64,000 bases of DNA from Candidatus Binataceae bacterium. Lineage in GTDB: Bacteria > Desulfobacterota > Binatia > Binatales > Binataceae. Numbering within the stretch: position 1 is the first letter of the stretch; each line of letters opens with the position of its first letter. The stretch lies in the NCBI GenBank assembly GCA_050736615.1, contig JBOHWL010000123.1:27384-91383 (forward strand), in the 5' to 3' direction. Below the pieces are notes generated by a model. That model was given only the letters and a program-made list of their open reading frames with translations. It was not told the origin of the DNA and did no database searches. Position numbers and translations under genes: made by a program. Of the stretch, positions 1 through 64,000 are shown one piece after another.

Positions 1-589
1 TTCCGCGCATGCCAGTGGTATCCCACACATCGACAATGGTGACCTTCGAGGCCGGTACCAGCATTACGCGAATGTGCGGCGCGCCCCTGCGGTTGAGCTG
101 AGGCGCGCCGTTTTCGTAAATCACGCACCCACAAGCCATCATGCTGGCGTGCCGGCATCCGCTGCCGAAACGAAACCTGCCGCTTATCCGATAGCCGCCG
201 CCGACCACGTCAGCACGTTGGGGTGGCCGGAGATTTCCCGCGAGCACGCCATCGGTACTGCCGAAGAAACGCTGCGCGACGGTGGCATCGAAAAAAGCGG
301 CAAGAAAGCTGCCAGCCGTCGATATCATCGATAGCCAGCCGACCGAGCCTTCAATTCGCGCCAACTCTTCGACCACGCGCACCTGGCCCATCGGATCCAG
401 TTCCGGGCCGCCATACAGACGGGGCACTCCCATTCGGAAGACCTGGGCCTCCATCAATGCGCGCGCGAGATCGGGCGGGAGCCGTCGGTCAGCTTCAATT
501 AATGGCGCCACCTCGCGAATCTTCGGTTCCAGGGCGCGCACGTTTTCGAGAATCCCGCCGGCTGAGGCATCTATTTGATCGTCTCGCAT
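1..589 (-). CDS. Acyl-CoA dehydrogenase family protein (flavin-dependent monooxygenase-like), N-terminal part; the gene runs off the window start
   Basis: Manual reverse-strand translation from the ATG at 589 gives MRDDQIDASAGGILENVRALEPKIREVAPLIEADRRLPPDLARALMEAQVFRMGVPRLYGGPELDPMGQVRVVEELARIEGSVGW..., typical of acyl-CoA dehydrogenase family N-termini. It is absent from the ORF track because there is no stop in the window. Confidence 0.55.
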   Translation of the reverse strand, partial: MRDDQIDASAGGILENVRALEPKIREVAPLIEADRRLPPDLARALMEAQVFRMGVPRLYGGPELDPMGQVRVVEELARIEGSVGWLSMISTAGSFLAAFFDATVAQRFFGSTDGVLAGNLRPPQRADVVGGGYRISGRFRFGSGCRHASMMACGCVIYENGAPQLNRRGAPHIRVMLVPASKVTIVDVWDTTGMRG

Positions 590-825
590 TGGCCGAACAC
601 TCCAGCATCAGGTTTGTGCAAAACACGACTGAATTCAATTCTCAGGACAAATGCTATTTACCCGTAAACCTGGGCGGCCGCATCTCCATGAATGCGCGCG
701 GTCCTTCCTTTGCGTTCTCGGTCGCCATCGTGAATGCCGGGATAATAATTTCAGAGACTTCGGTGGCGATCGGTTCCGGCCATCACGCCAGCCAGAGCAA
801 AGTCATTGCAAGAAGCGGGTTGGCG

Positions 826-1671
826 TCAGAGCGAAACGTTGCGCAAATGCGCGATCACAAGCTCCGCTATCCGATCGGCAAATTGGTCAACGATAAAATG
901 ACCACCGCCCTCGATTTGTATGAACCGGTACGAGCCGTGGACGAATTGTTCGGTCAGCTCCGCCGCGCGGCGGCCGACACTCGCGTCTGCCGTGCCCCAG
1001 ATATAGAGCGTGGGCACGGAGACGGAAGGAATTTCGGAAGCGATGTTATTTGCGCGATACCAGTTGATCGCCGCTTCCAGCGCACCGGGCTCACTGAGCG
1101 TCTGAAAATGCGCGTCGAGATTTTCGGGTGAAATGCCCTCCCGCGCCAAGCCGGCTCGCAGCATCTTGAAATTATCCTGACGCAGCCGATTGATCACGTC
1201 GGATTGGCGAAACGCCGTGTGATGTTGAGACCGTTTGGGTTGTTCCGGGTCTTCAACCAGGGCGCGGGCGAAAGCGGCGGGATGCGGGCGCGAGAGCATC
1301 GTCAGAGTCGCGACGCGAGCGGGATTTCCAGCCGCTATCAGCCAGGCGAGCTGTCCGCCCCAATCGTGGCCGACCAGGTGAAACCGACCCGCCCCGCAAG
1401 TATCCATCAGGGCCAGTGCGTCGGCCGTGAGCAGATTGCTTGCGTACGCCTCGACCTCGGCCGGACGTGCGCCCGCGGAATAGCCGCGTTGATCGGGAGC
1501 GACGGCGCGAAATCCGGCCGCCGCCAAGGCGCGCAATTGATGACCCCACATGCGGCGTGTCTGCGGAAATCCGTGGAGCAGCAGGACGGGAGGACCTGAA
1601 GCAGGACCGGCGGTATCGACGGTAAATTGAAACTCGCCGATTTTCCAGGTTTGCGTTTGCACTTCCGCCAC
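826..1671 (-). CDS. alpha/beta hydrolase (haloalkane dehalogenase/epoxide hydrolase-like fold)
   Basis: 281-aa ORF with LLLHGFPQTRRMWGHQLRALAAAGFRAVAPDQRGY and HDWGG nucleophile-elbow motifs. Confidence 0.8.
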   Translation of the reverse strand: MAEVQTQTWKIGEFQFTVDTAGPASGPPVLLLHGFPQTRRMWGHQLRALAAAGFRAVAPDQRGYSAGARPAEVEAYASNLLTADALALMDTCGAGRFHLVGHDWGGQLAWLIAAGNPARVATLTMLSRPHPAAFARALVEDPEQPKRSQHHTAFRQSDVINRLRQDNFKMLRAGLAREGISPENLDAHFQTLSEPGALEAAINWYRANNIASEIPSVSVPTLYIWGTADASVGRRAAELTEQFVHGSYRFIQIEGGGHFIVDQFADRIAELVIAHLRNVSL

Positions 1672-1930
1672 CTACGCCAAATAGCCCTAAACACTTTACG
1701 CCTAACAATTGCAAGTGACATAACGGAGCGCCTCAACGTTCCACCGTTCGGTATTGTTGCGTGGGAGTAACGCACGTTCAATCTTGATCGATGCGCGCGT
1801 CTGGCTCGACCGCGTTCGAACATTTAAGGTGGAGCGAGCATCGCATCGCTGTCCGCGTTGTGATCGATGCGATGTACCAGAGCAGTACCGTTGCCGCGGG
1901 TGGGAGTTGTCCCGTAGTCTGGGATGCGTC

Positions 1931-2935
1931 ATGGCGGTTACGTTTGGGACTAATCGATTCCACTTTCTCGACGCCGAGCGGCTGATCGAGTCGTGTCTCG
2001 AGACTGAAAAGGCTGGGTTTGAGTACCTGTGGTTTCCGGACAGCCAGCTTCATTGCGGCGACGTTTTCCTCAACCTCCTGACTGCCGCGCGTCATACTGA
2101 AGGTTGCAAAGTTGGCACCTTGATCGTCAATCCGGTCACGCGCCATCCGAGCGTGACGGCGGCGAGTATCGCCGCGGTCGACAGTTACGTGCCGGGCCGC
2201 CTGATCCTCGGCGTGGGCTCGGGTGACACCGCGGTCCTGCAGGTCGGTCTCAAGCCCGCACGGCTGGTTGAGATGGAACGCGCTGTCCGCGTTATGCGCG
2301 GATTGCTGGCGGGCGAGGCGCTGGAACTTGGCTGGAGCGCGCCGTCACGGCTTGACCGTCCGCGTCAGGTGCCAGTCGTAGTTGCGAGCGGCGGGCCGAA
2401 GACACTGCGTATGGCGGGGCGCTATGCCGACGGTGTCGTGATTCGCGTCGGTGCCGATGCGGAACTGCTGCGATGGGCTTACGGTGAGTTCAGCGCCGGT
2501 GCGCGTGAGTCCGGCCGTGATGTCGAGTCACTTTTCGTCGCGGTTCACTTTCATACCGTAATCACCGACGATCCCGATTTGGCCCTGGCGCGCGGGCGTG
2601 TGATGGCGGCCGGCTATTATGAAGTCAATCCACTCTTGTGGCGGCGGCTGGGGCTGGTATGGCCGTGCGCTCCGCTGGAGGAGATTCGGCGGCGGGTGCG
2701 GCCCGATTTTCATCACGCGGCTGATATGGGCCTGGCGGCGCGGACGGTGGCGGAAATTCCCGCGTCGGTGGCGCGACGATTTTGCCTGATGGGTGGCGCC
2801 GATGATGTGTGCGCGCAGTTGGAGCGGCTGTTGCTCCAGCTTCCATGGGTGCGGCACGTCGTCCTGCAGCCGAACATGCCAGGCGCGTCTTTTCTGGGCG
2901 CGTGCGGTAAACGTGTCATTCCAGCCTTTCGCTGA
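1931..2935 (+). CDS. LLM-class (luciferase-like) F420/flavin-dependent oxidoreductase
   Basis: MAVTFGTNRFHFLD...LWFPDSQL...ILGVGSGD are luciferase-like monooxygenase family features. The internal ATG at 1931 was chosen because the upstream part of ORF 1754 lacks homology. Confidence 0.7.
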   Translation: MAVTFGTNRFHFLDAERLIESCLETEKAGFEYLWFPDSQLHCGDVFLNLLTAARHTEGCKVGTLIVNPVTRHPSVTAASIAAVDSYVPGRLILGVGSGDTAVLQVGLKPARLVEMERAVRVMRGLLAGEALELGWSAPSRLDRPRQVPVVVASGGPKTLRMAGRYADGVVIRVGADAELLRWAYGEFSAGARESGRDVESLFVAVHFHTVITDDPDLALARGRVMAAGYYEVNPLLWRRLGLVWPCAPLEEIRRRVRPDFHHAADMGLAARTVAEIPASVARRFCLMGGADDVCAQLERLLLQLPWVRHVVLQPNMPGASFLGACGKRVIPAFR

Positions 2936-2957
2936 ACCCCGCGGCCTTTCGAGTTAA

Positions 2958-2982
2958 CCGGCTGCCCTTTGGGCAGTTTCAT
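2958..2982. terminator. Putative intrinsic terminator hairpin (CTGCCC-TTT-GGGCAG followed by TTTCAT)
   Basis: Inverted repeat immediately downstream of the LLM oxidoreductase stop, followed by a T-rich tract. Confidence 0.4.
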
Positions 2983-3181
2983 GATGAGGCGCGCCGCTAC
3001 ATAGGCGTTGGGTGGGCTTCCGCCTTGAAGCTGAGCCCTTCAGGATGATAGCCTGATGGCGTGGGCCGCTGCCCACTTTTTTGTTCGTTCGCCGCTTGTT
3101 CCAGGAAAATTATCGCCCGGTTGGCCCTGGAGGCGAATACGCCGAGGTAAACCGCCGTTGTTGGTGTTGCAAGTTAATCCG

Positions 3182-3637
3182 GTGGCGAAAAAGGTCATCG
3201 AAATGCTCGAGTCTCATGTCGAGCGGCAAGGTTTCGAATTAGTGACGGTGGAATTCCGCAAGGGTACGCGTAATTCGTTGCTGCGCTTGCTGATTGATCG
3301 GCCCGAGGGCGGGGTGACGCTGAGCGACCTGGAACGCTTAAGTCCGGTTTTGGGCGACTTGCTCGATGTCTATGACCCGGTGGAGGGGCATTACACGATG
3401 GAGGTATCATCGCCGGGGATTAACCGGCCGTTGGTGAAGCTCAGCCATTTTGAAGCGTTTCAAGGACAACGGGTGCGGATCCGGACCAATCATCCGCGCG
3501 ACGGGCGCAAGTTATTCGAAGGTACATTGGTGGGGGTTAATGCCGAGGGGGTCGAGTTAGACGACGAGCAGAGTCATAGCCGCCAAGCCTTCGCGTTCGA
3601 CGAGATCAAAGGGGCCAATTACGAGCATACGTTTTAG
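3182..3637 (+). CDS. rimP: Ribosome maturation factor RimP
   Basis: GFELVTVEF...LRLLIDRPEGGVTLSDLERLSPVLGDLLD...YTMEVSSPGINRPL matches RimP. It lies immediately upstream of nusA. A GTG start at 3182 is assumed; the ATG at 3203 is the alternative. Confidence 0.85.
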   Translation: MAKKVIEMLESHVERQGFELVTVEFRKGTRNSLLRLLIDRPEGGVTLSDLERLSPVLGDLLDVYDPVEGHYTMEVSSPGINRPLVKLSHFEAFQGQRVRIRTNHPRDGRKLFEGTLVGVNAEGVELDDEQSHSRQAFAFDEIKGANYEHTF

Positions 3638-3812
3638 CGTCGATTCAAACGAGACGAAGAACGTGACGGCAGCGACGGCGCGGCGGATAAGTGATTAATT
3701 TAGACAAAATGACGCAGCTAACTGCCATAAAACGCCCGGCGTGTCCTCGAGTGCGGCCAGACCGCCGCTAGTATGGTCCGACGGGTGGGATTATGTGTCT
3801 TGCGGAGGCGAT

Positions 3813-5282
3813 ATGTCGGTCGATCTGAATCGTGTGATCGAGCAGGTGTCGAAGGAAAAAGGGATCGACAAGACGATCGTCGTCAATGCGGTCGAGGAGA
3901 TGATGCATTCCGCGGCGCGCCGTACGTTTGGGCCGGACCGCAATATCGAGTCGCGCTACAACCCGGATATCGGCGAAGTCGAACTGTTCGAAATCAAGAC
4001 CGTGGTCGAGCAGGTTGCCAATCCAGCTTCGGAAGTGGAGCTTGAAGAAGCGCACAGCCGGTATGATCCGGAGGCTCAGGCGGGTGACGAAATCCTGATT
4101 AAGCTCGATACCGCCACGATGGGCCGGATTGCGGCGCAAGCCGCCAAGCAGAATCTCATCCAGCACATCCGGGACGCTGAACGCAAACAGATTTACAACG
4201 AGTTCAAGGACCGCAAGAGCGAGGTCGTCTCGGGCATCGTGCAGCGCTTCGAGCGCAAGAACATGATCGTGAACCTGGGCCGCACCGAGGCGATTTTGCC
4301 GGAGAAGGAACAGATTCCGCACGAGCGCTATCGGCAAGGTGACCGTATTCGGGCGCTGATCGTGGACGTTGATTTATCTGAAAAAGGACTTTCGATTGTG
4401 CTTTCACGCACCTCGAACGCCTTTCTCTGCAAATTGTTCGAACAGGAAGTGCCGGAAATCTACGAAGGCATCGTCGAGATTCGCCAATGCGCGCGTGAAC
4501 CCGGCGGGCGCGCTAAAGTCGCGGTTTACTCCAAGGACAACGATGTCGATCCCGTCGGCGCGTGCGTCGGCATGAAGGGTACCCGCGTGCAGTCGGTGGT
4601 CCAGGAATTGCGCGGTGAAAAGATCGATATCGTGCCGTGGACCGATGATCAGGCCGAGTTGGTATGCCGAGCACTGGCACCCGCCAAGGTTTCCAAGGTG
4701 ATCATCGACGAAGACGAGCATGCGATGGAAGTGATTGTCCCCGATGATCAGCTTTCGCTCGCAATCGGCAAGCGCGGCCAGAACGTCCGCCTTGCTCATC
4801 GGCTGTCCGGATGGAAGCTCGACGTGCGCAGCGATTCGGAGGCTGAAGAGGAAGCGCGCGCGGCGCGCGCGTCGCTCAACGCGATTCCCGGCATCGGAGA
4901 CATCAATGCCGAATTGCTCTACCAATGGGGGTTCCGGTCCTCTGAACAGTTGGCTGAAGCCAACGAGAATAATTTTGAGGTGGAAGGGATCAGCCCTGAG
5001 CGCGCCTATCAGGTGATCAACGCGGCGCGCGAATGGGTGGCAAGCAAAAGACGTCTGGAAGAGGAGCGCGCCGCCGCCGCCGCGGCGGCCGCGGAAGCGG
5101 ATGCCGGTGTTGAAGAAAATGGCGCGGCGGAGTCCGCCTCCGATTCCAAGGATGCGGATGGGAATGACTATCGCGCCGCCGCGGGTGACACTGCCGGCAC
5201 AACCGAAAACGTTGAAAGCCGTCCCGATGAGGCCGCGCCGAGCCCGGCGACGGATACTGAAGACGCCGATGTCAAGCCATAG
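3813..5282 (+). CDS. nusA: Transcription termination/antitermination factor NusA
   Basis: NusA N-terminal domain (VIEQVSKEKGIDKTIVVNAVEEMM), S1 and KH domains (GMKGTRVQSVVQELRGEKIDIV), acidic C-terminal tail. Canonical rimP-nusA-infB context. Confidence 0.95.
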   Translation: MSVDLNRVIEQVSKEKGIDKTIVVNAVEEMMHSAARRTFGPDRNIESRYNPDIGEVELFEIKTVVEQVANPASEVELEEAHSRYDPEAQAGDEILIKLDTATMGRIAAQAAKQNLIQHIRDAERKQIYNEFKDRKSEVVSGIVQRFERKNMIVNLGRTEAILPEKEQIPHERYRQGDRIRALIVDVDLSEKGLSIVLSRTSNAFLCKLFEQEVPEIYEGIVEIRQCAREPGGRAKVAVYSKDNDVDPVGACVGMKGTRVQSVVQELRGEKIDIVPWTDDQAELVCRALAPAKVSKVIIDEDEHAMEVIVPDDQLSLAIGKRGQNVRLAHRLSGWKLDVRSDSEAEEEARAARASLNAIPGIGDINAELLYQWGFRSSEQLAEANENNFEVEGISPERAYQVINAAREWVASKRRLEEERAAAAAAAAEADAGVEENGAAESASDSKDADGNDYRAAAGDTAGTTENVESRPDEAAPSPATDTEDADVKP

Positions 5283-5286
5283 ACCG

Positions 5287-5556
5287 ATGCGCACATGCCT
5301 AGGATGCGGGCGCCGCGATTTCAAATCCGCGATGGTGCGGATGGCGGCGCGCGACGGTAAGGTGGCGCTCGATACCGAGGCGCGCTTGCGAGGGCGGGGT
5401 GGCTATCTTCATGTCAATGCGGAATGTGCGCACAAATTCGAGAAGAGCAAAATCAAACAGTTCAGATCGCTCAAGCTGACGATAAGCCCGGAAGAGCGTG
5501 GAAAGATAACTCAGCGGATTCGAACGCGGCTGGATAGTGAGACCGCGCTCGCATAA
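5287..5556 (+). CDS. ylxR: YlxR/DUF448 family RNA-binding protein
   Basis: [19 protein letters not shown]...GRGGYLH.N.ECA is the YlxR signature. It sits between nusA and infB as in many bacteria. Confidence 0.8.
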
Positions 5557-5566
5557 TATAGATCAG

Positions 5567-8563
5567 ATGGCTCGAAAGCGAATTAAGACCCTTGCCACCG
5601 ATTTGGGCGTGTCCGTTGAGGACGTGCTCGCAAGCAGCAGACGGCTGCGTTTGGCCCACGCGCATTCCGAATCCAGTGTGCTCTCGTCCGAGGATACCGA
5701 ACGGATCAAAGCCGACCTCGACGAACAGGCTCATCGCGCGGCTCTGATGCGGCGTGAAACCGTGGTTGAGACTAGCGCCGGCAAAGTGGTTGAGAAGCGG
5801 CTCAACGCCACCGTGATGCGGCGACGGCATACCGAGCCGGAACCGTCGCAAGCGGCGCCGGTCGAGGCTGAACTCTTCCATTTCGAAGTTGAACAAAGCC
5901 GTGACGAGGAACCGTTCGTCGCGCCAGTCTTCGAAGTACCTACGCCCGCGGAGTCCGACCTTGCGGAATTGCCAGCATTGGAAATGATTGAACCCGTTCA
6001 TGCGGAAACCGCCCAGTCGGCGACTGACGTTGAGACCGAAATTGTGACGCCGGCGGCGGCCGAGCTGACGGAGCCGCAAACCCCGACGGACTTGCCGCCC
6101 GAAGAGAATGTCAACGGCATCGCAACCAAACTTACGACAGCCGAGCGTCAGCCGGAGTTGGATAAAGGTTCCGGAGCCGCGGCCCGGACCCTGCCCGCCG
6201 AGGTCAAAGCCACCCCTGCTCAGTCGGCCGTTGAACGTGAATCACACGGCCGGCCGGTGCCCGCGCGCAGTTCTCCCACGACGCCGCCCAGCGCGGCGTC
6301 GGGCCCGCGTGGCGCTGGCACGCCGGTGCCGCGCACAAGTGAGTCGTTGACGCCCGGCCGTACGATTAACCTGACCGGTGCCGCGCATGCTTCGGCGCCG
6401 AGTCTCGACGACGGGCCGCGTGGTCCCAAAGTGCTCGGCAAGATTGATTTGCGCAAACCAGCGCCGCGTCCGGCACCGCCGACCACGGCACGTCCGGGCA
6501 CCGCGTTGGGACGCCCGGCGGGACGTCCATCGCCTGCGGGAGGGATGCCGGAACCATTCGCTCCGCCACCTTCACCCGACCAGGTGAAGCCGGGTGCGCG
6601 TGCAATCAAAAAGAAGAAGGTCGTCAAGAAGGGGACGACGGATGTCGCGGCCGAACGCGAGATGCGCGGGATGCGCGTCCCGAAGAAGCGTCGCGCCCTG
6701 CCCGGCAAGGAACAGAGAAAGACCGAAATTACGACGCCGAAGGCCTCAAAGCGCGTCGTGCGTATCACTGAGGGTGTGACCGTCGGCGATCTCGCGCGCA
6801 ATATGGGTGTCAAGGCAGCCGAGATTATCAAGAAATTGATGGGCCTGGGCGTGATGTCGACGCTCAATCAGGTGCTCGACGTTGACACCGCGACATTGGT
6901 CGCCAGTGACTTCGGTTACAGTGTTGAAAACGTCGCTTTCGATGCCGAATCCGCCATCGCTGAAGAAGGCGAGGAGGTGGCGGAGGGCGAAGCGGTGACG
7001 CGCCCACCGGTGGTCACGGTCATGGGCCATGTGGACCACGGCAAGACTTCACTCCTCGACGCGATCCGTCATACCAGCGTGACCGAGCGGGAATTTGGCG
7101 GGATCACGCAGCATATCGGCGCGTACACGGTTGAGGCCAACGGACGCAAGCTCAGCTTCGTTGATACGCCCGGCCATGAAGCGTTTACGGCGATGCGCGC
7201 GCGTGGCGCAAAGGTCACCGATATCGTGATCCTGGTGGTGGCGGCCGACGAAGGCGTGATGCCGCAGACGGTTGAGGCGATTAATCATGCGCGCGCCGCC
7301 GGCGTGCCGATTATCGTCGCGATCAACAAAATCGATCGACCCGAGGCCAACGTCGATCGGGTTAAGCAGCAGCTCACGGAACATGCACTGATTCCCGAGG
7401 ACTACGGCGGCGATACTATCGTGGCGCCAGTCTCGGCACGCACTCGCGAGGGTATCGACCATCTGCTCGAAATGATTCTGCTGCAAGCCGACCTGATGGA
7501 CCTGAAGGCCAATCCGGCTCGTTCGGCGCGCGGCACCGTGGTGGAATCACAACTCGACCGCGGCCGCGGTCCGGTGGCGACCGTGCTGATCCAGGAGGGC
7601 ACGCTGCATCAGGGCGAGCCATTCGTCTGCGGCATGACCTATGGGCGCGTGCGCGCGATGCTTAATCATCTGGGGCAGCGGGTGACCGAGGCGGGCCCTT
7701 CCACGCCGGTCGAAATTTTCGGATTATCGAGTGTGCCTGAACCGGGCACCGCGTTTATCGGCGTCGCCGACGAGGCCAAGGCGCGCCAGGTCGCTGAATT
7801 CCGTCATTCCAAACAGCGCGAAGGCGTGTTGCAAAAGACCAGCCGCGTCTCGCTTGAGTCTTTGAGCGAGCGGATGCTGGCGGGAGAGGTCAAAGAGCTG
7901 CGCGTCATTATCAAGGGCGACGTCAACGGTTCAGTCGAGGCGGTGGCCGACTCGCTGCAGCGCTTGTCAACCGAAGAAGTCAAGCTTGACCTGATTCATA
8001 AATCGGTCGGCGCGATTTCCGAAACCGACGTGAGCCTGGCCTCCGCCTCCAAAGCGATCATCATTGGGTTCAACATCCGCCCCGAGCCCAAAGCGGCGCA
8101 ACTTGCCGAAAAGGAAGGGGTTGAAATCCGCCTCTACACCATAATCTACGAAGCGATCAACGACATGCGCGAGGCCATGGAAGGATTGCTGGCGCCCACC
8201 TACCGCGAGAGATCTTTGGGCCGCGCCGAGGTTCGTCAGACCTTCGTCGTCCAGGGCAATACCGTGGCCGGTGCGATGGTGCTCGAGGGTAAATTACTGC
8301 GCGGCGCGCGCAGTCGCCTGGTGCGCGATGGGCGGGTGGTATGGGAAGGCAGGATCGGTTCGCTCCGGCGGTTTAAAGATGATGCTCGCGAAGTTCAGAG
8401 CGGTTATGAATGCGGCGTCGGGCTGGAGAATTTCAACGATGTCAAACCCGGTGACGTGGTCGAAAATTTCGAAATGGAGACGGTTCTGCGCAAACTCTCC
8501 GCGCCCCGGCAGGAGTCAATCCGCGGCCAAAGTGCGGTGATGGAGAAGCAGCTCCACACCTGA
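5567..8563 (+). CDS. infB: Translation initiation factor IF-2
   Basis: Long low-complexity N-terminal region, then a GTPase domain ([30 protein letters not shown]) and the IF-2 C-terminal domains. Confidence 0.95.
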
Positions 8564-8684
8564 GCCCGGTTTAACCGCGGCAACGCTTGACCTTCAGTCG
8601 TCCGCCGATACGTGCACAGGTTCGGTAACCAAGCGACCTGCTGCGGCGGGCGACGCGAAGTGGTTGGGGCGGGAGGGGCTATCC

Positions 8685-8972
8685 ATGGTCGTTGGTGTAC
8701 TGCAACTGACGCTGTTCCTGCCGGAAAATCATTCGCTCAAGGGAAAAAGGCAGGTCTTGCGCGCGATTAAGGATCGTGTGCGCAACAAATTCAACGTGTC
8801 CATCGCCGAGGCGGACAGTCACGATTTATGGCAGCGTGCCGAACTGGGCATTTGTCAGGTCGGCAATGACCGCGCCTTTGTTGATTCGGCGCTGCGCACG
8901 GTCGTCAACTTCATCGATTCGCTAGGCTTGGCGCCGATTGGTGGCGAGCGCCTCGAAATTTTAAACTATTAG
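8685..8972 (+). CDS. DUF503 family protein (YlxP-like)
   Basis: MVVGVLQLTLFLPENHSLKGKRQVLRAIKDRVRNKFNVSIAE is typical of the DUF503 proteins encoded between infB and rbfA. An RBS GGGAGGGG lies upstream of the ATG at 8685. Confidence 0.75.
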   Translation: MVVGVLQLTLFLPENHSLKGKRQVLRAIKDRVRNKFNVSIAEADSHDLWQRAELGICQVGNDRAFVDSALRTVVNFIDSLGLAPIGGERLEILNY

Positions 8973-8990
8973 AACAAGTTCGTGGCAGCC

Positions 8991-9175
8991 GTCATTCCGA
9001 GAGTGTGTGAGGATTTTGTTTTTCTGTCATTCCGAGCACAGCGAGGAATCCCGGATGTTTCTGCTTTTCCTGTGTTTTTTCGGGATTCTTCACTTATTTG
9101 AACGCACCTCGCGGACTCGTTTGCTCGCTCCGCCTCCGGCTACGCTAATGGCGGCCTCCGTTCAGAATGACACAA
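8991..9175. repeat. Palindromic MITE-like repeat, copy 1 (GTCATTCCGAG...TTCAGAATGAC termini, GAATCCCGG...CCGGGATTC core hairpin)
   Basis: About 50 bp nearly identical to 26900-26950. The arm 9101-9170 is the reverse complement of 31750-31830. Lies in the DUF503-rbfA intergenic spacer. Confidence 0.8.
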
Positions 9176-9245
9176 AAATTCACGCATTCTTAGGACTGAG
9201 CGGACGCGGCTTTGGCGCCCGGCGTTGCCGCGCTAGAATTGAGCC

Positions 9246-9599
9246 ATGCTGGGCGAAGTGCGACGGCCCGAACGGGTCGCCGAATTGATCTTACGCGAAT
9301 TGTCGCTGATGTTGTTGCGGGACCTGAAAGATCCGCGCTTGCGCGGAATCACTATCACTTCGGTGCGGATGAGCGATGATTTACGTCTCGCACGCGTTTA
9401 TTTTTCCCATCTATCGGGAACCGCGCATGCGCCCGAGGCAATCGCCGGCTTCCATAGCGCGGCTGGATTTATCCGCCGTCAAGTCGGACGTGCGCTAGGC
9501 TTGCGCTATACGCCCGAACTGGAATTCCAATTTGACCCGGGTCTGGAAAAGGCGGCGCGCATCGACGCTCTGCTGCGCGAATCCCGCTCCAGAGAATGA
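9246..9599 (+). CDS. rbfA: Ribosome-binding factor A
   Basis: RVAELILRELSLMLLRDLKDPRLRGITITSVRMSDDLRLARVYFS is RbfA. Confidence 0.9.
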   Translation: MLGEVRRPERVAELILRELSLMLLRDLKDPRLRGITITSVRMSDDLRLARVYFSHLSGTAHAPEAIAGFHSAAGFIRRQVGRALGLRYTPELEFQFDPGLEKAARIDALLRESRSRE

Positions 9600-9687
9600 G
9601 TCGCACGCGAACCTTGGCGCGTGCGTGATTAGTGGTCAAATCGATTCGTATTCCGCGGTTCGAGTTTTTGCATGGAATGGCTGACGC

Positions 9688-10617
9688 TTGATGGATGGAA
9701 TTATCCTGGTCGATAAGCCGGCCGGTCCGACTTCCGCTGAAATCGTCCGCAAAATCAAGGCGGCCATCAGGGCGCACTCGCGTTCGGCGCCGCGCGTGGG
9801 TCATCTGGGCACGTTGGACCCGTTCGCCACCGGCCTTTTGCCCATCATGGTGGGTGAAGCAACCAAGCTGGCGCCTTTTATTCAGGCCGGTGAGAAGGAA
9901 TACGAGGGCACAATCGCGCTGGGAGTCGAAACTGACACCCTCGATCCAACTGGAACGCCGGTCCGGACTGCGGCGGTGCCAAGCTTGGACGCGGCTCGGC
10001 TGACGCGTCTGGCCGCGGCGTATAGTGGCAAAATCGAGCAGGTCGCGCCGATCTTTTCGGCAATCAAGCGCGGTGGAGTGCCACTCTACAAGCGCGCTCG
10101 CCAGGGCGAGGAGATTGTCCCACCCCGGCGCTCGGTCGAGATTATGCGGCTCGAACTGGAGGCGGCCGATCCCGCACATTTGCGCTTTTTCGTAGTGTGT
10201 TCCGGCGGCACCTATATTCGTTCGCTTGCTCGCGACATTGGCGCGGAACTTGGCAGCGCGGCGCATCTGGCGTCGCTGCGCCGGATGCGCAGTGGCGGTT
10301 TCCGTGTCGAGCGCGCGTGCTCGTTCGAACAAGTGCTGCGTGGTTTGGAAAGCGGCACGGGCCCGCCGCTCATCGCTCCGCGCGAGGCGTTGCCCACGCT
10401 TGCGGAGGTGGAAATCGATGCCGCGCGCGAAGAACGCCTGCGTTATGGCGATGCGCGCGCGCTTGACGGCATGGTGCCGTCCGGCGCCGGCTTGTTCAAG
10501 GTAATTGCGCGTGGCGAGCTTGCCGCCATCGCGCAAGCGAACTCGCGCCTCACCGCGACTATCGCCCGGATTTTCAACCGGGAGACCGGGGGCGAACCTC
10601 AGATTGGCATCCGATAG
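9688..10617 (+). CDS. truB: tRNA pseudouridine(55) synthase TruB
   Basis: GIILVDKPAGPTS...VGHLGTLDPFATGLLPIMVGEATK is the catalytic-Asp motif of TruB. Confidence 0.92.
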   Translation: MMDGIILVDKPAGPTSAEIVRKIKAAIRAHSRSAPRVGHLGTLDPFATGLLPIMVGEATKLAPFIQAGEKEYEGTIALGVETDTLDPTGTPVRTAAVPSLDAARLTRLAAAYSGKIEQVAPIFSAIKRGGVPLYKRARQGEEIVPPRRSVEIMRLELEAADPAHLRFFVVCSGGTYIRSLARDIGAELGSAAHLASLRRMRSGGFRVERACSFEQVLRGLESGTGPPLIAPREALPTLAEVEIDAAREERLRYGDARALDGMVPSGAGLFKVIARGELAAIAQANSRLTATIARIFNRETGGEPQIGIR

Positions 10618-12434
10618 CCATAGAATTCATGGTCTTCGTTATAGCCGCCCTCGCCGGCGCCGAGATGGGAGAAATCTCTTACGAACTCGATAGCCTCAAT
10701 CCATTTGACTTGTTTGAAACCGAGTTCGTTTTCGCAGCGTAGCCGTAACGGAGCACCATACAGCACGCTGACCGGCGCTCCGTTCATTTCGTAAGCAAGC
10801 ATAGTCAGATGGTGGCGCATATTTTCAATTTTGTGGACATCATAGTAACGGCCCCCTTCCGAACCGTCTGCAAATGAGTAAAAGACCGCGTAGCGCGCTT
10901 CGGGTTGGGGCTTGACTAGCTCGAGAATGTAGCGCATTGGCACGCCGCCCCATTTTGCTACGCCGGACCATCCCTGGATGCAGAAGTGGGCGGTGATCTG
11001 CTCCTGCTTCGGCATCGCTTTTAACTCCGCGAATGAAAATATCCTTGGATTCGCTACGATCCCGTCGATGCGCAAGGTGTAATTCGCAAAATTATCTTGA
11101 ACGAGCGCATCGAATTCGCGGGAGTTCGGCATCGTGCCGTTGGGCCAGAAATGCGGAGAAATATCGGCTTCGGTGAACTGATTATTTGGATCCCACCATT
11201 CTGACAAACCCTTTATCCAACCAATCAGGAATTGCCCGGTTTTCTGCACCAGCCTTGCATGCCGCAGCGTTAGCGGTGTCGCGATGACCCACATCACGAT
11301 CACCAACGCCATCGCGACTCCTATGATTATGAAACCGAGGTAGCCGTTGTTGTTCACGCCGGCGAACATATTATTCGCGTTCTGCCGCAATCCGGTGATG
11401 AGAATCATCGTGACATGCACGAAGATGAAGAAGACAAACCAGCAGAACACGATGAAGTGAATCGAGCGCGCCACCTGGCGGTGGACAACCCTGCCGAACC
11501 AGCCGAGCCGGTTCGAGATCGCGGGGGATTGCATCAGGCCGGTGGTGATTGCGAGCGGTGCCGCAATGAACACGGTTACAAAATAAGAAAGCAATTGCAG
11601 GCTGTTGTAACGAACCCAGCTGTCGTTAACCGGAAATGCCAGCGACATGTACTGCAACGCGGTTGATAACGAATTGGGGATAACCCCCCATGTGCGCGGC
11701 ACCAGCCGCTGCCATTGATTGGTCGCGAACAGCATCACGTAAAACGCCACGCCGTTGATGACCCACAACATGTCACAGGAAAAATGCCACCATCGCGCCA
11801 AGCCGATCGAGTGACGAATGCCCGGAATGCCGAGCCATCCGGGCAAGGTGACGGCATCATCCTTCGCCGTCCAGATGCGATCCGTTGGAACCTCGCGTTG
11901 AAAGCGAAGCCATTCGGTGCCCGGTGTGCAATCACGGTTCCAATAAAGACGGGGGTGGTCGGCGAGGATTTGGATACCGGCCCGGAGAATCAGAAACATC
12001 AGGAATAGATTGAAAAAGTGCTCCAACCGCAACCACAGCGGGAAACCGGAGTAAGCAATCGGTACCGCGGTCTGACCCGGATAACGGACCAGAAACTCCT
12101 TGACTGCGGGGATTTGCCGCACCTCTTGCGCGACCGGAACTCCGATCGCAAGGAACGCGATACCGATGGGGATGAACCACGCTAGATTGAACCAACGTTT
12201 GCCCAACCGGACCCGCGGCATGACACCCCAGTGCTGCGGTACCCAATGGGTTAGAAGCACCCGGTCATCCGCGTGCGTGAGTTGCTCCTCAAGTGGTTCC
12301 AGGCGCTCGTCGGCATGTTCCATCGCTTCGATGATCGATCCGTACCGGCGTCGATGCAACTTTTCATCGCGCTCCCGGTAGCAGCGTAAAGCGCAAGACG
12401 GATAGGTGAAGTGTTCGTCAGCGAATGTCCGCAA
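10599..12434 (-). CDS. Fusion protein: N-terminal multi-pass membrane (cytochrome b-like, His-rich TM helices) domain plus C-terminal molybdopterin-dependent oxidoreductase (sulfite oxidase/MsrP-like) domain
   Basis: C-terminal AHFCIQGWSGVAKWGGVPMRYILELV...LAYEMNGAPVSVLYGAPLRLRCENELGFKQVKWIEAIEFV is the MsrP/YedY-type Mo domain. The N-terminal roughly 400 aa are hydrophobic helices. Confidence 0.7.
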   Translation of the reverse strand: MRTFADEHFTYPSCALRCYRERDEKLHRRRYGSIIEAMEHADERLEPLEEQLTHADDRVLLTHWVPQHWGVMPRVRLGKRWFNLAWFIPIGIAFLAIGVPVAQEVRQIPAVKEFLVRYPGQTAVPIAYSGFPLWLRLEHFFNLFLMFLILRAGIQILADHPRLYWNRDCTPGTEWLRFQREVPTDRIWTAKDDAVTLPGWLGIPGIRHSIGLARWWHFSCDMLWVINGVAFYVMLFATNQWQRLVPRTWGVIPNSLSTALQYMSLAFPVNDSWVRYNSLQLLSYFVTVFIAAPLAITTGLMQSPAISNRLGWFGRVVHRQVARSIHFIVFCWFVFFIFVHVTMILITGLRQNANNMFAGVNNNGYLGFIIIGVAMALVIVMWVIATPLTLRHARLVQKTGQFLIGWIKGLSEWWDPNNQFTEADISPHFWPNGTMPNSREFDALVQDNFANYTLRIDGIVANPRIFSFAELKAMPKQEQITAHFCIQGWSGVAKWGGVPMRYILELVKPQPEARYAVFYSFADGSEGGRYYDVHKIENMRHHLTMLAYEMNGAPVSVLYGAPLRLRCENELGFKQVKWIEAIEFVRDFSHLGAGEGGYNEDHEFYGYRMPI

Positions 12435-12629
12435 GTCTGAGTGATGGAAGAGCGTTGAAGCGGACTTTTGATTTTCGGCGGTAATGATAGCGGGCCGTGC
12501 TCATAGCGGAGCGAAACGTGCTATGTCGTTTTCTGCATAACTCGTCCGCCAGCGATTGCTTGCGCGGCTCGGGCCACGGCCAAACTCGGCGACCCAGCGC
12601 ACGACCGCCCGAGGCAGGAGTATCGAGCG

Positions 12630-14477
12630 ATGACCAACAATGAACGGCAAGGATCAGCCCATACTTACGACGTCATAGTCGAGCGAGACGTGATGGTCGC
12701 GGTGCGCGACGGGGTGCGGCTGGCCACTGATGTCTATCGTCCGTCGCTCGCCGGCGCGGCCGTGGCAGCCCGTTTTCCAGCTATCATCGAGCGCACTCCG
12801 TACGATAAAGACTCGCCGCGTTTTGTCCTTCATGCGCGCTTCTTCGCGCAACATGGTTATGTCGTCCTGATGCAGGACGTGCGCGGGCGCGGAAAGTCCG
12901 GCGGGGAATGGCATGCGTTCGCGCGCGAGGCCCCCGACGGCTACGACACGATTGAATGGGCCGCCGCGCAGCCGTGGTGTACCGGCAAGATTGGCACAAT
13001 AGGCACCTCGTACATGGCGGCGGTGCAGAGCGCCGCGGCCACACTTAACCCGCCCCATCTGGCGGCAATGTTCGTCACCGAGGGGCCGTCGGATTATTAC
13101 TCGTGCTCGATGCGCCATAATGGCGCGCTCGAACAGCGCTTCCTCATCTATGCCTTCCACATGGCGGTGAGCAGCCCGGAGGCGCGCGCCGACCCGGCCC
13201 TGCGATTGGCGCTGCGGGAGGCGCGCGACAACCTCGGGCAATGGCTCAAGCGTCTGCCGCTCAAACCGGGCGCCTCGCCTCTGCGCCTGCTGCCGAATTA
13301 CGAGCGGTGGGCGCTGGATCTCCAATCGCGCGCTACTTATGACGAATATTGGACTCAACGTGGCTACGCGATTCATGAATATTATGACGAGCACGCCGAC
13401 GTGCCGACGGTCTATTTCGGCTCATGGTACGACTCGTACGCGCGCGCGACCGTAGAAAATTTCATCGCACTCAGTCGTCGTAAACGCAGTCCGCAGCGGT
13501 TAATCATGGGGCCGTGGCTTCATGGCGTGCGGGCCGATGATGACGGCGCCGGCGAGGTTTACTTCGGACCGGCCGCGCTCGAAAATTACGACAGCCTCCG
13601 CCTGCGATGGTTCGATCAATGGTTGAAAGGATTGGAGACTGGTGTGGCGTTGGAGACACCCGTGCGCATCTTTGTCATGGGCGGCGGCGGCGGCCGCAAA
13701 TTCGTCGACGTGCTGGGCCTCAATGGCCGCCTGGAGCACGGCGGCGATTGGCGCGACGAAAAGGAATGGCCGCTGGCACGCGCCCGCGATACTCCGTTTT
13801 ATTTGCATCAGGACGGTGCCCTCGCCATCAATAAGCCAACCGTTGCGGCAAGCGTGACGACCTATCGCTTCGACCCGCGCGAGCCGGTGCCGACGATCGG
13901 CGGATGTATTTCGGTGGGATTCGAGTTCATGCCGGCGGGTGGCTTCGATCAACGCACGCGTCCGGCCACCTTTGGGACTGACGAATCATTGCCGCTGGCC
14001 GCGCGTCCGGACGTGCCGACGTTCATAAGCGAGCCGCTTCAGCACGACGTCGAAGTGACCGGCACTATCACTGTAAATCTGTGGATATCATCTTCGGCCA
14101 CCGATACGGACTTTACCGCCAAGCTTATCGACGTATACCCGCCGAATGCGGATTATCCCGGCGGCTACGCGCTCAATTTGACCGATTCGATCATTCGTGC
14201 GCGTTATCGGAATTCCTATTCAAAACCGGAGTTGATGAGGCCGGGAGAAATCTATCAGCTCAGTTTTCAGCTCTATCCAATCAGCAACCGCTTCATGAGC
14301 GGGCATCGGCTGCGCGTGGATATTTCTTCGTCGAACTTTCCCCGCTTCGACGTGAATTTGAACAACGGTGGGCCACTGGGAGTCCCCGGCCCGATCGTGA
14401 TCGCCGACAACACTATTCATCATGACGCCGCCCATCCGTCGCATCTGCTGATGCCGGTGATTGCCACATCTGGCTGA
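12630..14477 (+). CDS. CocE/NonD family hydrolase (S15 X-Pro dipeptidyl-peptidase-like)
   Basis: VRDGVRLATDVYRP, ERTPYDKD, GYVVLMQDVRGRGKSGGEW, GTSYMA nucleophile motif, C-terminal beta-sandwich. Confidence 0.85.
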   Translation: MTNNERQGSAHTYDVIVERDVMVAVRDGVRLATDVYRPSLAGAAVAARFPAIIERTPYDKDSPRFVLHARFFAQHGYVVLMQDVRGRGKSGGEWHAFAREAPDGYDTIEWAAAQPWCTGKIGTIGTSYMAAVQSAAATLNPPHLAAMFVTEGPSDYYSCSMRHNGALEQRFLIYAFHMAVSSPEARADPALRLALREARDNLGQWLKRLPLKPGASPLRLLPNYERWALDLQSRATYDEYWTQRGYAIHEYYDEHADVPTVYFGSWYDSYARATVENFIALSRRKRSPQRLIMGPWLHGVRADDDGAGEVYFGPAALENYDSLRLRWFDQWLKGLETGVALETPVRIFVMGGGGGRKFVDVLGLNGRLEHGGDWRDEKEWPLARARDTPFYLHQDGALAINKPTVAASVTTYRFDPREPVPTIGGCISVGFEFMPAGGFDQRTRPATFGTDESLPLAARPDVPTFISEPLQHDVEVTGTITVNLWISSSATDTDFTAKLIDVYPPNADYPGGYALNLTDSIIRARYRNSYSKPELMRPGEIYQLSFQLYPISNRFMSGHRLRVDISSSNFPRFDVNLNNGGPLGVPGPIVIADNTIHHDAAHPSHLLMPVIATSG

Positions 14478-14645
14478 TTCACATCGCCGGCGATCGACCG
14501 CATTAGCGTAAAGCCATTCTTTAGCATCGGACAGCAGATGGCTGGCGTTCTGGTCCCAATTGTCCAACGAGTCGCGTGCTTTACAACGGTCGTGGATGCG
14601 CGCTAATGCGGATGAAGCATCGCCGGTCGAATTTCGGGGAGCAGC

Positions 14646-16247
14646 ATGATGGGAAATCGCAGCCGCTATTCCGATCAGGGCGGGATCAGGGTTGCCGCCG
14701 GATGGACACTGAGCCGACTGACCCCGCCGAGCACCTTGTTCGGCGCCAACGGCATGCGCTTCGGACCTGACGGCCGCCTGTATGTCGCGCAGGCTTTCGG
14801 CAGTCAGGTTAGCGCGGTGGATATCGGCAGCGGGGCGGTCAGCACGGTCAGTCCAATCGGCGGCGAGATAGTCGCCCCGGATGACCTCGCCTTCGACTCT
14901 CGCGGCGTACTGTACGCGACCGAGGTGATGAGTGCGCGGGTATGCGCCCGCTCGCCCAACGGCGCGTTGCGCATCATCGCCGACCAAGTGCCCGGCGCCA
15001 ACGGCATCACCGCGTATCAGGAGCGCCTGTTCATGGATGAATGCCGTCCCGACGGCCGCCTCTTCGAACTGTTTATAGACGGCCGCGCACCGCGCCTGTT
15101 GGCGGAAAATCTGCCCTTGCCCAACGCGTTGGCAGTTGGCCCCGACGGCAATATCTACTTTCCCGCGATCGGCGCCAACGAAATCTGGCGCGTGCCATTG
15201 TCCGGCGGCCGCCCCGAGCGCTTTACGAATCAAGTCGCGATCCCGACGGCGGTGAAATTCAACAGCAAGGGCGAGCTACTTTCCACCCAAGGCCGCAGCG
15301 GAGAAATTCTGCGCTTCGATTTGCAAAGCGGCAATTGTACCGTGGCCGCGACGATGCGTGCGGGTATCGATAATTTCGTCCTGACCGGCGATGACCGTAT
15401 GTTCGTCTCACATTTCGTTGACGGCGGCGTCGCCGAAATCATGGCGGATGGACGCGAGCGGGTGCTGGTCGCGCAAGGCTTTCTTGGTCCACTGGATATC
15501 GAAATAGCTGGCGATGGGCGGCTCTACGCGGCTGACGGTATCAGTATGGCGGTGGTGGAGCGCGACGGCGCCTCACGCCGGGTCGGTATGCTGTTCGACG
15601 GCCACTTCCCTGGCTTCGTGCGCGGACTGGCGGCTGCGAGTTATGGCGCGCTGGTCACCACTACTTCCGCCGGTGCGGTTGTCACCTACCATCCGGTCAC
15701 TCATGAAATGACGGAGCATGCCGCCGATTTGCAGGAGCTGTATGGCGTTGCAGTGGCGCCCAGCGGCGCGATCGTGGTGGCCGAGGGAGGCGCTGGACGC
15801 GTGCTGCAAATCGACCGCGCCGAGGTCAGTGTGCTCGCGCGCGGCCTTGACCGCCCCACTGGTATCGCCAGCGGCGGCGATGGTTCATGTTATGTCTGCG
15901 AAGCTGGCGCGGGGCGTGTCGTCGAGGTTAACGACGGCGTTAACCCCGTACTGGGGGGGTTGCGTGAGCCGCAAGGATTATTGCGCGTAGGCGATGAACT
16001 GTTCGTGATCGACGCGGGTGCGCACGAGCTCATCGTATTTTCTTTGCGCAGCAGGCAGCGCGAAATCGTCGCTTCCAATTTGCCCGTGGGCGCGCCTCCT
16101 GGCGTGACGCCCAAAACCCTGATGGGTATTGCGGGACTGCTGCCCGGCCCGCTGCGTCCGTTCGCCGGCCTTACGCGCGCGCCTGACGGTACCATCTACG
16201 TTGCCGCTGACGGCGACGGCAGCGTATTGTCTGTGCGCCGCGCTTAA
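14646..16247 (+). CDS. SMP-30/gluconolactonase/LRE-like beta-propeller protein (two propeller halves)
   Basis: Repeated P(D)G/LYV(A)/GANGI blade-like segments (RFGPDGRLYVAQ, FDSRGVLYATE, GPDGNIYFPA, APDGTIYVAADGDG). Confidence 0.55.
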   Translation: MMGNRSRYSDQGGIRVAAGWTLSRLTPPSTLFGANGMRFGPDGRLYVAQAFGSQVSAVDIGSGAVSTVSPIGGEIVAPDDLAFDSRGVLYATEVMSARVCARSPNGALRIIADQVPGANGITAYQERLFMDECRPDGRLFELFIDGRAPRLLAENLPLPNALAVGPDGNIYFPAIGANEIWRVPLSGGRPERFTNQVAIPTAVKFNSKGELLSTQGRSGEILRFDLQSGNCTVAATMRAGIDNFVLTGDDRMFVSHFVDGGVAEIMADGRERVLVAQGFLGPLDIEIAGDGRLYAADGISMAVVERDGASRRVGMLFDGHFPGFVRGLAAASYGALVTTTSAGAVVTYHPVTHEMTEHAADLQELYGVAVAPSGAIVVAEGGAGRVLQIDRAEVSVLARGLDRPTGIASGGDGSCYVCEAGAGRVVEVNDGVNPVLGGLREPQGLLRVGDELFVIDAGAHELIVFSLRSRQREIVASNLPVGAPPGVTPKTLMGIAGLLPGPLRPFAGLTRAPDGTIYVAADGDGSVLSVRRA

Positions 16248-16307
16248 CGAGTGACAATAACTGGCCGCGTCCTTGGCGAGGTTCATACGAGTCGACAAAT
16301 TGCAAAA

Positions 16308-16841
16308 CTATCGCGGATTCGAGGCTTCAATAGAATAATCGAAAAAGGCCCGTTTCACCCCTGCTTGGCGCTCAAGTGCCATATTCAGAATCACCATAGC
16401 TTCAGCAATAAGACGATCATCCCGGTCTGGATTGCCGACCGGTAAAGGGCCACTGGGGAATTTCCCGCCATGAAATAGATTGTTCCGAAGCCGGCCAACC
16501 GCGAGAAACAAGTCGCTTACTGTCTCTATAGCGTTCTCCTTTTTCCAAGCAAGGCGATTCTCCTTCGATACTTGGGTCTTTGGCGGCGTGTGTAGAAAAG
16601 TATCCATTTTTCCCGAGTTCCGCATTTCGTTTAGAAATGCCGGCCCAAGACATCTAGCGAACGCCTTCCAATCAGGACTCGCCAGATACAAGTTCTTGGC
16701 GTTTTGTTGGGGCGCACTCCACCGCGCGGATTTGAGAAAACCGCCGCGTTTCAGAGCGTACTCGAAACGAGAGAAAAACACGAAGAACTCAATTCCCTTA
16801 GCTGGTAAATAATTGATCAAATCATCTATTGACGTTCCCAT
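16308..16841 (-). CDS. Hypothetical protein with HEPN-like R-x4-H-G motif (RNNLFHGG) in a low-GC islet; candidate solo HEPN RNase/abortive-infection-type protein
   Basis: 177-aa ORF in a clearly AT-richer segment (about 16260-17040). GRLRNNLFHGGKF fits the HEPN R-x4-6-H motif (RiboL-PSP/DUF4145-like R-N-x-x-x-H-G). No partner ORF is adjacent. Confidence 0.4.
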   Translation of the reverse strand: MGTSIDDLINYLPAKGIEFFVFFSRFEYALKRGGFLKSARWSAPQQNAKNLYLASPDWKAFARCLGPAFLNEMRNSGKMDTFLHTPPKTQVSKENRLAWKKENAIETVSDLFLAVGRLRNNLFHGGKFPSGPLPVGNPDRDDRLIAEAMVILNMALERQAGVKRAFFDYSIEASNPR

Positions 16842-17098
16842 ATCTGATCCGATCTTTTAAGATTTCTGGCAGCTAATTTCAATCGTTGCGAGTAGCTGGG
16901 CGTGCCCGCAGCATGTTAAGCTTCCAAAAACGCGATTAAATCTCGAAACCTTTGATCCTGTCTCCTCGGACCGCCACCCCAGGACCGATGTCCCAGCCTA
17001 CCTAAGACGTGAGTTCATCGACCGTAGGTACCCTCAAAAGGTGGGTGGTGAGCCAACCTTCCGCATGGATTCGCGCTTGGTGCGTCCGCTAGCGACCA

Positions 17099-17386
17099 CT
17101 AATGACGGTCGTGGTCAGCGTGATGCTCGTCTCCTCCTTCATGGTGGCGTTCGGCGTGTTCATGGTCATCGCGGTCTCGTCGTGGGGCTCGCGTTTCATG
17201 ATCGTGATCATAATGGCCGTAATAGACTGGTGGTCCGGGCGCGTAGGCATAAAACGGATATTCATAGCCTGACGCCGGATAACCATACCCTGGTCCAGCG
17301 TAGCGGTCTTCGAAACAGCCTTGCAGCGCCGCCGTTGTGAGCACGATCATCAAAGCCACCAGGACCGCAAGGATTTTAGACTTCAT
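17099..17386 (-). CDS. Small lipoprotein with Gly/Tyr/Pro-rich middle and His/Asp/Glu-rich C-terminal tail (putative metal-binding)
   Basis: MKSKILAVLVALMIVLTTAALQGC is a signal peptide plus lipobox. The C-terminus is HYDHDHETRAPRRDRDDHEHAERHHEGGDEHHADHDRH. Start at the internal ATG 17386. Confidence 0.5.
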   Translation of the reverse strand: MKSKILAVLVALMIVLTTAALQGCFEDRYAGPGYGYPASGYEYPFYAYAPGPPVYYGHYDHDHETRAPRRDRDDHEHAERHHEGGDEHHADHDRH

Positions 17387-17675
17387 AGGATATGCACCTC
17401 GCACAGAAGAGGAGCATCGCCCGTACCGTCCAGGAAAACGTGGCAAAACCAAATCGGAGATGCTGACGCGGTGAAAAACGTCAATCGCGAGATTGCTCCG
17501 ACTTCGGAGATGGTGCGCCGATTTGACATTTTGCGCGCCCGCCTGAATGTCTGTTAATCTGAAGGACGCCAATTAACCGCTCGGCGCGACCCTTCCATGA
17601 TAAACTTTACACGCGCTGAAGCCTCTGGTAGCCTTGCCGTTTGAATCAAAAAACAAGGGAAAATACGTAGACCTG

Positions 17676-17945
17676 ATGCCCCTCGAGGTTGCCCGCAAAC
17701 GGGAAATCATCACGACGTTCGCCAACTCGGCGAATGATAGCGGTTCATCCGAAGTTCAGATTGCGCTGTTCAGCGCGCGTATCGAGCAACTGACCGCGCA
17801 TCTCAAGACTCACGCGAAAGACCATCATTCGCGTCGTGGGCTGTTGCGTCTGGTTGGCAAACGGCGGCGCTTGCTGGACTATCTGCATGGGCAGGACTTC
17901 GACCGCTACAAAGGGCTGATTGAAAAGCTGGGCATCCGCAGATAG
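17676..17945 (+). CDS. rpsO: 30S ribosomal protein S15
   Basis: [70 protein letters not shown] is S15 at about 89 aa. The upstream extension of ORF 17634 is rejected. Confidence 0.92.
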
Positions 17946-18070
17946 GCCGGACTCGCTCGACCCTTTCGCGCCGTGTGCTCGCCGGGTTCAGCAGGCGCAT
18001 CAAGACCAAGGCTCCGCGGCTCTCGCGCACACGCAGCCGAGCCTTCCCCTCTTCTTTCAGGTGTAAAGCA

Positions 18071-20167
18071 ATGTATCGAAAGCTAGAGATTCAGTTTGCC
18101 GGCCGTCCTTTGTCGTTGGAGACCGGGCGGCTGGCCAAACAGGCGCATGGCGCGGTGCTCGCGCAATATGGCGAGACGGTGGTGCTGGCGACTGTGGTGT
18201 CGGCTTATCAAGGACGCGACAAGACTGATTTTCTGCCGTTGACGGTCGATTATCAGGAAAAGACCTTCGCCGCCGGCAAAATCCCCGGCGGTTTTTTTAA
18301 ACGCGAAGGCCGCCCTTCGGAAAAAGAAATCCTGACCTCGCGGCTTATCGACCGCACCATGCGGCCATTATTCCCGAAAGGTTATGACCGGGAAACGCAG
18401 ATCGTCGTGACCGTCTTGTCGGCCGATCGCGACAATGACTCTGATATGCTTTCGCTGATTGCCGCTTCGGCGGCGCTCGAGGTCTCGGATATCCCGCATA
18501 ACGGACCGGTCGCGGCGGTGCGAATGGGCCGGATCGACGGCCAGCTCGTGGTTAATCCTCGGCTCGGTGACCTTGAGCGCAGTGATATCTCCCTCGTGGT
18601 TGCGGCCAAGCCTGACGCGATCGTGATGCTCGAGGGGGGCGCCGAGATCGTCGAGGAGGAAGTGATCCTGGAGGCATTCTTTACGGCGCAAGAAGAGATG
18701 CGCCCGGTATTCGAGCTGCAGCAGGAGTTGCGCAACCTGGCGGGCAAGGCCAAGCGTGAGTTCGCGCCCAAGCAATATGACTCGCTGCTGCTGGCCGCAG
18801 TCAAGGAACGGATGGCGGCGGAACTTGAAGAAGCACTTCACATAAGTGGCAAGAAAGACCGCAGTGCCGCGCTCTATGCCCTTTCGGACCGCGTGGTCGA
18901 GGAGTTCGGACCGCGCTTTCCAGAGCGTTCACACGAAATCGCCGAGGCCTGCGAAAAGGTTTTGCGCGACCGGGTCCGCCGCGTGATTCTGGAGCAAGAC
19001 CGGCGTATCGACGACCGCACGTCAACCGAAATTCGGCCATTGGAGGCGCAGGTGCAGATCCTGCCCCGTACTCATGGTTCGGCTTTGTTTACGCGCGGTG
19101 AGACGCAGGCGTTGGTCACCGTGACGCTGGGCACCTCGTCTGATGAGCAGAAGATCGATGGGTTGCTGGGCGAACGTTACAAAAAATTCATGCTTCACTA
19201 CAATTTTCCACCGTTTTCAACCGGTGAGGTGAAGTTCCTGCGGGGACCGGGCCGGCGTGAAATCGGCCATGGCGCGCTGGCCGAGCGCGCGCTGACTCCC
19301 GTATTGCCGCCCGAAGAGGATTTTCCATATACGGTCCGCGTCGTCTCGGAGGTACTCGAATCCAATGGCAGCTCCTCAATGGCGACCGTATGCGGTGGCA
19401 GCCTGGCTCTGATGGACGCGGGAGTGCCGATCAGAGCGGCGGTGGCGGGTATCGCGATGGGCTTGGTCAAGGAAGGGGAGCAGGTTCGCGTGCTGACCGA
19501 TATTCTCGGCGACGAGGATCATCTGGGCGACATGGATTTCAAAGTTGCCGGCACCACCGAAGGCGTCACCGCGATCCAGATGGATAACAAAGTCGGCGGC
19601 GTAACCCGTGACGTGATGCGCCAGGCGCTCCATCAGGCGCGCGATGCTCGATTATTCATTCTGGGCGTGATGCAACGGGCAATCGAAGCGCCGCGCGGGG
19701 AAGTCTCCGCCTACGCTCCGCGGATTGTCACGATGCATATTAAGCCGGACAAGATTCGCGATCTGATCGGACCGGGTGGCAAGGTGATTCGCGGGCTGGT
19801 TGAGGAAACCGGCTGCAAAATCGATATCGAAGACGATGGTACGGTCTTGATCGCTTCGTCCGACGGCGTCGCGATGGAAAAGGCGATTAGCGCGATCGAA
19901 GGCATCACTGCCGAACCCGAAGTTGGCCGCATCTATAAGGGCACGGTGCGCAAAATCGTGGAGTTTGGTGCGTTTGTTGAGATTTTGCCGGGCACCGATG
20001 GTCTGTTGCATATTTCGCAACTCGCCGAACATCGCGTGCGCCGCGTCGAGGACGTAGTGCATGAGGGTGATGAGATCATGGTGAAAGTGCTGGAGGTCGA
20101 TCGCGGCGGGAAAATTCGCTTGTCGTTGCGCGAGGCGCAGAACGAACTGGAACAGAAGGGCAAATAA
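18071..20167 (+). CDS. pnp: Polyribonucleotide nucleotidyltransferase (PNPase)
   Basis: Two RNase PH domains, KH ([16 protein letters not shown]) and S1 domains. Canonical rpsO-pnp linkage. Confidence 0.95.
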
Positions 20168-20176
20168 GTCAGCACC

Positions 20177-21439
20177 ATGATTCGCAAGAGCATCCTCCCC
20201 AATGGCGTGCGGGTCCTGACTGAAGCGATGCCGCAGGTGGTGTCTTCCACTATCGGGATATGGGTCGAAAACGGTTCTCGTTACGAAGAATCGGCACAAA
20301 GCGGAGTATCGCACTTTATCGAGCATCTGCTGTTCAAAGGCACGCGCAAACGCACCGCCGCACAGATTGCCGAGCAAATCGACGCGGTGGGCGGCGTGCT
20401 CAACGCCTTCACCGGCAAGGAATACACTTGCTATTACGTCAAGGTCCTGGGCGAGGATCTGCAAATGGCGACTGATTTGCTGGCCGACATTTTTCTCGAT
20501 TCCATTTTCGCCCAGGAAGAAATCGATCGTGAACGTCAAGTGGTACTTCAAGAAATCTCTCAGGCCGAGGATACCCCTGACGACTTCATTCACGACTTGT
20601 TCAATTTGAATTTCTGGCGTGGGCATCCGCTGGCGTTGCCGATCTTCGGCTCGGTCGATACCGTAAACGCGATCGGACGTGAAATGCTGGTGAGTTTCAT
20701 GGCTGACCGCTATCGCGCCGGCCGGGTGCTGATCGCGGCGGCTGGTATGGTGGACCATGAACGTCTGACGGACGATTGTGCCCGGCTGTTTGGCTCAATC
20801 GTCGGCGACGGCCGCCCGCAGCCGGTTACGCCACCGACCGAACGAGTGATGGTGCTCAACCACAGCAAGGCGCTCGAACAGGCCCACCTCTGCATTGGCG
20901 GACCCGGATTGAGCCAGTCCGATTCGTTGCGCTATGCCGGCTACGTACTGAATACCGCTTTGGGCGGCGGCATGTCCTCGAGGCTCTTCCAGGAAGTGCG
21001 CGAAAAGCGCGGCCGCGTTTATAGCATCTACTCATTCATGCCGGCGTTCCTCGATTGCGGCTACTTCGCCATCTACGCTGGCACCAATCCGGAATGGGTC
21101 GATGAAGTTATTGAAGTAACGCTTAAGGAAATCAAAAAGATCACGCGCGAAGGGCTTAAGCCTGACGAGTTGGCTCGCGCCAAGAGTCAGCTCAAAGGCA
21201 ACATGCTGCTGGGAATGGAATCGACCGAAAGCCGAATGAATCGATTGGCGCGCAACGAAATCTATTTCGGGCGGGAGATTCCGCTAGAGGAATTGGCTCG
21301 GGAAATCGAGCGGGTTTCCAATGACGAGGTCATGCAGTTGGCGGCCAGATGCTTTGCTCCGGCGCGGATGGGGTTGGTGCTGCTGGGAGATTTGAAGGGA
21401 CGTCAACTGGGGACCGAGGTATGGTCGGCGCTTAACTGA
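20177..21439 (+). CDS. M16 family zinc peptidase (insulinase-like)
   Basis: [11 protein letters not shown] is the inverted zinc-binding HxxEH motif. 420 aa. Immediately downstream of pnp, as commonly seen. Confidence 0.85.
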
Positions 21440-21524
21440 ATCTCACGCGATGCTTCAATATCGGTGCGCGGTCGGTCCATATCCGCGCCCGGCTCTTTGA
21501 CCCGCGAAATCTTCAGATCAACAA

Positions 21525-21580
21525 GAGTACCCCAACAGCGCTGAATCCCAGCGGGTTAGTTCAGTGCTGTTGGGATGCTT
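21525..21580. terminator. Bidirectional terminator-like hairpin between convergent M16 peptidase and NHL-protein genes
   Basis: CCCAACAGCGCTGAA...TTCAGTGCTGTTGGG inverted repeat (one mismatch). Confidence 0.4.
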
Positions 21581-21624
21581 GCGGGCCAAGCCGACGTGGT
21601 TGGCTCTTGAAGTAGCTGTTCGTG

Positions 21625-24600
21625 TTAGATTTTTCCGACGAGCGCGACGAGCCTGACGCCCTTCTTTTCTTTGGTCCGCTTCACTTTCCCTGGCTTCTTG
21701 GCTGGCTTTTGTTTCACCTTTTTTACCTTGACGAGCCCTCTGAGCGACACGGTCTGGGGTGAATTTAAAGCATTATCGTAAATTTCCAGACTGCCTCCCT
21801 GAAGGCCGCCCGAGGTCCCGCTGAAGGTCATTGCAATCACGCAGCGTCCTCCCGGTGGCAACAGGAGGCCCGGCGTGCATGAGCTGGACGAGATCGCGAA
21901 ACCGGAGCCATCGCCGGTGATTGCGACGTTCTCGATGGTGACGGCCGCAGCGCGTTTGCTTCGCGGATTGATAAGGTTGACGACGCGCGGCGCACTGACT
22001 GCGGGCGACGTCCGCGCCAACTGAACGCGAAAACCAACAACCCTCGGACGCGTCACCAGATTAACCGCGACTTGCGGAAGGGAAAGCGTTGGGGTGGGCG
22101 TGGGCTGCCGCGGCGGAGCCAATGTTGGCGTGGGATCAGGGGTCAGGGTGGGTGTGCTGGCGGGAGTGACCGTTGGAGTAGCCGTCGGCGTGGGAGTGGA
22201 GGTGGGCGTGACGGTGGGTGTCGGTGCGGTAGTTGGCGTTATGGTGACAGTCGCGGTCGGTGTTGCCGAAGGAGTCGGCGTGGCATTGTCGAACTCCAGC
22301 ACGCGGTTGTTGCCGGCATCCGCGACATAAAGGTTTTGCGAGGCGTCGATCGCGGTCGCTCCGGCGTAGGCCGGCGTTGCGCCAGGATTGGTTTGAAAGC
22401 ACAGGCTGGCGGGACTGGCGTCGTCGGGTCCGTTGCCTAGATTGCATGAAGAGCCGCTGAAGTCGGTCTGTCCGAGGACTTGGGTGGCCGAAACGCTGCC
22501 CGGCGCATATTTCAGGATGCGATTGTTGCCACCATCGACGATATAGACGCTGTTATCGCTCGCAACCGCCACGCCGACCGGATCGCAGAGCGTACTCGCG
22601 CTCGCGGCTCCGCTCGAATTGCAAGTGCCACTTGAGAAGTCTTTGCCATCGGTGCTTTGTCCGAATTCGAGCTTAGCGGGGAAACCGCCGGAGGGCATGG
22701 GGCTCGGCAATGGCATGTTGAACTCAAGTACGCGGCTGTTGCCGGTGTCGGCCACGTACAGATCGCCTTTGGAGTCTGCCGCAACCGCATCCGGATTACA
22801 CATGAGGTTGGCTGCGGGGGTGCTACCGCTGCCATCGGTGTTGCATTCAAGAGTGTTGAATGCGCCCGCCTGTCCGAAAACCACTGAGGCGGGTTCCGGC
22901 TGGACAGTTGACGGTGGAAATTCGAGTACCCGGCTATTCTTGGTGTCGGCGACAAAAAGGTCTCCACTACTATCTAGGGCAACGCCCTGAGGGTCACATA
23001 GGTCGGACTGATCTAGTGTCGCATTTAGACTGGAGGAATAATTGTAATCACACGCATTCGTGCTGAAATCGCCTTGGCCGAAGACGCGATCGGCGGCATA
23101 CGGAGAATTGGTCGTCGAAGGATCCGTGAATTCGAGCACCCGATTGTTGAGCGGATCGGCTACATACAAATGATTCTTTCCGCTAACGGTTCCGAAGGCC
23201 AAACCCGGCTGTGACGTGCCGTCCGCGTTGCTGAAACACAAGGTCAAGGCGGTCGGTGGAGCGGCTTGTGGACTGCCGTTGCACAGACTTGACTTGAAAT
23301 CGGGCTGGCCAATTACCAGGGCGGGCAGCTTCTTTCCTATGAAGTCCGCTCGGCTTTTCCAACCCAGCACCCGGTTATTGCCCACGTCGGCGACGTAGAT
23401 GTAGCCGCTGTTCGGATCGGTTGCGATTCCCGCCGGATCGATGACGCCATTGGCATCGGTGAAATTGGGCGTCGTGGCGGAAAAACCGATTTGGCCCGCA
23501 ACGTAATCCGCGGCGGTGTCGCCAGCGGTTGCGGTTGGGCTGGGTTGCGGAGAGGCGTTGCCAGGCGCCAAATAGACCACCACGCGATTATTGGCCGCGT
23601 CAGCGACCATAAGATCGCCGGCGGTGTCGGCAGTCAGCCCCAGCGGAAAACCGAGCGGGTTCGATGGAGTAATGTCGAGATCGGTGTTTAGCTTCAACAC
23701 CGGGGCCGAGCTGCTGGTGCTACCTCGTGCATACTCGATAATCGTGCTAGTGCGCGGATTGGGCGGTGGCGGCGGTGGCGCAGACACCATATAGAGATTA
23801 TCGCCCGCGTCAAGCGCGATTCCCGCTGGCCCCACGTTATTGCCATGAGTCACAGTCGCATTCGGATCATTCGAAGGATTGTTAGCGGCGCCGAACGGAC
23901 CTGGATATTCGACCACACGATTGTTGCCAGGGTCGGAGGCGTAGAGATTGCCGCTCGTATCGACGCCGAGCCCCACTCCGTGAAAACCTTGCAGGCATAA
24001 TAAATTCAGGGCCGTTGCGGGTGGGGCACTGCCTTGGTCGCATTGGCTTGCGCCAACACCCGTTTGGCCGAACACCACGTCGGCGGTGACGTCGCCGGCG
24101 CCGGATGGAGACGGATTCGCGATAGGATCGAAATATTCCAGGATGCGGTTGTTGCCGGTATCGGCGACAAACAGGTTGTAGTTCTCATCGACGGCCAGAC
24201 CTTCGGGTGCACATAGATCTGTCGCATTGACGGTACCGCTGCTATCACAAGTCGCGGTGGTGGCATTAGGTTGGCCAAATACCATTCGGGCACTTAAAGG
24301 TGAGTTCTGATAGGGCGCCGCGAACAGGAGCACGCGGTTGTTGCCGGTATCAGCAACATAAAGATTATCTTTTCCGTCCACCACGAGCCCTTCGGGATCG
24401 CACAACGTGGTGGCGTTGGGAGCCGGCAGGCCTTGATTGCACCGGTAAGAGTAGACGTCCGCTTGGCCGATGACCAAATCCGCCGCGTTTCCGCCAATGA
24501 ACGAGTCGAAACTCTTCCATCCGAGTACGCGATTATTGCCCGAGTCCGCCACGAAAATGTGACCCGCGTCGTCGAGCGCGATAGCCGACGGTCGGTCCAA

Positions 24601-24774
24601 TCCTTGGGCATCGACGAAATTCGGCGCCGAGTTGGACAAATCGATTTGGCCGAAGACGTGGCTGGCAATGGGATCATTCGGCTGCGTCGTGCTAGCAGCC
24701 AGATACCCGGCGAAAGCTAGAAGAGCGGCGCCGAGCGCCACTATTCCGCCCGGCAATGAACGTGTGCGCTTCAT
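21625..24774 (-). CDS. Large secreted NHL-repeat beta-propeller protein with Pro/Thr-rich linker, C-terminal beta-sandwich-like domain and Lys-rich tail
   Basis: Signal peptide MKRTRSLPGGIVALGAALLAFAGYLAAS. More than 15 repeats of the (A)DxGNNRVLE(F/Y) NHL motif. Linker PTPSATPTATVTITPTTAPTPTVTPTSTPTPTATPTVTPASTPTLTP. Tail KVKKVKQKPAKKPGKVKRTKEKKG. Confidence 0.8.
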   Translation of the reverse strand: MKRTRSLPGGIVALGAALLAFAGYLAASTTQPNDPIASHVFGQIDLSNSAPNFVDAQGLDRPSAIALDDAGHIFVADSGNNRVLGWKSFDSFIGGNAADLVIGQADVYSYRCNQGLPAPNATTLCDPEGLVVDGKDNLYVADTGNNRVLLFAAPYQNSPLSARMVFGQPNATTATCDSSGTVNATDLCAPEGLAVDENYNLFVADTGNNRILEYFDPIANPSPSGAGDVTADVVFGQTGVGASQCDQGSAPPATALNLLCLQGFHGVGLGVDTSGNLYASDPGNNRVVEYPGPFGAANNPSNDPNATVTHGNNVGPAGIALDAGDNLYMVSAPPPPPPNPRTSTIIEYARGSTSSSAPVLKLNTDLDITPSNPLGFPLGLTADTAGDLMVADAANNRVVVYLAPGNASPQPSPTATAGDTAADYVAGQIGFSATTPNFTDANGVIDPAGIATDPNSGYIYVADVGNNRVLGWKSRADFIGKKLPALVIGQPDFKSSLCNGSPQAAPPTALTLCFSNADGTSQPGLAFGTVSGKNHLYVADPLNNRVLEFTDPSTTNSPYAADRVFGQGDFSTNACDYNYSSSLNATLDQSDLCDPQGVALDSSGDLFVADTKNSRVLEFPPSTVQPEPASVVFGQAGAFNTLECNTDGSGSTPAANLMCNPDAVAADSKGDLYVADTGNSRVLEFNMPLPSPMPSGGFPAKLEFGQSTDGKDFSSGTCNSSGAASASTLCDPVGVAVASDNSVYIVDGGNNRILKYAPGSVSATQVLGQTDFSGSSCNLGNGPDDASPASLCFQTNPGATPAYAGATAIDASQNLYVADAGNNRVLEFDNATPTPSATPTATVTITPTTAPTPTVTPTSTPTPTATPTVTPASTPTLTPDPTPTLAPPRQPTPTPTLSLPQVAVNLVTRPRVVGFRVQLARTSPAVSAPRVVNLINPRSKRAAAVTIENVAITGDGSGFAISSSSCTPGLLLPPGGRCVIAMTFSGTSGGLQGGSLEIYDNALNSPQTVSLRGLVKVKKVKQKPAKKPGKVKRTKEKKGVRLVALVGKI

Positions 24775-25081
24775 TGGATCGAAAGGCGAGAGCAACTCTA
24801 ACCTGCTATTTCTTACATTAACTTTCTATAGTTTAGGCGTCTTAGCATCTGTGTTCATTTATTTCAACTGATTTGCAATGGAAAGTAACAATAAGTGCCT
24901 TTCCGGTTTGATTCGCAATCTGGCGCGAGTTTTTCGTGATTTTTTCCGTTTGCGCGCCAGCGCGAAAGATGCCAAGGGATGATCGAAATATCTTAAAGAT
25001 CTTGTCGCATGACGCGATCGGCACGGAAGCCGTGCCGGGCTGTGAAACAATTCAATCCGCCGGATTTAAGGAGAACGGGCA

Positions 25082-25675
25082 ATGGGTAGCCGCCAACCAA
25101 CTAACGGCGAGACGCGGCCGATTTCGCCCACGAAGTTATCCCATGCCGTGTTTCGCACCACCCGCCTTGCGGAGATGGTGGAATGGTACAAGGCCGTGCT
25201 CAACGCCGAAGTCCTGTACGAGAGTGAATTTCTGGTGTTTATGACGTACGACGAGGAGCATCATCGGATTGCGTTAGCGGCGGTCCCGGGATTGACCGAA
25301 AAGCCGAAACGCAGTGCCGGCCTCGACCATCTCGCGTTTTTCTACGCGAGCTTCGCTGACTGGATTACCACCTACGAGCGGCTGAAGGCGGCGGGGATAA
25401 CGCCCCGCGTCCCGATTCATCATGGCTTGACGATGTCGTTGTATTACCGCGACCCCGACGATAATGGCGTCGAGTTGTCCATTGATAATGTCGAAAAGGC
25501 GATGTGGCACAGTTGGATGCGCGATCGGCTGAAAGAAAATCCGATGGGAATCGCGCTGGACCCCGACGAGTTGGCGCGCCAATATCACGCGGGAGTGCCG
25601 GAGTCTGAACTGCGGCGCTTCGAGGCTGGACCGCGCAAGCTCGACCCGGAAATCATGCGCCGCATGCTCGATTGA
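25082..25675 (+). CDS. VOC family protein (glyoxalase/bleomycin-resistance/extradiol dioxygenase fold)
   Basis: LSHAVFRTTRLAEMVEWYKAVLNAEV...HHRIALAAVPG...LDHLAFFY...YYRDPDDNGVELS is a paired beta-alpha-beta-beta-beta VOC module. Confidence 0.7.
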   Translation: MGSRQPTNGETRPISPTKLSHAVFRTTRLAEMVEWYKAVLNAEVLYESEFLVFMTYDEEHHRIALAAVPGLTEKPKRSAGLDHLAFFYASFADWITTYERLKAAGITPRVPIHHGLTMSLYYRDPDDNGVELSIDNVEKAMWHSWMRDRLKENPMGIALDPDELARQYHAGVPESELRRFEAGPRKLDPEIMRRMLD

Positions 25676-25792
25676 GAGGCGTAGGAAGAGCGCTGACGCT
25701 ATCACGTCGCACGATAACCTCTCAGGATGAAGATGTGGGGATGGGCGGCCTGACCTGAGCCGCTCATTTAATCTCTTTGAGGAGATCATCTC

Positions 25793-26713
25793 ATGGCAGC
25801 GACCGCACAAAGAATCTCTGGCTATGAAATTGATGTTGAAGACGTCGAGTATCTCCGCCACGGTGATACACCGCTGCTGGCTCGCATGTTCAAACCGCGA
25901 GGCGCCGGACCTTTTCCCGCCGTGGTCGAGCTTCACGGCGGTGCGTGGTGCCTGGGCGATCGCCTGCAGGACACGCGGATCAACGAGCAGCTAGCCCGTA
26001 GCGGTATCGTGGTGGCGGCGCTTGATTTTCGCGTGCCGCCGGTGGCGTCCTATCCCGGCTCCGTGATGGATATCAATTTTGGCCTACGCTGGTTCAAGCG
26101 CCAGGCAGCCAAATTGGGCAGCCGTCCCGACATGGTGTGCACTTTTGGCATCTCCAGCGGCGGACATTTGGCGATGCTGCTCGGAATGCGGCCGCGTGAT
26201 TCGCGCTATGTGGCCATCCCGCTGCCCGGCGATGGTATCGCGGCCGACGCGACGGTGCGCGGCGTGATCATGGGGGCCCCGGTAATCAATCCGCTGGGCC
26301 GCTATCGCTATGCGAAGGGGCTCAAAGAGAGTGGCAAATCTTATCCGGAGTTTGTGGATTTGGTGCTGCCGCTTCACGACAAATACTGGCAAACCGAAGA
26401 TGCGATGGCTGAGGGTAATCCGGTGATGGCATTGGAGCGCGGCGAACGGGTTGAGCTGCCGCCGGTACTCTACATTCAGGATAGCCGCGACATCGTACAT
26501 CCGCGGCCTCAGCTCGAGCGTTTCGTCGAATTATATCGCAAGGCCGGAGGCCAGGTTGACCTGGAACTGTTCGAGGGCGCCGGCGACGCCTTCGCGCCGC
26601 ACAACCCGCCGCACGCGTTGAGGCGCATGCTCGCGAAACAGGACCCCGCCTCGCCCGCGGCTGTTCGCGTTATCGAAAAAATGGTCGCGTTCGTCCGTGA
26701 GCATACGCGGTAA
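25793..26713 (+). CDS. alpha/beta hydrolase (esterase/lipase, hydrolase fold-3)
   Basis: VVELHGGAWCLGD is an oxyanion HGG motif. GISSGGHLA is the GxSxG nucleophile. Confidence 0.8.
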   Translation: MAATAQRISGYEIDVEDVEYLRHGDTPLLARMFKPRGAGPFPAVVELHGGAWCLGDRLQDTRINEQLARSGIVVAALDFRVPPVASYPGSVMDINFGLRWFKRQAAKLGSRPDMVCTFGISSGGHLAMLLGMRPRDSRYVAIPLPGDGIAADATVRGVIMGAPVINPLGRYRYAKGLKESGKSYPEFVDLVLPLHDKYWQTEDAMAEGNPVMALERGERVELPPVLYIQDSRDIVHPRPQLERFVELYRKAGGQVDLELFEGAGDAFAPHNPPHALRRMLAKQDPASPAAVRVIEKMVAFVREHTR

Positions 26714-26786
26714 GCAGGCTGGCGATGCCGGCGCGCATCGCGTGGGGGGCAAATAGCCTTGGCGATGCTCTGCCCAAGGGTGATTT

Positions 26787-26992
26787 TGTCATTCTGAGAG
26801 TGTGCGAAGATTTTGTTTTTCTGTCATTCCGAGCGCCACCAGCGGGAGCCGCTCCGTGCGGCGAAGCGAGCAGGCGAGTCGGCGAGCTGCGTATGAAACC
26901 GAGGAATCCCGGATCTTTTTGCTTTTCCTGTGTTTTTTCGGGATTCTTCACTCATCTAAACGCACGTCGCAGACTCTGACTCAGAACGCGAC
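26787..26992. repeat. Palindromic MITE-like repeat, copy 2
   Basis: Begins GTCATTCTGAGAGTGTGCGAAGATTTTGTTTTTCTGTCATTCCGAGC (near-identical to 8991-9040). Core GAGGAATCCCGGATCTTTTTGCTTTTCCTGTGTTTTTTCGGGATTCTTCAC matches 9045-9095. Confidence 0.8.
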
Positions 26993-27323
26993 TCGCCGAC
27001 TCTCCCGCTCTTTTGCGGGGGAGAAAGAGAGGGGGTGCAGGCTTGTGATTTATCAACAGCCTGCTAGAAAGCCCGCTTCGCTTTACCCGCGGACGTAAGG
27101 CGGCTGGCCAAACCCCCTGGCGCTCGTTATGGGCGCCCGCAGACACTTCGGAACTTTCCATCCCTTCGCACAGTTGAAATAGTGCTATAGTTTTCCGCAC
27201 GCGTGCCGCGTCTGTGAGTCCAGCACGCCGAGGCGTTGTGCGCTTCTTCGGAGCCGCGTGCGTCACGGCCAAATTGGCGAATCGATGCATTGGCGCAAAC
27301 CGGAGCAGGAGGCCCGTATCAAG

Positions 27324-28115
27324 ATGTGGCGAAGGATCGCCGTCTTTATCGTGTTGGCGTTAGCCGTTGTGCCTTTAATGAGTTGTCAGAAAGCACAGCC
27401 CAAGGCGGCCTTTGATCCCGCTACGGCGCAGTCCTTCTTCCCGCTCGTGGCAAACGCTACGTGGACTTATCAAATCAAGAGCAAAAGCCAGCGGGCCAAT
27501 TATGTCGTCACCGATCGAGTGCTGGGTGTCAAATACGTGCCGTCGTTGAACGTCACCGGCGAAGTGGTCGAAGAATACTACAATATGAACCGTGGCGGCA
27601 CACGCCCAATCGTGTATGTGACGAAAAACGGTTACCTGACCCGGCTGTCGGGGCTTGACTATAAGAAAAATTCGATTGAGGCGCCGGCCTGGGGCCGTTC
27701 TGAGGACGGCATGTTTCTGCCGCAGCGGTTGACCCCGAACCTGATCTGGAAAAACACAATTTTTCCGTTTGGCCATATGCCGGGATCATTCGATATCAAA
27801 CAGACCCATAGAAGTTACTTCGAAGCCGGCGAGGTGGTGGTGCCGGCGGGTCATTTCTCGAACTGCATCCGTATCGAAACCCAGGCCCAATACGAGGGCG
27901 GCACCTACGCAAAAATGAAGGCCAATATGCGGCTCATCTATAAGGATTGGTACGCGCCGCATGTCGGCCTGATCAAAACGGTGGCGTCGGAGGACCGGCC
28001 AAACGGCCGTGAGATGGAACAGGTCCAACTGCTTCGTTTCAACATTCCCAAAAACCAAGCCGCCGCTGATGGGACTACCGCCGCCGAGACGGATAGCGCG
28101 AAAACGTCACGATAA
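27324..28115 (+). CDS. Hypothetical lipoprotein (paralog 1 of a tandem pair)
   Basis: Signal peptide plus lipobox (AVVPLMSC). Shares long blocks with the next gene (ATWTYQIKSKSQRANYVVTDRVLG / YVPSLNVTGEVVEEYYN / GYLTRLSGL / IEAPAWG / PAGHFSNCIR / YAPHVGLIKT). Confidence 0.6.
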   Translation: MWRRIAVFIVLALAVVPLMSCQKAQPKAAFDPATAQSFFPLVANATWTYQIKSKSQRANYVVTDRVLGVKYVPSLNVTGEVVEEYYNMNRGGTRPIVYVTKNGYLTRLSGLDYKKNSIEAPAWGRSEDGMFLPQRLTPNLIWKNTIFPFGHMPGSFDIKQTHRSYFEAGEVVVPAGHFSNCIRIETQAQYEGGTYAKMKANMRLIYKDWYAPHVGLIKTVASEDRPNGREMEQVQLLRFNIPKNQAAADGTTAAETDSAKTSR

Positions 28116-28260
28116 GGTGAGGGGCCCGGCACTGCGTCTGTCTCCGCAAATCATCTCAAGACGGGCATTGCCGCTCTTTCCGCCGCTACGTTTGAAATGA
28201 TACGGTGCGTCACGGGTTCATCCGGCCTTAACCGTGAATAGAGGAGTCGCGTTGCCGAAG

Positions 28261-29043
28261 ATGTTTAGCAAGACGGTTGTGGCGCTGACAGCCGCGCTTA
28301 TGGCGGTTTCGGTGTGGGCCTGTATGGGCTCGTGGTCGTTCGAACCCTCGGCCAATTTTTTTCCGCTCAAGCCGAATGAAACCTGGAGCTATCGTATCCA
28401 GAGCAAGAGCCAGCGCGCGACTTATGTGATGACCGACCGGGTGGTCGGTTCCGAATATGTGCCCGCGCTCAAATTGACCGGTGAGGTGGTCGAGGAATAC
28501 TACAATTTTGATCGCGCCGGATTACGGCCGGTGGTCTATTATCAGCGGCACGGTTACCTTACGCGGCTGTCGGGCCTGGAGTTCAAGAATCATAAGATCG
28601 AAGCGCCGGCTTGGGGTAAATCACTGGACGCCGGCTTTTTGCCCGACCGCCTGTCGCCCGATATGGCTTGGAAGAACGCGCTGTTTCCATACGGCAAACT
28701 GCCAGGCGCATTTGAAGTAGCGCAAAGCCATAAAACCTATTCCGAGCGGCATGAGGTCGACGTACCGGCGGGCCATTTCCACAACTGTATCCGGGTTGTA
28801 ACCATGGCCGCGTACCAAGGCGGAGCGTATGCGGACCAGAAGCAGCCATTAAAGCTGGCTTATGTCGATTGGTATGCGCCCAACGTCGGGCTGGTGCGGA
28901 CAATTGCCTATCAAGGCGGCCTCAACGGTCCCGAAATGGAGCGGGTTGAACTGATTCGCTTCAATGATGGAAGCAAGCGCGCCGCAGCCACCAAGACGTC
29001 AAAGGCGCCTCCATCCGAATCAATGCAGGCCAAAGCGCGATAA
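28261..29043 (+). CDS. Hypothetical lipoprotein/secreted protein (paralog 2 of the tandem pair)
   Basis: MFSKTVVALTAALMAVSVWAC signal. ETWSYRIQSKSQRATYVMTDRVVG / YVPALKLTGEVVEEYYN / GYLTRLSGL / IEAPAWG / PAGHFHNCIR / YAPNVGLVRT. Confidence 0.6.
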   Translation: MFSKTVVALTAALMAVSVWACMGSWSFEPSANFFPLKPNETWSYRIQSKSQRATYVMTDRVVGSEYVPALKLTGEVVEEYYNFDRAGLRPVVYYQRHGYLTRLSGLEFKNHKIEAPAWGKSLDAGFLPDRLSPDMAWKNALFPYGKLPGAFEVAQSHKTYSERHEVDVPAGHFHNCIRVVTMAAYQGGAYADQKQPLKLAYVDWYAPNVGLVRTIAYQGGLNGPEMERVELIRFNDGSKRAAATKTSKAPPSESMQAKAR

Positions 29044-29065
29044 CCGCCGCGCCTCGCCGCATCTT

Positions 29066-29346
29066 CACCTCTCCCAGCGGAGCAAATAGCCGATGCCGCT
29101 CTTTACCTCTCCTAGTCGGGAGAGGTCGCACGGCGATTTTGCCGCGCGGGTGAGGGGCAATTTGAAAGCATCCGCTGAATCCGCTCCCGCACTTGCCCGC
29201 GACCGTAGACGAGCGCTGCGCGGATATGGCACAGATTGCGCCTACACGGTTCTGCGCTTCTGGAACAACGAAATCATCGGTAATATCGAAGGGATGCTGC
29301 AAAGCATCTTCGACTATCTTTGAGATCTCTCGCCCGCGCCTGGGAG
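29066..29346 (+). pseudogene. DUF559 (very-short-patch-repair endonuclease-like) C-terminal remnant inside a small inverted-repeat-bounded element
   Basis: ORF 29093-29323 ends ...RALRGYGTDCAYTVLRFWNNEIIGNIEGMLQSIFDYL, the DUF559 C-terminal signature, but is only 76 aa. Flanked by CACCTCTCCCAGCGG (29066) and CGCCTGGGAGAGGTA (29332) inverted repeats, with an internal hairpin CCTCTCCTAGTCGGGAGAGG. Confidence 0.55.
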
Positions 29347-29359
29347 AGGTATTGAGACG

Positions 29360-29980
29360 TTAGCCGTTGGGCGGGGCGGGCGGGCTGCTCGTTTCGGACC
29401 CGACTTTATTACCGCGTTTAGGATAAATGACCGCGACCGCGTCAATATAGAAGCCGTTATGACCCGGTTCGCCGATTCGGCGCGTATGCTCCACCGCCCT
29501 GATGTATGAACCCGGATCAGAGTAGCCATTTTCCGAAGTGACCTTGTTCATGGTCTCGTTGGGTGTGGCGCCGTAAAGCAGATGCTTGATGTCCTGATGG
29601 TCGCTATTGAGAATCACCAGTGCGTCGGCGCCGGTTTCGCAGGCTTTGCTGCGCAAGGCGGGCAGCACGTTTTTCGTATTGTCCTTGAGGTCCGCCCAGG
29701 CCTCCACGATCGCAATCTGTTTTACATCTCCCACCGGCATGTGCTCGAGCACCGGCATCGCGCAGTCCGGTCCTTTGGCGGCGTGAATATAGGGAGCCAA
29801 TTGGGTGACATCGACCTGCATCGGGGTCTTGGTCGCGCAACCGTCGATGGATGGACTGAACACCAGGCAGAGCAGGCCAGCCAGCGCCAAGACCCGCGCG
29901 CTGCGTCCCTTAGTGAACGCGCCGAGTGTAACGATGTCGAGCCGGTCAAAAGAATTCGCCACGCGCGTCAAAATCCGCAT
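29360..29980 (-). CDS. Hypothetical lipoprotein
   Basis: Internal start gives MRILTRVANSFDRLDIVTLGAFTKGRSARVLALAGLLCLVFSPSIDGCA, a signal peptide plus lipobox. The N-terminal extension of ORF to 30253 is judged non-coding. Confidence 0.4.
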   Translation of the reverse strand: MRILTRVANSFDRLDIVTLGAFTKGRSARVLALAGLLCLVFSPSIDGCATKTPMQVDVTQLAPYIHAAKGPDCAMPVLEHMPVGDVKQIAIVEAWADLKDNTKNVLPALRSKACETGADALVILNSDHQDIKHLLYGATPNETMNKVTSENGYSDPGSYIRAVEHTRRIGEPGHNGFYIDAVAVIYPKRGNKVGSETSSPPAPPNG

Positions 29981-30190
29981 TCGGAAGGTCCGACCCTGGC
30001 CGGCTTGCGGATTCGCTCGTAGCACGGAGCCGCGTTTAGAACCGGAAAAATTGCAAGCCATATGTCGCTCCATCGAGAGGCCGTGCGCCTCAGCATAACT
30101 GAAAATCGGCTGGGCGCTAACCTCCGGCATCAGGTTGCGGCGCCGCTCGCGCATATGTTGCGTGTGGACTGGCTGTAGTATGCTTAACCC

Positions 30191-31105
30191 ATGCGGCGAA
30201 TCGCGCAGTTTGCACTTGCCGTATGGTTCGCAATTGTCACGGGCCTGGTGCAAGCGTGTGCGGGGCCGGCTTCAAGTGTGAATTTGCACACCCACGGTGC
30301 TTCGTCTGCGAGCACCGCCAGTTCCTTCGCGCCCGGTACTTACCCGGCATATCCATCCGCCAACTCCAGCCGCAGCGCTACCGGGTCGCGGGCTGATGCG
30401 AGTTCCTCCACGGGCTCAATCAGCTATCCGCCCGCCGTGAGTCCGGATGATTCGACGACTGGCTACACTAAAAATACGAGTGAGAGCGAGACACTGACGA
30501 ACTATCTCAAGCATCATCGCTTGCCGCTGGTCGGCGCGGAGGTGCTGAACGGGCCAAACGGCAAGCGGAAAGTAATGTTGTATGGCTTTGTCGCGACTAA
30601 TTTCGGCAAGGCGGACGCGGTCACCAAGACGCGCAGTTTCCTGCGCGACTCGAACCTCGCCGTGGATAATCGCGTGAATGTACGGCCTGAGTTGTTGGCG
30701 TCGGGAAGTTCTTCTTCGCCGAGCACACCCCCGGCTGCCACGAGCAGCGGCAGTTCGAGCGCGACCGGCGCATATCCAGGCGTACGCGGCTACATGGCGC
30801 AGGAGCAACAAGAGCAGGCGCTGGCGCAGCAACAATATGGCGGCGGCTCAACACTCAGCATGGTGCTGCCGCTCATAGCGCTGATTGGCGTTTTGGGCGC
30901 GGGCATCGCGACCGGCGGCGGTATTGGCGGCTTCGGCGGCACGATGGGGCCGTCGCCGGGCTTCTCACCTTATAACCCGTTCCCAACCTATCCCTCACCC
31001 GGATATCCAGGCTATTCAATTTCACCGCCGTATTCAGGCTATCCACCGGCGCCGCCGTACACCGGTTTTTCCGCCACTTCTCCCGGTTTTCCGCCGTATC
31101 CGTGA
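30191..31105 (+). CDS. Secreted low-complexity protein with probable BON domain and Pro/Tyr/Gly-rich C-terminus
   Basis: Signal peptide MRRIAQFALAVWFAIVTGLVQAC. The segment LTNYLKHHRLPLVGAEVLNGPNGKRKVMLYGFVATNFGKADAVTKTRSFL is BON-like. A hydrophobic Gly-rich segment is followed by YPSPGYPGYSISPPYSGYPPAPPYTGF. Confidence 0.5.
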   Translation: MRRIAQFALAVWFAIVTGLVQACAGPASSVNLHTHGASSASTASSFAPGTYPAYPSANSSRSATGSRADASSSTGSISYPPAVSPDDSTTGYTKNTSESETLTNYLKHHRLPLVGAEVLNGPNGKRKVMLYGFVATNFGKADAVTKTRSFLRDSNLAVDNRVNVRPELLASGSSSSPSTPPAATSSGSSSATGAYPGVRGYMAQEQQEQALAQQQYGGGSTLSMVLPLIALIGVLGAGIATGGGIGGFGGTMGPSPGFSPYNPFPTYPSPGYPGYSISPPYSGYPPAPPYTGFSATSPGFPPYP

Positions 31106-31117
31106 GGCGTTTGCACG

Positions 31118-31561
31118 CTAGCGCGAACGCGGCGCCATCTGTGTGACCGTCATCGCGGCGACGAGTTTACCCTCGGCATCGCGCACCTTGCATTCGACCA
31201 CCAACACGGTGCGGCCGCGATGCACGATTTCCGCGTCGGCGTTGAGTCTGCCGCTATCGGTGTTGCGCACCTGATGGAAGTTGACCTGGAAGGTGAGTGG
31301 AATCAGATCGGGTCGCAGTTCGGCGGTCGGATTGAATTCCCACATACCGGCGATCGAAGCGGTCTCTTCCGCCAACGTCATAATCGCGCCGATATGGAAC
31401 TTGCCAGTCAGAGGCGCATGTCGCGGTTGGAACTCGAGTTCAGCATGCGCCCGTCCTTCGCCGGCGCTGACAAACCTGGTGCCGAGCGCGCCGAGGGCGG
31501 TGCCACGAGCCCAGTTTTGGATTTGCGCGGCATATTCAGAGGGGTTCAATTTTTCACTCAC
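31118..31561 (-). CDS. PaaI-family hotdog-fold thioesterase
   Basis: 147 aa. ...GAIMTLAEETASIAGMW... and ...NADAEIVHRGRTVLVVECKVRDAEGKLVAAMTVT are hotdog thioesterase features. Confidence 0.75.
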   Translation of the reverse strand: MSEKLNPSEYAAQIQNWARGTALGALGTRFVSAGEGRAHAELEFQPRHAPLTGKFHIGAIMTLAEETASIAGMWEFNPTAELRPDLIPLTFQVNFHQVRNTDSGRLNADAEIVHRGRTVLVVECKVRDAEGKLVAAMTVTQMAPRSR

Positions 31562-31746
31562 CGCATTTCCTCAAATTCTACAACACCACGTGGAAGCGAA
31601 TATGAATTATCCAGCGCGCAGCCACTCAAATGCCAGTAACAAGGGTCTTGAAGGGGCTGCGCGCCATTGCCATCCGTGCGCGCGCTCGCTTCGGCTGGCG
31701 CCTCGCCCGTTCGGTCGGGATGACAAACCTCTGCACAAACCCATAT

Positions 31747-31905
31747 GTCATTCTGAACAGAGTCTGCCATTAGCGTAGCCATAGGCGGAGCGAGCAAACG
31801 AGTCTGCGAGGTGCGTTTGAAGAAGTGAAGAATTCCGGTTAAAAGCCCAAAAAATCGAGAAGATCCGGGATTCTTCGCTGTGCTCAGAATGACAAAATCA
31901 CTTCT
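31747..31905. repeat. Palindromic MITE-like repeat, copy 3 (opposite orientation to copy 1)
   Basis: GTCATTCTGAAC...GAAGAATTCCGG...CCGGGATTCTTCGCTGTGCTCAGAATGAC followed by AAAATCACTTCTTGTGCAGAGCTTCCC. The left arm is the reverse complement of 9101-9170. Confidence 0.8.
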
Positions 31906-31977
31906 TGTGCAGAGCTTCCCTAGTGTGGCGTCTATAAAATATCAGTGACAAATGCCGACGGATGGATTCCCTTTTCT

Positions 31978-33135
31978 CTAGCTGAGTCCGCTGAAGAACG
32001 CGCGGATATCGTCGGCGAGCAGTTTCGGCTCCTCCATCGCGGCGAAATGGCCGCCGGCGGGCATCTTGGTCCAGCGCACGATATTGAAGGCCTGCTCGGC
32101 CCAGCTTCGCGGCGGCTTCAGAATTTCGCGCGGAAAAATCGCGGCGGCGGTCGGCGTCGCGGGGCGTTTTGTGGGATCCGGCCGCCACGGATGATGACGG
32201 GCTTCGTAATAGAGCCGCATCGATGAATTGATCGTTTGCGTCACCCAATAGATCATGATGTTGGTCAGGAGTTGATCCTTGCTGACACGCGTCTCAACCT
32301 CGCCGCTGCAATCGGTCCAGGTGCGGAATTTCTCGACGATCCAAGCGGCCAGACCGGCCGGCGAATCGTTAAGGCCATAGGCGAGGGTCTGCGGCTTGGT
32401 CCCCTGGATCCATTGATAGCCGGTTTCCTCGCGTTTGAATTTGTCCATATCGGCGAGGAAGATTTTTTCCTCATCGGACAATGGCGCCGAGCCGTCGCCG
32501 CGAGCGCCGCCCACGAAAACCAGGTTCAGATGGATGCCGTAGAGGCTTTCCGGATACGTTTCGCCCAGTCGCGACGTAATCGCGGCGCCCCAGTCGCCAC
32601 CCTGCGCGCCGTAGCGGGAATAACCGAGTACCTCGGTCATCAGCTTGTGAAACATTTCGGCGATGCTCTGGATGTTCATCGCGCGCGTGCGCGGATGGTC
32701 CGAGAAGCCGTAGCCCGGCAAGGACGGCGCCACCACGGTGAACGAATGCGCGGCATCGCCGCCATACGCGGCGGGATCGGTTAGCATCGGAATCAGCCGG
32801 TTGAATTCGTAGACCGAACCGGGCCATCCATGACTCAGCAGCAGCGGTTTGGGATTGGGGCCGCGGCCTTTTTCATGAATGAAATGGAGGCCGAAACCGT
32901 CCACCTTGGCGCGGAAATGCGCGAAGCGGTTGAGTTCCGCTTCATGCGCGCGCCAGTCGTAGCGGGTGCGCCAATATTCGACCAACTCGCGCATATAGGC
33001 GAGATTACTGCCATATTCCCAGCCGCTATTCGGAATTTCATCGGGAAAACGCGTGCGCTCGAGCCGTGCGCGCAAATCCCCGAGCACTTCGTTGGGAACG
33101 TTGATTTTGAACGGCTCGATTCCGCTGGATGCCAT
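31978..33135 (-). CDS. Epoxide hydrolase (microsomal EH-like, with EH N-terminal domain)
   Basis: MASSGIEPFKINVPNEVLGDLRARLERTRFPDE is the EH N-terminal domain. GGDWGA is the nucleophile motif. 386 aa from the internal start. Confidence 0.8.
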   Translation of the reverse strand: MASSGIEPFKINVPNEVLGDLRARLERTRFPDEIPNSGWEYGSNLAYMRELVEYWRTRYDWRAHEAELNRFAHFRAKVDGFGLHFIHEKGRGPNPKPLLLSHGWPGSVYEFNRLIPMLTDPAAYGGDAAHSFTVVAPSLPGYGFSDHPRTRAMNIQSIAEMFHKLMTEVLGYSRYGAQGGDWGAAITSRLGETYPESLYGIHLNLVFVGGARGDGSAPLSDEEKIFLADMDKFKREETGYQWIQGTKPQTLAYGLNDSPAGLAAWIVEKFRTWTDCSGEVETRVSKDQLLTNIMIYWVTQTINSSMRLYYEARHHPWRPDPTKRPATPTAAAIFPREILKPPRSWAEQAFNIVRWTKMPAGGHFAAMEEPKLLADDIRAFFSGLS

Positions 33136-33220
33136 TGTTTGCCTCCGCCGCGATGCTGGCCGGGATTTTCTTGATTCAAGTCTGAGTGGCGACGGGCGTG
33201 CGTGCAACCGCGAATGAAAA

Positions 33221-33649
33221 TTATTTCGCCAGTTCCCGCTTCACCATCTCGCTGGCCAGTTTGCCATCCAGCCGCGCTCCGAACTGATCGCGCAGCGCCT
33301 TCATCAGCGGCCCGATTTGCTGCACGCCCGCCTGGATCTGTGACGCGATTGCCGTTTGCAACTCCTCGGGCGTGACCGCGGCGGGCAGATAGGAGTCGAG
33401 AATACGCGCCTCGCCTTCATACTGTTCGATCAGAACGGCGCGGTTGCCCTTGCGCGCGAACTCCAACGCTTCGTCACGCCGCGCACGCTCCTTTTTGATT
33501 ACCTGAACGATTTCGGCTTCATTGGCCTCGCGCCGTACGTCTTTTTCAACGCGTGTGATTTCGCTCAGGACGCCGCGCAAGGTCATGGTCCTGAGCGTGT
33601 CGCCCGCCTTCATCGAGGCCTTCAGATCGTTGCGCAGTTTCTCTTTCAC
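33221..33649 (-). CDS. GatB/YqeY domain-containing protein
   Basis: MKEKLRNDLKASMKAGD..RTMTLRGVLSEI is the YqeY family. Confidence 0.8.
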   Translation of the reverse strand: MKEKLRNDLKASMKAGDTLRTMTLRGVLSEITRVEKDVRREANEAEIVQVIKKERARRDEALEFARKGNRAVLIEQYEGEARILDSYLPAAVTPEELQTAIASQIQAGVQQIGPLMKALRDQFGARLDGKLASEMVKRELAK

Positions 33650-33833
33650 GGCACATCTTCTCCGCCAGATTAGCTCTCATTACTTTACGGAGCCGCGCCC
33701 GCGGTCGAAAGCGTTGCGAGCTTCATGGCGATGACTGCATGGATGTTGACTCGCAACCGTATATATGTTGATTCAGAATGGATTGAGCACTGAAATCCCG
33801 CGGCCACGACATTACAACCGAGCGGAGGTTTTT

Positions 33834-34643
33834 ATGTTGAAGCACCTTCAAGAAATCCCGGAGTTCGGCAAACGGATAGACTTTGGCCGGACCGCCTCCG
33901 ACTATGGACGATTTCGCGCAGGCTATCCGGACGAGCTTTATCGCCGGCTCGAAATTTTCGGCGCCGGTGTGCGCGGCCAGCGAATGCTCGATGTGGCGTG
34001 CGGCACCGGCTTTTTGGGACGCGGGTTCGTGCGTCAAGGATGCGCGGTGACGGGCGCGGATATTTCATTCGAGCTGATGCGGCAAGCCGCGCAACTCGAC
34101 GCCGAGGCCGGGGTCGAGATGCGCTATCTGCGAGCGAAGGCGGAAGCGCTGCCATTTTCCGATCGCGTTTTTGACGTCGTCACAGTGGGGCAAGCCTGGC
34201 ATTGGTTTGGCCGGTCTCGCGCAGCGGCCGAGGCGCGCCGCGTGTTGCGCGCGGGCGGATTGTTGGTAATCGCGCATTTCGACTGGATTCCGATCCCCGG
34301 GAACGTGGTCGAAGCGACCGAGCGTCTGATTGAGAAACATAATCCGCAATGGAAGCTTGGTGGCGGACTCGGGATTCATCCGCAATGGCCGCGCGATGCC
34401 GCGATTGCCGGTTTCGGCGAAATCGAGACGTTTTCCTTCGACGTGGCGGTGCGGTATTCCCATGAGGCGTGGCGCGGGCGGATTCGCGCCAGCGCTGGCG
34501 TCGCGGCGGCGCTCAGCGCGGAACGGGTGGCGAACTTTGATTGCGAACTTGCCGCGCTTTTGCGCGAGCGGTTTCCACAGGAGCCGATGGGCGTGCCGCA
34601 TCGCACCTTCGCGACGGTCGCCCGCTCCCCGCGTAATTTCTGA
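33834..34643 (+). CDS. Class I SAM-dependent methyltransferase
   Basis: MLDVACGTGFLGRGF is SAM motif I. RBS GGAGGT lies upstream of the ATG at 33834. Confidence 0.75.
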   Translation: MLKHLQEIPEFGKRIDFGRTASDYGRFRAGYPDELYRRLEIFGAGVRGQRMLDVACGTGFLGRGFVRQGCAVTGADISFELMRQAAQLDAEAGVEMRYLRAKAEALPFSDRVFDVVTVGQAWHWFGRSRAAAEARRVLRAGGLLVIAHFDWIPIPGNVVEATERLIEKHNPQWKLGGGLGIHPQWPRDAAIAGFGEIETFSFDVAVRYSHEAWRGRIRASAGVAAALSAERVANFDCELAALLRERFPQEPMGVPHRTFATVARSPRNF

Positions 34644-34754
34644 CGATCAGGCGAGAGAAGATGAATTATTCCAGCGCGGCCAAGGCCACGCTACGGAAGT
34701 CTGCCAATCCCAGGCTGACGAATGGAGGTCAGCATCGGCCTTTTGTTATCGAGG

Positions 34755-35189
34755 TCAGCTCTTTCCGAAGACTTGGGACCGTTTGAATTGGCGAGCCTTC
34801 TCCCAAGCGAGACTCAGTTCCTTCTTCAGAAAATCAACTCGGTCGGGGACCGGGACAGACATCACTTTAGATAGCTGAACCGGGCGCCGGCACATCAGAT
34901 CTGGAGGAATTACGCGAGTTTCAGAGTCGCACGTAGCCGTATAAGCGAACGAAATAAAAAAAATCATCGGCTCTTCATCTTTCTGCCTCTGGAAAACCGC
35001 AATTTGCACCTGCTGAAAAAAGCCTTGTTCAGGTTCCTCCCGAGCGAACCACACGGGCTCGTTATGGTATCTAACCACGTATTGCCGCTCTTCAGATTCG
35101 CCCCCAAACTCGGCGACCGCCCCATCAAGGAAGGGGCTCAGAGACGGCGACTCAATCGGTCCATCGTATCCCAGCATCGTTGCGCTCAT
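34755..35189 (-). CDS. Hypothetical protein, downstream partner of the ART-like ORF (candidate antitoxin/immunity)
   Basis: Start ATG 35189 overlaps the upstream ORF's stop in an ATGA arrangement (translational coupling). Low-GC islet. No recognisable family. Confidence 0.4.
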   Translation of the reverse strand: MSATMLGYDGPIESPSLSPFLDGAVAEFGGESEERQYVVRYHNEPVWFAREEPEQGFFQQVQIAVFQRQKDEEPMIFFISFAYTATCDSETRVIPPDLMCRRPVQLSKVMSVPVPDRVDFLKKELSLAWEKARQFKRSQVFGKS

Positions 35190-35530
35190 GGTTCTCGGAT
35201 AGAAAGCCACTTGGATTCATTCGGCAAGATCGTGACTGCGTTAGTGGTATAGGACTCGGGTGCCCCTCCTCTCCTTATGACATTTCCATAAGGCCCGACA
35301 ACCGGGCTCGCCCGAAATGGTACAGACAGCCCGGCTGGAGGAGGATTGTCAGGAATCTCAAATGCGATTTCGACTGGTTTACTTATGATCCCAAGCGCGT
35401 TCGCGGCAGCGGCACCAGTTGCATAGAGTTCGCTGCTAAGGTAAACGCGGCCGGAAGTTCCGGGATTTATAATGCCCGTGCAGATAATACCTTGTGCAGC
35501 TTGGCGAGATGTATAGTGATAAAGAGGCAT
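35186..35530 (-). CDS. Small protein resembling the C-terminal ADP-ribosyltransferase-fold lobe of Tpt1/KptA (H-x-T ... R-x-Y-L-S-S), candidate toxin
   Basis: PLYHYTSRQAAQGIICTGIINPGTSGRVYLSSELYATGAAAANALGIISKPVEI compared with KptA (recalled from memory) [48 protein letters not shown]. Low-GC islet. An AT-rich upstream region is followed by an ORF of only 114-124 aa. Confidence 0.4.
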   Translation of the reverse strand: MPLYHYTSRQAAQGIICTGIINPGTSGRVYLSSELYATGAAAANALGIISKPVEIAFEIPDNPPPAGLSVPFRASPVVGPYGNVIRRGGAPESYTTNAVTILPNESKWLSIREP

Positions 35531-35695
35531 GGAGTCTTGTACTGCAACGGATTTACGCATTGCAACTCGTTTTATTGTAGCCGATTCTATCTAGTAAGAA
35601 TAAGGCGGAAATCAATTTTCGGCCTTGAGCGTCACCTGATTGCTAAGCAGAGTGTAAATTTCCGGCGCTTTGTCTCCCGAAAACCCTCGTGTCGC

Positions 35696-35838
35696 GCCAG
35701 CGCGGGCGTCGCGGCGGCTCTCAGTGCGGAGCGGGTGGCGAAATTCTATCGCGAACTCGCCGCGTTTTTGCGGGAGCGGTTTACGAACCGCTGGACGTGC
35801 CACATCGCACGTTTGCGACCGTCGCTCGCTCATCACGC
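35696..35838 (+). pseudogene. Diverged relic copy of the 3' end of the upstream SAM methyltransferase gene (about 85% identity to 34492-34634)
   Basis: Direct DNA alignment by eye. Encodes ...AGVAAALSAERVAKFYRELAAFLRERF... and ...PHRTFATVARS... in shifted frames. No intact N-terminal part. Confidence 0.6.
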
Positions 35839-35985
35839 TGGGTGTTCGACCGGACGTTGCCTCCCGCCTTGCCGGGGTCGGGAAATAGGTAATCGTACGA
35901 GCCCGTGGCATTTGGGAATTTCTGGGTCGATATCTATACTCTCAGATACAGAATCAACATTAATTGGAAGAAAGCGGATAATCCT

Positions 35986-36240
35986 TTGGCTCTAAACATC
36001 AAGCATCCCGAAGCGGACCGGCTCGCACGTTCGCTAGCTGAAAAGACGGGAGAAACCATAACCGAAACCGTGATTAAGGCACTGCGGGAGCGGCTTGCAC
36101 GCGAAGAGGGAAGGACAATTTTGCCAAACGTTAAGGACGATCTACTCGCGATTGGCATGCGCTGCGCCGCTTTACCAGACATCGAAACTCGCTCCGCTGA
36201 CGAGATTGTCGGTTATGATGCTCACGGGTTGCCCGGCTGA
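35986..36240 (+). CDS. vapB: Type II TA system antitoxin, VapB/FitA-like (ribbon-helix-helix)
   Basis: (M)[41 protein letters not shown] is a classic VapB-family N-terminus. TTG start assumed at 35986. Stop overlaps the vapC start. Confidence 0.7.
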
Positions 36241-36243
36241 CAG

Positions 36244-36633
36244 ATGGTTATAGACATCTCCGCTCTGTTGGCGATTCTGTTTGGTGAGCCTGAGAGAGAA
36301 GCCTTCGCCGGTGCTATTGCAGCCGATTCAAAGAGGCTCATCTCGGCGGTCTCAGCGCGTGAGACCGCCATCGTTGTGGAGGCGCGTAAAGGGTCAGCGG
36401 GGAGCCGCGAATTGGATCTGCTGCTTCACAGGGCGCGGGTCAGTATCGTAGCGTTTGCAGAGGGGCAGATGGAAATCGCACGCGACGCCTGGAGGCGGTT
36501 TGGCAAGGGCAATCATCCGGCGAGCCTTAATTTCGGTGATTGTTTTTCATATGCACTATCCAGGAGTTCGGGCGAACCGCTGCTCTTCAAGGGCGAGGAT
36601 TTTTCCAAAACCGATGTATCAAGCGTGCTCTAG
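36244..36633 (+). CDS. vapC: Type II TA system toxin VapC (PIN domain)
   Basis: MVIDISALLAILFGEPE..., ...SAVSARETAIVV..., ...NFGDCFSYALS are PIN-domain acidic residues. 4-bp spacing from vapB. Confidence 0.8.
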   Translation: MVIDISALLAILFGEPEREAFAGAIAADSKRLISAVSARETAIVVEARKGSAGSRELDLLLHRARVSIVAFAEGQMEIARDAWRRFGKGNHPASLNFGDCFSYALSRSSGEPLLFKGEDFSKTDVSSVL

Positions 36634-36797
36634 CCGAGAAAAATCTGAATTGGCTGCGGCGAGGAGGCGCTTGTTTTCGATTTTCGACAGGATTCTGTTC
36701 TATTTGCAGCGGTTTCTATATGTTGACGCCACCATCATCCATAGCGGCTCGAAATTGAACTGAATAGCAAACAATCGATCCCGAAGGAGAACGGGTT

Positions 36798-38102
36798 ATG
36801 AAGTTTACCTGGTTTCACTTGATGCCGTATCGCTTCCTGCCTGACGATTTCAAGGATAAATATCGCAGTGTATGGGTCGATATACCGCGCGATCTTTACG
36901 ATCCGAAAGCCGGCCATCGTCTTTATAACGATTACCTCGATCAGCTCGAATTCGCCGATCGCATGGGCTTCGATGGGCTTGGCGTCAACGAGCATCATCA
37001 GAACGCCTACGGCATGATGCCATCGCCCAATCTGATGGCGGCGGCAATGACGCGGCGCACGCGTCACGCGAACCTGGTCGTGTTGGGCAATTCAATTGCG
37101 CTGTACAATCCGCCGGTGCGAGTGGCGGAAGAGTTCGCGATGCTCGACGTGATGAGTGGCGGACGCTTGGTGGCCGGGTTCCCGGTCGGCACGTCGATGG
37201 ATGACAACTTCTGCTATGGCGTGGTGCCGGCGACTTTGCGCGAACGGTATGCCGAAGCGCACGAGCTTATTATCCGCGCGTGGAAAGAGCCCGACGTCTT
37301 CAGCTTCAACGGCAAGTACACCAAGCTGCGTTACGTCAATCTCTGGCCCAAGCCATTGCAGCAGCCGCATCCGCCCATTTGGATTCCGGGTGGCGGCTCG
37401 ATCGAGACTTGGGATTTCTGCGCCGATCACGCTTATCAGTACAGCTTCCTGTCGTATTTCGGTTATATCGCCGGCAAAAAAGTCGCCGACGGCTACTGGA
37501 ACGTGATGGCGAAGAAGAATAAGCCGCTCAATCCTTATAGCCTCGGTTTCGCCCAGGTGGTCGCCGTGGCCAGCAGTGACGAAGAGGCCGAGCGGCTTTA
37601 CTCGCCACATATGGATTACTTCTACAACCGCTGTTTGCACGTCTATGCCGGTTTCGCCGACGCTCCGGGTTACCGCACCGTCAGCACCATCCGCTCGGGC
37701 TTCCTTGGGCAGGTCGGCAAGCAGGCCACGCTCCGGCGCGAGGGCATGACCTGGAAGGATTTCGTGGAGGAGGGCTATATCATCGCGGGGTCGCCCGCAA
37801 CCGTGCGCGAACGTTTGCGCGAGGCGATGAAGAGCCTCAACTGCGGCCATCTGATGATCCTGATGCAGCTTGGCTCGATGCCGCCCGAGCTGGTGCGTTA
37901 CAGCACCGAGTTATTCGCGCGCGAGGTAATGCCGAGCATGCGCACGCTGTGGACCGATTGGGAAGACAAATGGTCACCGCGCCCGCTGCCCGAAAACGAT
38001 CGGGCGATGCCGGCGGCGCTGGATTTCAATCATCATGAAGCCAATGGCAAGACCAGCGCTCCGATGGGCGTGGCACATGAGACACGGAGCGCGGCAAAAT
38101 GA
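36798..38102 (+). CDS. LLM-class flavin-dependent oxidoreductase (luciferase-like monooxygenase)
   Basis: MKFTWFHLMPY...GFDGLGVNEHHQNAYGMMPSPNLMAAAM is the LLM N-terminus. 434 aa. Confidence 0.8.
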   Translation: MKFTWFHLMPYRFLPDDFKDKYRSVWVDIPRDLYDPKAGHRLYNDYLDQLEFADRMGFDGLGVNEHHQNAYGMMPSPNLMAAAMTRRTRHANLVVLGNSIALYNPPVRVAEEFAMLDVMSGGRLVAGFPVGTSMDDNFCYGVVPATLRERYAEAHELIIRAWKEPDVFSFNGKYTKLRYVNLWPKPLQQPHPPIWIPGGGSIETWDFCADHAYQYSFLSYFGYIAGKKVADGYWNVMAKKNKPLNPYSLGFAQVVAVASSDEEAERLYSPHMDYFYNRCLHVYAGFADAPGYRTVSTIRSGFLGQVGKQATLRREGMTWKDFVEEGYIIAGSPATVRERLREAMKSLNCGHLMILMQLGSMPPELVRYSTELFAREVMPSMRTLWTDWEDKWSPRPLPENDRAMPAALDFNHHEANGKTSAPMGVAHETRSAAK

Positions 38103-38881
38103 AGCTGAATCAAACTATCGCGGATGGGAAATTTTCGGTTGAACTTTATACTTTCGGCAACGGCGAGCCGCTCCTGTACTTGCATGGCGCCGGCGGACTG
38201 TTCGGCGTCGATCCTTTCCTGGAAGAACTCGGCCGCGACTTCAAGGTGATCGCGCCGCATCTGCCCGGCTTTGGCGAATCGACTGGCGGCGAGCTGATCG
38301 AAGACGTGATCGACGCCGCGCTATTCTACCATCAACTGATGGATGAACTCGGGCTGGAGCGGGCCAACATCGTAGGTCATTCGATGGGCGGGATGTTGGC
38401 GGCCGAAGTCGCCGCACTCGACGTCGGTCGTGCGAAAAAGCTGGTGCTGGCGGGAGCGGCCGGTTTTTGGCTCGAAGCACATCCGATTCCGGACTTCTTC
38501 GCGCTGGACGTCACCGATCTCGGCAAGTACCTGTTTCACGATCCTAGCTCGCAACTCGCCCGCATGATGATGGCGGTGCCGGAAGACCTGAACGCGCTCG
38601 CGGACATGTACGTCGAGCGCGTCAAGCGCCTGGCGGTCGCGAGCAAATTCCTGTGGCCAATTCCGGATCGCGGCCTTAAAAAGCGCGCCTATCGGATTAG
38701 TGCGCCGACGCTGCTGCTATGGGGTGAGTCGGACAGGTTGGTGCCGCCGGTCTATGCGCATGAATTCGCCAGCCGGATTAAGCATTGCCGCGAGCAAATC
38801 ATTAAGGAAGCCGGGCATATGCTGATGTATGAGCAGCCGGCCGCGTTTTGCACCGCTGTGCGCGATTTTCTCAAGAGTTGA
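38099..38881 (+). CDS. alpha/beta hydrolase
   Basis: LYLHGAGG ... GHSMGGMLA is the GxSxG motif. Start overlaps the LLM stop (ATGA), so likely co-operonic. Confidence 0.8.
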   Translation: MKLNQTIADGKFSVELYTFGNGEPLLYLHGAGGLFGVDPFLEELGRDFKVIAPHLPGFGESTGGELIEDVIDAALFYHQLMDELGLERANIVGHSMGGMLAAEVAALDVGRAKKLVLAGAAGFWLEAHPIPDFFALDVTDLGKYLFHDPSSQLARMMMAVPEDLNALADMYVERVKRLAVASKFLWPIPDRGLKKRAYRISAPTLLLWGESDRLVPPVYAHEFASRIKHCREQIIKEAGHMLMYEQPAAFCTAVRDFLKS

Positions 38882-38901
38882 TAATCGAGTTGATTTGGGC
38901 T

Positions 38902-38933
38902 GCGCTCCAGCCACCACCTCCTTACTCCTCCCC
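38902..38933. terminator. Hairpin CCTCCCCCGC-GAAAAA-GCGGGGGAGG between convergent genes
   Basis: Perfect 10-bp stem. A second hairpin CCCCGTGCTTCTTGACGGGG follows. Confidence 0.45.
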
Positions 38934-38965
38934 CGCGAAAAAGCGGGGGAGGATCTGAGACTTTC

Positions 38966-39592
38966 CTACCCCGTGCTTCTTGACGGGGAAGGAAAGGGAG
39001 GGGGTGCGGTATGCACACCCGTTACGCCGCGCCGCTTATCACGCGAATATAGCTTCGCTTCCGGTCTTGTGGATGGCGCGAGCCTTTTCGGCGCGCCCGG
39101 CGAAATCTGCTTATAGCGGCGGGTGGCGACCGCCGGAGTTGATACGCGCGTGGCCATATGCGGATAGCCCGGCGGATACAGCCGGTAGACCATCAGATAA
39201 ACCAGCACGCCGGTTACCGATACGTAAATCCAGATGGGCCAGGTCCAATGAGCGATACGGCGATGTGAACGGAAGCGCCCGCGCAGCGCGTACCATAGCG
39301 TGATCAGCACCAGCGGCACGATTACGGTGGCCAGAATGATATGCGAGATGAGCAGTGTGAAATAAGCCGGCCGCACCCATCCGTAGCCCTGAAAATGAAC
39401 GTCGCCGACATGATAATGATAGGTTAGGTATGAGGCGAGGAACGCGATCGACACCGCGAATGCGCTCAACATGAAAATCCGATGGGCGCGGATCCATTTA
39501 CGCCGGATGCAATAGAAGCCGGCGACCAACAGGACCGCGGCGGTAGCGTTGAGAATTGAATCGAGCGGCGCCAGCCAGAGATACGCGGCCAT
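38966..39592 (-). CDS. DUF420 family membrane protein
   Basis: Four TM helices with conserved His (YLTYHYHVGD, IILATVIVPLVL...WYALRGRFRSHRRIAHWTWPIWIYVSVTGVLVY). The C-terminal tail may be overextended. Confidence 0.65.
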   Translation of the reverse strand: MAAYLWLAPLDSILNATAAVLLVAGFYCIRRKWIRAHRIFMLSAFAVSIAFLASYLTYHYHVGDVHFQGYGWVRPAYFTLLISHIILATVIVPLVLITLWYALRGRFRSHRRIAHWTWPIWIYVSVTGVLVYLMVYRLYPPGYPHMATRVSTPAVATRRYKQISPGAPKRLAPSTRPEAKLYSRDKRRGVTGVHTAPPPFPSPSRSTG

Positions 39593-39833
39593 CGAAACGG
39601 CGAATTTTACCCCCAGTTGATTTTGGGCGGAATCGTTGCTTTCCGCCGAGGCCGCTTAGAGCTTAACCCCGATTGTTCACCAACGCGAATCCGGGTTACA
39701 TGCGCTCAAGTGGGGCCGCGTCAAATTGAAAAAAAAGCGCTATTCTGTAATGGTAAAGGTGTAATCAGTTTAATCCGTGGGAGAGGGCCGCAAGCTTGAT
39801 TATGCGGCGGACCCGCGCAATGGAGGACGACTA

Positions 39834-40934
39834 ATGCCCAAATCAATCATTTCCGCCGACTCACATATCACCGAGCCGCCGGGCTGCTACGTCGATCGGA
39901 TCGACCATAAGTACAAGGACACCGCGCCCAAGATGGTGCATGACGACAAGCTGGGCGACCTGTTCGTCATCGACGGCATACGCAAGCCTATTGCCATGGG
40001 GCTAGTGGCGGCGGCCGGCCAGAAATCCAGCGAGTTGGCGATGTTCGGTGCTAAATTCGAGGACTTGCATCGCGGTGGCTGGGACCCCGAGGCTCGCATG
40101 GCGGATCAGGACCGGGACGGTGTGGCGGCCGAGGTTATTTATCCCACCATCGGCATGATGCTGTGCAATCACCCCGATTACGATTACAAAAAGGCCTGCT
40201 TCGACGCCTACAACATCTGGATTACGGAGTATTCCGGCGCCCATCCGGATCGTTTGATCGGATTGGGACAGACCGCGATGCGTTCGGTTGAGGAAGGTAT
40301 CGAGGACCTGCGCAAGATGAAGGCGATGGGCTTGCGCGGGGTGATGATGCCGGGCAATCCGCAGGTTTCCGACTACGACGATCCGATCTACGACCCGTTC
40401 TGGCAAGCCGTGGTTGATATGGACATGCCGCTGAGCTTCCACATTCTCACCAGCAAGCAGGATAATTTCAAAACGCGCGGACCGCGCATCAACGGCTTTC
40501 TATCGATCATCCGCGGTAATCAGGACCTGATTGGAATGTTCATTTTCGGCGGCGTGTTCGAACGTCATCCGAAGCTCAAACTGGTTTGCGTGGAGGCGGA
40601 CGCCGGCTGGGTGCCGCATTACATGTATCGTATGGACCACGCCTACGATCGCCATCGCTCCTGGATGCTCAAGGGCCGCGAGTTAGCTAAGATGCCGTCG
40701 GAATATTTCCGCGAGCACGTTTATACGACCTTCCAGGATGATTGGGTGGCCTTCCGCATGAAGGATATGTGCAACTTCCGCCGCCTGATGTGGGCCAATG
40801 ATTTCCCCCATAGCGATTCCACCTGGCCCTGGTCGCAGGAGCTGCTCAAGGAGCATACCAAGCATCTGAACCAGGAAGAGAAGGACGCCATTCTCCACGA
40901 CAATGTCGCGGAGTTGTACCACCTCGCCATCTAG
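39834..40934 (+). CDS. Amidohydrolase-2 family protein (ACMSD-like metal-dependent hydrolase/decarboxylase)
   Basis: IISADSHITEPP..., DWDPEARMADQDRDGVAAEVIYP, ANDFPHSD. RBS GGAGGA upstream of ATG 39834. Confidence 0.8.
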   Translation: MPKSIISADSHITEPPGCYVDRIDHKYKDTAPKMVHDDKLGDLFVIDGIRKPIAMGLVAAAGQKSSELAMFGAKFEDLHRGGWDPEARMADQDRDGVAAEVIYPTIGMMLCNHPDYDYKKACFDAYNIWITEYSGAHPDRLIGLGQTAMRSVEEGIEDLRKMKAMGLRGVMMPGNPQVSDYDDPIYDPFWQAVVDMDMPLSFHILTSKQDNFKTRGPRINGFLSIIRGNQDLIGMFIFGGVFERHPKLKLVCVEADAGWVPHYMYRMDHAYDRHRSWMLKGRELAKMPSEYFREHVYTTFQDDWVAFRMKDMCNFRRLMWANDFPHSDSTWPWSQELLKEHTKHLNQEEKDAILHDNVAELYHLAI

Positions 40935-41109
40935 GACCGGCAACCGCCCTGACGAAGGCCGGCGTCGAAGATAACTCAGTTCCTCCTCCGGGCCGTGACC
41001 GGGGGAGGAGTTCGACTGTCGCGTCGCGCGGCGGCCCGCGCTAAATGAGCCGGGTCGCCGTGAAATGGTGGCTTTATAACCGCGCGTCTTTTCGAAGGAG
41101 AACACGACG

Positions 41110-42228
41110 ATGTCGAAGGTGATTGACGCGGACGGCCATATCGTCGAACCGCGCGCGCTCTGGAATGAGTACACCGACGCCGCCTTCCGTGAGCGTGTGC
41201 CGCAGATTACCAAGGACTCCACTGGCATTGACCGTTTCAGGTACGAGGGCCACGTCGCCGAACAAAGTATCTATGCGCCCGCCGCGATGTGTATTCCGGG
41301 CGGCTTGAGCCGGCCCGAGCTGACGCGAGAACTGTCATGGGACAATCTACGGCCGGGCAGCTATGATCCGCATGCGCGCATTCGCGACATGGATGCGGAG
41401 GGTATCGATATCTCCTTCCTCTATCCGTCGATCGGCATGGGCTTCGCGTCGATCCGGGATGTGGAATTGGCGATTGCGGCTTGCCGGGCCTACAACAACT
41501 GGATGGATGATTTTTGCCGTCCTTATAAGGACCGTCTCTTCAGTATCGCGCCGATTCCACTGCAGAACGTTGAGGCCGGTGTCGCCGAGATGCGTCGTGT
41601 GGTCAGGGACCACGGCGTGCGCGCGGTGATGGTGCGGCCGAATCCCTACAATCGCACCCGCCTGCTGAGCGACGCCGCCTACGATCCGTTCTGGTCCGAG
41701 GCGCAGGAGCTCGACTGCACCATCGCGATCCATAGCGCAATCATGGGCGATATGCCGACGGCGGGCTTCGACCGTTATCACGATTTTTTCCAGCGCATGA
41801 TCATTTCGCATCCGCTGGAGCAGCAGATGGCCTGTATGGACCTGATTTGTGGTGGCGTGCTGGAACGCTATCCGCGGTTGCGTGTGGCGTTTCTCGAAGC
41901 GGGCGGCGGATGGGTTCCGTATTGGCTCAGCCGTCTCGATGAGTTTCACGGCAAGATTGGCCATATGGTGCCAAAGGCGAAATTGCGGCCCAGCGAATAT
42001 TTCCGCCGCCAATGTTTCTGCTCGTGCGAACCCGATGATATCGCGATCAAAACCGCCGAGGCCCTGGGTGCGGACGAATTCCTGATGTGGGCCTCGGATT
42101 ACCCGCATTATGACTGCACTTTTCCGGGCGCGGTCAAAGAATTGCGCGAAACCTGCGCCGGATTGCCGGCGCGGGCGCGAAACGGCATCATGGGCGACAA
42201 CGCCGCCCGCTGCTACGGCCTGCTGTGA
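41110..42228 (+). CDS. Amidohydrolase-2 family protein (paralog of the upstream gene)
   Basis: VIDADGHIVEP, ARIRDMDAEGIDISFLYPS, ASDYPHYD. Confidence 0.8.
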   Translation: MSKVIDADGHIVEPRALWNEYTDAAFRERVPQITKDSTGIDRFRYEGHVAEQSIYAPAAMCIPGGLSRPELTRELSWDNLRPGSYDPHARIRDMDAEGIDISFLYPSIGMGFASIRDVELAIAACRAYNNWMDDFCRPYKDRLFSIAPIPLQNVEAGVAEMRRVVRDHGVRAVMVRPNPYNRTRLLSDAAYDPFWSEAQELDCTIAIHSAIMGDMPTAGFDRYHDFFQRMIISHPLEQQMACMDLICGGVLERYPRLRVAFLEAGGGWVPYWLSRLDEFHGKIGHMVPKAKLRPSEYFRRQCFCSCEPDDIAIKTAEALGADEFLMWASDYPHYDCTFPGAVKELRETCAGLPARARNGIMGDNAARCYGLL

Positions 42229-42294
42229 TCAACGCTGGCGCTCGCGAAACCACAAGCTTTTGCAATATCCAGAAAATAAGCGGCCGCTCCAGGA

Positions 42295-42590
42295 TGACTT
42301 TCGTCATTTCGAGCGGGCTGCCGAAGATCCTTCGCTGCGCTCGGAGCGTGTGAATTTTTTTGTGCCATCCTGAGCCGGCGAGCAGCGTGAGCGACGTCGA
42401 AGGACCTCGCGCGGCGCTCCTTGCGTATTCAGCGAGCATTCGCTATTTGACGCGTGCGGGAGCACGCGAGGTCCTTCGCTTCGCTCAGGGATGACGGAAA
42501 AAAGTGCACGCACTGACCGCTTCGCGATTTTCCGCGGAGGTCCGAAAATTTCACACATTTTCGGATGACCGAAGGGAATTGTGCAGGCGT
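42295..42590. repeat. Composite/degenerate member of the palindromic repeat family with a nested second palindrome (CCATCCTGAGC...GCTCAGGGATGAC)
   Basis: GTCATTTCGAGCGGGCTGCCGAAGATCCTTCGCTGCGCTCGGAGCG plus CGCGAGGTCCTTCG arms mirrored around 42420-42470. Ends with ...GAATTGTGCAGGCGTTCCC, similar to the CTTGTGCAGAGCTTCC tail of other copies. Confidence 0.6.
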
Positions 42591-42629
42591 TCCCAAGCCT
42601 AACCGCTGCTCAAGAAGGTACCCGCCGCG

Positions 42630-43397
42630 CTATTCCCCCAACGTGCTGGCGAGTTTTTGTTGCTTGGCCTTCAACTCCGCGACCAATTTGTCGTATCCCT
42701 CCATATTGATCACGCGATTGAATTGGTTGCGGTAATTGGCCACTACGCTGATTGAATCCAACGTCAGGTCGTATACCCGCCAGCCATTATTTTCCCGCTT
42801 CATCAGATAGTTGACCTTCACCGGACTCGAATTGTTGCTCAGAATGACTTCGCTACAAACTTCGACATAGCCCGGCGCGAGCGTGATCTCTTTGGTGAAT
42901 TTGACATTTACCGTCGCGATCTCATGCTGGACTTTTTGCACATTGTAGTCCTGCAATTTGCTCAGATAGATATCCTCGATGAAATCGGTAAAAAGCGGCA
43001 CGAAGGCCGCGCGCTGCGCTGGCGTCAATTGCTTCCAATGACGGCCCATTACCGAACGCGACATTTGCTCGAAATCGAAATGCTGGGCGGCGAGCTCACG
43101 CAACTGACGGCGCCGCTCGGTAATGGCCATTTGATGGTCGTCGAAGACCGCCGCCGCTTGATTGATGGCGGTCGTAATCTGATGGACCGGGTCGTTTGGC
43201 CCGGCTTGAAAGGCGCCCGGTTGGATACTCACGGTCAGCGCATTGGCCGTAACTACTCCGCCGGCCGCGGTAACCACCAGCGTCAGTAGTACGATTGCGG
43301 TTTGGGCAAGACGGACCACGCGGCCGCGCGCGCCAAGTCTCGCCGCCGCCCTCGTCGAGCGGGGGTACGATTTCACGCCTGTCATTATCGGCGCCAT
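42630..43397 (-). CDS. mlaC: MlaC/Ttg2D family phospholipid-binding periplasmic protein
   Basis: ...LRELAAQHFDFEQMSRSVMGRHWKQLTPAQRAAFVPLFTDFIEDIYLSKL...NGWRVYDLTLDSISVVANYRNQF is the MlaC family. The signal-peptide start is uncertain. Confidence 0.65.
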   Translation of the reverse strand: MAPIMTGVKSYPRSTRAAARLGARGRVVRLAQTAIVLLTLVVTAAGGVVTANALTVSIQPGAFQAGPNDPVHQITTAINQAAAVFDDHQMAITERRRQLRELAAQHFDFEQMSRSVMGRHWKQLTPAQRAAFVPLFTDFIEDIYLSKLQDYNVQKVQHEIATVNVKFTKEITLAPGYVEVCSEVILSNNSSPVKVNYLMKRENNGWRVYDLTLDSISVVANYRNQFNRVINMEGYDKLVAELKAKQQKLASTLGE

Positions 43398-43555
43398 GTT
43401 GAATCCAATCATCCAATCTCGCAAAGGTGCATGAATCGCGGCGTTGTAGGCCGGCACGCTCGTTTGGGAACGCGGCGGACCTGATAACGATACGCCGGTA
43501 GGTCGCGAGCGGCTCGCCTGAAAATCGTCTTGAGTGCGCGATTTCACACGGCGAC

Positions 43556-45535
43556 TCAGGCGATGCGGGGGATGTGTTCGAGGGCGGCGGGATTTTCGAG
43601 CGCCGAAATATCGCCGGGTGGCTGGCCCATATGGACTGCGCGCAGCACCCGCCGCATCACCTTGGCGTTGCGCGTCTTGGGCAAATCGGACACAAAATAT
43701 ACCGCATGCGGACGCAACGGCTTGCCCAGCGCCTGCGCGACCGCGTTGGCGATTTCGTCCGCCAGCTCCGATGACGCCGCGATCTCCGGCAACAGCACCG
43801 CGAACACCACCGGGACCTCGCCCTTGGTGCGATCAGGCACCCCTATCGCGGCGGCTTCCTTGACCGCCGGATGACGCCCCGCGGCGGATTCAACCTCCGC
43901 TGGTCCGAGGCGCTTGCCCGCGACTTTCAACGTATCGTCCGAGCGTCCGAGCAGGAGCCAATCGCCGTCGCTGTCCACGCGCGCCCAGTCGCCATGCACC
44001 CAGACGTTATCGAAGCGGCTCCAATAAGTCTCCAGATAGCGCGCGCGATCCTGCCAGAAGCCATCGGTCATGCCCGGCCAGGTGTTCATTACCGCCAACT
44101 CGCCGACCTCATCGACCACCGGATTACCGTGCTCATCGAGCGCGGCCGCCGCGATACCCGGCACGGCGGTATTGAACCCGCAGGGCTTGATCGGCCGGAA
44201 CACCGTGCATCCGAGCAATCCGCCGGAAATTTCAGTCCCGCCCGAGTAATTGATGATTGGAACCTGGCGCCGGCCCGCGTTTTCGAACAACCACATGTAA
44301 GCTTCCGGACTCCACACTTCGCCGGTCGAGCCGAGAATCCGCAACGAACCGAGGTCGTGGCGCCTCAGCGGCTCAACGCCACTGGGTACGAGCGCCCGCA
44401 CGAGCGTGGGTGAGATGCCGAGATGAGTCACGCGATGCCGTTCGACCATGCTCCAGATACGGTCAGGTTGAGGCCAATCTGGTGCGCCTTCGTACAAAAA
44501 AACGGTGGCCCCGATGGTCAACGCTCCGATGATCAGCCACGGACCCATCATCCAGCCCATATCCGTGAACCAGAACATCACTTCGCCTGGGCGCAAATCG
44601 AACAGATGGGCCATGTCTTGCGCGGCTTTGAGCGGAAAGCCGGTGTGGTAATGGACCGTGCCTTTGGGCCGTCCGGTGGTGCCCGAGGTGTAGATGAGCA
44701 TGAACGGGTCCATGCTCTCCATCGGTTCGGCCGCCGCCGTGCTACTTTCCGCCGCGACGATTTCATCCCAGTACGGCCCGCGGCTTGCGGCGTCATGCTT
44801 CATCCGGCGGACGACTAGCACATTTTTTAAGCCAGCGCGATCGGCGGCTATGCGGGCACTTGCTTCGAGCGCAACGACTTGTCCGCGACGGTAAAATCCG
44901 TCGGTGGTGATCAGCATTTTCGCCGCCGAATCCTTAAGCCGCACGGCGGCCGCATCGGCGCCGTAACCCGAGAAAATCGGCACGAAAATGGCGCCAATCC
45001 GGGCCAGCGCCAGCGCCGCGATCGCGGTTTCCGGCACCATTGGCATGAACAGCCCGACGCGATCGCCCTTGCCGAGGCCAAGACGGCGCAAAGCGCTGGC
45101 GGCACGCGCCGTTTCATCCGCCAATTCGGCATACGTCAGGCGTACGACGGCGCCGTCCTCGCCTTCCCAGATAAGCGCGGCCTGACCTGCCCGTGGACCA
45201 TTGCAATGACGATCGAGTGCGTTATGCGCCAGATTGAGCTTGCCGTTAACAAACCATCGCGGCCACGGCTTTCCCGCCGATGTATCCGCTAAGCGCGTAT
45301 AAGGCGTGAACCATTCGACGCCGATTTCATCCAGCGTATGGCGCCAGAACGCCGCGGATTCGCTGACACTGCGCCGATAAAGTTCCGCGTACGCCAGCTC
45401 CGGATGTTCCACGTCAAGCGCGATACCCATCGCGCGCATCAGCCGCTCGAGATGGCTGCCGCGGATGTATTCGGGCCGGGGAAACCATACCGGCGCCATT
45501 GCGGCATTCACTCCCTGTGTTTTGTTTTCATCCAT
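43556..45535 (-). CDS. AMP-forming acyl-CoA synthetase, acetoacetyl-CoA synthetase-like
   Basis: YTSGTTGRPKG is the AMP-binding motif. The N-terminal region and length (about 660 aa) are typical of acetoacetate-CoA ligases. Confidence 0.75.
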   Translation of the reverse strand: MDENKTQGVNAAMAPVWFPRPEYIRGSHLERLMRAMGIALDVEHPELAYAELYRRSVSESAAFWRHTLDEIGVEWFTPYTRLADTSAGKPWPRWFVNGKLNLAHNALDRHCNGPRAGQAALIWEGEDGAVVRLTYAELADETARAASALRRLGLGKGDRVGLFMPMVPETAIAALALARIGAIFVPIFSGYGADAAAVRLKDSAAKMLITTDGFYRRGQVVALEASARIAADRAGLKNVLVVRRMKHDAASRGPYWDEIVAAESSTAAAEPMESMDPFMLIYTSGTTGRPKGTVHYHTGFPLKAAQDMAHLFDLRPGEVMFWFTDMGWMMGPWLIIGALTIGATVFLYEGAPDWPQPDRIWSMVERHRVTHLGISPTLVRALVPSGVEPLRRHDLGSLRILGSTGEVWSPEAYMWLFENAGRRQVPIINYSGGTEISGGLLGCTVFRPIKPCGFNTAVPGIAAAALDEHGNPVVDEVGELAVMNTWPGMTDGFWQDRARYLETYWSRFDNVWVHGDWARVDSDGDWLLLGRSDDTLKVAGKRLGPAEVESAAGRHPAVKEAAAIGVPDRTKGEVPVVFAVLLPEIAASSELADEIANAVAQALGKPLRPHAVYFVSDLPKTRNAKVMRRVLRAVHMGQPPGDISALENPAALEHIPRIA

Positions 45536-45694
45536 AATTTGTCGCGGCCGTGCCATTTAATCCGCGCTCGAGGTTCAAGCGAAATGCGCAAGCGCTATTC
45601 TAACCGCTTAATCCGTCGAGCAGAACGGAAAGCGGTTGCGCGCGCACGATGGTTACAAGCCTAATTGTTCCGATAACGGTGGCCAACGATCGGC

Positions 45695-45990
45695 CTAGGG
45701 ATGTGCCGCCTCATACGCGGCTGAGGCGCGCAGAACCATCGCATCGTCCAGATGGCGGCCGACAATCTGCAGGCCTGCCGGCAGACCGTCCGCAATCCAT
45801 CCGGCGGGAACGCTGGCGGCCGGCTGACCGGTCAGGTTGATTGGAAAGGTGAACGCGAGCCATTGTTCGGGACGCACGTAATGGCCGCCGACACGCTCGG
45901 GTCCCTGCATATGCACTGGAAATTTCATTATTGCGCGCCATACCGGCGGATCGTAAGGTGATGCCGCGCGGAGTGCAATTATCGCGGATA
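45695..45990 (-). pseudogene. Amidase C-terminal fragment (relic of a second amidase gene)
   Basis: ...FTFPINLTGQPAASVPAGWIADGLPAGLQIVGRHLDDAMVLRASAAYEAA parallels the C-terminus of the adjacent full amidase (FTGPWNITGQPAISLPLHMTADGLPVGVQFVGAYGREDLLLQLA). No upstream amidase-signature region is present. Confidence 0.5.
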
Positions 45991-46010
45991 GCCGGTGCCC
46001 ACCGGAACGC

Positions 46011-47531
46011 TCACGCGTGAATCCGTGGCAGGCGTCCGCTCCATGGCGCCGCCTGCTCGATTTGAGTTGCGAGCTGCAAGAGCAGATCCTCACGTCCGTA
46101 CGCGCCAACGAATTGCACGCCCACTGGCAGGCCATCGGCGGTCATATGCAAGGGCAGCGAGATGGCGGGCTGGCCGGTGATATTCCATGGACCGGTGAAG
46201 GGAATGAGTTGATTAATGCGCCGGCCGATGTTCCACACGTTTTCGTCGTCATGACGCTTGTAGGTTCCGAGCAACGGTGGCGGCGCGGACAGGGTCGGCG
46301 TCACTAAAATGTCGAAGCCGCGCGTCTTCATCTTTAACGCGGCTCGCGGACTCGCCTGCTCGGCTTCGCTGCGCTCCGCCTGGCACCACCAGTCCGCCGC
46401 CGCTCGCGTATACGTGTTCATCCATTCGCAGGTCGCGATGTAATCGGTTGCCGCGATGCGCCGTCCGCGCTCGATCAGCGCCCAGGTCCATTCTTCGAAA
46501 TCATGCGGACCAACCCGCCGTCCCAGCCATTGCTCGGCGAGGTTGACGAAAGCCGCTTCATGACAAGCGATAAGCTTGCCCATATGTGAATCGATGGTGG
46601 GATCGTCGAGGGCGGCGGGGAACGCTGGTTCAACCTGATGTCCCAGTGATTCCAGCAGCTTGGCCGCTTGGATGACCGCGCTGACACATTCATTATGCAG
46701 CGCCGGATGGGCTGATGGCGCGCGCTCCATGAAGCCGATGCGCAGCCGCCCGGGCGCCCGCGTGATTTCGTCGCGATAGGGACGCGACGGCGGCGACGCG
46801 CTGAATGGATCGCCCGGCATGCGGCCGGCGATCACGTCGAAAATCGCGGCGAGGTCGCGCACCGAACGCGTCAACACGCCTTCTTCACACAGGCCATGCC
46901 AGAAATCGCCATAAAGCGGACCTAAAGAAGTGCGCCCGCGCGACGGCTTCATCCCGACCAGGCCGCATTTGCTCGCCGGAATTCTGATCGAGCCACCCGC
47001 GTCATTGCCATGCGCCGCCGGCACCATCATGGCCGCGCCGGCCGCGCCCGCGCCGCCACTGGAACCGCCGGCCGAACGGACCGGATCCCATGGATTGCGC
47101 GTCGCGCCCCACGCGTTGGTCTCGGTCGAAATCGACGCGCCCCATTCGGGCACGGTGGTTTGTCCCAGGATGATAAAGCCGGCTTGACGGAATTTGGCGG
47201 CTATAAAGGACGTGACAGGTGCCGCGAGGCCAGCGTCCTTGAGCGGCTGCCAGCCCCAACTGAAGGGCTCGCCCTCGATACTCTGTATCAGGTCCTTTAA
47301 TAAAAATGGCACACCGCGAAACGGCGCGTTACCGCGTATGGCCGCCCGGGCTTCATCGCGCGCCTTTTCAAAGCGCGGAAAAATGACGCAATTGAGTTGC
47401 GGGTTGAGCCGTTCAATACGTTCAATCGCGGCGTCGACCAGTTCAATCGGCGCGAGCTCTCCGCGCGCGACCAACTCCGCCTGGGCAGTAGCGTCCAGCG
47501 CGGCTAATTCCGACATGCTCGTTGTCTTCAC
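46011..47531 (-). CDS. Amidase (amidase-signature family)
   Basis: GGSSGGAGAAGAAMMVPAAHGNDAGGSIRIPAS is the AS-family signature. 506 aa. Confidence 0.85.
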   Translation of the reverse strand: MKTTSMSELAALDATAQAELVARGELAPIELVDAAIERIERLNPQLNCVIFPRFEKARDEARAAIRGNAPFRGVPFLLKDLIQSIEGEPFSWGWQPLKDAGLAAPVTSFIAAKFRQAGFIILGQTTVPEWGASISTETNAWGATRNPWDPVRSAGGSSGGAGAAGAAMMVPAAHGNDAGGSIRIPASKCGLVGMKPSRGRTSLGPLYGDFWHGLCEEGVLTRSVRDLAAIFDVIAGRMPGDPFSASPPSRPYRDEITRAPGRLRIGFMERAPSAHPALHNECVSAVIQAAKLLESLGHQVEPAFPAALDDPTIDSHMGKLIACHEAAFVNLAEQWLGRRVGPHDFEEWTWALIERGRRIAATDYIATCEWMNTYTRAAADWWCQAERSEAEQASPRAALKMKTRGFDILVTPTLSAPPPLLGTYKRHDDENVWNIGRRINQLIPFTGPWNITGQPAISLPLHMTADGLPVGVQFVGAYGREDLLLQLATQIEQAAPWSGRLPRIHA

Positions 47532-47639
47532 TGGTCAACGCACTCTCAGATTCTTAATTTCTCGCTCCGCTCGGTCATGCGCACGTCGCAGACTCCTTTG
47601 CTCGGCTTCATTTCATTTCGCCTAATGTCGACTCTAAGG

Positions 47640-48515
47640 TTAGATGCGTGCGGTCTCGCTCGGCTCGTCGATGATGCGTGCCTCAATGTGCCCGATCTTT
47701 TCAATTTCGATCCGCACGGTATCTCCCGCCTTGAGCCATTTCGGCGGCTTCATCGCGGCGGCGACACCGCTCGGCGTGCCGGTTGAAACGATCGTGCCGG
47801 GCTCGAGCGTAAACACTGTCGAGAGGGTTTCGATTTGTGCATAACAGTCGAAAATCAGGTACCTGGTGTTGGAATGCTGCCGTTCCTCGCCGTTGACCAG
47901 CGTGCGCAACTCGAGTGCGTGCGGATCGCCAAGCTCGTCCGGCGTGACGATCCAGGGGCCCGTCGGTCCATGCGTGTCCCATGATTTGCCCAGCGTCATG
48001 GTGGTGGCGCGCCGCTGCCAATCGCGCACACTCACATCGTTGACGATCATGAAGCCGGCGATAACCTCATGGGCGCGCTCACGCGGCACATGGCGGCATC
48101 GCCGTCCGATTACGAAACCCAGCTCGCCTTCATAGTCCAGCGAGCTCGACGCGCGCGGCAGATGAATCGGATCGTAGGGGCCGTTGACGCAACTGGACTG
48201 CTTGTTGAAGAACAACGGGAATTGCGGCTTGTCGCGCCCGGTTTCGGCGATATGTTCGGAATAATTGAGGCCGATGGCGAGGAATTCGGGCGGTCGCTTG
48301 ATCGGCGCTTCCAACCTGATTTGATTGAGTGCGAGGCGGTCCCCGCTTTGCCCAACGGCCTTGCGCGCGCGTTCGAGCGCGGCCGCGCCGGAGGCTAAAA
48401 ACGCCGTCATCTCGCGCGGCAACTCCGGTGCCGCCGCCGATAAGTCGACTACCGTCTCACCGTCGATTACGCCGATCCGGCTGATGCCCTGATGATTGAA
48501 TGTGGCCAGTTTCAT
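47640..48515 (-). CDS. Fumarylacetoacetate hydrolase (FAH) family protein
   Basis: MKLATFNHQGISRIGVIDGETVVDL...DYEGELGFVIG...GTPSGV is the FAH fold. Confidence 0.8.
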   Translation of the reverse strand: MKLATFNHQGISRIGVIDGETVVDLSAAAPELPREMTAFLASGAAALERARKAVGQSGDRLALNQIRLEAPIKRPPEFLAIGLNYSEHIAETGRDKPQFPLFFNKQSSCVNGPYDPIHLPRASSSLDYEGELGFVIGRRCRHVPRERAHEVIAGFMIVNDVSVRDWQRRATTMTLGKSWDTHGPTGPWIVTPDELGDPHALELRTLVNGEERQHSNTRYLIFDCYAQIETLSTVFTLEPGTIVSTGTPSGVAAAMKPPKWLKAGDTVRIEIEKIGHIEARIIDEPSETARI

Positions 48516-48705
48516 GCCGAGGCTCCTTGCCTTTGGAAACGCGGCAACTCGCGTTGGATTTCCAACCGCTCAAATCATTACTCGCTTATGCCGATGAAGA
48601 AAAACGCTCGCGCGCCGCGTGACCGGCGGTGCGCCGCGACTCAAGAGCCAATCGGTCGCGGCGCCGCTGGTTAACGCTCTTAGGGAACTTCCGCACAAGC
48701 AAATT

Positions 48706-48830
48706 TGTCATTCTGAACGGAGTCTGCGAAGTGAAGAATCCCGGCAAAAAGCCTGCATAAATAAGAAGATCCGGATTCTTCGCTGCGCTCAGAATGACAT
48801 AATCACCCCTTGTGCAGAGCTTCCTTAGAC
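48706..48830. repeat. Palindromic MITE-like repeat, copy 5 (near-perfect palindrome)
   Basis: GTCATTCTGAACGGAGTCTGCGAAGTGAAGAATCCCGG....CCGGATTCTTCGCTGCGCTCAGAATGAC followed by ATAATCACCCCTTGTGCAGAGCTTCC. Confidence 0.85.
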
Positions 48831-48983
48831 GCCATCAGCGCAAAACTTTCAGCCGCAAATTCCCGCAACGACGGGTGAAGCCGGGCCCCGTGGTTGTGGG
48901 CGTTCGGATGCTAGCGGCATTGACCTCACAGCCGTATGCGCGTGGATTTGACGCGGAGCGCCGGTCAGCCTTTAATGTGACTC

Positions 48984-50390
48984 ATGGCCGGAATTGTTTC
49001 ATACGGATCATACGTGCCCTATCGACGGCTTAAGCGCGCCGCCATTGCCGCCGTGCTCGGCACCTCCGCTGGACGCGGCGAACGCGCCGTCGCCAGTTTC
49101 GACGAGGACAGCGTCTCGATGGCGGTGGAGGCATTGCGCGATGCGCTGAAACACACCCCCGCCGCCGGTATCAATTCGCTGATTTTCGCCACCACGACGC
49201 CGCCTTACGCCGAGAAGCTCAACGCCGCGATGATCGGCGCGGCGGCGTTGTTGCCGGCTGGAATTCGCGCGGCCGACATGACCGGTTCGACGCGCGCCGG
49301 GCTGTCCGCGCTGTTGCAGGCCGCTGACGCCGCCGCCCAAGGCGGGTGCGCCGCGGCGGCGATCGCCGACTGCCGTCTGGGTGCGCCCGAGGGTAAAGCC
49401 GAGCAGAGCGGGGGTGATGGCGCCGCCGCTTTCGTCTGCGGTTCCGACAAGGTCATCGCGGAAATCGAGGCGACCGCCTCCTTCACCCGTGAATATCTCG
49501 ACACCTGGCGGATGCCAAACGAGCGCTTCGGCCACTCGTGGGAGGAGCGTTTTGCCCTCACGCAGGCCTATCAGCCGCTGTTTTCCAAAGTGATCGAGGA
49601 GGTCCTGGGCAAAGCCAAGCTCAAGCCCAATGACCTCAGCAAAGTGATACTGGATGCACCCAACCAGCGCGCCGCCGACGAGTTTATCCGCGCGCTCAAG
49701 CTTGAACCGGCCAAAGTCGCCGACTCTTTGGCCTTGACCGTGGGCCAGACGGGCGCCGCCCATGCGAGCCTGATGCTGACCGCGGTGCTACCTGCGGCCA
49801 AGCCCGGCGATCGCATCCTGGTGGCGACCGTCGCCGACGGTGCCGACGCCCTGCTCTTGCGGATGACACCGGCGGTGGCGAGCTTCAAGCCGGTTCATTC
49901 GGTTGGCCGCATGATCGAATCTAAGGGTGAAGTTTCCTACGGCAACTATCTCAAGTGGCGCGAGATTCTGCCGACCGAACCGCCGCGCCGGCCGGATCCC
50001 GAGCGGCCGGCCGGGCCGCCGATGTTGCGCGCGGAAAAATGGAAATTCGGCTTTATCGGTTCGCGCTGCACCGCCTGCGGCACGCCGCAACTACCGCCGC
50101 AGCGCGTTTGCGTCAAATGCCGCGCGCGCGATCAGATGGAGCCGTACCCGTTCGCCGATCGCGCCGCCCGCGTCGCGACCTATGCCATCGATCGCCTGGC
50201 CTATTCATTGAACCCGCCGACCATTAATGTAGTGATAGACTTCGAGGGTGGCGGGCGTTTTTTGTGTGAAATGACCGATTGCGATCCCGGCAAGGTCGCC
50301 ATCGGCGATGGAGTCGAGATGACGTTCAGGCGCCTGTTTACCGCTGACGGCGTCCACAACTATTTTTGGAAAGCGCGCCCCAAGCGTTAG
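48984..50390 (+). CDS. Fusion of HMG-CoA-synthase-like (thiolase-fold) domain and DUF35 (zinc-ribbon plus OB-fold) domain
   Basis: N-terminal MAGIVSYGSYVPYRRL is an HMGCS-like start. The C-terminus carries CTACGTPQLPPQRVCVKC (zinc-ribbon), then an OB-fold. In archaea and some bacteria DUF35 scaffolds thiolase/HMGCS. Confidence 0.65.
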   Translation: MAGIVSYGSYVPYRRLKRAAIAAVLGTSAGRGERAVASFDEDSVSMAVEALRDALKHTPAAGINSLIFATTTPPYAEKLNAAMIGAAALLPAGIRAADMTGSTRAGLSALLQAADAAAQGGCAAAAIADCRLGAPEGKAEQSGGDGAAAFVCGSDKVIAEIEATASFTREYLDTWRMPNERFGHSWEERFALTQAYQPLFSKVIEEVLGKAKLKPNDLSKVILDAPNQRAADEFIRALKLEPAKVADSLALTVGQTGAAHASLMLTAVLPAAKPGDRILVATVADGADALLLRMTPAVASFKPVHSVGRMIESKGEVSYGNYLKWREILPTEPPRRPDPERPAGPPMLRAEKWKFGFIGSRCTACGTPQLPPQRVCVKCRARDQMEPYPFADRAARVATYAIDRLAYSLNPPTINVVIDFEGGGRFLCEMTDCDPGKVAIGDGVEMTFRRLFTADGVHNYFWKARPKR

Positions 50391-50420
50391 CCGGGGACGG
50401 AACTTCGAGGAGGTATTTAG

Positions 50421-51605
50421 ATGGCAAGCCGTGGAATCAAGGACCGCGTCGCGATCGTCGGCATGAGCTGCACCAAATTCGGCGAGCGTTGGGATAAAAG
50501 CGCGGACGACCTCCTGGTCGAAGCCGCCTACGACTGCTACGCTTCGGCCGGCGTCGATCCCAACGATATCGACGCTTATTGGCTCGGCACGATGGGTTCG
50601 GGAGTTTCCGGTCTGACGCTTTCGGAACCGCTCAAGATTCAATACAAGCCGGTCACGCGCGTCGAGAACATGTGTGCGACGGGCTCGGAGGCCCTGCGTC
50701 AAGCCTGTTACGCGGTGGCCTCGGGCGCCTTCGACATCGTGATGGCGATCGGGGTCGAGAAGCTCAAGGATTCAGGTTTCTCGGGCCTCGTGATGACCAA
50801 TCCGCCCAACGATGGCACGCCCGCCAGCATGACGCCGCCGGCCTTGTTCTCGCTGCTCGCGCCCGCCTATTTCAAGAAGTACGGACTGGACCCCGAGAAA
50901 GGCAAGGACGTGCTGTCGCGCATCGCCTGGAAAAACCATAAGAATGGCGCGCTCAATCCCAAGGCGCAATTCCAGAAGGAAGTGCCCCTCGAGACCATCA
51001 GGAATTCGCCCAAAATCGCTGACCCGCTCGGTATCATGGACTGCTCCGGGGTGTCCGACGGCGCCGCCGCGGCGATCGTGGTGCGCGCGGAGGATGCGCA
51101 CAAATACTGCGCCAATCCGATTTATATCAAGGCGCTTTCATTCGTGGCTGGCCCGGCGGAAGGACCACTTAGCCAGGAGTACGACTTCACCACGTTTCCC
51201 GAAGTGGTCGCCACCGCCAAGGACGCCTATCGTCAGGCCGGGATCACCAACCCGCGCGAGCAATTCAGCCTGGCCGAAGTGCACGACTGCTTCACCCCGA
51301 CCGAGTTGGTGCTTTATGAAGACCTGGGTTTCAGCCAGCGCGGCACCGCATGGCAGGATGTGCTCGACGGGTTCTTCGAGCTCGAGGGCAAGCTGCCGGT
51401 CAATCCCGACGGCGGGCTCAAGTCCTTCGGTCATCCGATTGGCGCCTCGGGCTTGCGCATGATGTACGAGAATTGGCTGCAGTTGCGCGGCGAAGCGGGA
51501 CCTCGGCAGATCAAGCATCCCAAGCTCGGATTGACCCATAATCTGGGCGGGCAGCCGGGCCGCTGCGTGAGCTTCGTGTCGGTCGTGGGCAGCCAGATGG
51601 GCTAG
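50421..51605 (+). CDS. Thiolase-domain protein (SCP-x/archaeal-type acetoacetyl-CoA thiolase-like)
   Basis: VAIVGMSCTKFGE, NMCATGSEAL (nucleophilic Cys), and a C-terminal GHPIGASG motif. RBS GAGGAGG upstream. Confidence 0.8.
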   Translation: MASRGIKDRVAIVGMSCTKFGERWDKSADDLLVEAAYDCYASAGVDPNDIDAYWLGTMGSGVSGLTLSEPLKIQYKPVTRVENMCATGSEALRQACYAVASGAFDIVMAIGVEKLKDSGFSGLVMTNPPNDGTPASMTPPALFSLLAPAYFKKYGLDPEKGKDVLSRIAWKNHKNGALNPKAQFQKEVPLETIRNSPKIADPLGIMDCSGVSDGAAAAIVVRAEDAHKYCANPIYIKALSFVAGPAEGPLSQEYDFTTFPEVVATAKDAYRQAGITNPREQFSLAEVHDCFTPTELVLYEDLGFSQRGTAWQDVLDGFFELEGKLPVNPDGGLKSFGHPIGASGLRMMYENWLQLRGEAGPRQIKHPKLGLTHNLGGQPGRCVSFVSVVGSQMG

Positions 51606-51654
51606 CGGAGCCGCGCTGCCCGGCTTGCTAGGAAGCTCTGTGCGGACAGACCAT

Positions 51655-51775
51655 GCTGTCATTCTGAGCGGTAGCGAAGAATCCCGGATCTTTTTGCCTT
51701 TTCAAGGCATTTCCCCGGGATTCTTCACTTCGCAGACTCCGTTCAGAATGACCAATGGGTTTGTGCAGGGTCCGC
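51655..51775. repeat. Palindromic MITE-like repeat, copy 6
   Basis: GTCATTCTGAGCGGTAGCGAAGAATCCCGGATCTTTTTGCCTTTTCAAGGCATTTCCCCGGGATTCTTCACTTCGCAGACTCCGTTCAGAATGAC followed by CAATGGGTTTGTGCAGGG. Confidence 0.8.
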
Positions 51776-51778
51776 AGG

Positions 51779-52441
51779 GTGAAAACCACCGAAGCGACCC
51801 TCGAGACGGTGCGCATCCGCTTGTCCGCACTGATCGGTGCGGGCGCGGAGTTGGCGGCGGGCCGCTACATCTCCACGGCATCCCGTCAAGAGTTCGTTGA
51901 CGGCGCGGAATTTCGCGGATGGCGCGCTGGTTGTATCGCTTTTCTAAAAGAGGCGCTGGCGCCGGATAGTCCCTATCTCGAAGAATTTGAGTCCTGCTGC
52001 GACAGCCCCTACTTGAGCGCGGTCGCGCGCGGCCGGGCTATCTTGTCCGCGGTGCGCGAATATATCGACGCCGGTCCACTGGCGCGCGTCGAGGAGTTGG
52101 TCGCGGCCGAAGTCTTCAACGATCTGATCGCCATTGCATGCCGCTTGGTCGATGAGCGGCGCGGCGCCGCCTGCGCGACGATCCTGGGCGCCGTGCTGGA
52201 GGATCTGTTGCGGCGGCTGGCGCGCGCCCGCCGCCTCAGCTTCCACGAGCATCACGATGGCCTGGCGACCCTTAATGGCAAGCTCGCCGAGGCGCACGTC
52301 TATGGCGCAGACCTCGAGAGTCGGCTCCGGCAATGGGCGCGGACGCGGGAGCATGCGGCGGTCGGTCACGCGCCCTCGGATAGCGAAGCGCGGCGGATGG
52401 CGGCGTTCGTGCGCGAGTTCATGGCCGACTATTTGGCCTAG
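51779..52441 (+). CDS. Hypothetical protein
   Basis: ORF 51755-52441. The first ATG lies at the edge of the repeat, so GTG 51779 is proposed. No recognisable family. Codon usage is consistent with coding. Confidence 0.35.
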   Translation: MKTTEATLETVRIRLSALIGAGAELAAGRYISTASRQEFVDGAEFRGWRAGCIAFLKEALAPDSPYLEEFESCCDSPYLSAVARGRAILSAVREYIDAGPLARVEELVAAEVFNDLIAIACRLVDERRGAACATILGAVLEDLLRRLARARRLSFHEHHDGLATLNGKLAEAHVYGADLESRLRQWARTREHAAVGHAPSDSEARRMAAFVREFMADYLA

Positions 52442-52535
52442 TCATCGAACTGTTGCGCGCGCGCCAGCCTCCGCTTGAGGCCCAGCGCATTGTGCGGCGC
52501 ATGGCCCTCGGCGGCGTGGCAACGCCGTCCGCCAC

Positions 52536-53243
52536 TCATTGGGAAGGCGCCGCCGGCTGGCCACCGGGATTCATCGAGGGTGCGGCGCCGGTCGTGGGTG
52601 CACTGATCATTGGCTGTCGCCCCATTGGCGCCATCCGCCCCATGCGCGGTGCCACCGGGCGATTGGGTAGTTCGTTTGCCATCGTCGGCATCGGAATCGG
52701 CTGCACCGCTTCGGGCGGCTTGCTCGCGATGGTTTCGGGCGGCAGCACAGTGGTGTCGACGGTGTAGAGATAGGCGGTCGAAGGAGCGGGGCTGGTTAGC
52801 AGAGTCGGAAACAGGGTCTCCCATTGGAGCACCCGCGCGATTGGATTGGGATAATGTTCCTGGATTTTGCCCAATTCGACCGGTTTCGAACCCACCCTGA
52901 TGCCCCTCAGAATGATCACGCCATGCTGGGCGCGCAGGTCGTACAGACCCGGCGGCAGACTCGCCCCAAAGGCACCGTTAACATGTATCGGCGCGATATA
53001 GATGTCGCCGGTCAGATGGTTTTCAAAATGGAAGCGGCGCCCACCTTCAAGCACGCCCTGTCCGTTGACCAGCGTGCCTTGCACCCGCGCCGCCATCGCG
53101 GCGCCGGGCAGCGTCAGACCAATGATGAGTAGCCCAATCGCGACCGCCGTCAGCCGCGCGCCTACGCCAGCGATTAGCGCTCGCCCGCGCTGGCGATGCA
53201 AGGTGGCGTGATTCGGATGGCGGCCAGTCACAACTCGCTTCAT
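52536..53243 (-). CDS. Hypothetical membrane-anchored/secreted protein with Pro-rich C-terminus
   Basis: Internal start MKRVV...LIAGVGARLTAVAIGLLIIGLTLPGAAMA gives a signal/TM anchor. C-terminal PMPTMANELPNRPVAPRMGRMAPMG is low complexity. Confidence 0.4.
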   Translation of the reverse strand: MKRVVTGRHPNHATLHRQRGRALIAGVGARLTAVAIGLLIIGLTLPGAAMAARVQGTLVNGQGVLEGGRRFHFENHLTGDIYIAPIHVNGAFGASLPPGLYDLRAQHGVIILRGIRVGSKPVELGKIQEHYPNPIARVLQWETLFPTLLTSPAPSTAYLYTVDTTVLPPETIASKPPEAVQPIPMPTMANELPNRPVAPRMGRMAPMGRQPMISAPTTGAAPSMNPGGQPAAPSQ

Positions 53244-53435
53244 GCTTGAACACCTTTCCAGCGCATTCCTATGCTTGTCGCGCGCGCCGAGCAAGGCAAT
53301 CCCCGGCTTTTTAGTTCGCGCGGGGCGATCAAATGCGCGGTTGCGTAGTGATTCCGCGGGACTCGCGGGAAGCATGCGCGCTGTGACACCGCGTTTCGTC
53401 TGGTCCCAGCCGCGCCGATTACATATGGTGGGGCA

Positions 53436-53783
53436 ATGGACGTGACGCTTTATCATAACCCCGCCTGCAGTCATTCGCGCGGCGCGCTGGAGTTGCTCAA
53501 AACGCGCGGCGCCGAGTTCACCGTGATTGAGTATCTGAAGCGGCCCCCGGGCCGCGAGACCCTCGAACAGATTATTGCGATGCTCGACGGACCAGTTGAA
53601 GAACTGGTCCGCAAGGACAAGCGGTTTAGCGAACTCGGGCTAAAGCCCGCCGCTTATGCCGATAAGGAAGCCGTGATCGGTATACTGCTGCAACATCCGG
53701 AATTGATGCAGCGCCCGATCGTGATTCGTCGCGGGCACGCCGTGATCGCGCGGCCGGCCGAAAAGCTGCAGGCGTTGTTCTGA
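53436..53783 (+). CDS. arsC: Arsenate reductase ArsC (glutaredoxin-coupled, ArsC/Spx/YffB fold)
   Basis: MDVTLYHNPACSHSRGALELL...LQHPELMQRPIVI closely parallels E. coli ArsC (TIYHNPACGTSRNTLEMI...LQHPILINRPIVV, recalled from memory). Confidence 0.75.
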   Translation: MDVTLYHNPACSHSRGALELLKTRGAEFTVIEYLKRPPGRETLEQIIAMLDGPVEELVRKDKRFSELGLKPAAYADKEAVIGILLQHPELMQRPIVIRRGHAVIARPAEKLQALF

Positions 53784-53815
53784 TTCGTTCGCCGCTGAGG
53801 TACGACCGGAAAGCG

Positions 53816-54205
53816 CTAACCCATGATCTCGACCAGATCCGAATACTGACGAAGGACGAAATCGGCGGTCAGCAACCGCGCGGGTTCGTGGATCGCTTGG
53901 GCCACCAGCACGCGGTCGAATGGATCACGATGATATAGGGGTAGCTGCCTGACGCCGGCGGCATGCGCCGCACTGATGGGCAATTCCATAAGCTCCATGA
54001 GTTTTGCGGTTTGAATCAGGTCGTTGAGTCCAACCGGCAAGCTTAGACGTCCGATCCGTAGCTTGATTGCTAATTCCCAGATACTCGCCGCGGAGAACAG
54101 AATCTCATTTTCGGACGATTCGAGCATCGCGCGCCACCGTGCGGACAACTTATCCGGCTCAGCTATGGCCCAAAGCAATACGTGCGTATCAACGAGCAGG
54201 CGCAT
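53816..54205 (-). CDS. vapC: Type II TA toxin, PIN domain (VapC family)
   Basis: MRLLVDTHVLLW..., ...LFSAASIWELAIK..., ...TADFVL... are PIN features. Overlaps the upstream antitoxin stop. Confidence 0.8.
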   Translation of the reverse strand: MRLLVDTHVLLWAIAEPDKLSARWRAMLESSENEILFSAASIWELAIKLRIGRLSLPVGLNDLIQTAKLMELMELPISAAHAAGVRQLPLYHRDPFDRVLVAQAIHEPARLLTADFVLRQYSDLVEIMG

Positions 54206-54440
54206 CCTTGCCGCCGTCGAATAAAATCAACGTCTCCTCGGGCAAGGCGGCGTCGAAGTCCGCAGCGACGGAGAAGCTTCCAGCGAGCAGCCCGAGTTTG
54301 CGTTGGTGTATGGCGCGCACCGGCACAAGCCGCGCCACCGGTTTGCCGGCTTTAGCGATAATTACTTCGTTTCCCTCGGACGCTTCCTCAATGAGCTTCG
54401 ATAGATGGGTTTTGGCGTCGTGAATATTGATCATCCGCAT
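54189..54440 (-). CDS. Type II TA antitoxin, Phd/YefM family
   Basis: MRMINIHDAKTHLSKLIEEASEGNEVIIAKAGKPVARLVP is a Phd/YefM N-terminus. 83 aa. Overlaps the PIN gene by 17 bp. Confidence 0.8.
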   Translation of the reverse strand: MRMINIHDAKTHLSKLIEEASEGNEVIIAKAGKPVARLVPVRAIHQRKLGLLAGSFSVAADFDAALPEETLILFDGGKDAPAR

Positions 54441-54574
54441 CGAACTAAGCTTAGTCTAGTCTGATTGCAAAAACAGCTGAAGTCAGCCGTTCGGCCGGCC
54501 GAAAAGCTGTAGGCGCTGTTCTGATCGGTCTGGCGCGGCGACATCGGGCGCCGGCATGGTCAGGCGCGCCGCGG

Positions 54575-54763
54575 CTAGGCGCTTTTGCGGACTTTGCCGC
54601 TGCGGATACAGCGCGTGCATACCAGCATCCGCTTGACCCCGCCCGCGGTCGCGGCGCGCACTTCTTGCAGGTTGGGACGCCAGCGCCGCTTGGTTTTGTT
54701 GTTGGCGTGACTGACGTTATTACCCACCGAGGGAAATTTTCCACATATTGCGCAATGTCTCAT
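54575..54763 (-). CDS. rpmB: 50S ribosomal protein L28
   Basis: [33 protein letters not shown] is L28. Confidence 0.9.
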
Positions 54764-55173
54764 GGTCAGATCCATCCCAAAGTATGAAGTTTAAACACTC
54801 AAAATAGCCGGAGGCGCGCGACGATTAAAGAGGGGGACCGCCGGCGGGAAACTCCGCACAGACCGCATGCTGTCAGGCTCGTGTACGGGGGATCCCGTCA
54901 GAGTGGAGTCGCAGGTGGAGCGAGCATACTGGTGAAGCGAAGCGCAACGAGCGCGCGTCGCGAGCTGCGTTCAGAGTTGGCAATCGGGTTTGGTTTCGGA
55001 ATGTCTATCCACAGGCCCCGCGCGGGCAAGTGGATTAAGCCGTGCCCCTCGCACCACGCGCGGCGGCTTCGGCTTGAGTCCGTCAGCCAAAAGCTACAAG
55101 CTTGAGCGCAATGATATCGATCGCCGCCGGCGCGCGTCCCGACCACATGGAAGCACGCGGGCGCGCCTCTGAC

Positions 55174-57003
55174 ATGACGGAGCGAGTGGTCCATATTCTG
55201 CCCGAGCAGGTGGCCAGCCAGATCGCCGCGGGCGAAGTGGTCGAGCGGCCGGCCTCGGCCTTGAAGGAACTCGTCGAGAATTCACTCGATGCTGGCGCGC
55301 GCACCGTCAGTGTCGAAATCGCACGCGGCGGCGGCGCGCTTATCAGCGTCAGCGACGACGGCTGTGGGATGACCCGCGAGGACGCCGTGCTGGCCCTGCG
55401 CCGTCATGCCACCTCCAAGCTGCGCGACGCCGCCGGCCTGAGCGCCATCGCGACGTTGGGCTTTCGCGGCGAGGCGTTGGCGGCGATTGCGAGCGTCGCC
55501 CATCTGGAGTTGCGTACGCGCCGCGCGGACGATTCGCATGGAGTCGAGTTGCTCGTCGATGGCGGCGAGCCGCAACGCGTACAAGCCTGCGCGATAGCAC
55601 CCGGCACCGCGATCGTGGTGCGGGAACTGTTCTTCAACACGCCCGCCCGGCTTAAATTCCTCAAGACGGTCGCGACCGAGCAAAGCGCGGCGGCCGAGGC
55701 GCTCCAGCGGCTGGCATTGGCCAATCCGCACGTCGCCTTCAGCATGCGCGCCGACGGTCGCGCGTTGATCGACGTGCCGCGTGCGAGCAGTCTGCTCGAG
55801 CGCTGGCGCCAACTGTTCGGCGCGAAACTGGCCGCGCGGATGCGGCCGTTTGCCGCCGGTGACCCGCGGCTTCGAGCTTGGGGTCTTGCCAGTATGAGCC
55901 AGGAATCGTTTCCCACCGCGCGGCTGGTGTTGACCTTCGTCAATCGCCGGGCGGTGCGCGACCGGATGCTGGCGCGGGCGGTGATGGCGGCTTATCAGAC
56001 GCTGTTGCCGCGCGGACGCCATCCGGCGGTCGCGTTGATGGTCGAGCTCAAGCCCGAAGAAGTTGACGTCAACGTCCATCCGATGAAGACCGAGGTGCGC
56101 TTTCGCCATGGCGGTGCCATTTTCGAAGTGGTCTATCACGCGTTGCACGCATCTCTGTCCGATCAGAGCGAGCCTTCGCCGCAAGCGATTGCTGAGATCG
56201 TCGCTCCCGACGCGGACACGATGCGAACCGTGGCGGCGATCGCGCCCGAGCCCCGTTCTGAACGCGCGTTGCGGCTGGTGGCCGACGCCGCATCGCCATC
56301 CGCCGTGCAGCGCCCGTTGGCGATCGGCTTCGGACGTTACCCTGCTACGCCCGGCGCGAATGGCGCGACCGTGGCCGTGTCCGCGGTTGCGCTCGCCGCG
56401 CCGGTGCCGACCGCCAACGTGCCGATCTATTCGCGTCTGCGCATCGTCGGTCAGCTCTTCGCCGGCTATATCGCGCTCGAACATGAGGATGGCCTGCTGC
56501 TGATCGACCAGCACGCGGCGCACGAACGCGTCACCTTCGAACGTCTGCGCGCCGAGTTGCGCGCGGGCGGGATTCGCGTACAGGCAATGTTGACGCCGGC
56601 CACGCTGGAACTTAATCCGGCGCGCGCCGCACAGGTGATGGCGTCATTGGCGGAGTTGCGCGCGATGGGCTTCGAGACCGAGCCGTTCGGCCCCACCACC
56701 CTGGTGGTCAAAGGCGCCCCAGCCGTGTTCGGGGCCGAAGGCGGCCTGGGACTGCTCAACGAAATGATCGGCGCAATGGGCGAGCATGGCTTCGGGATCG
56801 GCGGCGAGAGCGCCTTCGAGAATATGCTCAAGCAGCTTGCCTGCCACGGCTCGATCCGCGCCGGACGGCTGCTCGAGCCGCGTGAGATGGCGGCGTTGCT
56901 GACCGAGCTTGATCGCACTGAATTCAAGACCAACTGCCCGCACGGGCGGCCGGTGCATATCCAGTTCGCGCGCGGCCAGATCGAGCGCATGTTTCGCCGA
57001 TGA
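55174..57003 (+). CDS. mutL: DNA mismatch repair protein MutL
   Basis: VVHILPEQVASQIAAGEVVERPASALKELVENSLDAGA is the GHKL ATPase domain. The C-terminal dimerisation domain is ...CPHGRP. Confidence 0.93.
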   Translation: MTERVVHILPEQVASQIAAGEVVERPASALKELVENSLDAGARTVSVEIARGGGALISVSDDGCGMTREDAVLALRRHATSKLRDAAGLSAIATLGFRGEALAAIASVAHLELRTRRADDSHGVELLVDGGEPQRVQACAIAPGTAIVVRELFFNTPARLKFLKTVATEQSAAAEALQRLALANPHVAFSMRADGRALIDVPRASSLLERWRQLFGAKLAARMRPFAAGDPRLRAWGLASMSQESFPTARLVLTFVNRRAVRDRMLARAVMAAYQTLLPRGRHPAVALMVELKPEEVDVNVHPMKTEVRFRHGGAIFEVVYHALHASLSDQSEPSPQAIAEIVAPDADTMRTVAAIAPEPRSERALRLVADAASPSAVQRPLAIGFGRYPATPGANGATVAVSAVALAAPVPTANVPIYSRLRIVGQLFAGYIALEHEDGLLLIDQHAAHERVTFERLRAELRAGGIRVQAMLTPATLELNPARAAQVMASLAELRAMGFETEPFGPTTLVVKGAPAVFGAEGGLGLLNEMIGAMGEHGFGIGGESAFENMLKQLACHGSIRAGRLLEPREMAALLTELDRTEFKTNCPHGRPVHIQFARGQIERMFRR

Positions 57004-58010
57004 CGCGCGCCTTTGAACCGCGCGTCGCGGCGCAAGCGATTGCCGTGGCCAGGGATGCGGGCGCGCGCGAGGAAGGGGCGGGACGCTTGCGCGTCGGTCT
57101 CATCGTGGGACCGACCGGGGTGGGCAAAACCTCCTTCGCAATCGCGCTGGCGGAGAAACTCGGCGCCGAGATCGTCAACGCCGATTCGCGTCAATGCTAC
57201 CGCGGCATGGATATCGGCACGGCCAAGGCGTCGCCGGCCGAACGCCGCCGCGTACCCCATCACCTGATCGATATCCGGCCAGCGGACGCGCCTTTGGACG
57301 TGGCCGCCTTCGCGCGCCTGGCGCATGAGGCGATCGCGGCCATCGCCGGGCGCCGACGCCCGGTCCTGGTGGTCGGTGGCAGCGGTCTTTATTTGCGCGT
57401 GTTATGCGGCGGAATCTTCGCCGGACCGCCGGCCTGTGAGAAAATCCGCGGCGAATTGAACGCGCTCGGGGACGCGCCGTCGCTGCATCGGCGCCTGGCC
57501 GAGGTCGATGCCGCCAGCGCCAGTTGGATCGCCCCGAATGATCGCCGGCGCATCGTGCGCGCACTCGAAGTCTATAATTTAACCGGCGTGCCGCTGAGCG
57601 AGCATCAGCGGCGCCACGCCTTTACCGCGCGCGTCTACGAGACGCTTCGGATCGGATTGGAAATTCCGCGCGCGCGCTTGTACGCGGCGATTAACCGGCG
57701 CTTCGATGCGATGGTCGCGAGGGGGCTGGTCGACGAGGTGCGGAGCCTGCTTGCGGCCGGAGTGAAGCTCGACGCGCTCGGCACGATTGGTTACCGCCAG
57801 ATAGCCGCCTATCTGCTCGGCGAGCTTGACCTGGCGCGTGCGGTCGAACTGGCCAAACGCGACACACGCCGGCTGGCCAAACGCCAGCTCACCTGGTTTC
57901 GCCACGAGCGTGCGACTGTCTGGCTTGACCCAGCGCGGGATTTATCCGTGGCGCGGGAGCGCTTGAAGGCATTTTTCGCAGGCGATGACTTGCATGGAAC
58001 GGAAAACTGA
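57000..58010 (+). CDS. miaA: tRNA dimethylallyltransferase MiaA
   Basis: GLIVGPTGVGKTSFAIALAEKLGAEIVNADSRQCYRGMDIGTAK. Start overlaps the mutL stop. Confidence 0.92.
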   Translation: MTRAFEPRVAAQAIAVARDAGAREEGAGRLRVGLIVGPTGVGKTSFAIALAEKLGAEIVNADSRQCYRGMDIGTAKASPAERRRVPHHLIDIRPADAPLDVAAFARLAHEAIAAIAGRRRPVLVVGGSGLYLRVLCGGIFAGPPACEKIRGELNALGDAPSLHRRLAEVDAASASWIAPNDRRRIVRALEVYNLTGVPLSEHQRRHAFTARVYETLRIGLEIPRARLYAAINRRFDAMVARGLVDEVRSLLAAGVKLDALGTIGYRQIAAYLLGELDLARAVELAKRDTRRLAKRQLTWFRHERATVWLDPARDLSVARERLKAFFAGDDLHGTEN

Positions 58011-58986
58011 ATTGGCGGCTGATGGCCCGGAATTGGGGGAAATGGAAACGCGGCTGGACGAGTTGCGCCGGCGCCTGCGCGAACCGTTGACGGCGAGGGA
58101 AAAGCGTGCGCTGTTGCTCGATCAGGCAGGGCTGCAAGCCGGCTACAAGGCGCGGCTGGGTGCGATCGACCGGGTGCGCCTGGCGCGCAATCCCGGCCGT
58201 CCGCAAACGCTCGACTATATCGACGGCCTGATCAGCGACTTTATGGAAATTCACGGCGACCGGCGCTTTGCCGACGATGGTGCGATCGTGGCCGGCCTGG
58301 GTTATTTTCAGCGCCGCCCGGTGGCGATCGTCGGCCATCAGCGCGGACGCTCGACCACCGATCGCCTCCGACGCAATTTCGGCAAGCCCCATCCCGAGGG
58401 TTATCGCAAGGCCGCGCGCGTCTTCGATCTTGCCCATCGCTTTGGCCTGCCACTCGTCACCTTCATAGATACGCAGGGCGCCGAACCGGGCGTGGGCGCG
58501 GAGGAACGCGGCCAGGCCGAGGCGATCGCCGCCAATCTCGAACTGATGGCGCGCCTCGAAGTGCCGGTGGTTACCTGCGTGATCGGCGAGGGTGGTTCGG
58601 GCGGCGCTTTGGCACTGGGCGTCGCCAACGTGGTGCTGATGCAGGAATACGCCTGCTACTCCGTGATCACGCCCGAGGGATGCGCCGCGATCCTGTGGCG
58701 GCAGGGCGGCCCCGAGAAGGTCGCGGAGGCGGCCGCGGCGCTCAAGCTCACCGCCGAGGACCTGCTCGGCCTGGGCGTGGTGGATGAAGTTATCGCCGAG
58801 CCGGCCGGCGGAGCGCATCGCGACCCCGCCGCCGCGGTGAGCCTTCTGGGCGCGGCGCTCGGCCGGCATCTGACGCGGCTGCGGCGGCTGGGGACGGCCG
58901 AACTGCGACATCATCGCGAGCGTAAACTGGCCGCGATGGGTTCGGCGTTTTTACAACGCGTTGAAAACCGCGGCCGGATCGGTTAG
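57985..58986 (+). CDS. accA: Acetyl-CoA carboxylase carboxyltransferase subunit alpha
   Basis: ...ARNPGRPQTLDYI...IVAGLGYFQRRPVAIVGHQRG...GGSGGALALGVAN is AccA. Confidence 0.9.
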   Translation: MTCMERKTELAADGPELGEMETRLDELRRRLREPLTAREKRALLLDQAGLQAGYKARLGAIDRVRLARNPGRPQTLDYIDGLISDFMEIHGDRRFADDGAIVAGLGYFQRRPVAIVGHQRGRSTTDRLRRNFGKPHPEGYRKAARVFDLAHRFGLPLVTFIDTQGAEPGVGAEERGQAEAIAANLELMARLEVPVVTCVIGEGGSGGALALGVANVVLMQEYACYSVITPEGCAAILWRQGGPEKVAEAAAALKLTAEDLLGLGVVDEVIAEPAGGAHRDPAAAVSLLGAALGRHLTRLRRLGTAELRHHRERKLAAMGSAFLQRVENRGRIG

Positions 58987-58998
58987 CGATGGCTCGCG

Positions 58999-60129
58999 AT
59001 GGCATCCACCGGAGCGAAAAAAACGGGGTCGAAAAAAACCGCGGCGCGTGAAGACCCGCTCGCGGAGCTGCGCGCCACCATCGACGAGATTAACGGCGCG
59101 ATCGTGCGGTTGCTGGCGGCGCGGGCGCAGGCGGCCCAGCGTATCGGCCATTTGAAGCAGCGCGACGGTGCGCCGATCGTGCAGCCGGCGCGCGAGCGCG
59201 AGGTGCTCGAACGGGTCGTCGCGCTAAATCCGGGACCGCTCGGCGCCGACCATTTGCGGCGTATTTTCACCGAGATCATCTCCGCCTGCACCGCGCTTGA
59301 ACGCACGATTCGGGTCGCCTACCTGGGCCCCGAGCATACCTATTCGCATGAAGCCGCGCGGCTGCGCTTCGGCGCCAGCGCCGGCTTCATCCCGCAGAGT
59401 TCAATCGCGGCGGTATTCGCCGCGCTCGACAACGAACGCGCCGAGTACGGGGTGGTGCCGGTGGAAAACTCCACCGAAGGTTCGGTCAGCCTCACGCTTG
59501 ACCTGCTGATCGACACATCGATGGTGATCGTGGGCGAAATCCTGCTGCCGATTCGCCATGCTCTGATGTCCCGGGAGGGCGACCCGGCCGCGCTCGCGCG
59601 CGTGGTGTCCCATCAGCAATCACTGGGACAATGCCGCGATTATCTCGCCGCCAACCTGCCGCATTGTGAACTCGAGGCGGTGTCCTCCAATAGCCAGGCG
59701 GCGCGGATGGCGGCGTCCGACGCGCGCCTGGGCGCGATCGCGTCGGTGGCGGCGGCCAAGGCCCATGAGCTCAAAATAATCGCCGAGAATATCCAGGACG
59801 TGGCGCATAACACCACCCGCTTTCTGGTTATCGGCCAGCATCCGGTGGCGCGCAGCGGCGCGGACAAGACCAGCCTGCTGTTCGCCGTGCCGGAGCGGGC
59901 CGGCGCGTTGCATGACGCGCTCAGCCTGTTCGCGCGCAATCGGATCAATTTGACCATGATCCAATCGCGGCCGCAGCGCGGGCGACAGTGGGCCTATATT
60001 TTTTTCGTCGATCTGCAGGGCCATCGCGATGACGCCCGGCTCAAGCGCGCGCTGGCGGCGTTGGAGCGGCGGGCGCTTTTTTTGAAAGTGCTGGGGTCGT
60101 ATCCTGAAGGCAGGGCGGCCGGCGGTTGA
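58999..60129 (+). CDS. pheA: Bifunctional chorismate mutase/prephenate dehydratase (P-protein)
   Basis: The CM domain is LRATIDEINGAIVRLLAARAQ. The PDT domain is VAYLGPEHTYSHEAA...VPVENSTEGSV. An ACT domain lies at the C-terminus. Confidence 0.88.
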   Translation: MASTGAKKTGSKKTAAREDPLAELRATIDEINGAIVRLLAARAQAAQRIGHLKQRDGAPIVQPAREREVLERVVALNPGPLGADHLRRIFTEIISACTALERTIRVAYLGPEHTYSHEAARLRFGASAGFIPQSSIAAVFAALDNERAEYGVVPVENSTEGSVSLTLDLLIDTSMVIVGEILLPIRHALMSREGDPAALARVVSHQQSLGQCRDYLAANLPHCELEAVSSNSQAARMAASDARLGAIASVAAAKAHELKIIAENIQDVAHNTTRFLVIGQHPVARSGADKTSLLFAVPERAGALHDALSLFARNRINLTMIQSRPQRGRQWAYIFFVDLQGHRDDARLKRALAALERRALFLKVLGSYPEGRAAGG

Positions 60130-60141
60130 AGCCGGCAGCCC

Positions 60142-61257
60142 GTGGTGCCAGCCTTGATAAAGCCTGAAGACCTCGTCCTGCCTTCCGTCGCGGCGCTTAA
60201 TCCGTATGAACCCGGCAAGCCGATCGAGGAGTTGCAACGCGAACTTGGGATCGGCGAGCCGGTCAAGCTTGCCTCCAATGAAAATCCGCTGGGGCCGTCA
60301 CCGCGCGCGCTCGCCGCGGTGCGCGCCGCCTTGCCCGAACTCAACCGTTATCCCGATGGCTCGAGTTGGGCGCTGCGCCATAAGATCGCCGCACGTCACG
60401 GCGTTGGCGCGGAGTGTATTTTCATCGCGGCGGGTTCGGTTGAAGTTCTGAACCTGCTCAGCTTTCTGTTCCTGCGCCCGGGTCTTAACGCGGTTTTTTC
60501 CGAGCACGCCTTTGCGATTTATGGGCTCGCGGCGGCGGCGGCCGGCGGCATCGGCCGCGCGGTGCCGATGAAGGCGGGCTACCATTTCGATCTCGACGCG
60601 ATCGCGGACGCGATCGACGCCAACACCCGCATCGTCTTTCTGGATAATCCCAACAATCCATGCGGCACAATCTTTCGGCGCTCCCAATGGGAGGCGTTTC
60701 TACGCCGCGTGCCCGAGCACGTGGTGATCGTCGCCGACGAGGCCTATTTCGAGTTCGTGCGCGATCCCGGCTATCCGGATTCGCTGCGCTACCATGACGA
60801 CGCGCGCATGATCGTAACGATGCGCACCTTTTCCAAAATTTTCGGCCTGGCCGGCCTGCGCGTCGGTTACGCCGTGGCGCGTCCGGAACTGGTGCGCCTG
60901 CTCAACAACGTGCGCCAGCCGTTTAACGTCACTTCGCTCGGGCAGACCGCCGTGATGGCGGCGTTGGACGACGAGGACCATGTGCGCGACACCCTGCGCG
61001 TTAACGCCGAGGGCATGACTTATCTCGAACGCGAGTTCCAGCGGCTCGGGATCGGCTACGTGTCGAGTCATGCCAACTTCATCTTGGCCGACGTCGGCGA
61101 CGGCCGCACGGTGTTTGATCGGCTGCTTCATCTGGGCGTGATTGTGCGGCCGATGGGCGGCTACAAGCTGCCGCGCCATGTGCGGATAAGCGTGGGGCTG
61201 GCGGAGGAAAATCGCCGGCTGGTGGTCGCGCTCGAACAAGTGATGACGACGCGCTAG
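60142..61257 (+). CDS. hisC: Histidinol-phosphate/aromatic aminotransferase (class II PLP aminotransferase)
   Basis: LNPYEPGKP...KLASNENPLGPSP...MRTFSKIFGLAGLRVGY contains the PLP-binding Lys. Sits in an aromatic-amino-acid gene neighbourhood. Confidence 0.85.
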   Translation: MVPALIKPEDLVLPSVAALNPYEPGKPIEELQRELGIGEPVKLASNENPLGPSPRALAAVRAALPELNRYPDGSSWALRHKIAARHGVGAECIFIAAGSVEVLNLLSFLFLRPGLNAVFSEHAFAIYGLAAAAAGGIGRAVPMKAGYHFDLDAIADAIDANTRIVFLDNPNNPCGTIFRRSQWEAFLRRVPEHVVIVADEAYFEFVRDPGYPDSLRYHDDARMIVTMRTFSKIFGLAGLRVGYAVARPELVRLLNNVRQPFNVTSLGQTAVMAALDDEDHVRDTLRVNAEGMTYLEREFQRLGIGYVSSHANFILADVGDGRTVFDRLLHLGVIVRPMGGYKLPRHVRISVGLAEENRRLVVALEQVMTTR

Positions 61258-61282
61258 GAAAGCTCCGCACAATCGGAAGATG

Positions 61283-61315
61283 CTGTCATTCTTCACCGCG
61301 TTCAGGAATGATACA
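61283..61315. repeat. Short remnant of the palindromic repeat family (GTCATTCTTCACCGCGTTCAGGAATGAT)
   Basis: Mini-palindrome with the family's terminal sequence, immediately after the hisC stop. Confidence 0.45.
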
Positions 61316-61435
61316 AGGATTTATCAAAGTTTCCCTGGCCGATTTCGCCGGCGCCGCGAGTTTCGTCCGCCATTTCCGCTCGGCGCGCTGGCGTTGCCTT
61401 CGCCGATGTGCTACGTTTGTTTTTCTACTCACCGA

Positions 61436-62299
61436 ATGGTCCCGCTGTTCAGGCAAATCACCATCTGCGGAGTCGGCCTTATCGGCGGCTCGTTGGCGCT
61501 CAACGTGCGCGCGGCCGGTTTGGCCGAGCGTATCGTTGGCTTTGGACGTACGCGCTCCAATCTGGAAGTCGCGCGCGCACGCGGTCTGGCCGACGCGTTG
61601 ACCGACAACGCGGCGACGGCGGCACGCGGCGCCGACCTCGTGGTGCTGGCGACCCCGATCATGAGCTTCACGCCAGTATTGCGCGCGATGATCCCGTATC
61701 TGCCCGAGGAGGCGTTGATAACCGACGTTGGCAGCGTCAAGGGCTGGGTGGTGCGCGAACTGGAAGCGCTGCTGGGACCGGGCATGGCGCTGGTTGGAGC
61801 GCATCCGATCGCCGGCAAGGAGACCACCGGCGCGGCGGCGGCCGACGCCGCCCTGTTTGCCGGCCGCCGCGTGATCGTGACGCCGTCGGCGCGCAGCACG
61901 CCCGCGGCGGTGGAAAAAATTGAAACGCTGTGGCGTGCCACCGGCGCACGAGTGGAACGGATGACCCCGGAGTTGCACGACGCGCTGCTGGCGCGTGCGA
62001 GCCATCTGCCGCAATTGGCCGCCAGCGCGCTGGCGGCGGCGCTTGATGAGGAGCGCGTGGAGGGACGCTGGGCGGCCGAATACGGCGCCGGCGGTCTGCG
62101 CGACACCACGCGTATCGCGGCTTCTTCGGCCGCGATGTGGCGCGACATTTGCTTGACCAATCGTGAAGCACTAAGGGCGGCGGCGCGGCTGTTTCGCGGC
62201 GTCTTCGAAGAATTCGAACGGGCGCTGGACGAGAGCGACGGCGAGGCGCTGCGCGCGCTGTTCGAGCGTGGGCGCGCGATGCGGGAGCGGCTCCCATGA
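61436..62299 (+). CDS. tyrA: Prephenate dehydrogenase
   Basis: ITICGVGLIGGSLALNV is the Rossmann motif. ...DVGSVKG...GAHPIAG... are TyrA features. The upstream extension of ORF 61280 overlaps the repeat and is rejected. Confidence 0.85.
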   Translation: MVPLFRQITICGVGLIGGSLALNVRAAGLAERIVGFGRTRSNLEVARARGLADALTDNAATAARGADLVVLATPIMSFTPVLRAMIPYLPEEALITDVGSVKGWVVRELEALLGPGMALVGAHPIAGKETTGAAAADAALFAGRRVIVTPSARSTPAAVEKIETLWRATGARVERMTPELHDALLARASHLPQLAASALAAALDEERVEGRWAAEYGAGGLRDTTRIAASSAAMWRDICLTNREALRAAARLFRGVFEEFERALDESDGEALRALFERGRAMRERLP

Positions 62300-63009
62300 C
62301 GATGCGGCGGTCACGGCCGGTAATCGCGATCGACGGTCCGGTGGGCGCGGGCAAATCGACCGTGGCGGGCGAGCTGGCGCGCCGCCTGGATTTTGCCTAT
62401 GTCAACACCGGCGCGATGTACCGGGCGGTGGCGGTCGCGGCACGCGCGGCCGGCGTGCGTCCCGGCGACGTCGCCGAGGCCGAACTGGAAGCGGCGATGG
62501 CGCCGTTGCTGGATGAAATCGTGATTACATTTGATGGTGAGCGCGTGAAACTTGAGGGACGCGATATCACCATGGAAATCAGCCAGCCGGAAATCAGCGA
62601 CCTGGCTTCGCGGCTGTCGGCGCTGGGGGTGGTGCGCGCGCGGATGCGCGCGTTGCAGCGCGCGGCGGGTGAGGCGGGTGGCGTGGTGATGGAAGGCCGC
62701 GATATCGGCACGGCGGTGTTTCCCGACGCGGAAATAAAATTTTTTCTCGACGCGCACATCGACGTGCGCGCGCGGCGGCGATGGGCGGAGTTGCGGGCGC
62801 ACGGCTCCGCGTTGACATTCGCACAGGTGCGCGAGCAATTACGCGAACGCGACCAGCGCGATCAGCAGCGCCCACTGGCGCCGCTGCGCCGGGCCGCGGA
62901 CGCCGTCGTGATCGATTCGAGCGCGCTTGAGGCCGCGCGGGTGGTCGATGTGATGAAAGCCCGCGTGGACGCGGCTTCGCGCGTTTTACAGGGCTTGAAA
63001 CGTGGGTAG
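62296..63009 (+). CDS. cmk: Cytidylate kinase
   Basis: VIAIDGPVGAGKSTVAGELARRLDFAYVNTGAMYRAV. Start overlaps the tyrA stop. Confidence 0.9.
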   Translation: MTMRRSRPVIAIDGPVGAGKSTVAGELARRLDFAYVNTGAMYRAVAVAARAAGVRPGDVAEAELEAAMAPLLDEIVITFDGERVKLEGRDITMEISQPEISDLASRLSALGVVRARMRALQRAAGEAGGVVMEGRDIGTAVFPDAEIKFFLDAHIDVRARRRWAELRAHGSALTFAQVREQLRERDQRDQQRPLAPLRRAADAVVIDSSALEAARVVDVMKARVDAASRVLQGLKRG

Positions 63010-63062
63010 CTCCCTTGTATGGATTGCAGTAGCCTCGATGGCCTTTCGGAAGGTTCCACTAA

Positions 63063-64000
63063 ATGGAGAAAGAGTTGTCTGATAAAGCGAACGGAGGAAT
63101 GAATGATTTCGAGTCGCTGATGGAACAGAGCCTGCGCGCCCCGCGCCCGGGTGATGTGCTTACCGGCGTAGTGCTGCTCATCACACGCGATAACGTCATC
63201 ATTGACATTAACTACAAGTGCGAAGGCCAGGTGCCGCTCGCCGAGTTCCTGGACCACGAGGGTAAAGTCGCGGTCAAGGAAGGCGACGAGGTCGACGTTT
63301 ATTTCGAAGGCACTGAAACCGACAACGGCACGGTAGAGTTGTCGCACGCCAAGGCCGAGAAATTCAAAATCTGGCGTGAACTCGAGCACGCATTCCAGAG
63401 CGAAACCGCGGTTGAAGGTGTCATCCTGGGCAAAGTCAAAGGCGGCCTGCAGGTCGATATCGGCGTGCCCGCATTCCTGCCCGGTTCGCATGTCGATCTG
63501 CGGCCGGCGCGTAATCTTGACCGTTACGTCGGCCAGCGCGGCCGCTTCCAGATACTCAAGTTCAATCGCGCGCGCGGCAACGTCGTGGTCTCGCGCCGCA
63601 GCGTGATCGAACGCGAGCGAGCTTCGCTCAAGGAGCAGACGCTCACGGTGCTGGAAGAGGGCGTGATCCTCGAAGGTACGGTCAAGAATATCACCGACTA
63701 CGGCGCCTTCGTCGATCTCGGCGGCATTGATGGACTTCTGCATATCACCGATATGTCATGGGGGCGTCTGCAGCATCCCTCCGAGGTGCTCAAGGTTGGC
63801 GACAAGGTCAAGGTGGTCGTGCTCAAGTATGACGCCGCGCGTGAGCGGGTCTCGCTCGGGATGAAGCAGATCATGACCGACCCGTGGACCAAGGCGGCCG
63901 AGAATTATCCGGCCGGCGCGCGCTTCCGCGGCAAAGTGGTGAGCGTCACTGATTATGGCGCCTTCGTGGAGCTGGAAAAAGGCATTGAGGGCTTGATCCA
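63063..64000 (+). CDS. rpsA: 30S ribosomal protein S1 (N-terminal part; continues beyond the window)
   Basis: Manual translation gives MEKELSDKANGGMNDFESLMEQSLRAPRPGDVLTGVVL...GAFVDLGGIDGLLHITDMSWGR..., successive S1 domains. RBS GGAAGG sits 9 nt upstream of ATG 63063. Absent from the ORF track because no stop falls in the window. Confidence 0.85.
   Translation, partial: MEKELSDKANGGMNDFESLMEQSLRAPRPGDVLTGVVLLITRDNVIIDINYKCEGQVPLAEFLDHEGKVAVKEGDEVDVYFEGTETDNGTVELSHAKAEKFKIWRELEHAFQSETAVEGVILGKVKGGLQVDIGVPAFLPGSHVDLRPARNLDRYVGQRGRFQILKFNRARGNVVVSRRSVIERERASLKEQTLTVLEEGVILEGTVKNITDYGAFVDLGGIDGLLHITDMSWGRLQHPSEVLKVGDKVKVVVLKYDAARERVSLGMKQIMTDPWTKAAENYPAGARFRGKVVSVTDYGAFVELEKGIEGLI

Follow-up and report, generated by a model that had tools for sequence, protein, structure and literature searches.

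Two adjacent genes, here called A and B, were found on the minus strand of a 64,000-nucleotide stretch of a Candidatus Binataceae bacterium genome (the window), and together they probably make up a toxin/immunity module of toxin–antitoxin (TA) type, a reading to which a probability of about 0.65 is given and in which A is predicted to harm the cell through an NAD+ site and B to neutralise it by occlusion. The predicted fold of A, the placement of the same domain at the end of large toxin-type proteins in distant relatives, and the conservation of B directly behind A are the main observations on which this reading is built. We infer that stand-alone A is toxic, that NAD+ is its substrate, that its chemistry is that of an NADase rather than a transferase, and that B neutralises it by direct binding.

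The window derives from a metagenome-assembled genome (MAG), and several of its proteins are identical to the NCBI entries MGH7986442–448, which lie on a contig of 93.8 kb. The module lies next to a gene for a class I SAM-dependent methyltransferase (33765–34643, plus strand; Pfam Methyltransf_11, E 8.7e-21), which forms part of the context and stands outside the module. The 3' end of this gene (34484–34643, plus strand) is, by repeat alignment, the left copy of a flanking direct repeat, and its stop codon is followed by a low-GC islet of 1,048 bp (34644–35691), delimited by composition, with A and B as its sole genes. The GC content of the islet is 0.517, compared with a mean of 0.602 (sd 0.036) over equal-size windows, only 0.08% of which are as low, and the GC3 values of A (0.45) and B (0.57) are also below those of the neighbouring genes (0.69–0.75). 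Gene A, the predicted stand-alone ART-fold toxin domain, is an ORF of 114 aa at 35186–35530 on the minus strand, with an alternative form of 124 aa (35186–35560, minus strand) that begins at an upstream ATG at 35560; the homologues of A are 111–118 aa long and each begins with MPxYHYTS, so the ATG at 35530 is the likely start. Gene B, the predicted immunity/antitoxin partner, is an ORF of 144 aa read from its ATG at 34755–35189 on the minus strand. A ends and B begins within a shared ATGA at 35186–35189, where the plus strand reads TCAT, an arrangement consistent with translational coupling. A consensus scan detected no sigma-70-like promoter in front of A and gave two plus-strand matches upstream of vapB. 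The genes vapB (35986–36240, plus strand; Pfam PSK_trans_fac, E 1.4e-22) and vapC (36244–36633, plus strand; Pfam PIN, E 4.5e-18), both also called as genes in a second MAG contig (L017), are a neighbouring type II TA pair and likewise belong to the context; their GC3 of 0.55–0.61 is, like that of the islet genes, lower than in the surrounding genes. The first-pass annotation had described an AT-richer islet of about 1 kb behind the methyltransferase stop, two minus-strand ORFs (114–124 aa and 144 aa) joined by an ATGA overlap, and a vapBC pair beside them, and all of these were recovered here.

The right edge of the islet is formed by a relic of the methyltransferase 3' end (35692–35838, plus strand), the right copy of the repeat, which is read as an insertion scar; it had earlier been placed at 35696–35838, correct within a few bases, as the similarity begins at 35692. 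The direct repeat is 88% identical over 91 nt (34484–34574 vs 35692–35782) and, when one 4-nt gap is admitted, extends over about 145 nt (34484–34627 vs 35692–35830) at about 87% identity. Peptide matches between the relic and the methyltransferase fall in two frames, and the relic is frameshifted because of the 4-nt deletion in the gapped alignment. When the window was compared with a related locus (L001), DNA similarity was confined to 34741–35530, that is, to the two genes, which makes the pair the conserved unit. Low GC, homology limited to A and B, and the flanking duplicate point together to horizontal transfer with insertion at the methyltransferase 3' end, in agreement with the acquisition from outside that had been proposed before. 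Insertion in which the end of the target gene is restored by a second copy is a pattern familiar from integrative elements, and the duplicate observed here offers a clean example of cassette insertion that spares the host gene. No recombinase gene is present within the islet; tyrosine recombinase genes adjoin the module in two related loci (L002 and L029).

An assembly chimera, named in the first-pass annotation as a condition that would undo its proposal, was ruled out at the left junction: an independent Logan assembly (L018, from SRR27067710) reproduces window positions 34322–35673 at 99.9% and covers the methyltransferase/B/A junction, which is therefore no chimera of this contig. The right junction (35673–35981, including the relic) is present solely in the window's own contig, as the Logan assembly stops at 35673 and the second MAG contig (L017) begins at 35981; breaks at these two positions are the behaviour expected of a repeat in short-read assemblies.

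A word-indexed search with A returned four close homologues only, and a five-sequence HMMER profile (A1), run against 1.84 billion cluster representatives, then matched 160 proteins at E<=1e-3, 81 of them at E<=1e-10, which gives a family of about 160 clusters at 50% identity. Stand-alone proteins of 105–130 aa account for about 100 of these matches. Related loci were searched with a 15-sequence subset of a diverse 81-sequence alignment of A, and conservation was scored over 105 sequences, namely 81 stand-alone members and 24 from an alignment of C-terminal domains. The best-conserved positions in this set are H5, Y6, T7, an aromatic residue at 30, S/T32, Y36, A42, L46, G88 and E/Q92: H5 is kept in 100 members, position 30 is aromatic in 103, G88 is invariant (105/105), and position 92 holds E in 90 and Q in 12 (E or Q in 102), with R9 conserved in the stand-alone branch only (69/105). 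No relatives were found among viral contigs, and a tblastn search of plasmids with A gave no match.

The AlphaFold2 model of A built with the 81-sequence alignment reached a pLDDT of 95.6 and a pTM of 0.88 and superseded an earlier model from a 5-sequence alignment, which at a pLDDT of 38 was unusable. In this model A is predicted to adopt an ADP-ribosyltransferase (ART) fold, with a split beta-sheet core and an NAD+ cleft between the two sheets. The closest structural match is the C-terminal domain of Tne2, followed at lower Z by heat-labile enterotoxin, scabin, Tse6, pertussis toxin, PARPs, diphtheria toxin, Arr and MbcT; Foldseek returned the same kinds of proteins, so that the fold check suggested at the outset came out in favour of an ART. 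A search of viral folds in BFVD gave weak matches only (E>=0.016), one of them a phage DarT. The predicted strands contain H5 (strand 3–7), Y30 (29–32) and E92 (91–95), which would form a putative H-Y-E NAD-site triad on strands 1, 2 and 5, its placement in the cleft being deduced from secondary structure and not from coordinates. The strand positions of such a triad have been described for the diphtheria-toxin/PARP/Tpt1 class (PMC13285283).

Several sequence matches converge on the same assignment. One match of the A1 profile (P0132, E 2.7e-5 over the whole library) holds four PARP catalytic-domain stretches (PF00644, E 4.7e-36). Tox-ART-HYD1 (PF15633) was the sole Pfam family matched repeatedly, by 11 of the 81 stand-alone and 5 of the 24 C-terminal-domain members, with best E values of 5.6e-4 and 1.1e-3, respectively, and always under threshold; TNT was matched by 5 of the 24 C-terminal-domain members, and Tpt1, again sub-threshold, by 3 of the 81 stand-alone ones (best E 0.021). 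Neither A nor B matched any Pfam, NCBIfam, PADLOC or PHROGs model at threshold, and four A-profile searches of PDB sequences gave no significant match, neither to Tne2 nor to any ART; the ART assignment of A rests on the predicted structure combined with weak but convergent sequence matches, and A is linked to solved structures by its fold only. A match to RibB (3,4-dihydroxy-2-butanone-4-phosphate synthase), seen at E 0.022 with the 5-sequence profile, was lost with deeper profiles, misfits the fold and is put down to chance. The first-pass annotation had likened A to the NAD-binding lobe of Tpt1/KptA; the ART fold and the missing RNA-binding lobe stand, and Tpt1/KptA is neither the family to which A belongs nor its closest relative, the link being one of fold only and no PF01885 match being found.

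In about 30 of the 160 A1 matches the domain occupies the C-terminal end of a longer protein. RHS repeats were observed in P0133 (1,782 aa), P0138 (1,937 aa) and P0151, and an RHS-associated core lies directly upstream of the domain in P0138 and P0116, giving four long proteins with RHS repeats or core in all; P0140 carries a PASTA domain, and in several other long proteins the linker is of the 'DPxG' type, as is typical of RHS ends. The A domain also terminates proteins of Leptospira plasmids that are annotated as 'RHS repeat-associated core domain-containing', and one such locus has a downstream ORF of 90 aa that by eye looks unrelated to B and has no Pfam match. In polymorphic toxins the C-terminal domain is the toxic part and the immunity gene follows immediately downstream (PMC3482391, PMC10539506), and as RHS-type C-terminal placement is the architecture of such toxins, the toxin reading of A gains support. 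The 64-kb window holds no RHS gene, and six RHS-type or related long proteins match A alone in it by tblastn; because translation of A begins at a start codon of its own, set at the domain boundary, and no RHS protein is present in the window, A is taken to be a free cytoplasmic protein here. Judged by eye, the sequences of A and B have no obvious signal peptide or trafficking domain.

Gene B gave no match in Pfam, PADLOC, NCBIfam, PHROGs or PDB sequences, and eight members of its family matched nothing in Pfam at E<=5, in line with the initial description of a product of no recognisable family. Pfam detected no HTH, RHH or AbrB domain in B, and no macrodomain or ADP-ribosylhydrolase signature was found, an absence that fits a binder-type immunity protein. 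B forms a family of its own, with diverged versions (17–59% identity) downstream of A in related loci. Local HMMs of both families placed B immediately behind A, with both on one strand, in 20 of the 21 distinct loci that could be tested, that is, fetched loci with a complete A plus downstream DNA, so the pair is conserved in relatives, as the first reading of the sequence had asked to be checked; these loci come from Binataceae, Dehalococcoidia, Rokubacteria and soil or sediment metagenomes. The A–B junction is a 4-nt overlap in one relative (L032) and a gap of 0–9 nt elsewhere, and A and B are joined in one fused frame in P0029 and P0159, the latter having lost the GGGxE motif from its A part. 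Comparison with relatives gave dN/dS values of 0.04–0.13 for A and 0.18–0.21 for B, with synonymous sites near saturation, and these low ratios argue for real protein-coding genes under purifying selection. In dN, B exceeds A about threefold. From the tight linkage, the co-translation, the faster evolution and the absence of an enzymatic signature, B would be expected to be an immunity protein or antitoxin of the binder type. Decayed or fragmentary copies are common (L012, L021, L033, P0159), as expected of a selfish module; in L001 A is intact and B is split by a frameshift, and housekeeping genes stably flank the pair in a Dehalococcoidia lineage.

The toxin/immunity reading can be put as a sequence of steps. 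The A/B cassette would have entered horizontally at the methyltransferase 3' end. A, as a minimal ART-fold enzyme with neither secretion nor targeting domain, would bind NAD+ through H5/Y30/E92, and A that is free of its partner would poison the cell, most likely through NAD(P)+ hydrolysis as in Tne2, or alternatively through ADP-ribosylation of a cellular target. B would be translated from the transcript that also encodes A, and would bind A and block its active site; immunity proteins of NADase and ART toxins bind the toxin and block the active site in this way. Several points weigh against this reading: A falls short of every curated model and the PDB profile searches gave no significant match; the broken B of L001 would be lethal beside an active A, barring an assembly error; the stable housekeeping setting in Dehalococcoidia is compatible with a non-toxic cellular role as well; and B, which has no DNA-binding domain, is unlike classical type II antitoxins.

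Within the toxin/immunity model, NAD(P)+ hydrolysis is somewhat favoured over ADP-ribosyl transfer, because the protein closest in structure is an NADase of equal size, the A domain has no extra target-recognition region, about a tenth of the natural A members carry Gln at position 92, and B is no ADP-ribosylhydrolase. This choice is weakly founded, since the near-invariant Glu92 suits a transferase as well as a hydrolase. The possibility that A is a true ADP-ribosyltransferase that modifies protein, DNA or RNA, comparable to DarT, TreTu, Tre23 and ParT, is therefore kept as a serious second choice, held with clearly less confidence; the toxin/immunity architecture would be the same.

A rather unlikely reading takes A and B for an abortive-infection system against phages, in which phage infection would release A from B and the consumption of NAD+ would halt the infected cell. 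It draws on the surroundings of the pair: the L001 copies stand beside GmrSD_N, DUF5677 and an N6/N4 DNA methylase, the pair in the window adjoins vapBC, the islet is foreign DNA, and NAD+ depletion is an established defence output. On the other hand, the PADLOC-DB 2.0 models match neither A nor B (E<=1), the viral contigs hold no relatives, most of the longer loci have housekeeping neighbours (nnr/acpS/folD, thiolase, deacetylase), and B has no detectable sensor-like domain. The anti-phage reading is compatible with the TA reading, to which it would add a further, putative function. The first-pass annotation had suggested a toxin/defence module with a partner gene; the toxin part is backed by the RHS fusions, and the defence part is unproven, with PADLOC negative and a single locus resembling a defence island. 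A wider form of the idea, considered unlikely, holds that stand-alone A/B is an unrecognised and widespread abortive-infection or stress system of Binatota, Chloroflexota and Methylomirabilota, with A as the smallest self-sufficient ART-fold catalyst of new substrate specificity and B as a trigger-sensing inhibitor of new fold; if true, the new specificity of A might be, for instance, nucleic-acid or small-molecule ADP-ribosylation and not plain NAD+ hydrolysis.

It is improbable that A and B serve against neighbouring bacteria instead of acting inside the producer, whether as an orphan or reserve module belonging to a polymorphic toxin system or as a small secreted effector accompanied by its immunity gene. 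The A domain does terminate RHS-repeat and RHS-core proteins, and for polymorphic toxin systems stand-alone cassettes have been described that enter toxin genes of this kind by recombination (PMC3482391), but the ATG of A falls exactly at the domain boundary with no RHS-core remnant upstream, the six long proteins find A alone in the window, the roughly 100 stand-alone relatives among the 160 share the same length, the ORF downstream of the Leptospira RHS gene seems unrelated to B, and the lack of an obvious signal peptide or trafficking domain speaks against a secreted effector. That A is a truncated Tpt1/KptA-type or other non-toxic NAD-dependent housekeeping enzyme, with B as accessory subunit, is highly improbable, as A lacks the entire N-terminal RNA-binding lobe, which in Tpt1 carries most of the catalytic Arg-His-Arg-Arg tetrad, the A of the window has no PF01885 match, the RHS fusion points to a toxin, and decayed copies are frequent, as in a selfish module.

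Taken as a toxin/immunity module, A and B extend a well-known theme and do not overturn current views. They define a family pair outside all curated libraries, B being without known relatives and a candidate for a new inhibitor fold, and they link small chromosomal two-gene cassettes of phyla that have received little study to the toxic C-terminal domains of RHS proteins in other bacteria. At about 110 residues A is among the smallest ART-fold domains, and because it is so small it may serve as a convenient minimal model for the choice between NAD+ hydrolysis and ADP-ribosyl transfer.

Among known systems, the nearest in structure is Tne2–Tni2 (PDB 6B12), a type VI secretion system (T6SS) effector with NAD(P)+ glycohydrolase activity from Pseudomonas protegens together with its immunity protein. 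In its model A resembles the C-terminal domain of Tne2 and is of similar size (114 residues vs 119), with no extra target-recognition module; the chains of 6B12 are absent from the A-profile and B-profile searches of PDB sequences at E<=10, and B matches neither Tni2 nor any other PDB chain. A, with its putative NADase activity, is free-standing and cytoplasmic, unlike Tne2, which forms the C-terminal domain of a secreted PAAR effector.

Tox-ART-HYD1 is an ART domain predicted to act as a toxin in polymorphic toxin systems (Zhang et al. 2012, PMC3482391), with a signature of conserved H, [RK], [FY] and [DE] (PMC3482391). It shares with A an ART fold of the H-Y-[DE] clade, a C-terminal position in RHS proteins and dedicated immunity genes, and it is matched by 16 of the 105 A sequences. 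A from the window reaches only 12.2 bits (E 0.3) against a gathering cutoff of 25, over residues 3–22 only; H5, the aromatic residue at 30 and E92 are possible counterparts of the signature, as may be R9, which is conserved in the stand-alone branch only, the comparison with HYD1 columns covering model positions 1–20. The immunity partner of Tox-ART-HYD1, Imm-My6CBD, was not matched by the eight B-family members, and the listed phyletic range of the HYD1 family excludes Chloroflexota, Methylomirabilota and Binatota, where the stand-alone A branch occurs. Tpt1/KptA (PF01885) is a two-lobe protein with an N-terminal RNA-binding lobe, unlike A, which lacks that lobe, gives no PF01885 match at E<=1 in the window, has an immunity-like partner gene and belongs to a domain fused to RHS toxins.

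Among ART-type and NAD-targeting TA systems, no sequence relationship of A/B to DarT–DarG, ParT–ParS, MbcT–MbcA or RES–Xre was detected: A is roughly half as large as DarT, and B lacks the macrodomain of DarG and the HTH of Xre and is not similar to MbcA or ParS. Type II TA modules in general share with A/B the two small, adjacent, co-directional genes kept as a pair (ATGA overlap; 20 of 21 loci) and differ in that B has no DNA-binding autoregulatory domain (no Pfam match). Compared with the RHS polymorphic toxins, A is free-standing, the C-terminal placement on a large protein being seen in distant relatives only. A is placed outside the families of Tpt1/KptA (RNA-binding lobe and Pfam match both lacking), Tox-ART-HYD1 (sub-threshold score, other immunity protein) and Tne2 (dissimilar sequence, partner unrelated to Tni2), and is best described as an uncurated sister family in the H-Y-E branch of the ART superfamily, accompanied by a new immunity family.

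A conserved chromosomal site was observed in a Dehalococcoidia lineage for the pair formed by A (the 114-aa stand-alone ART-fold predicted toxin) and B (its 144-aa predicted immunity partner), where the pair adjoins folD in three loci (L031 265–4055, L016 3923–7714 and L010 2172–3896), with the neighbourhood in L010 read by eye and on the folD side only. In L016 and L031 the opposite flank of the pair carries nnr (YjeF_N + Carb_kinase), a gene for NAD(P)HX repair, and in L016 acpS lies between the pair and nnr. The placement of an NAD repair gene beside a putative NAD-consuming toxin may be a coincidence or may represent a functional link.

A single frame of 268–273 aa spans A and B in two metagenomic loci, as P0159 (L016 6001–6822) and P0029 (L025 48–866). 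The conserved Glu is missing from the A part of P0159, which ends in ...GGGARD, and this loss within a joined frame suggests, from sequence, an inactivated, frameshifted toxin attached to an immunity protein that has been retained. Copies of A that are broken or reduced to short fragments were found in further loci, at L012 3992–4093, L033 282–356 and L021 345–861, the same being true of B in L021, and decay of the module appears to be frequent. L022 (194–1023) has an A gene cut off by the contig end, with a B-family ORF on its upstream side, an arrangement that may represent a tandem array of modules. In the 13-kb contig L001 (6912–7375), A is intact and B is split by one apparent frameshift; the neighbours of the pair include DUF5677, GmrSD_N, an N6/N4 DNA methylase and uncharacterised genes, and these surroundings look like a defence island.

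Within the window, assembly breaks flank the methyltransferase relic in two independent assemblies of near-identical genomes, as the Logan contig L018 (SRR27067710) ends at 35673 and the second MAG contig L017 starts at 35981, and the breaks may reflect a repeat effect or population heterogeneity at the site. The vapBC pair adjoining the islet (35986–36633) shows a GC3 of 0.55–0.61, below that of the surrounding metabolic genes, and the interval bounded by the methyltransferase and LLM oxidoreductase genes may form a small hotspot for TA-type cassettes. Only one further part of the window, 16000–17000, matches the islet in its low GC (0.51–0.53); it harbors a 177-aa uncharacterised ORF on the minus strand (16308–16841), adjoined by a 157-aa His/Asp-rich ORF (17099–17572), and may be another acquired segment.

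An A-type domain also forms the end of an RHS-core protein of the Leptospira interrogans plasmid pLiSL15 (NZ_CP092170.1; L034 1541–3074), with Arg replacing the conserved His (GYRYVT). The RHS-core gene is preceded by an Imm53 family immunity gene and followed by a 90-aa ORF apparently unrelated to B, and RHS-core genes ending in an A-type domain are present on ten Leptospira plasmids.
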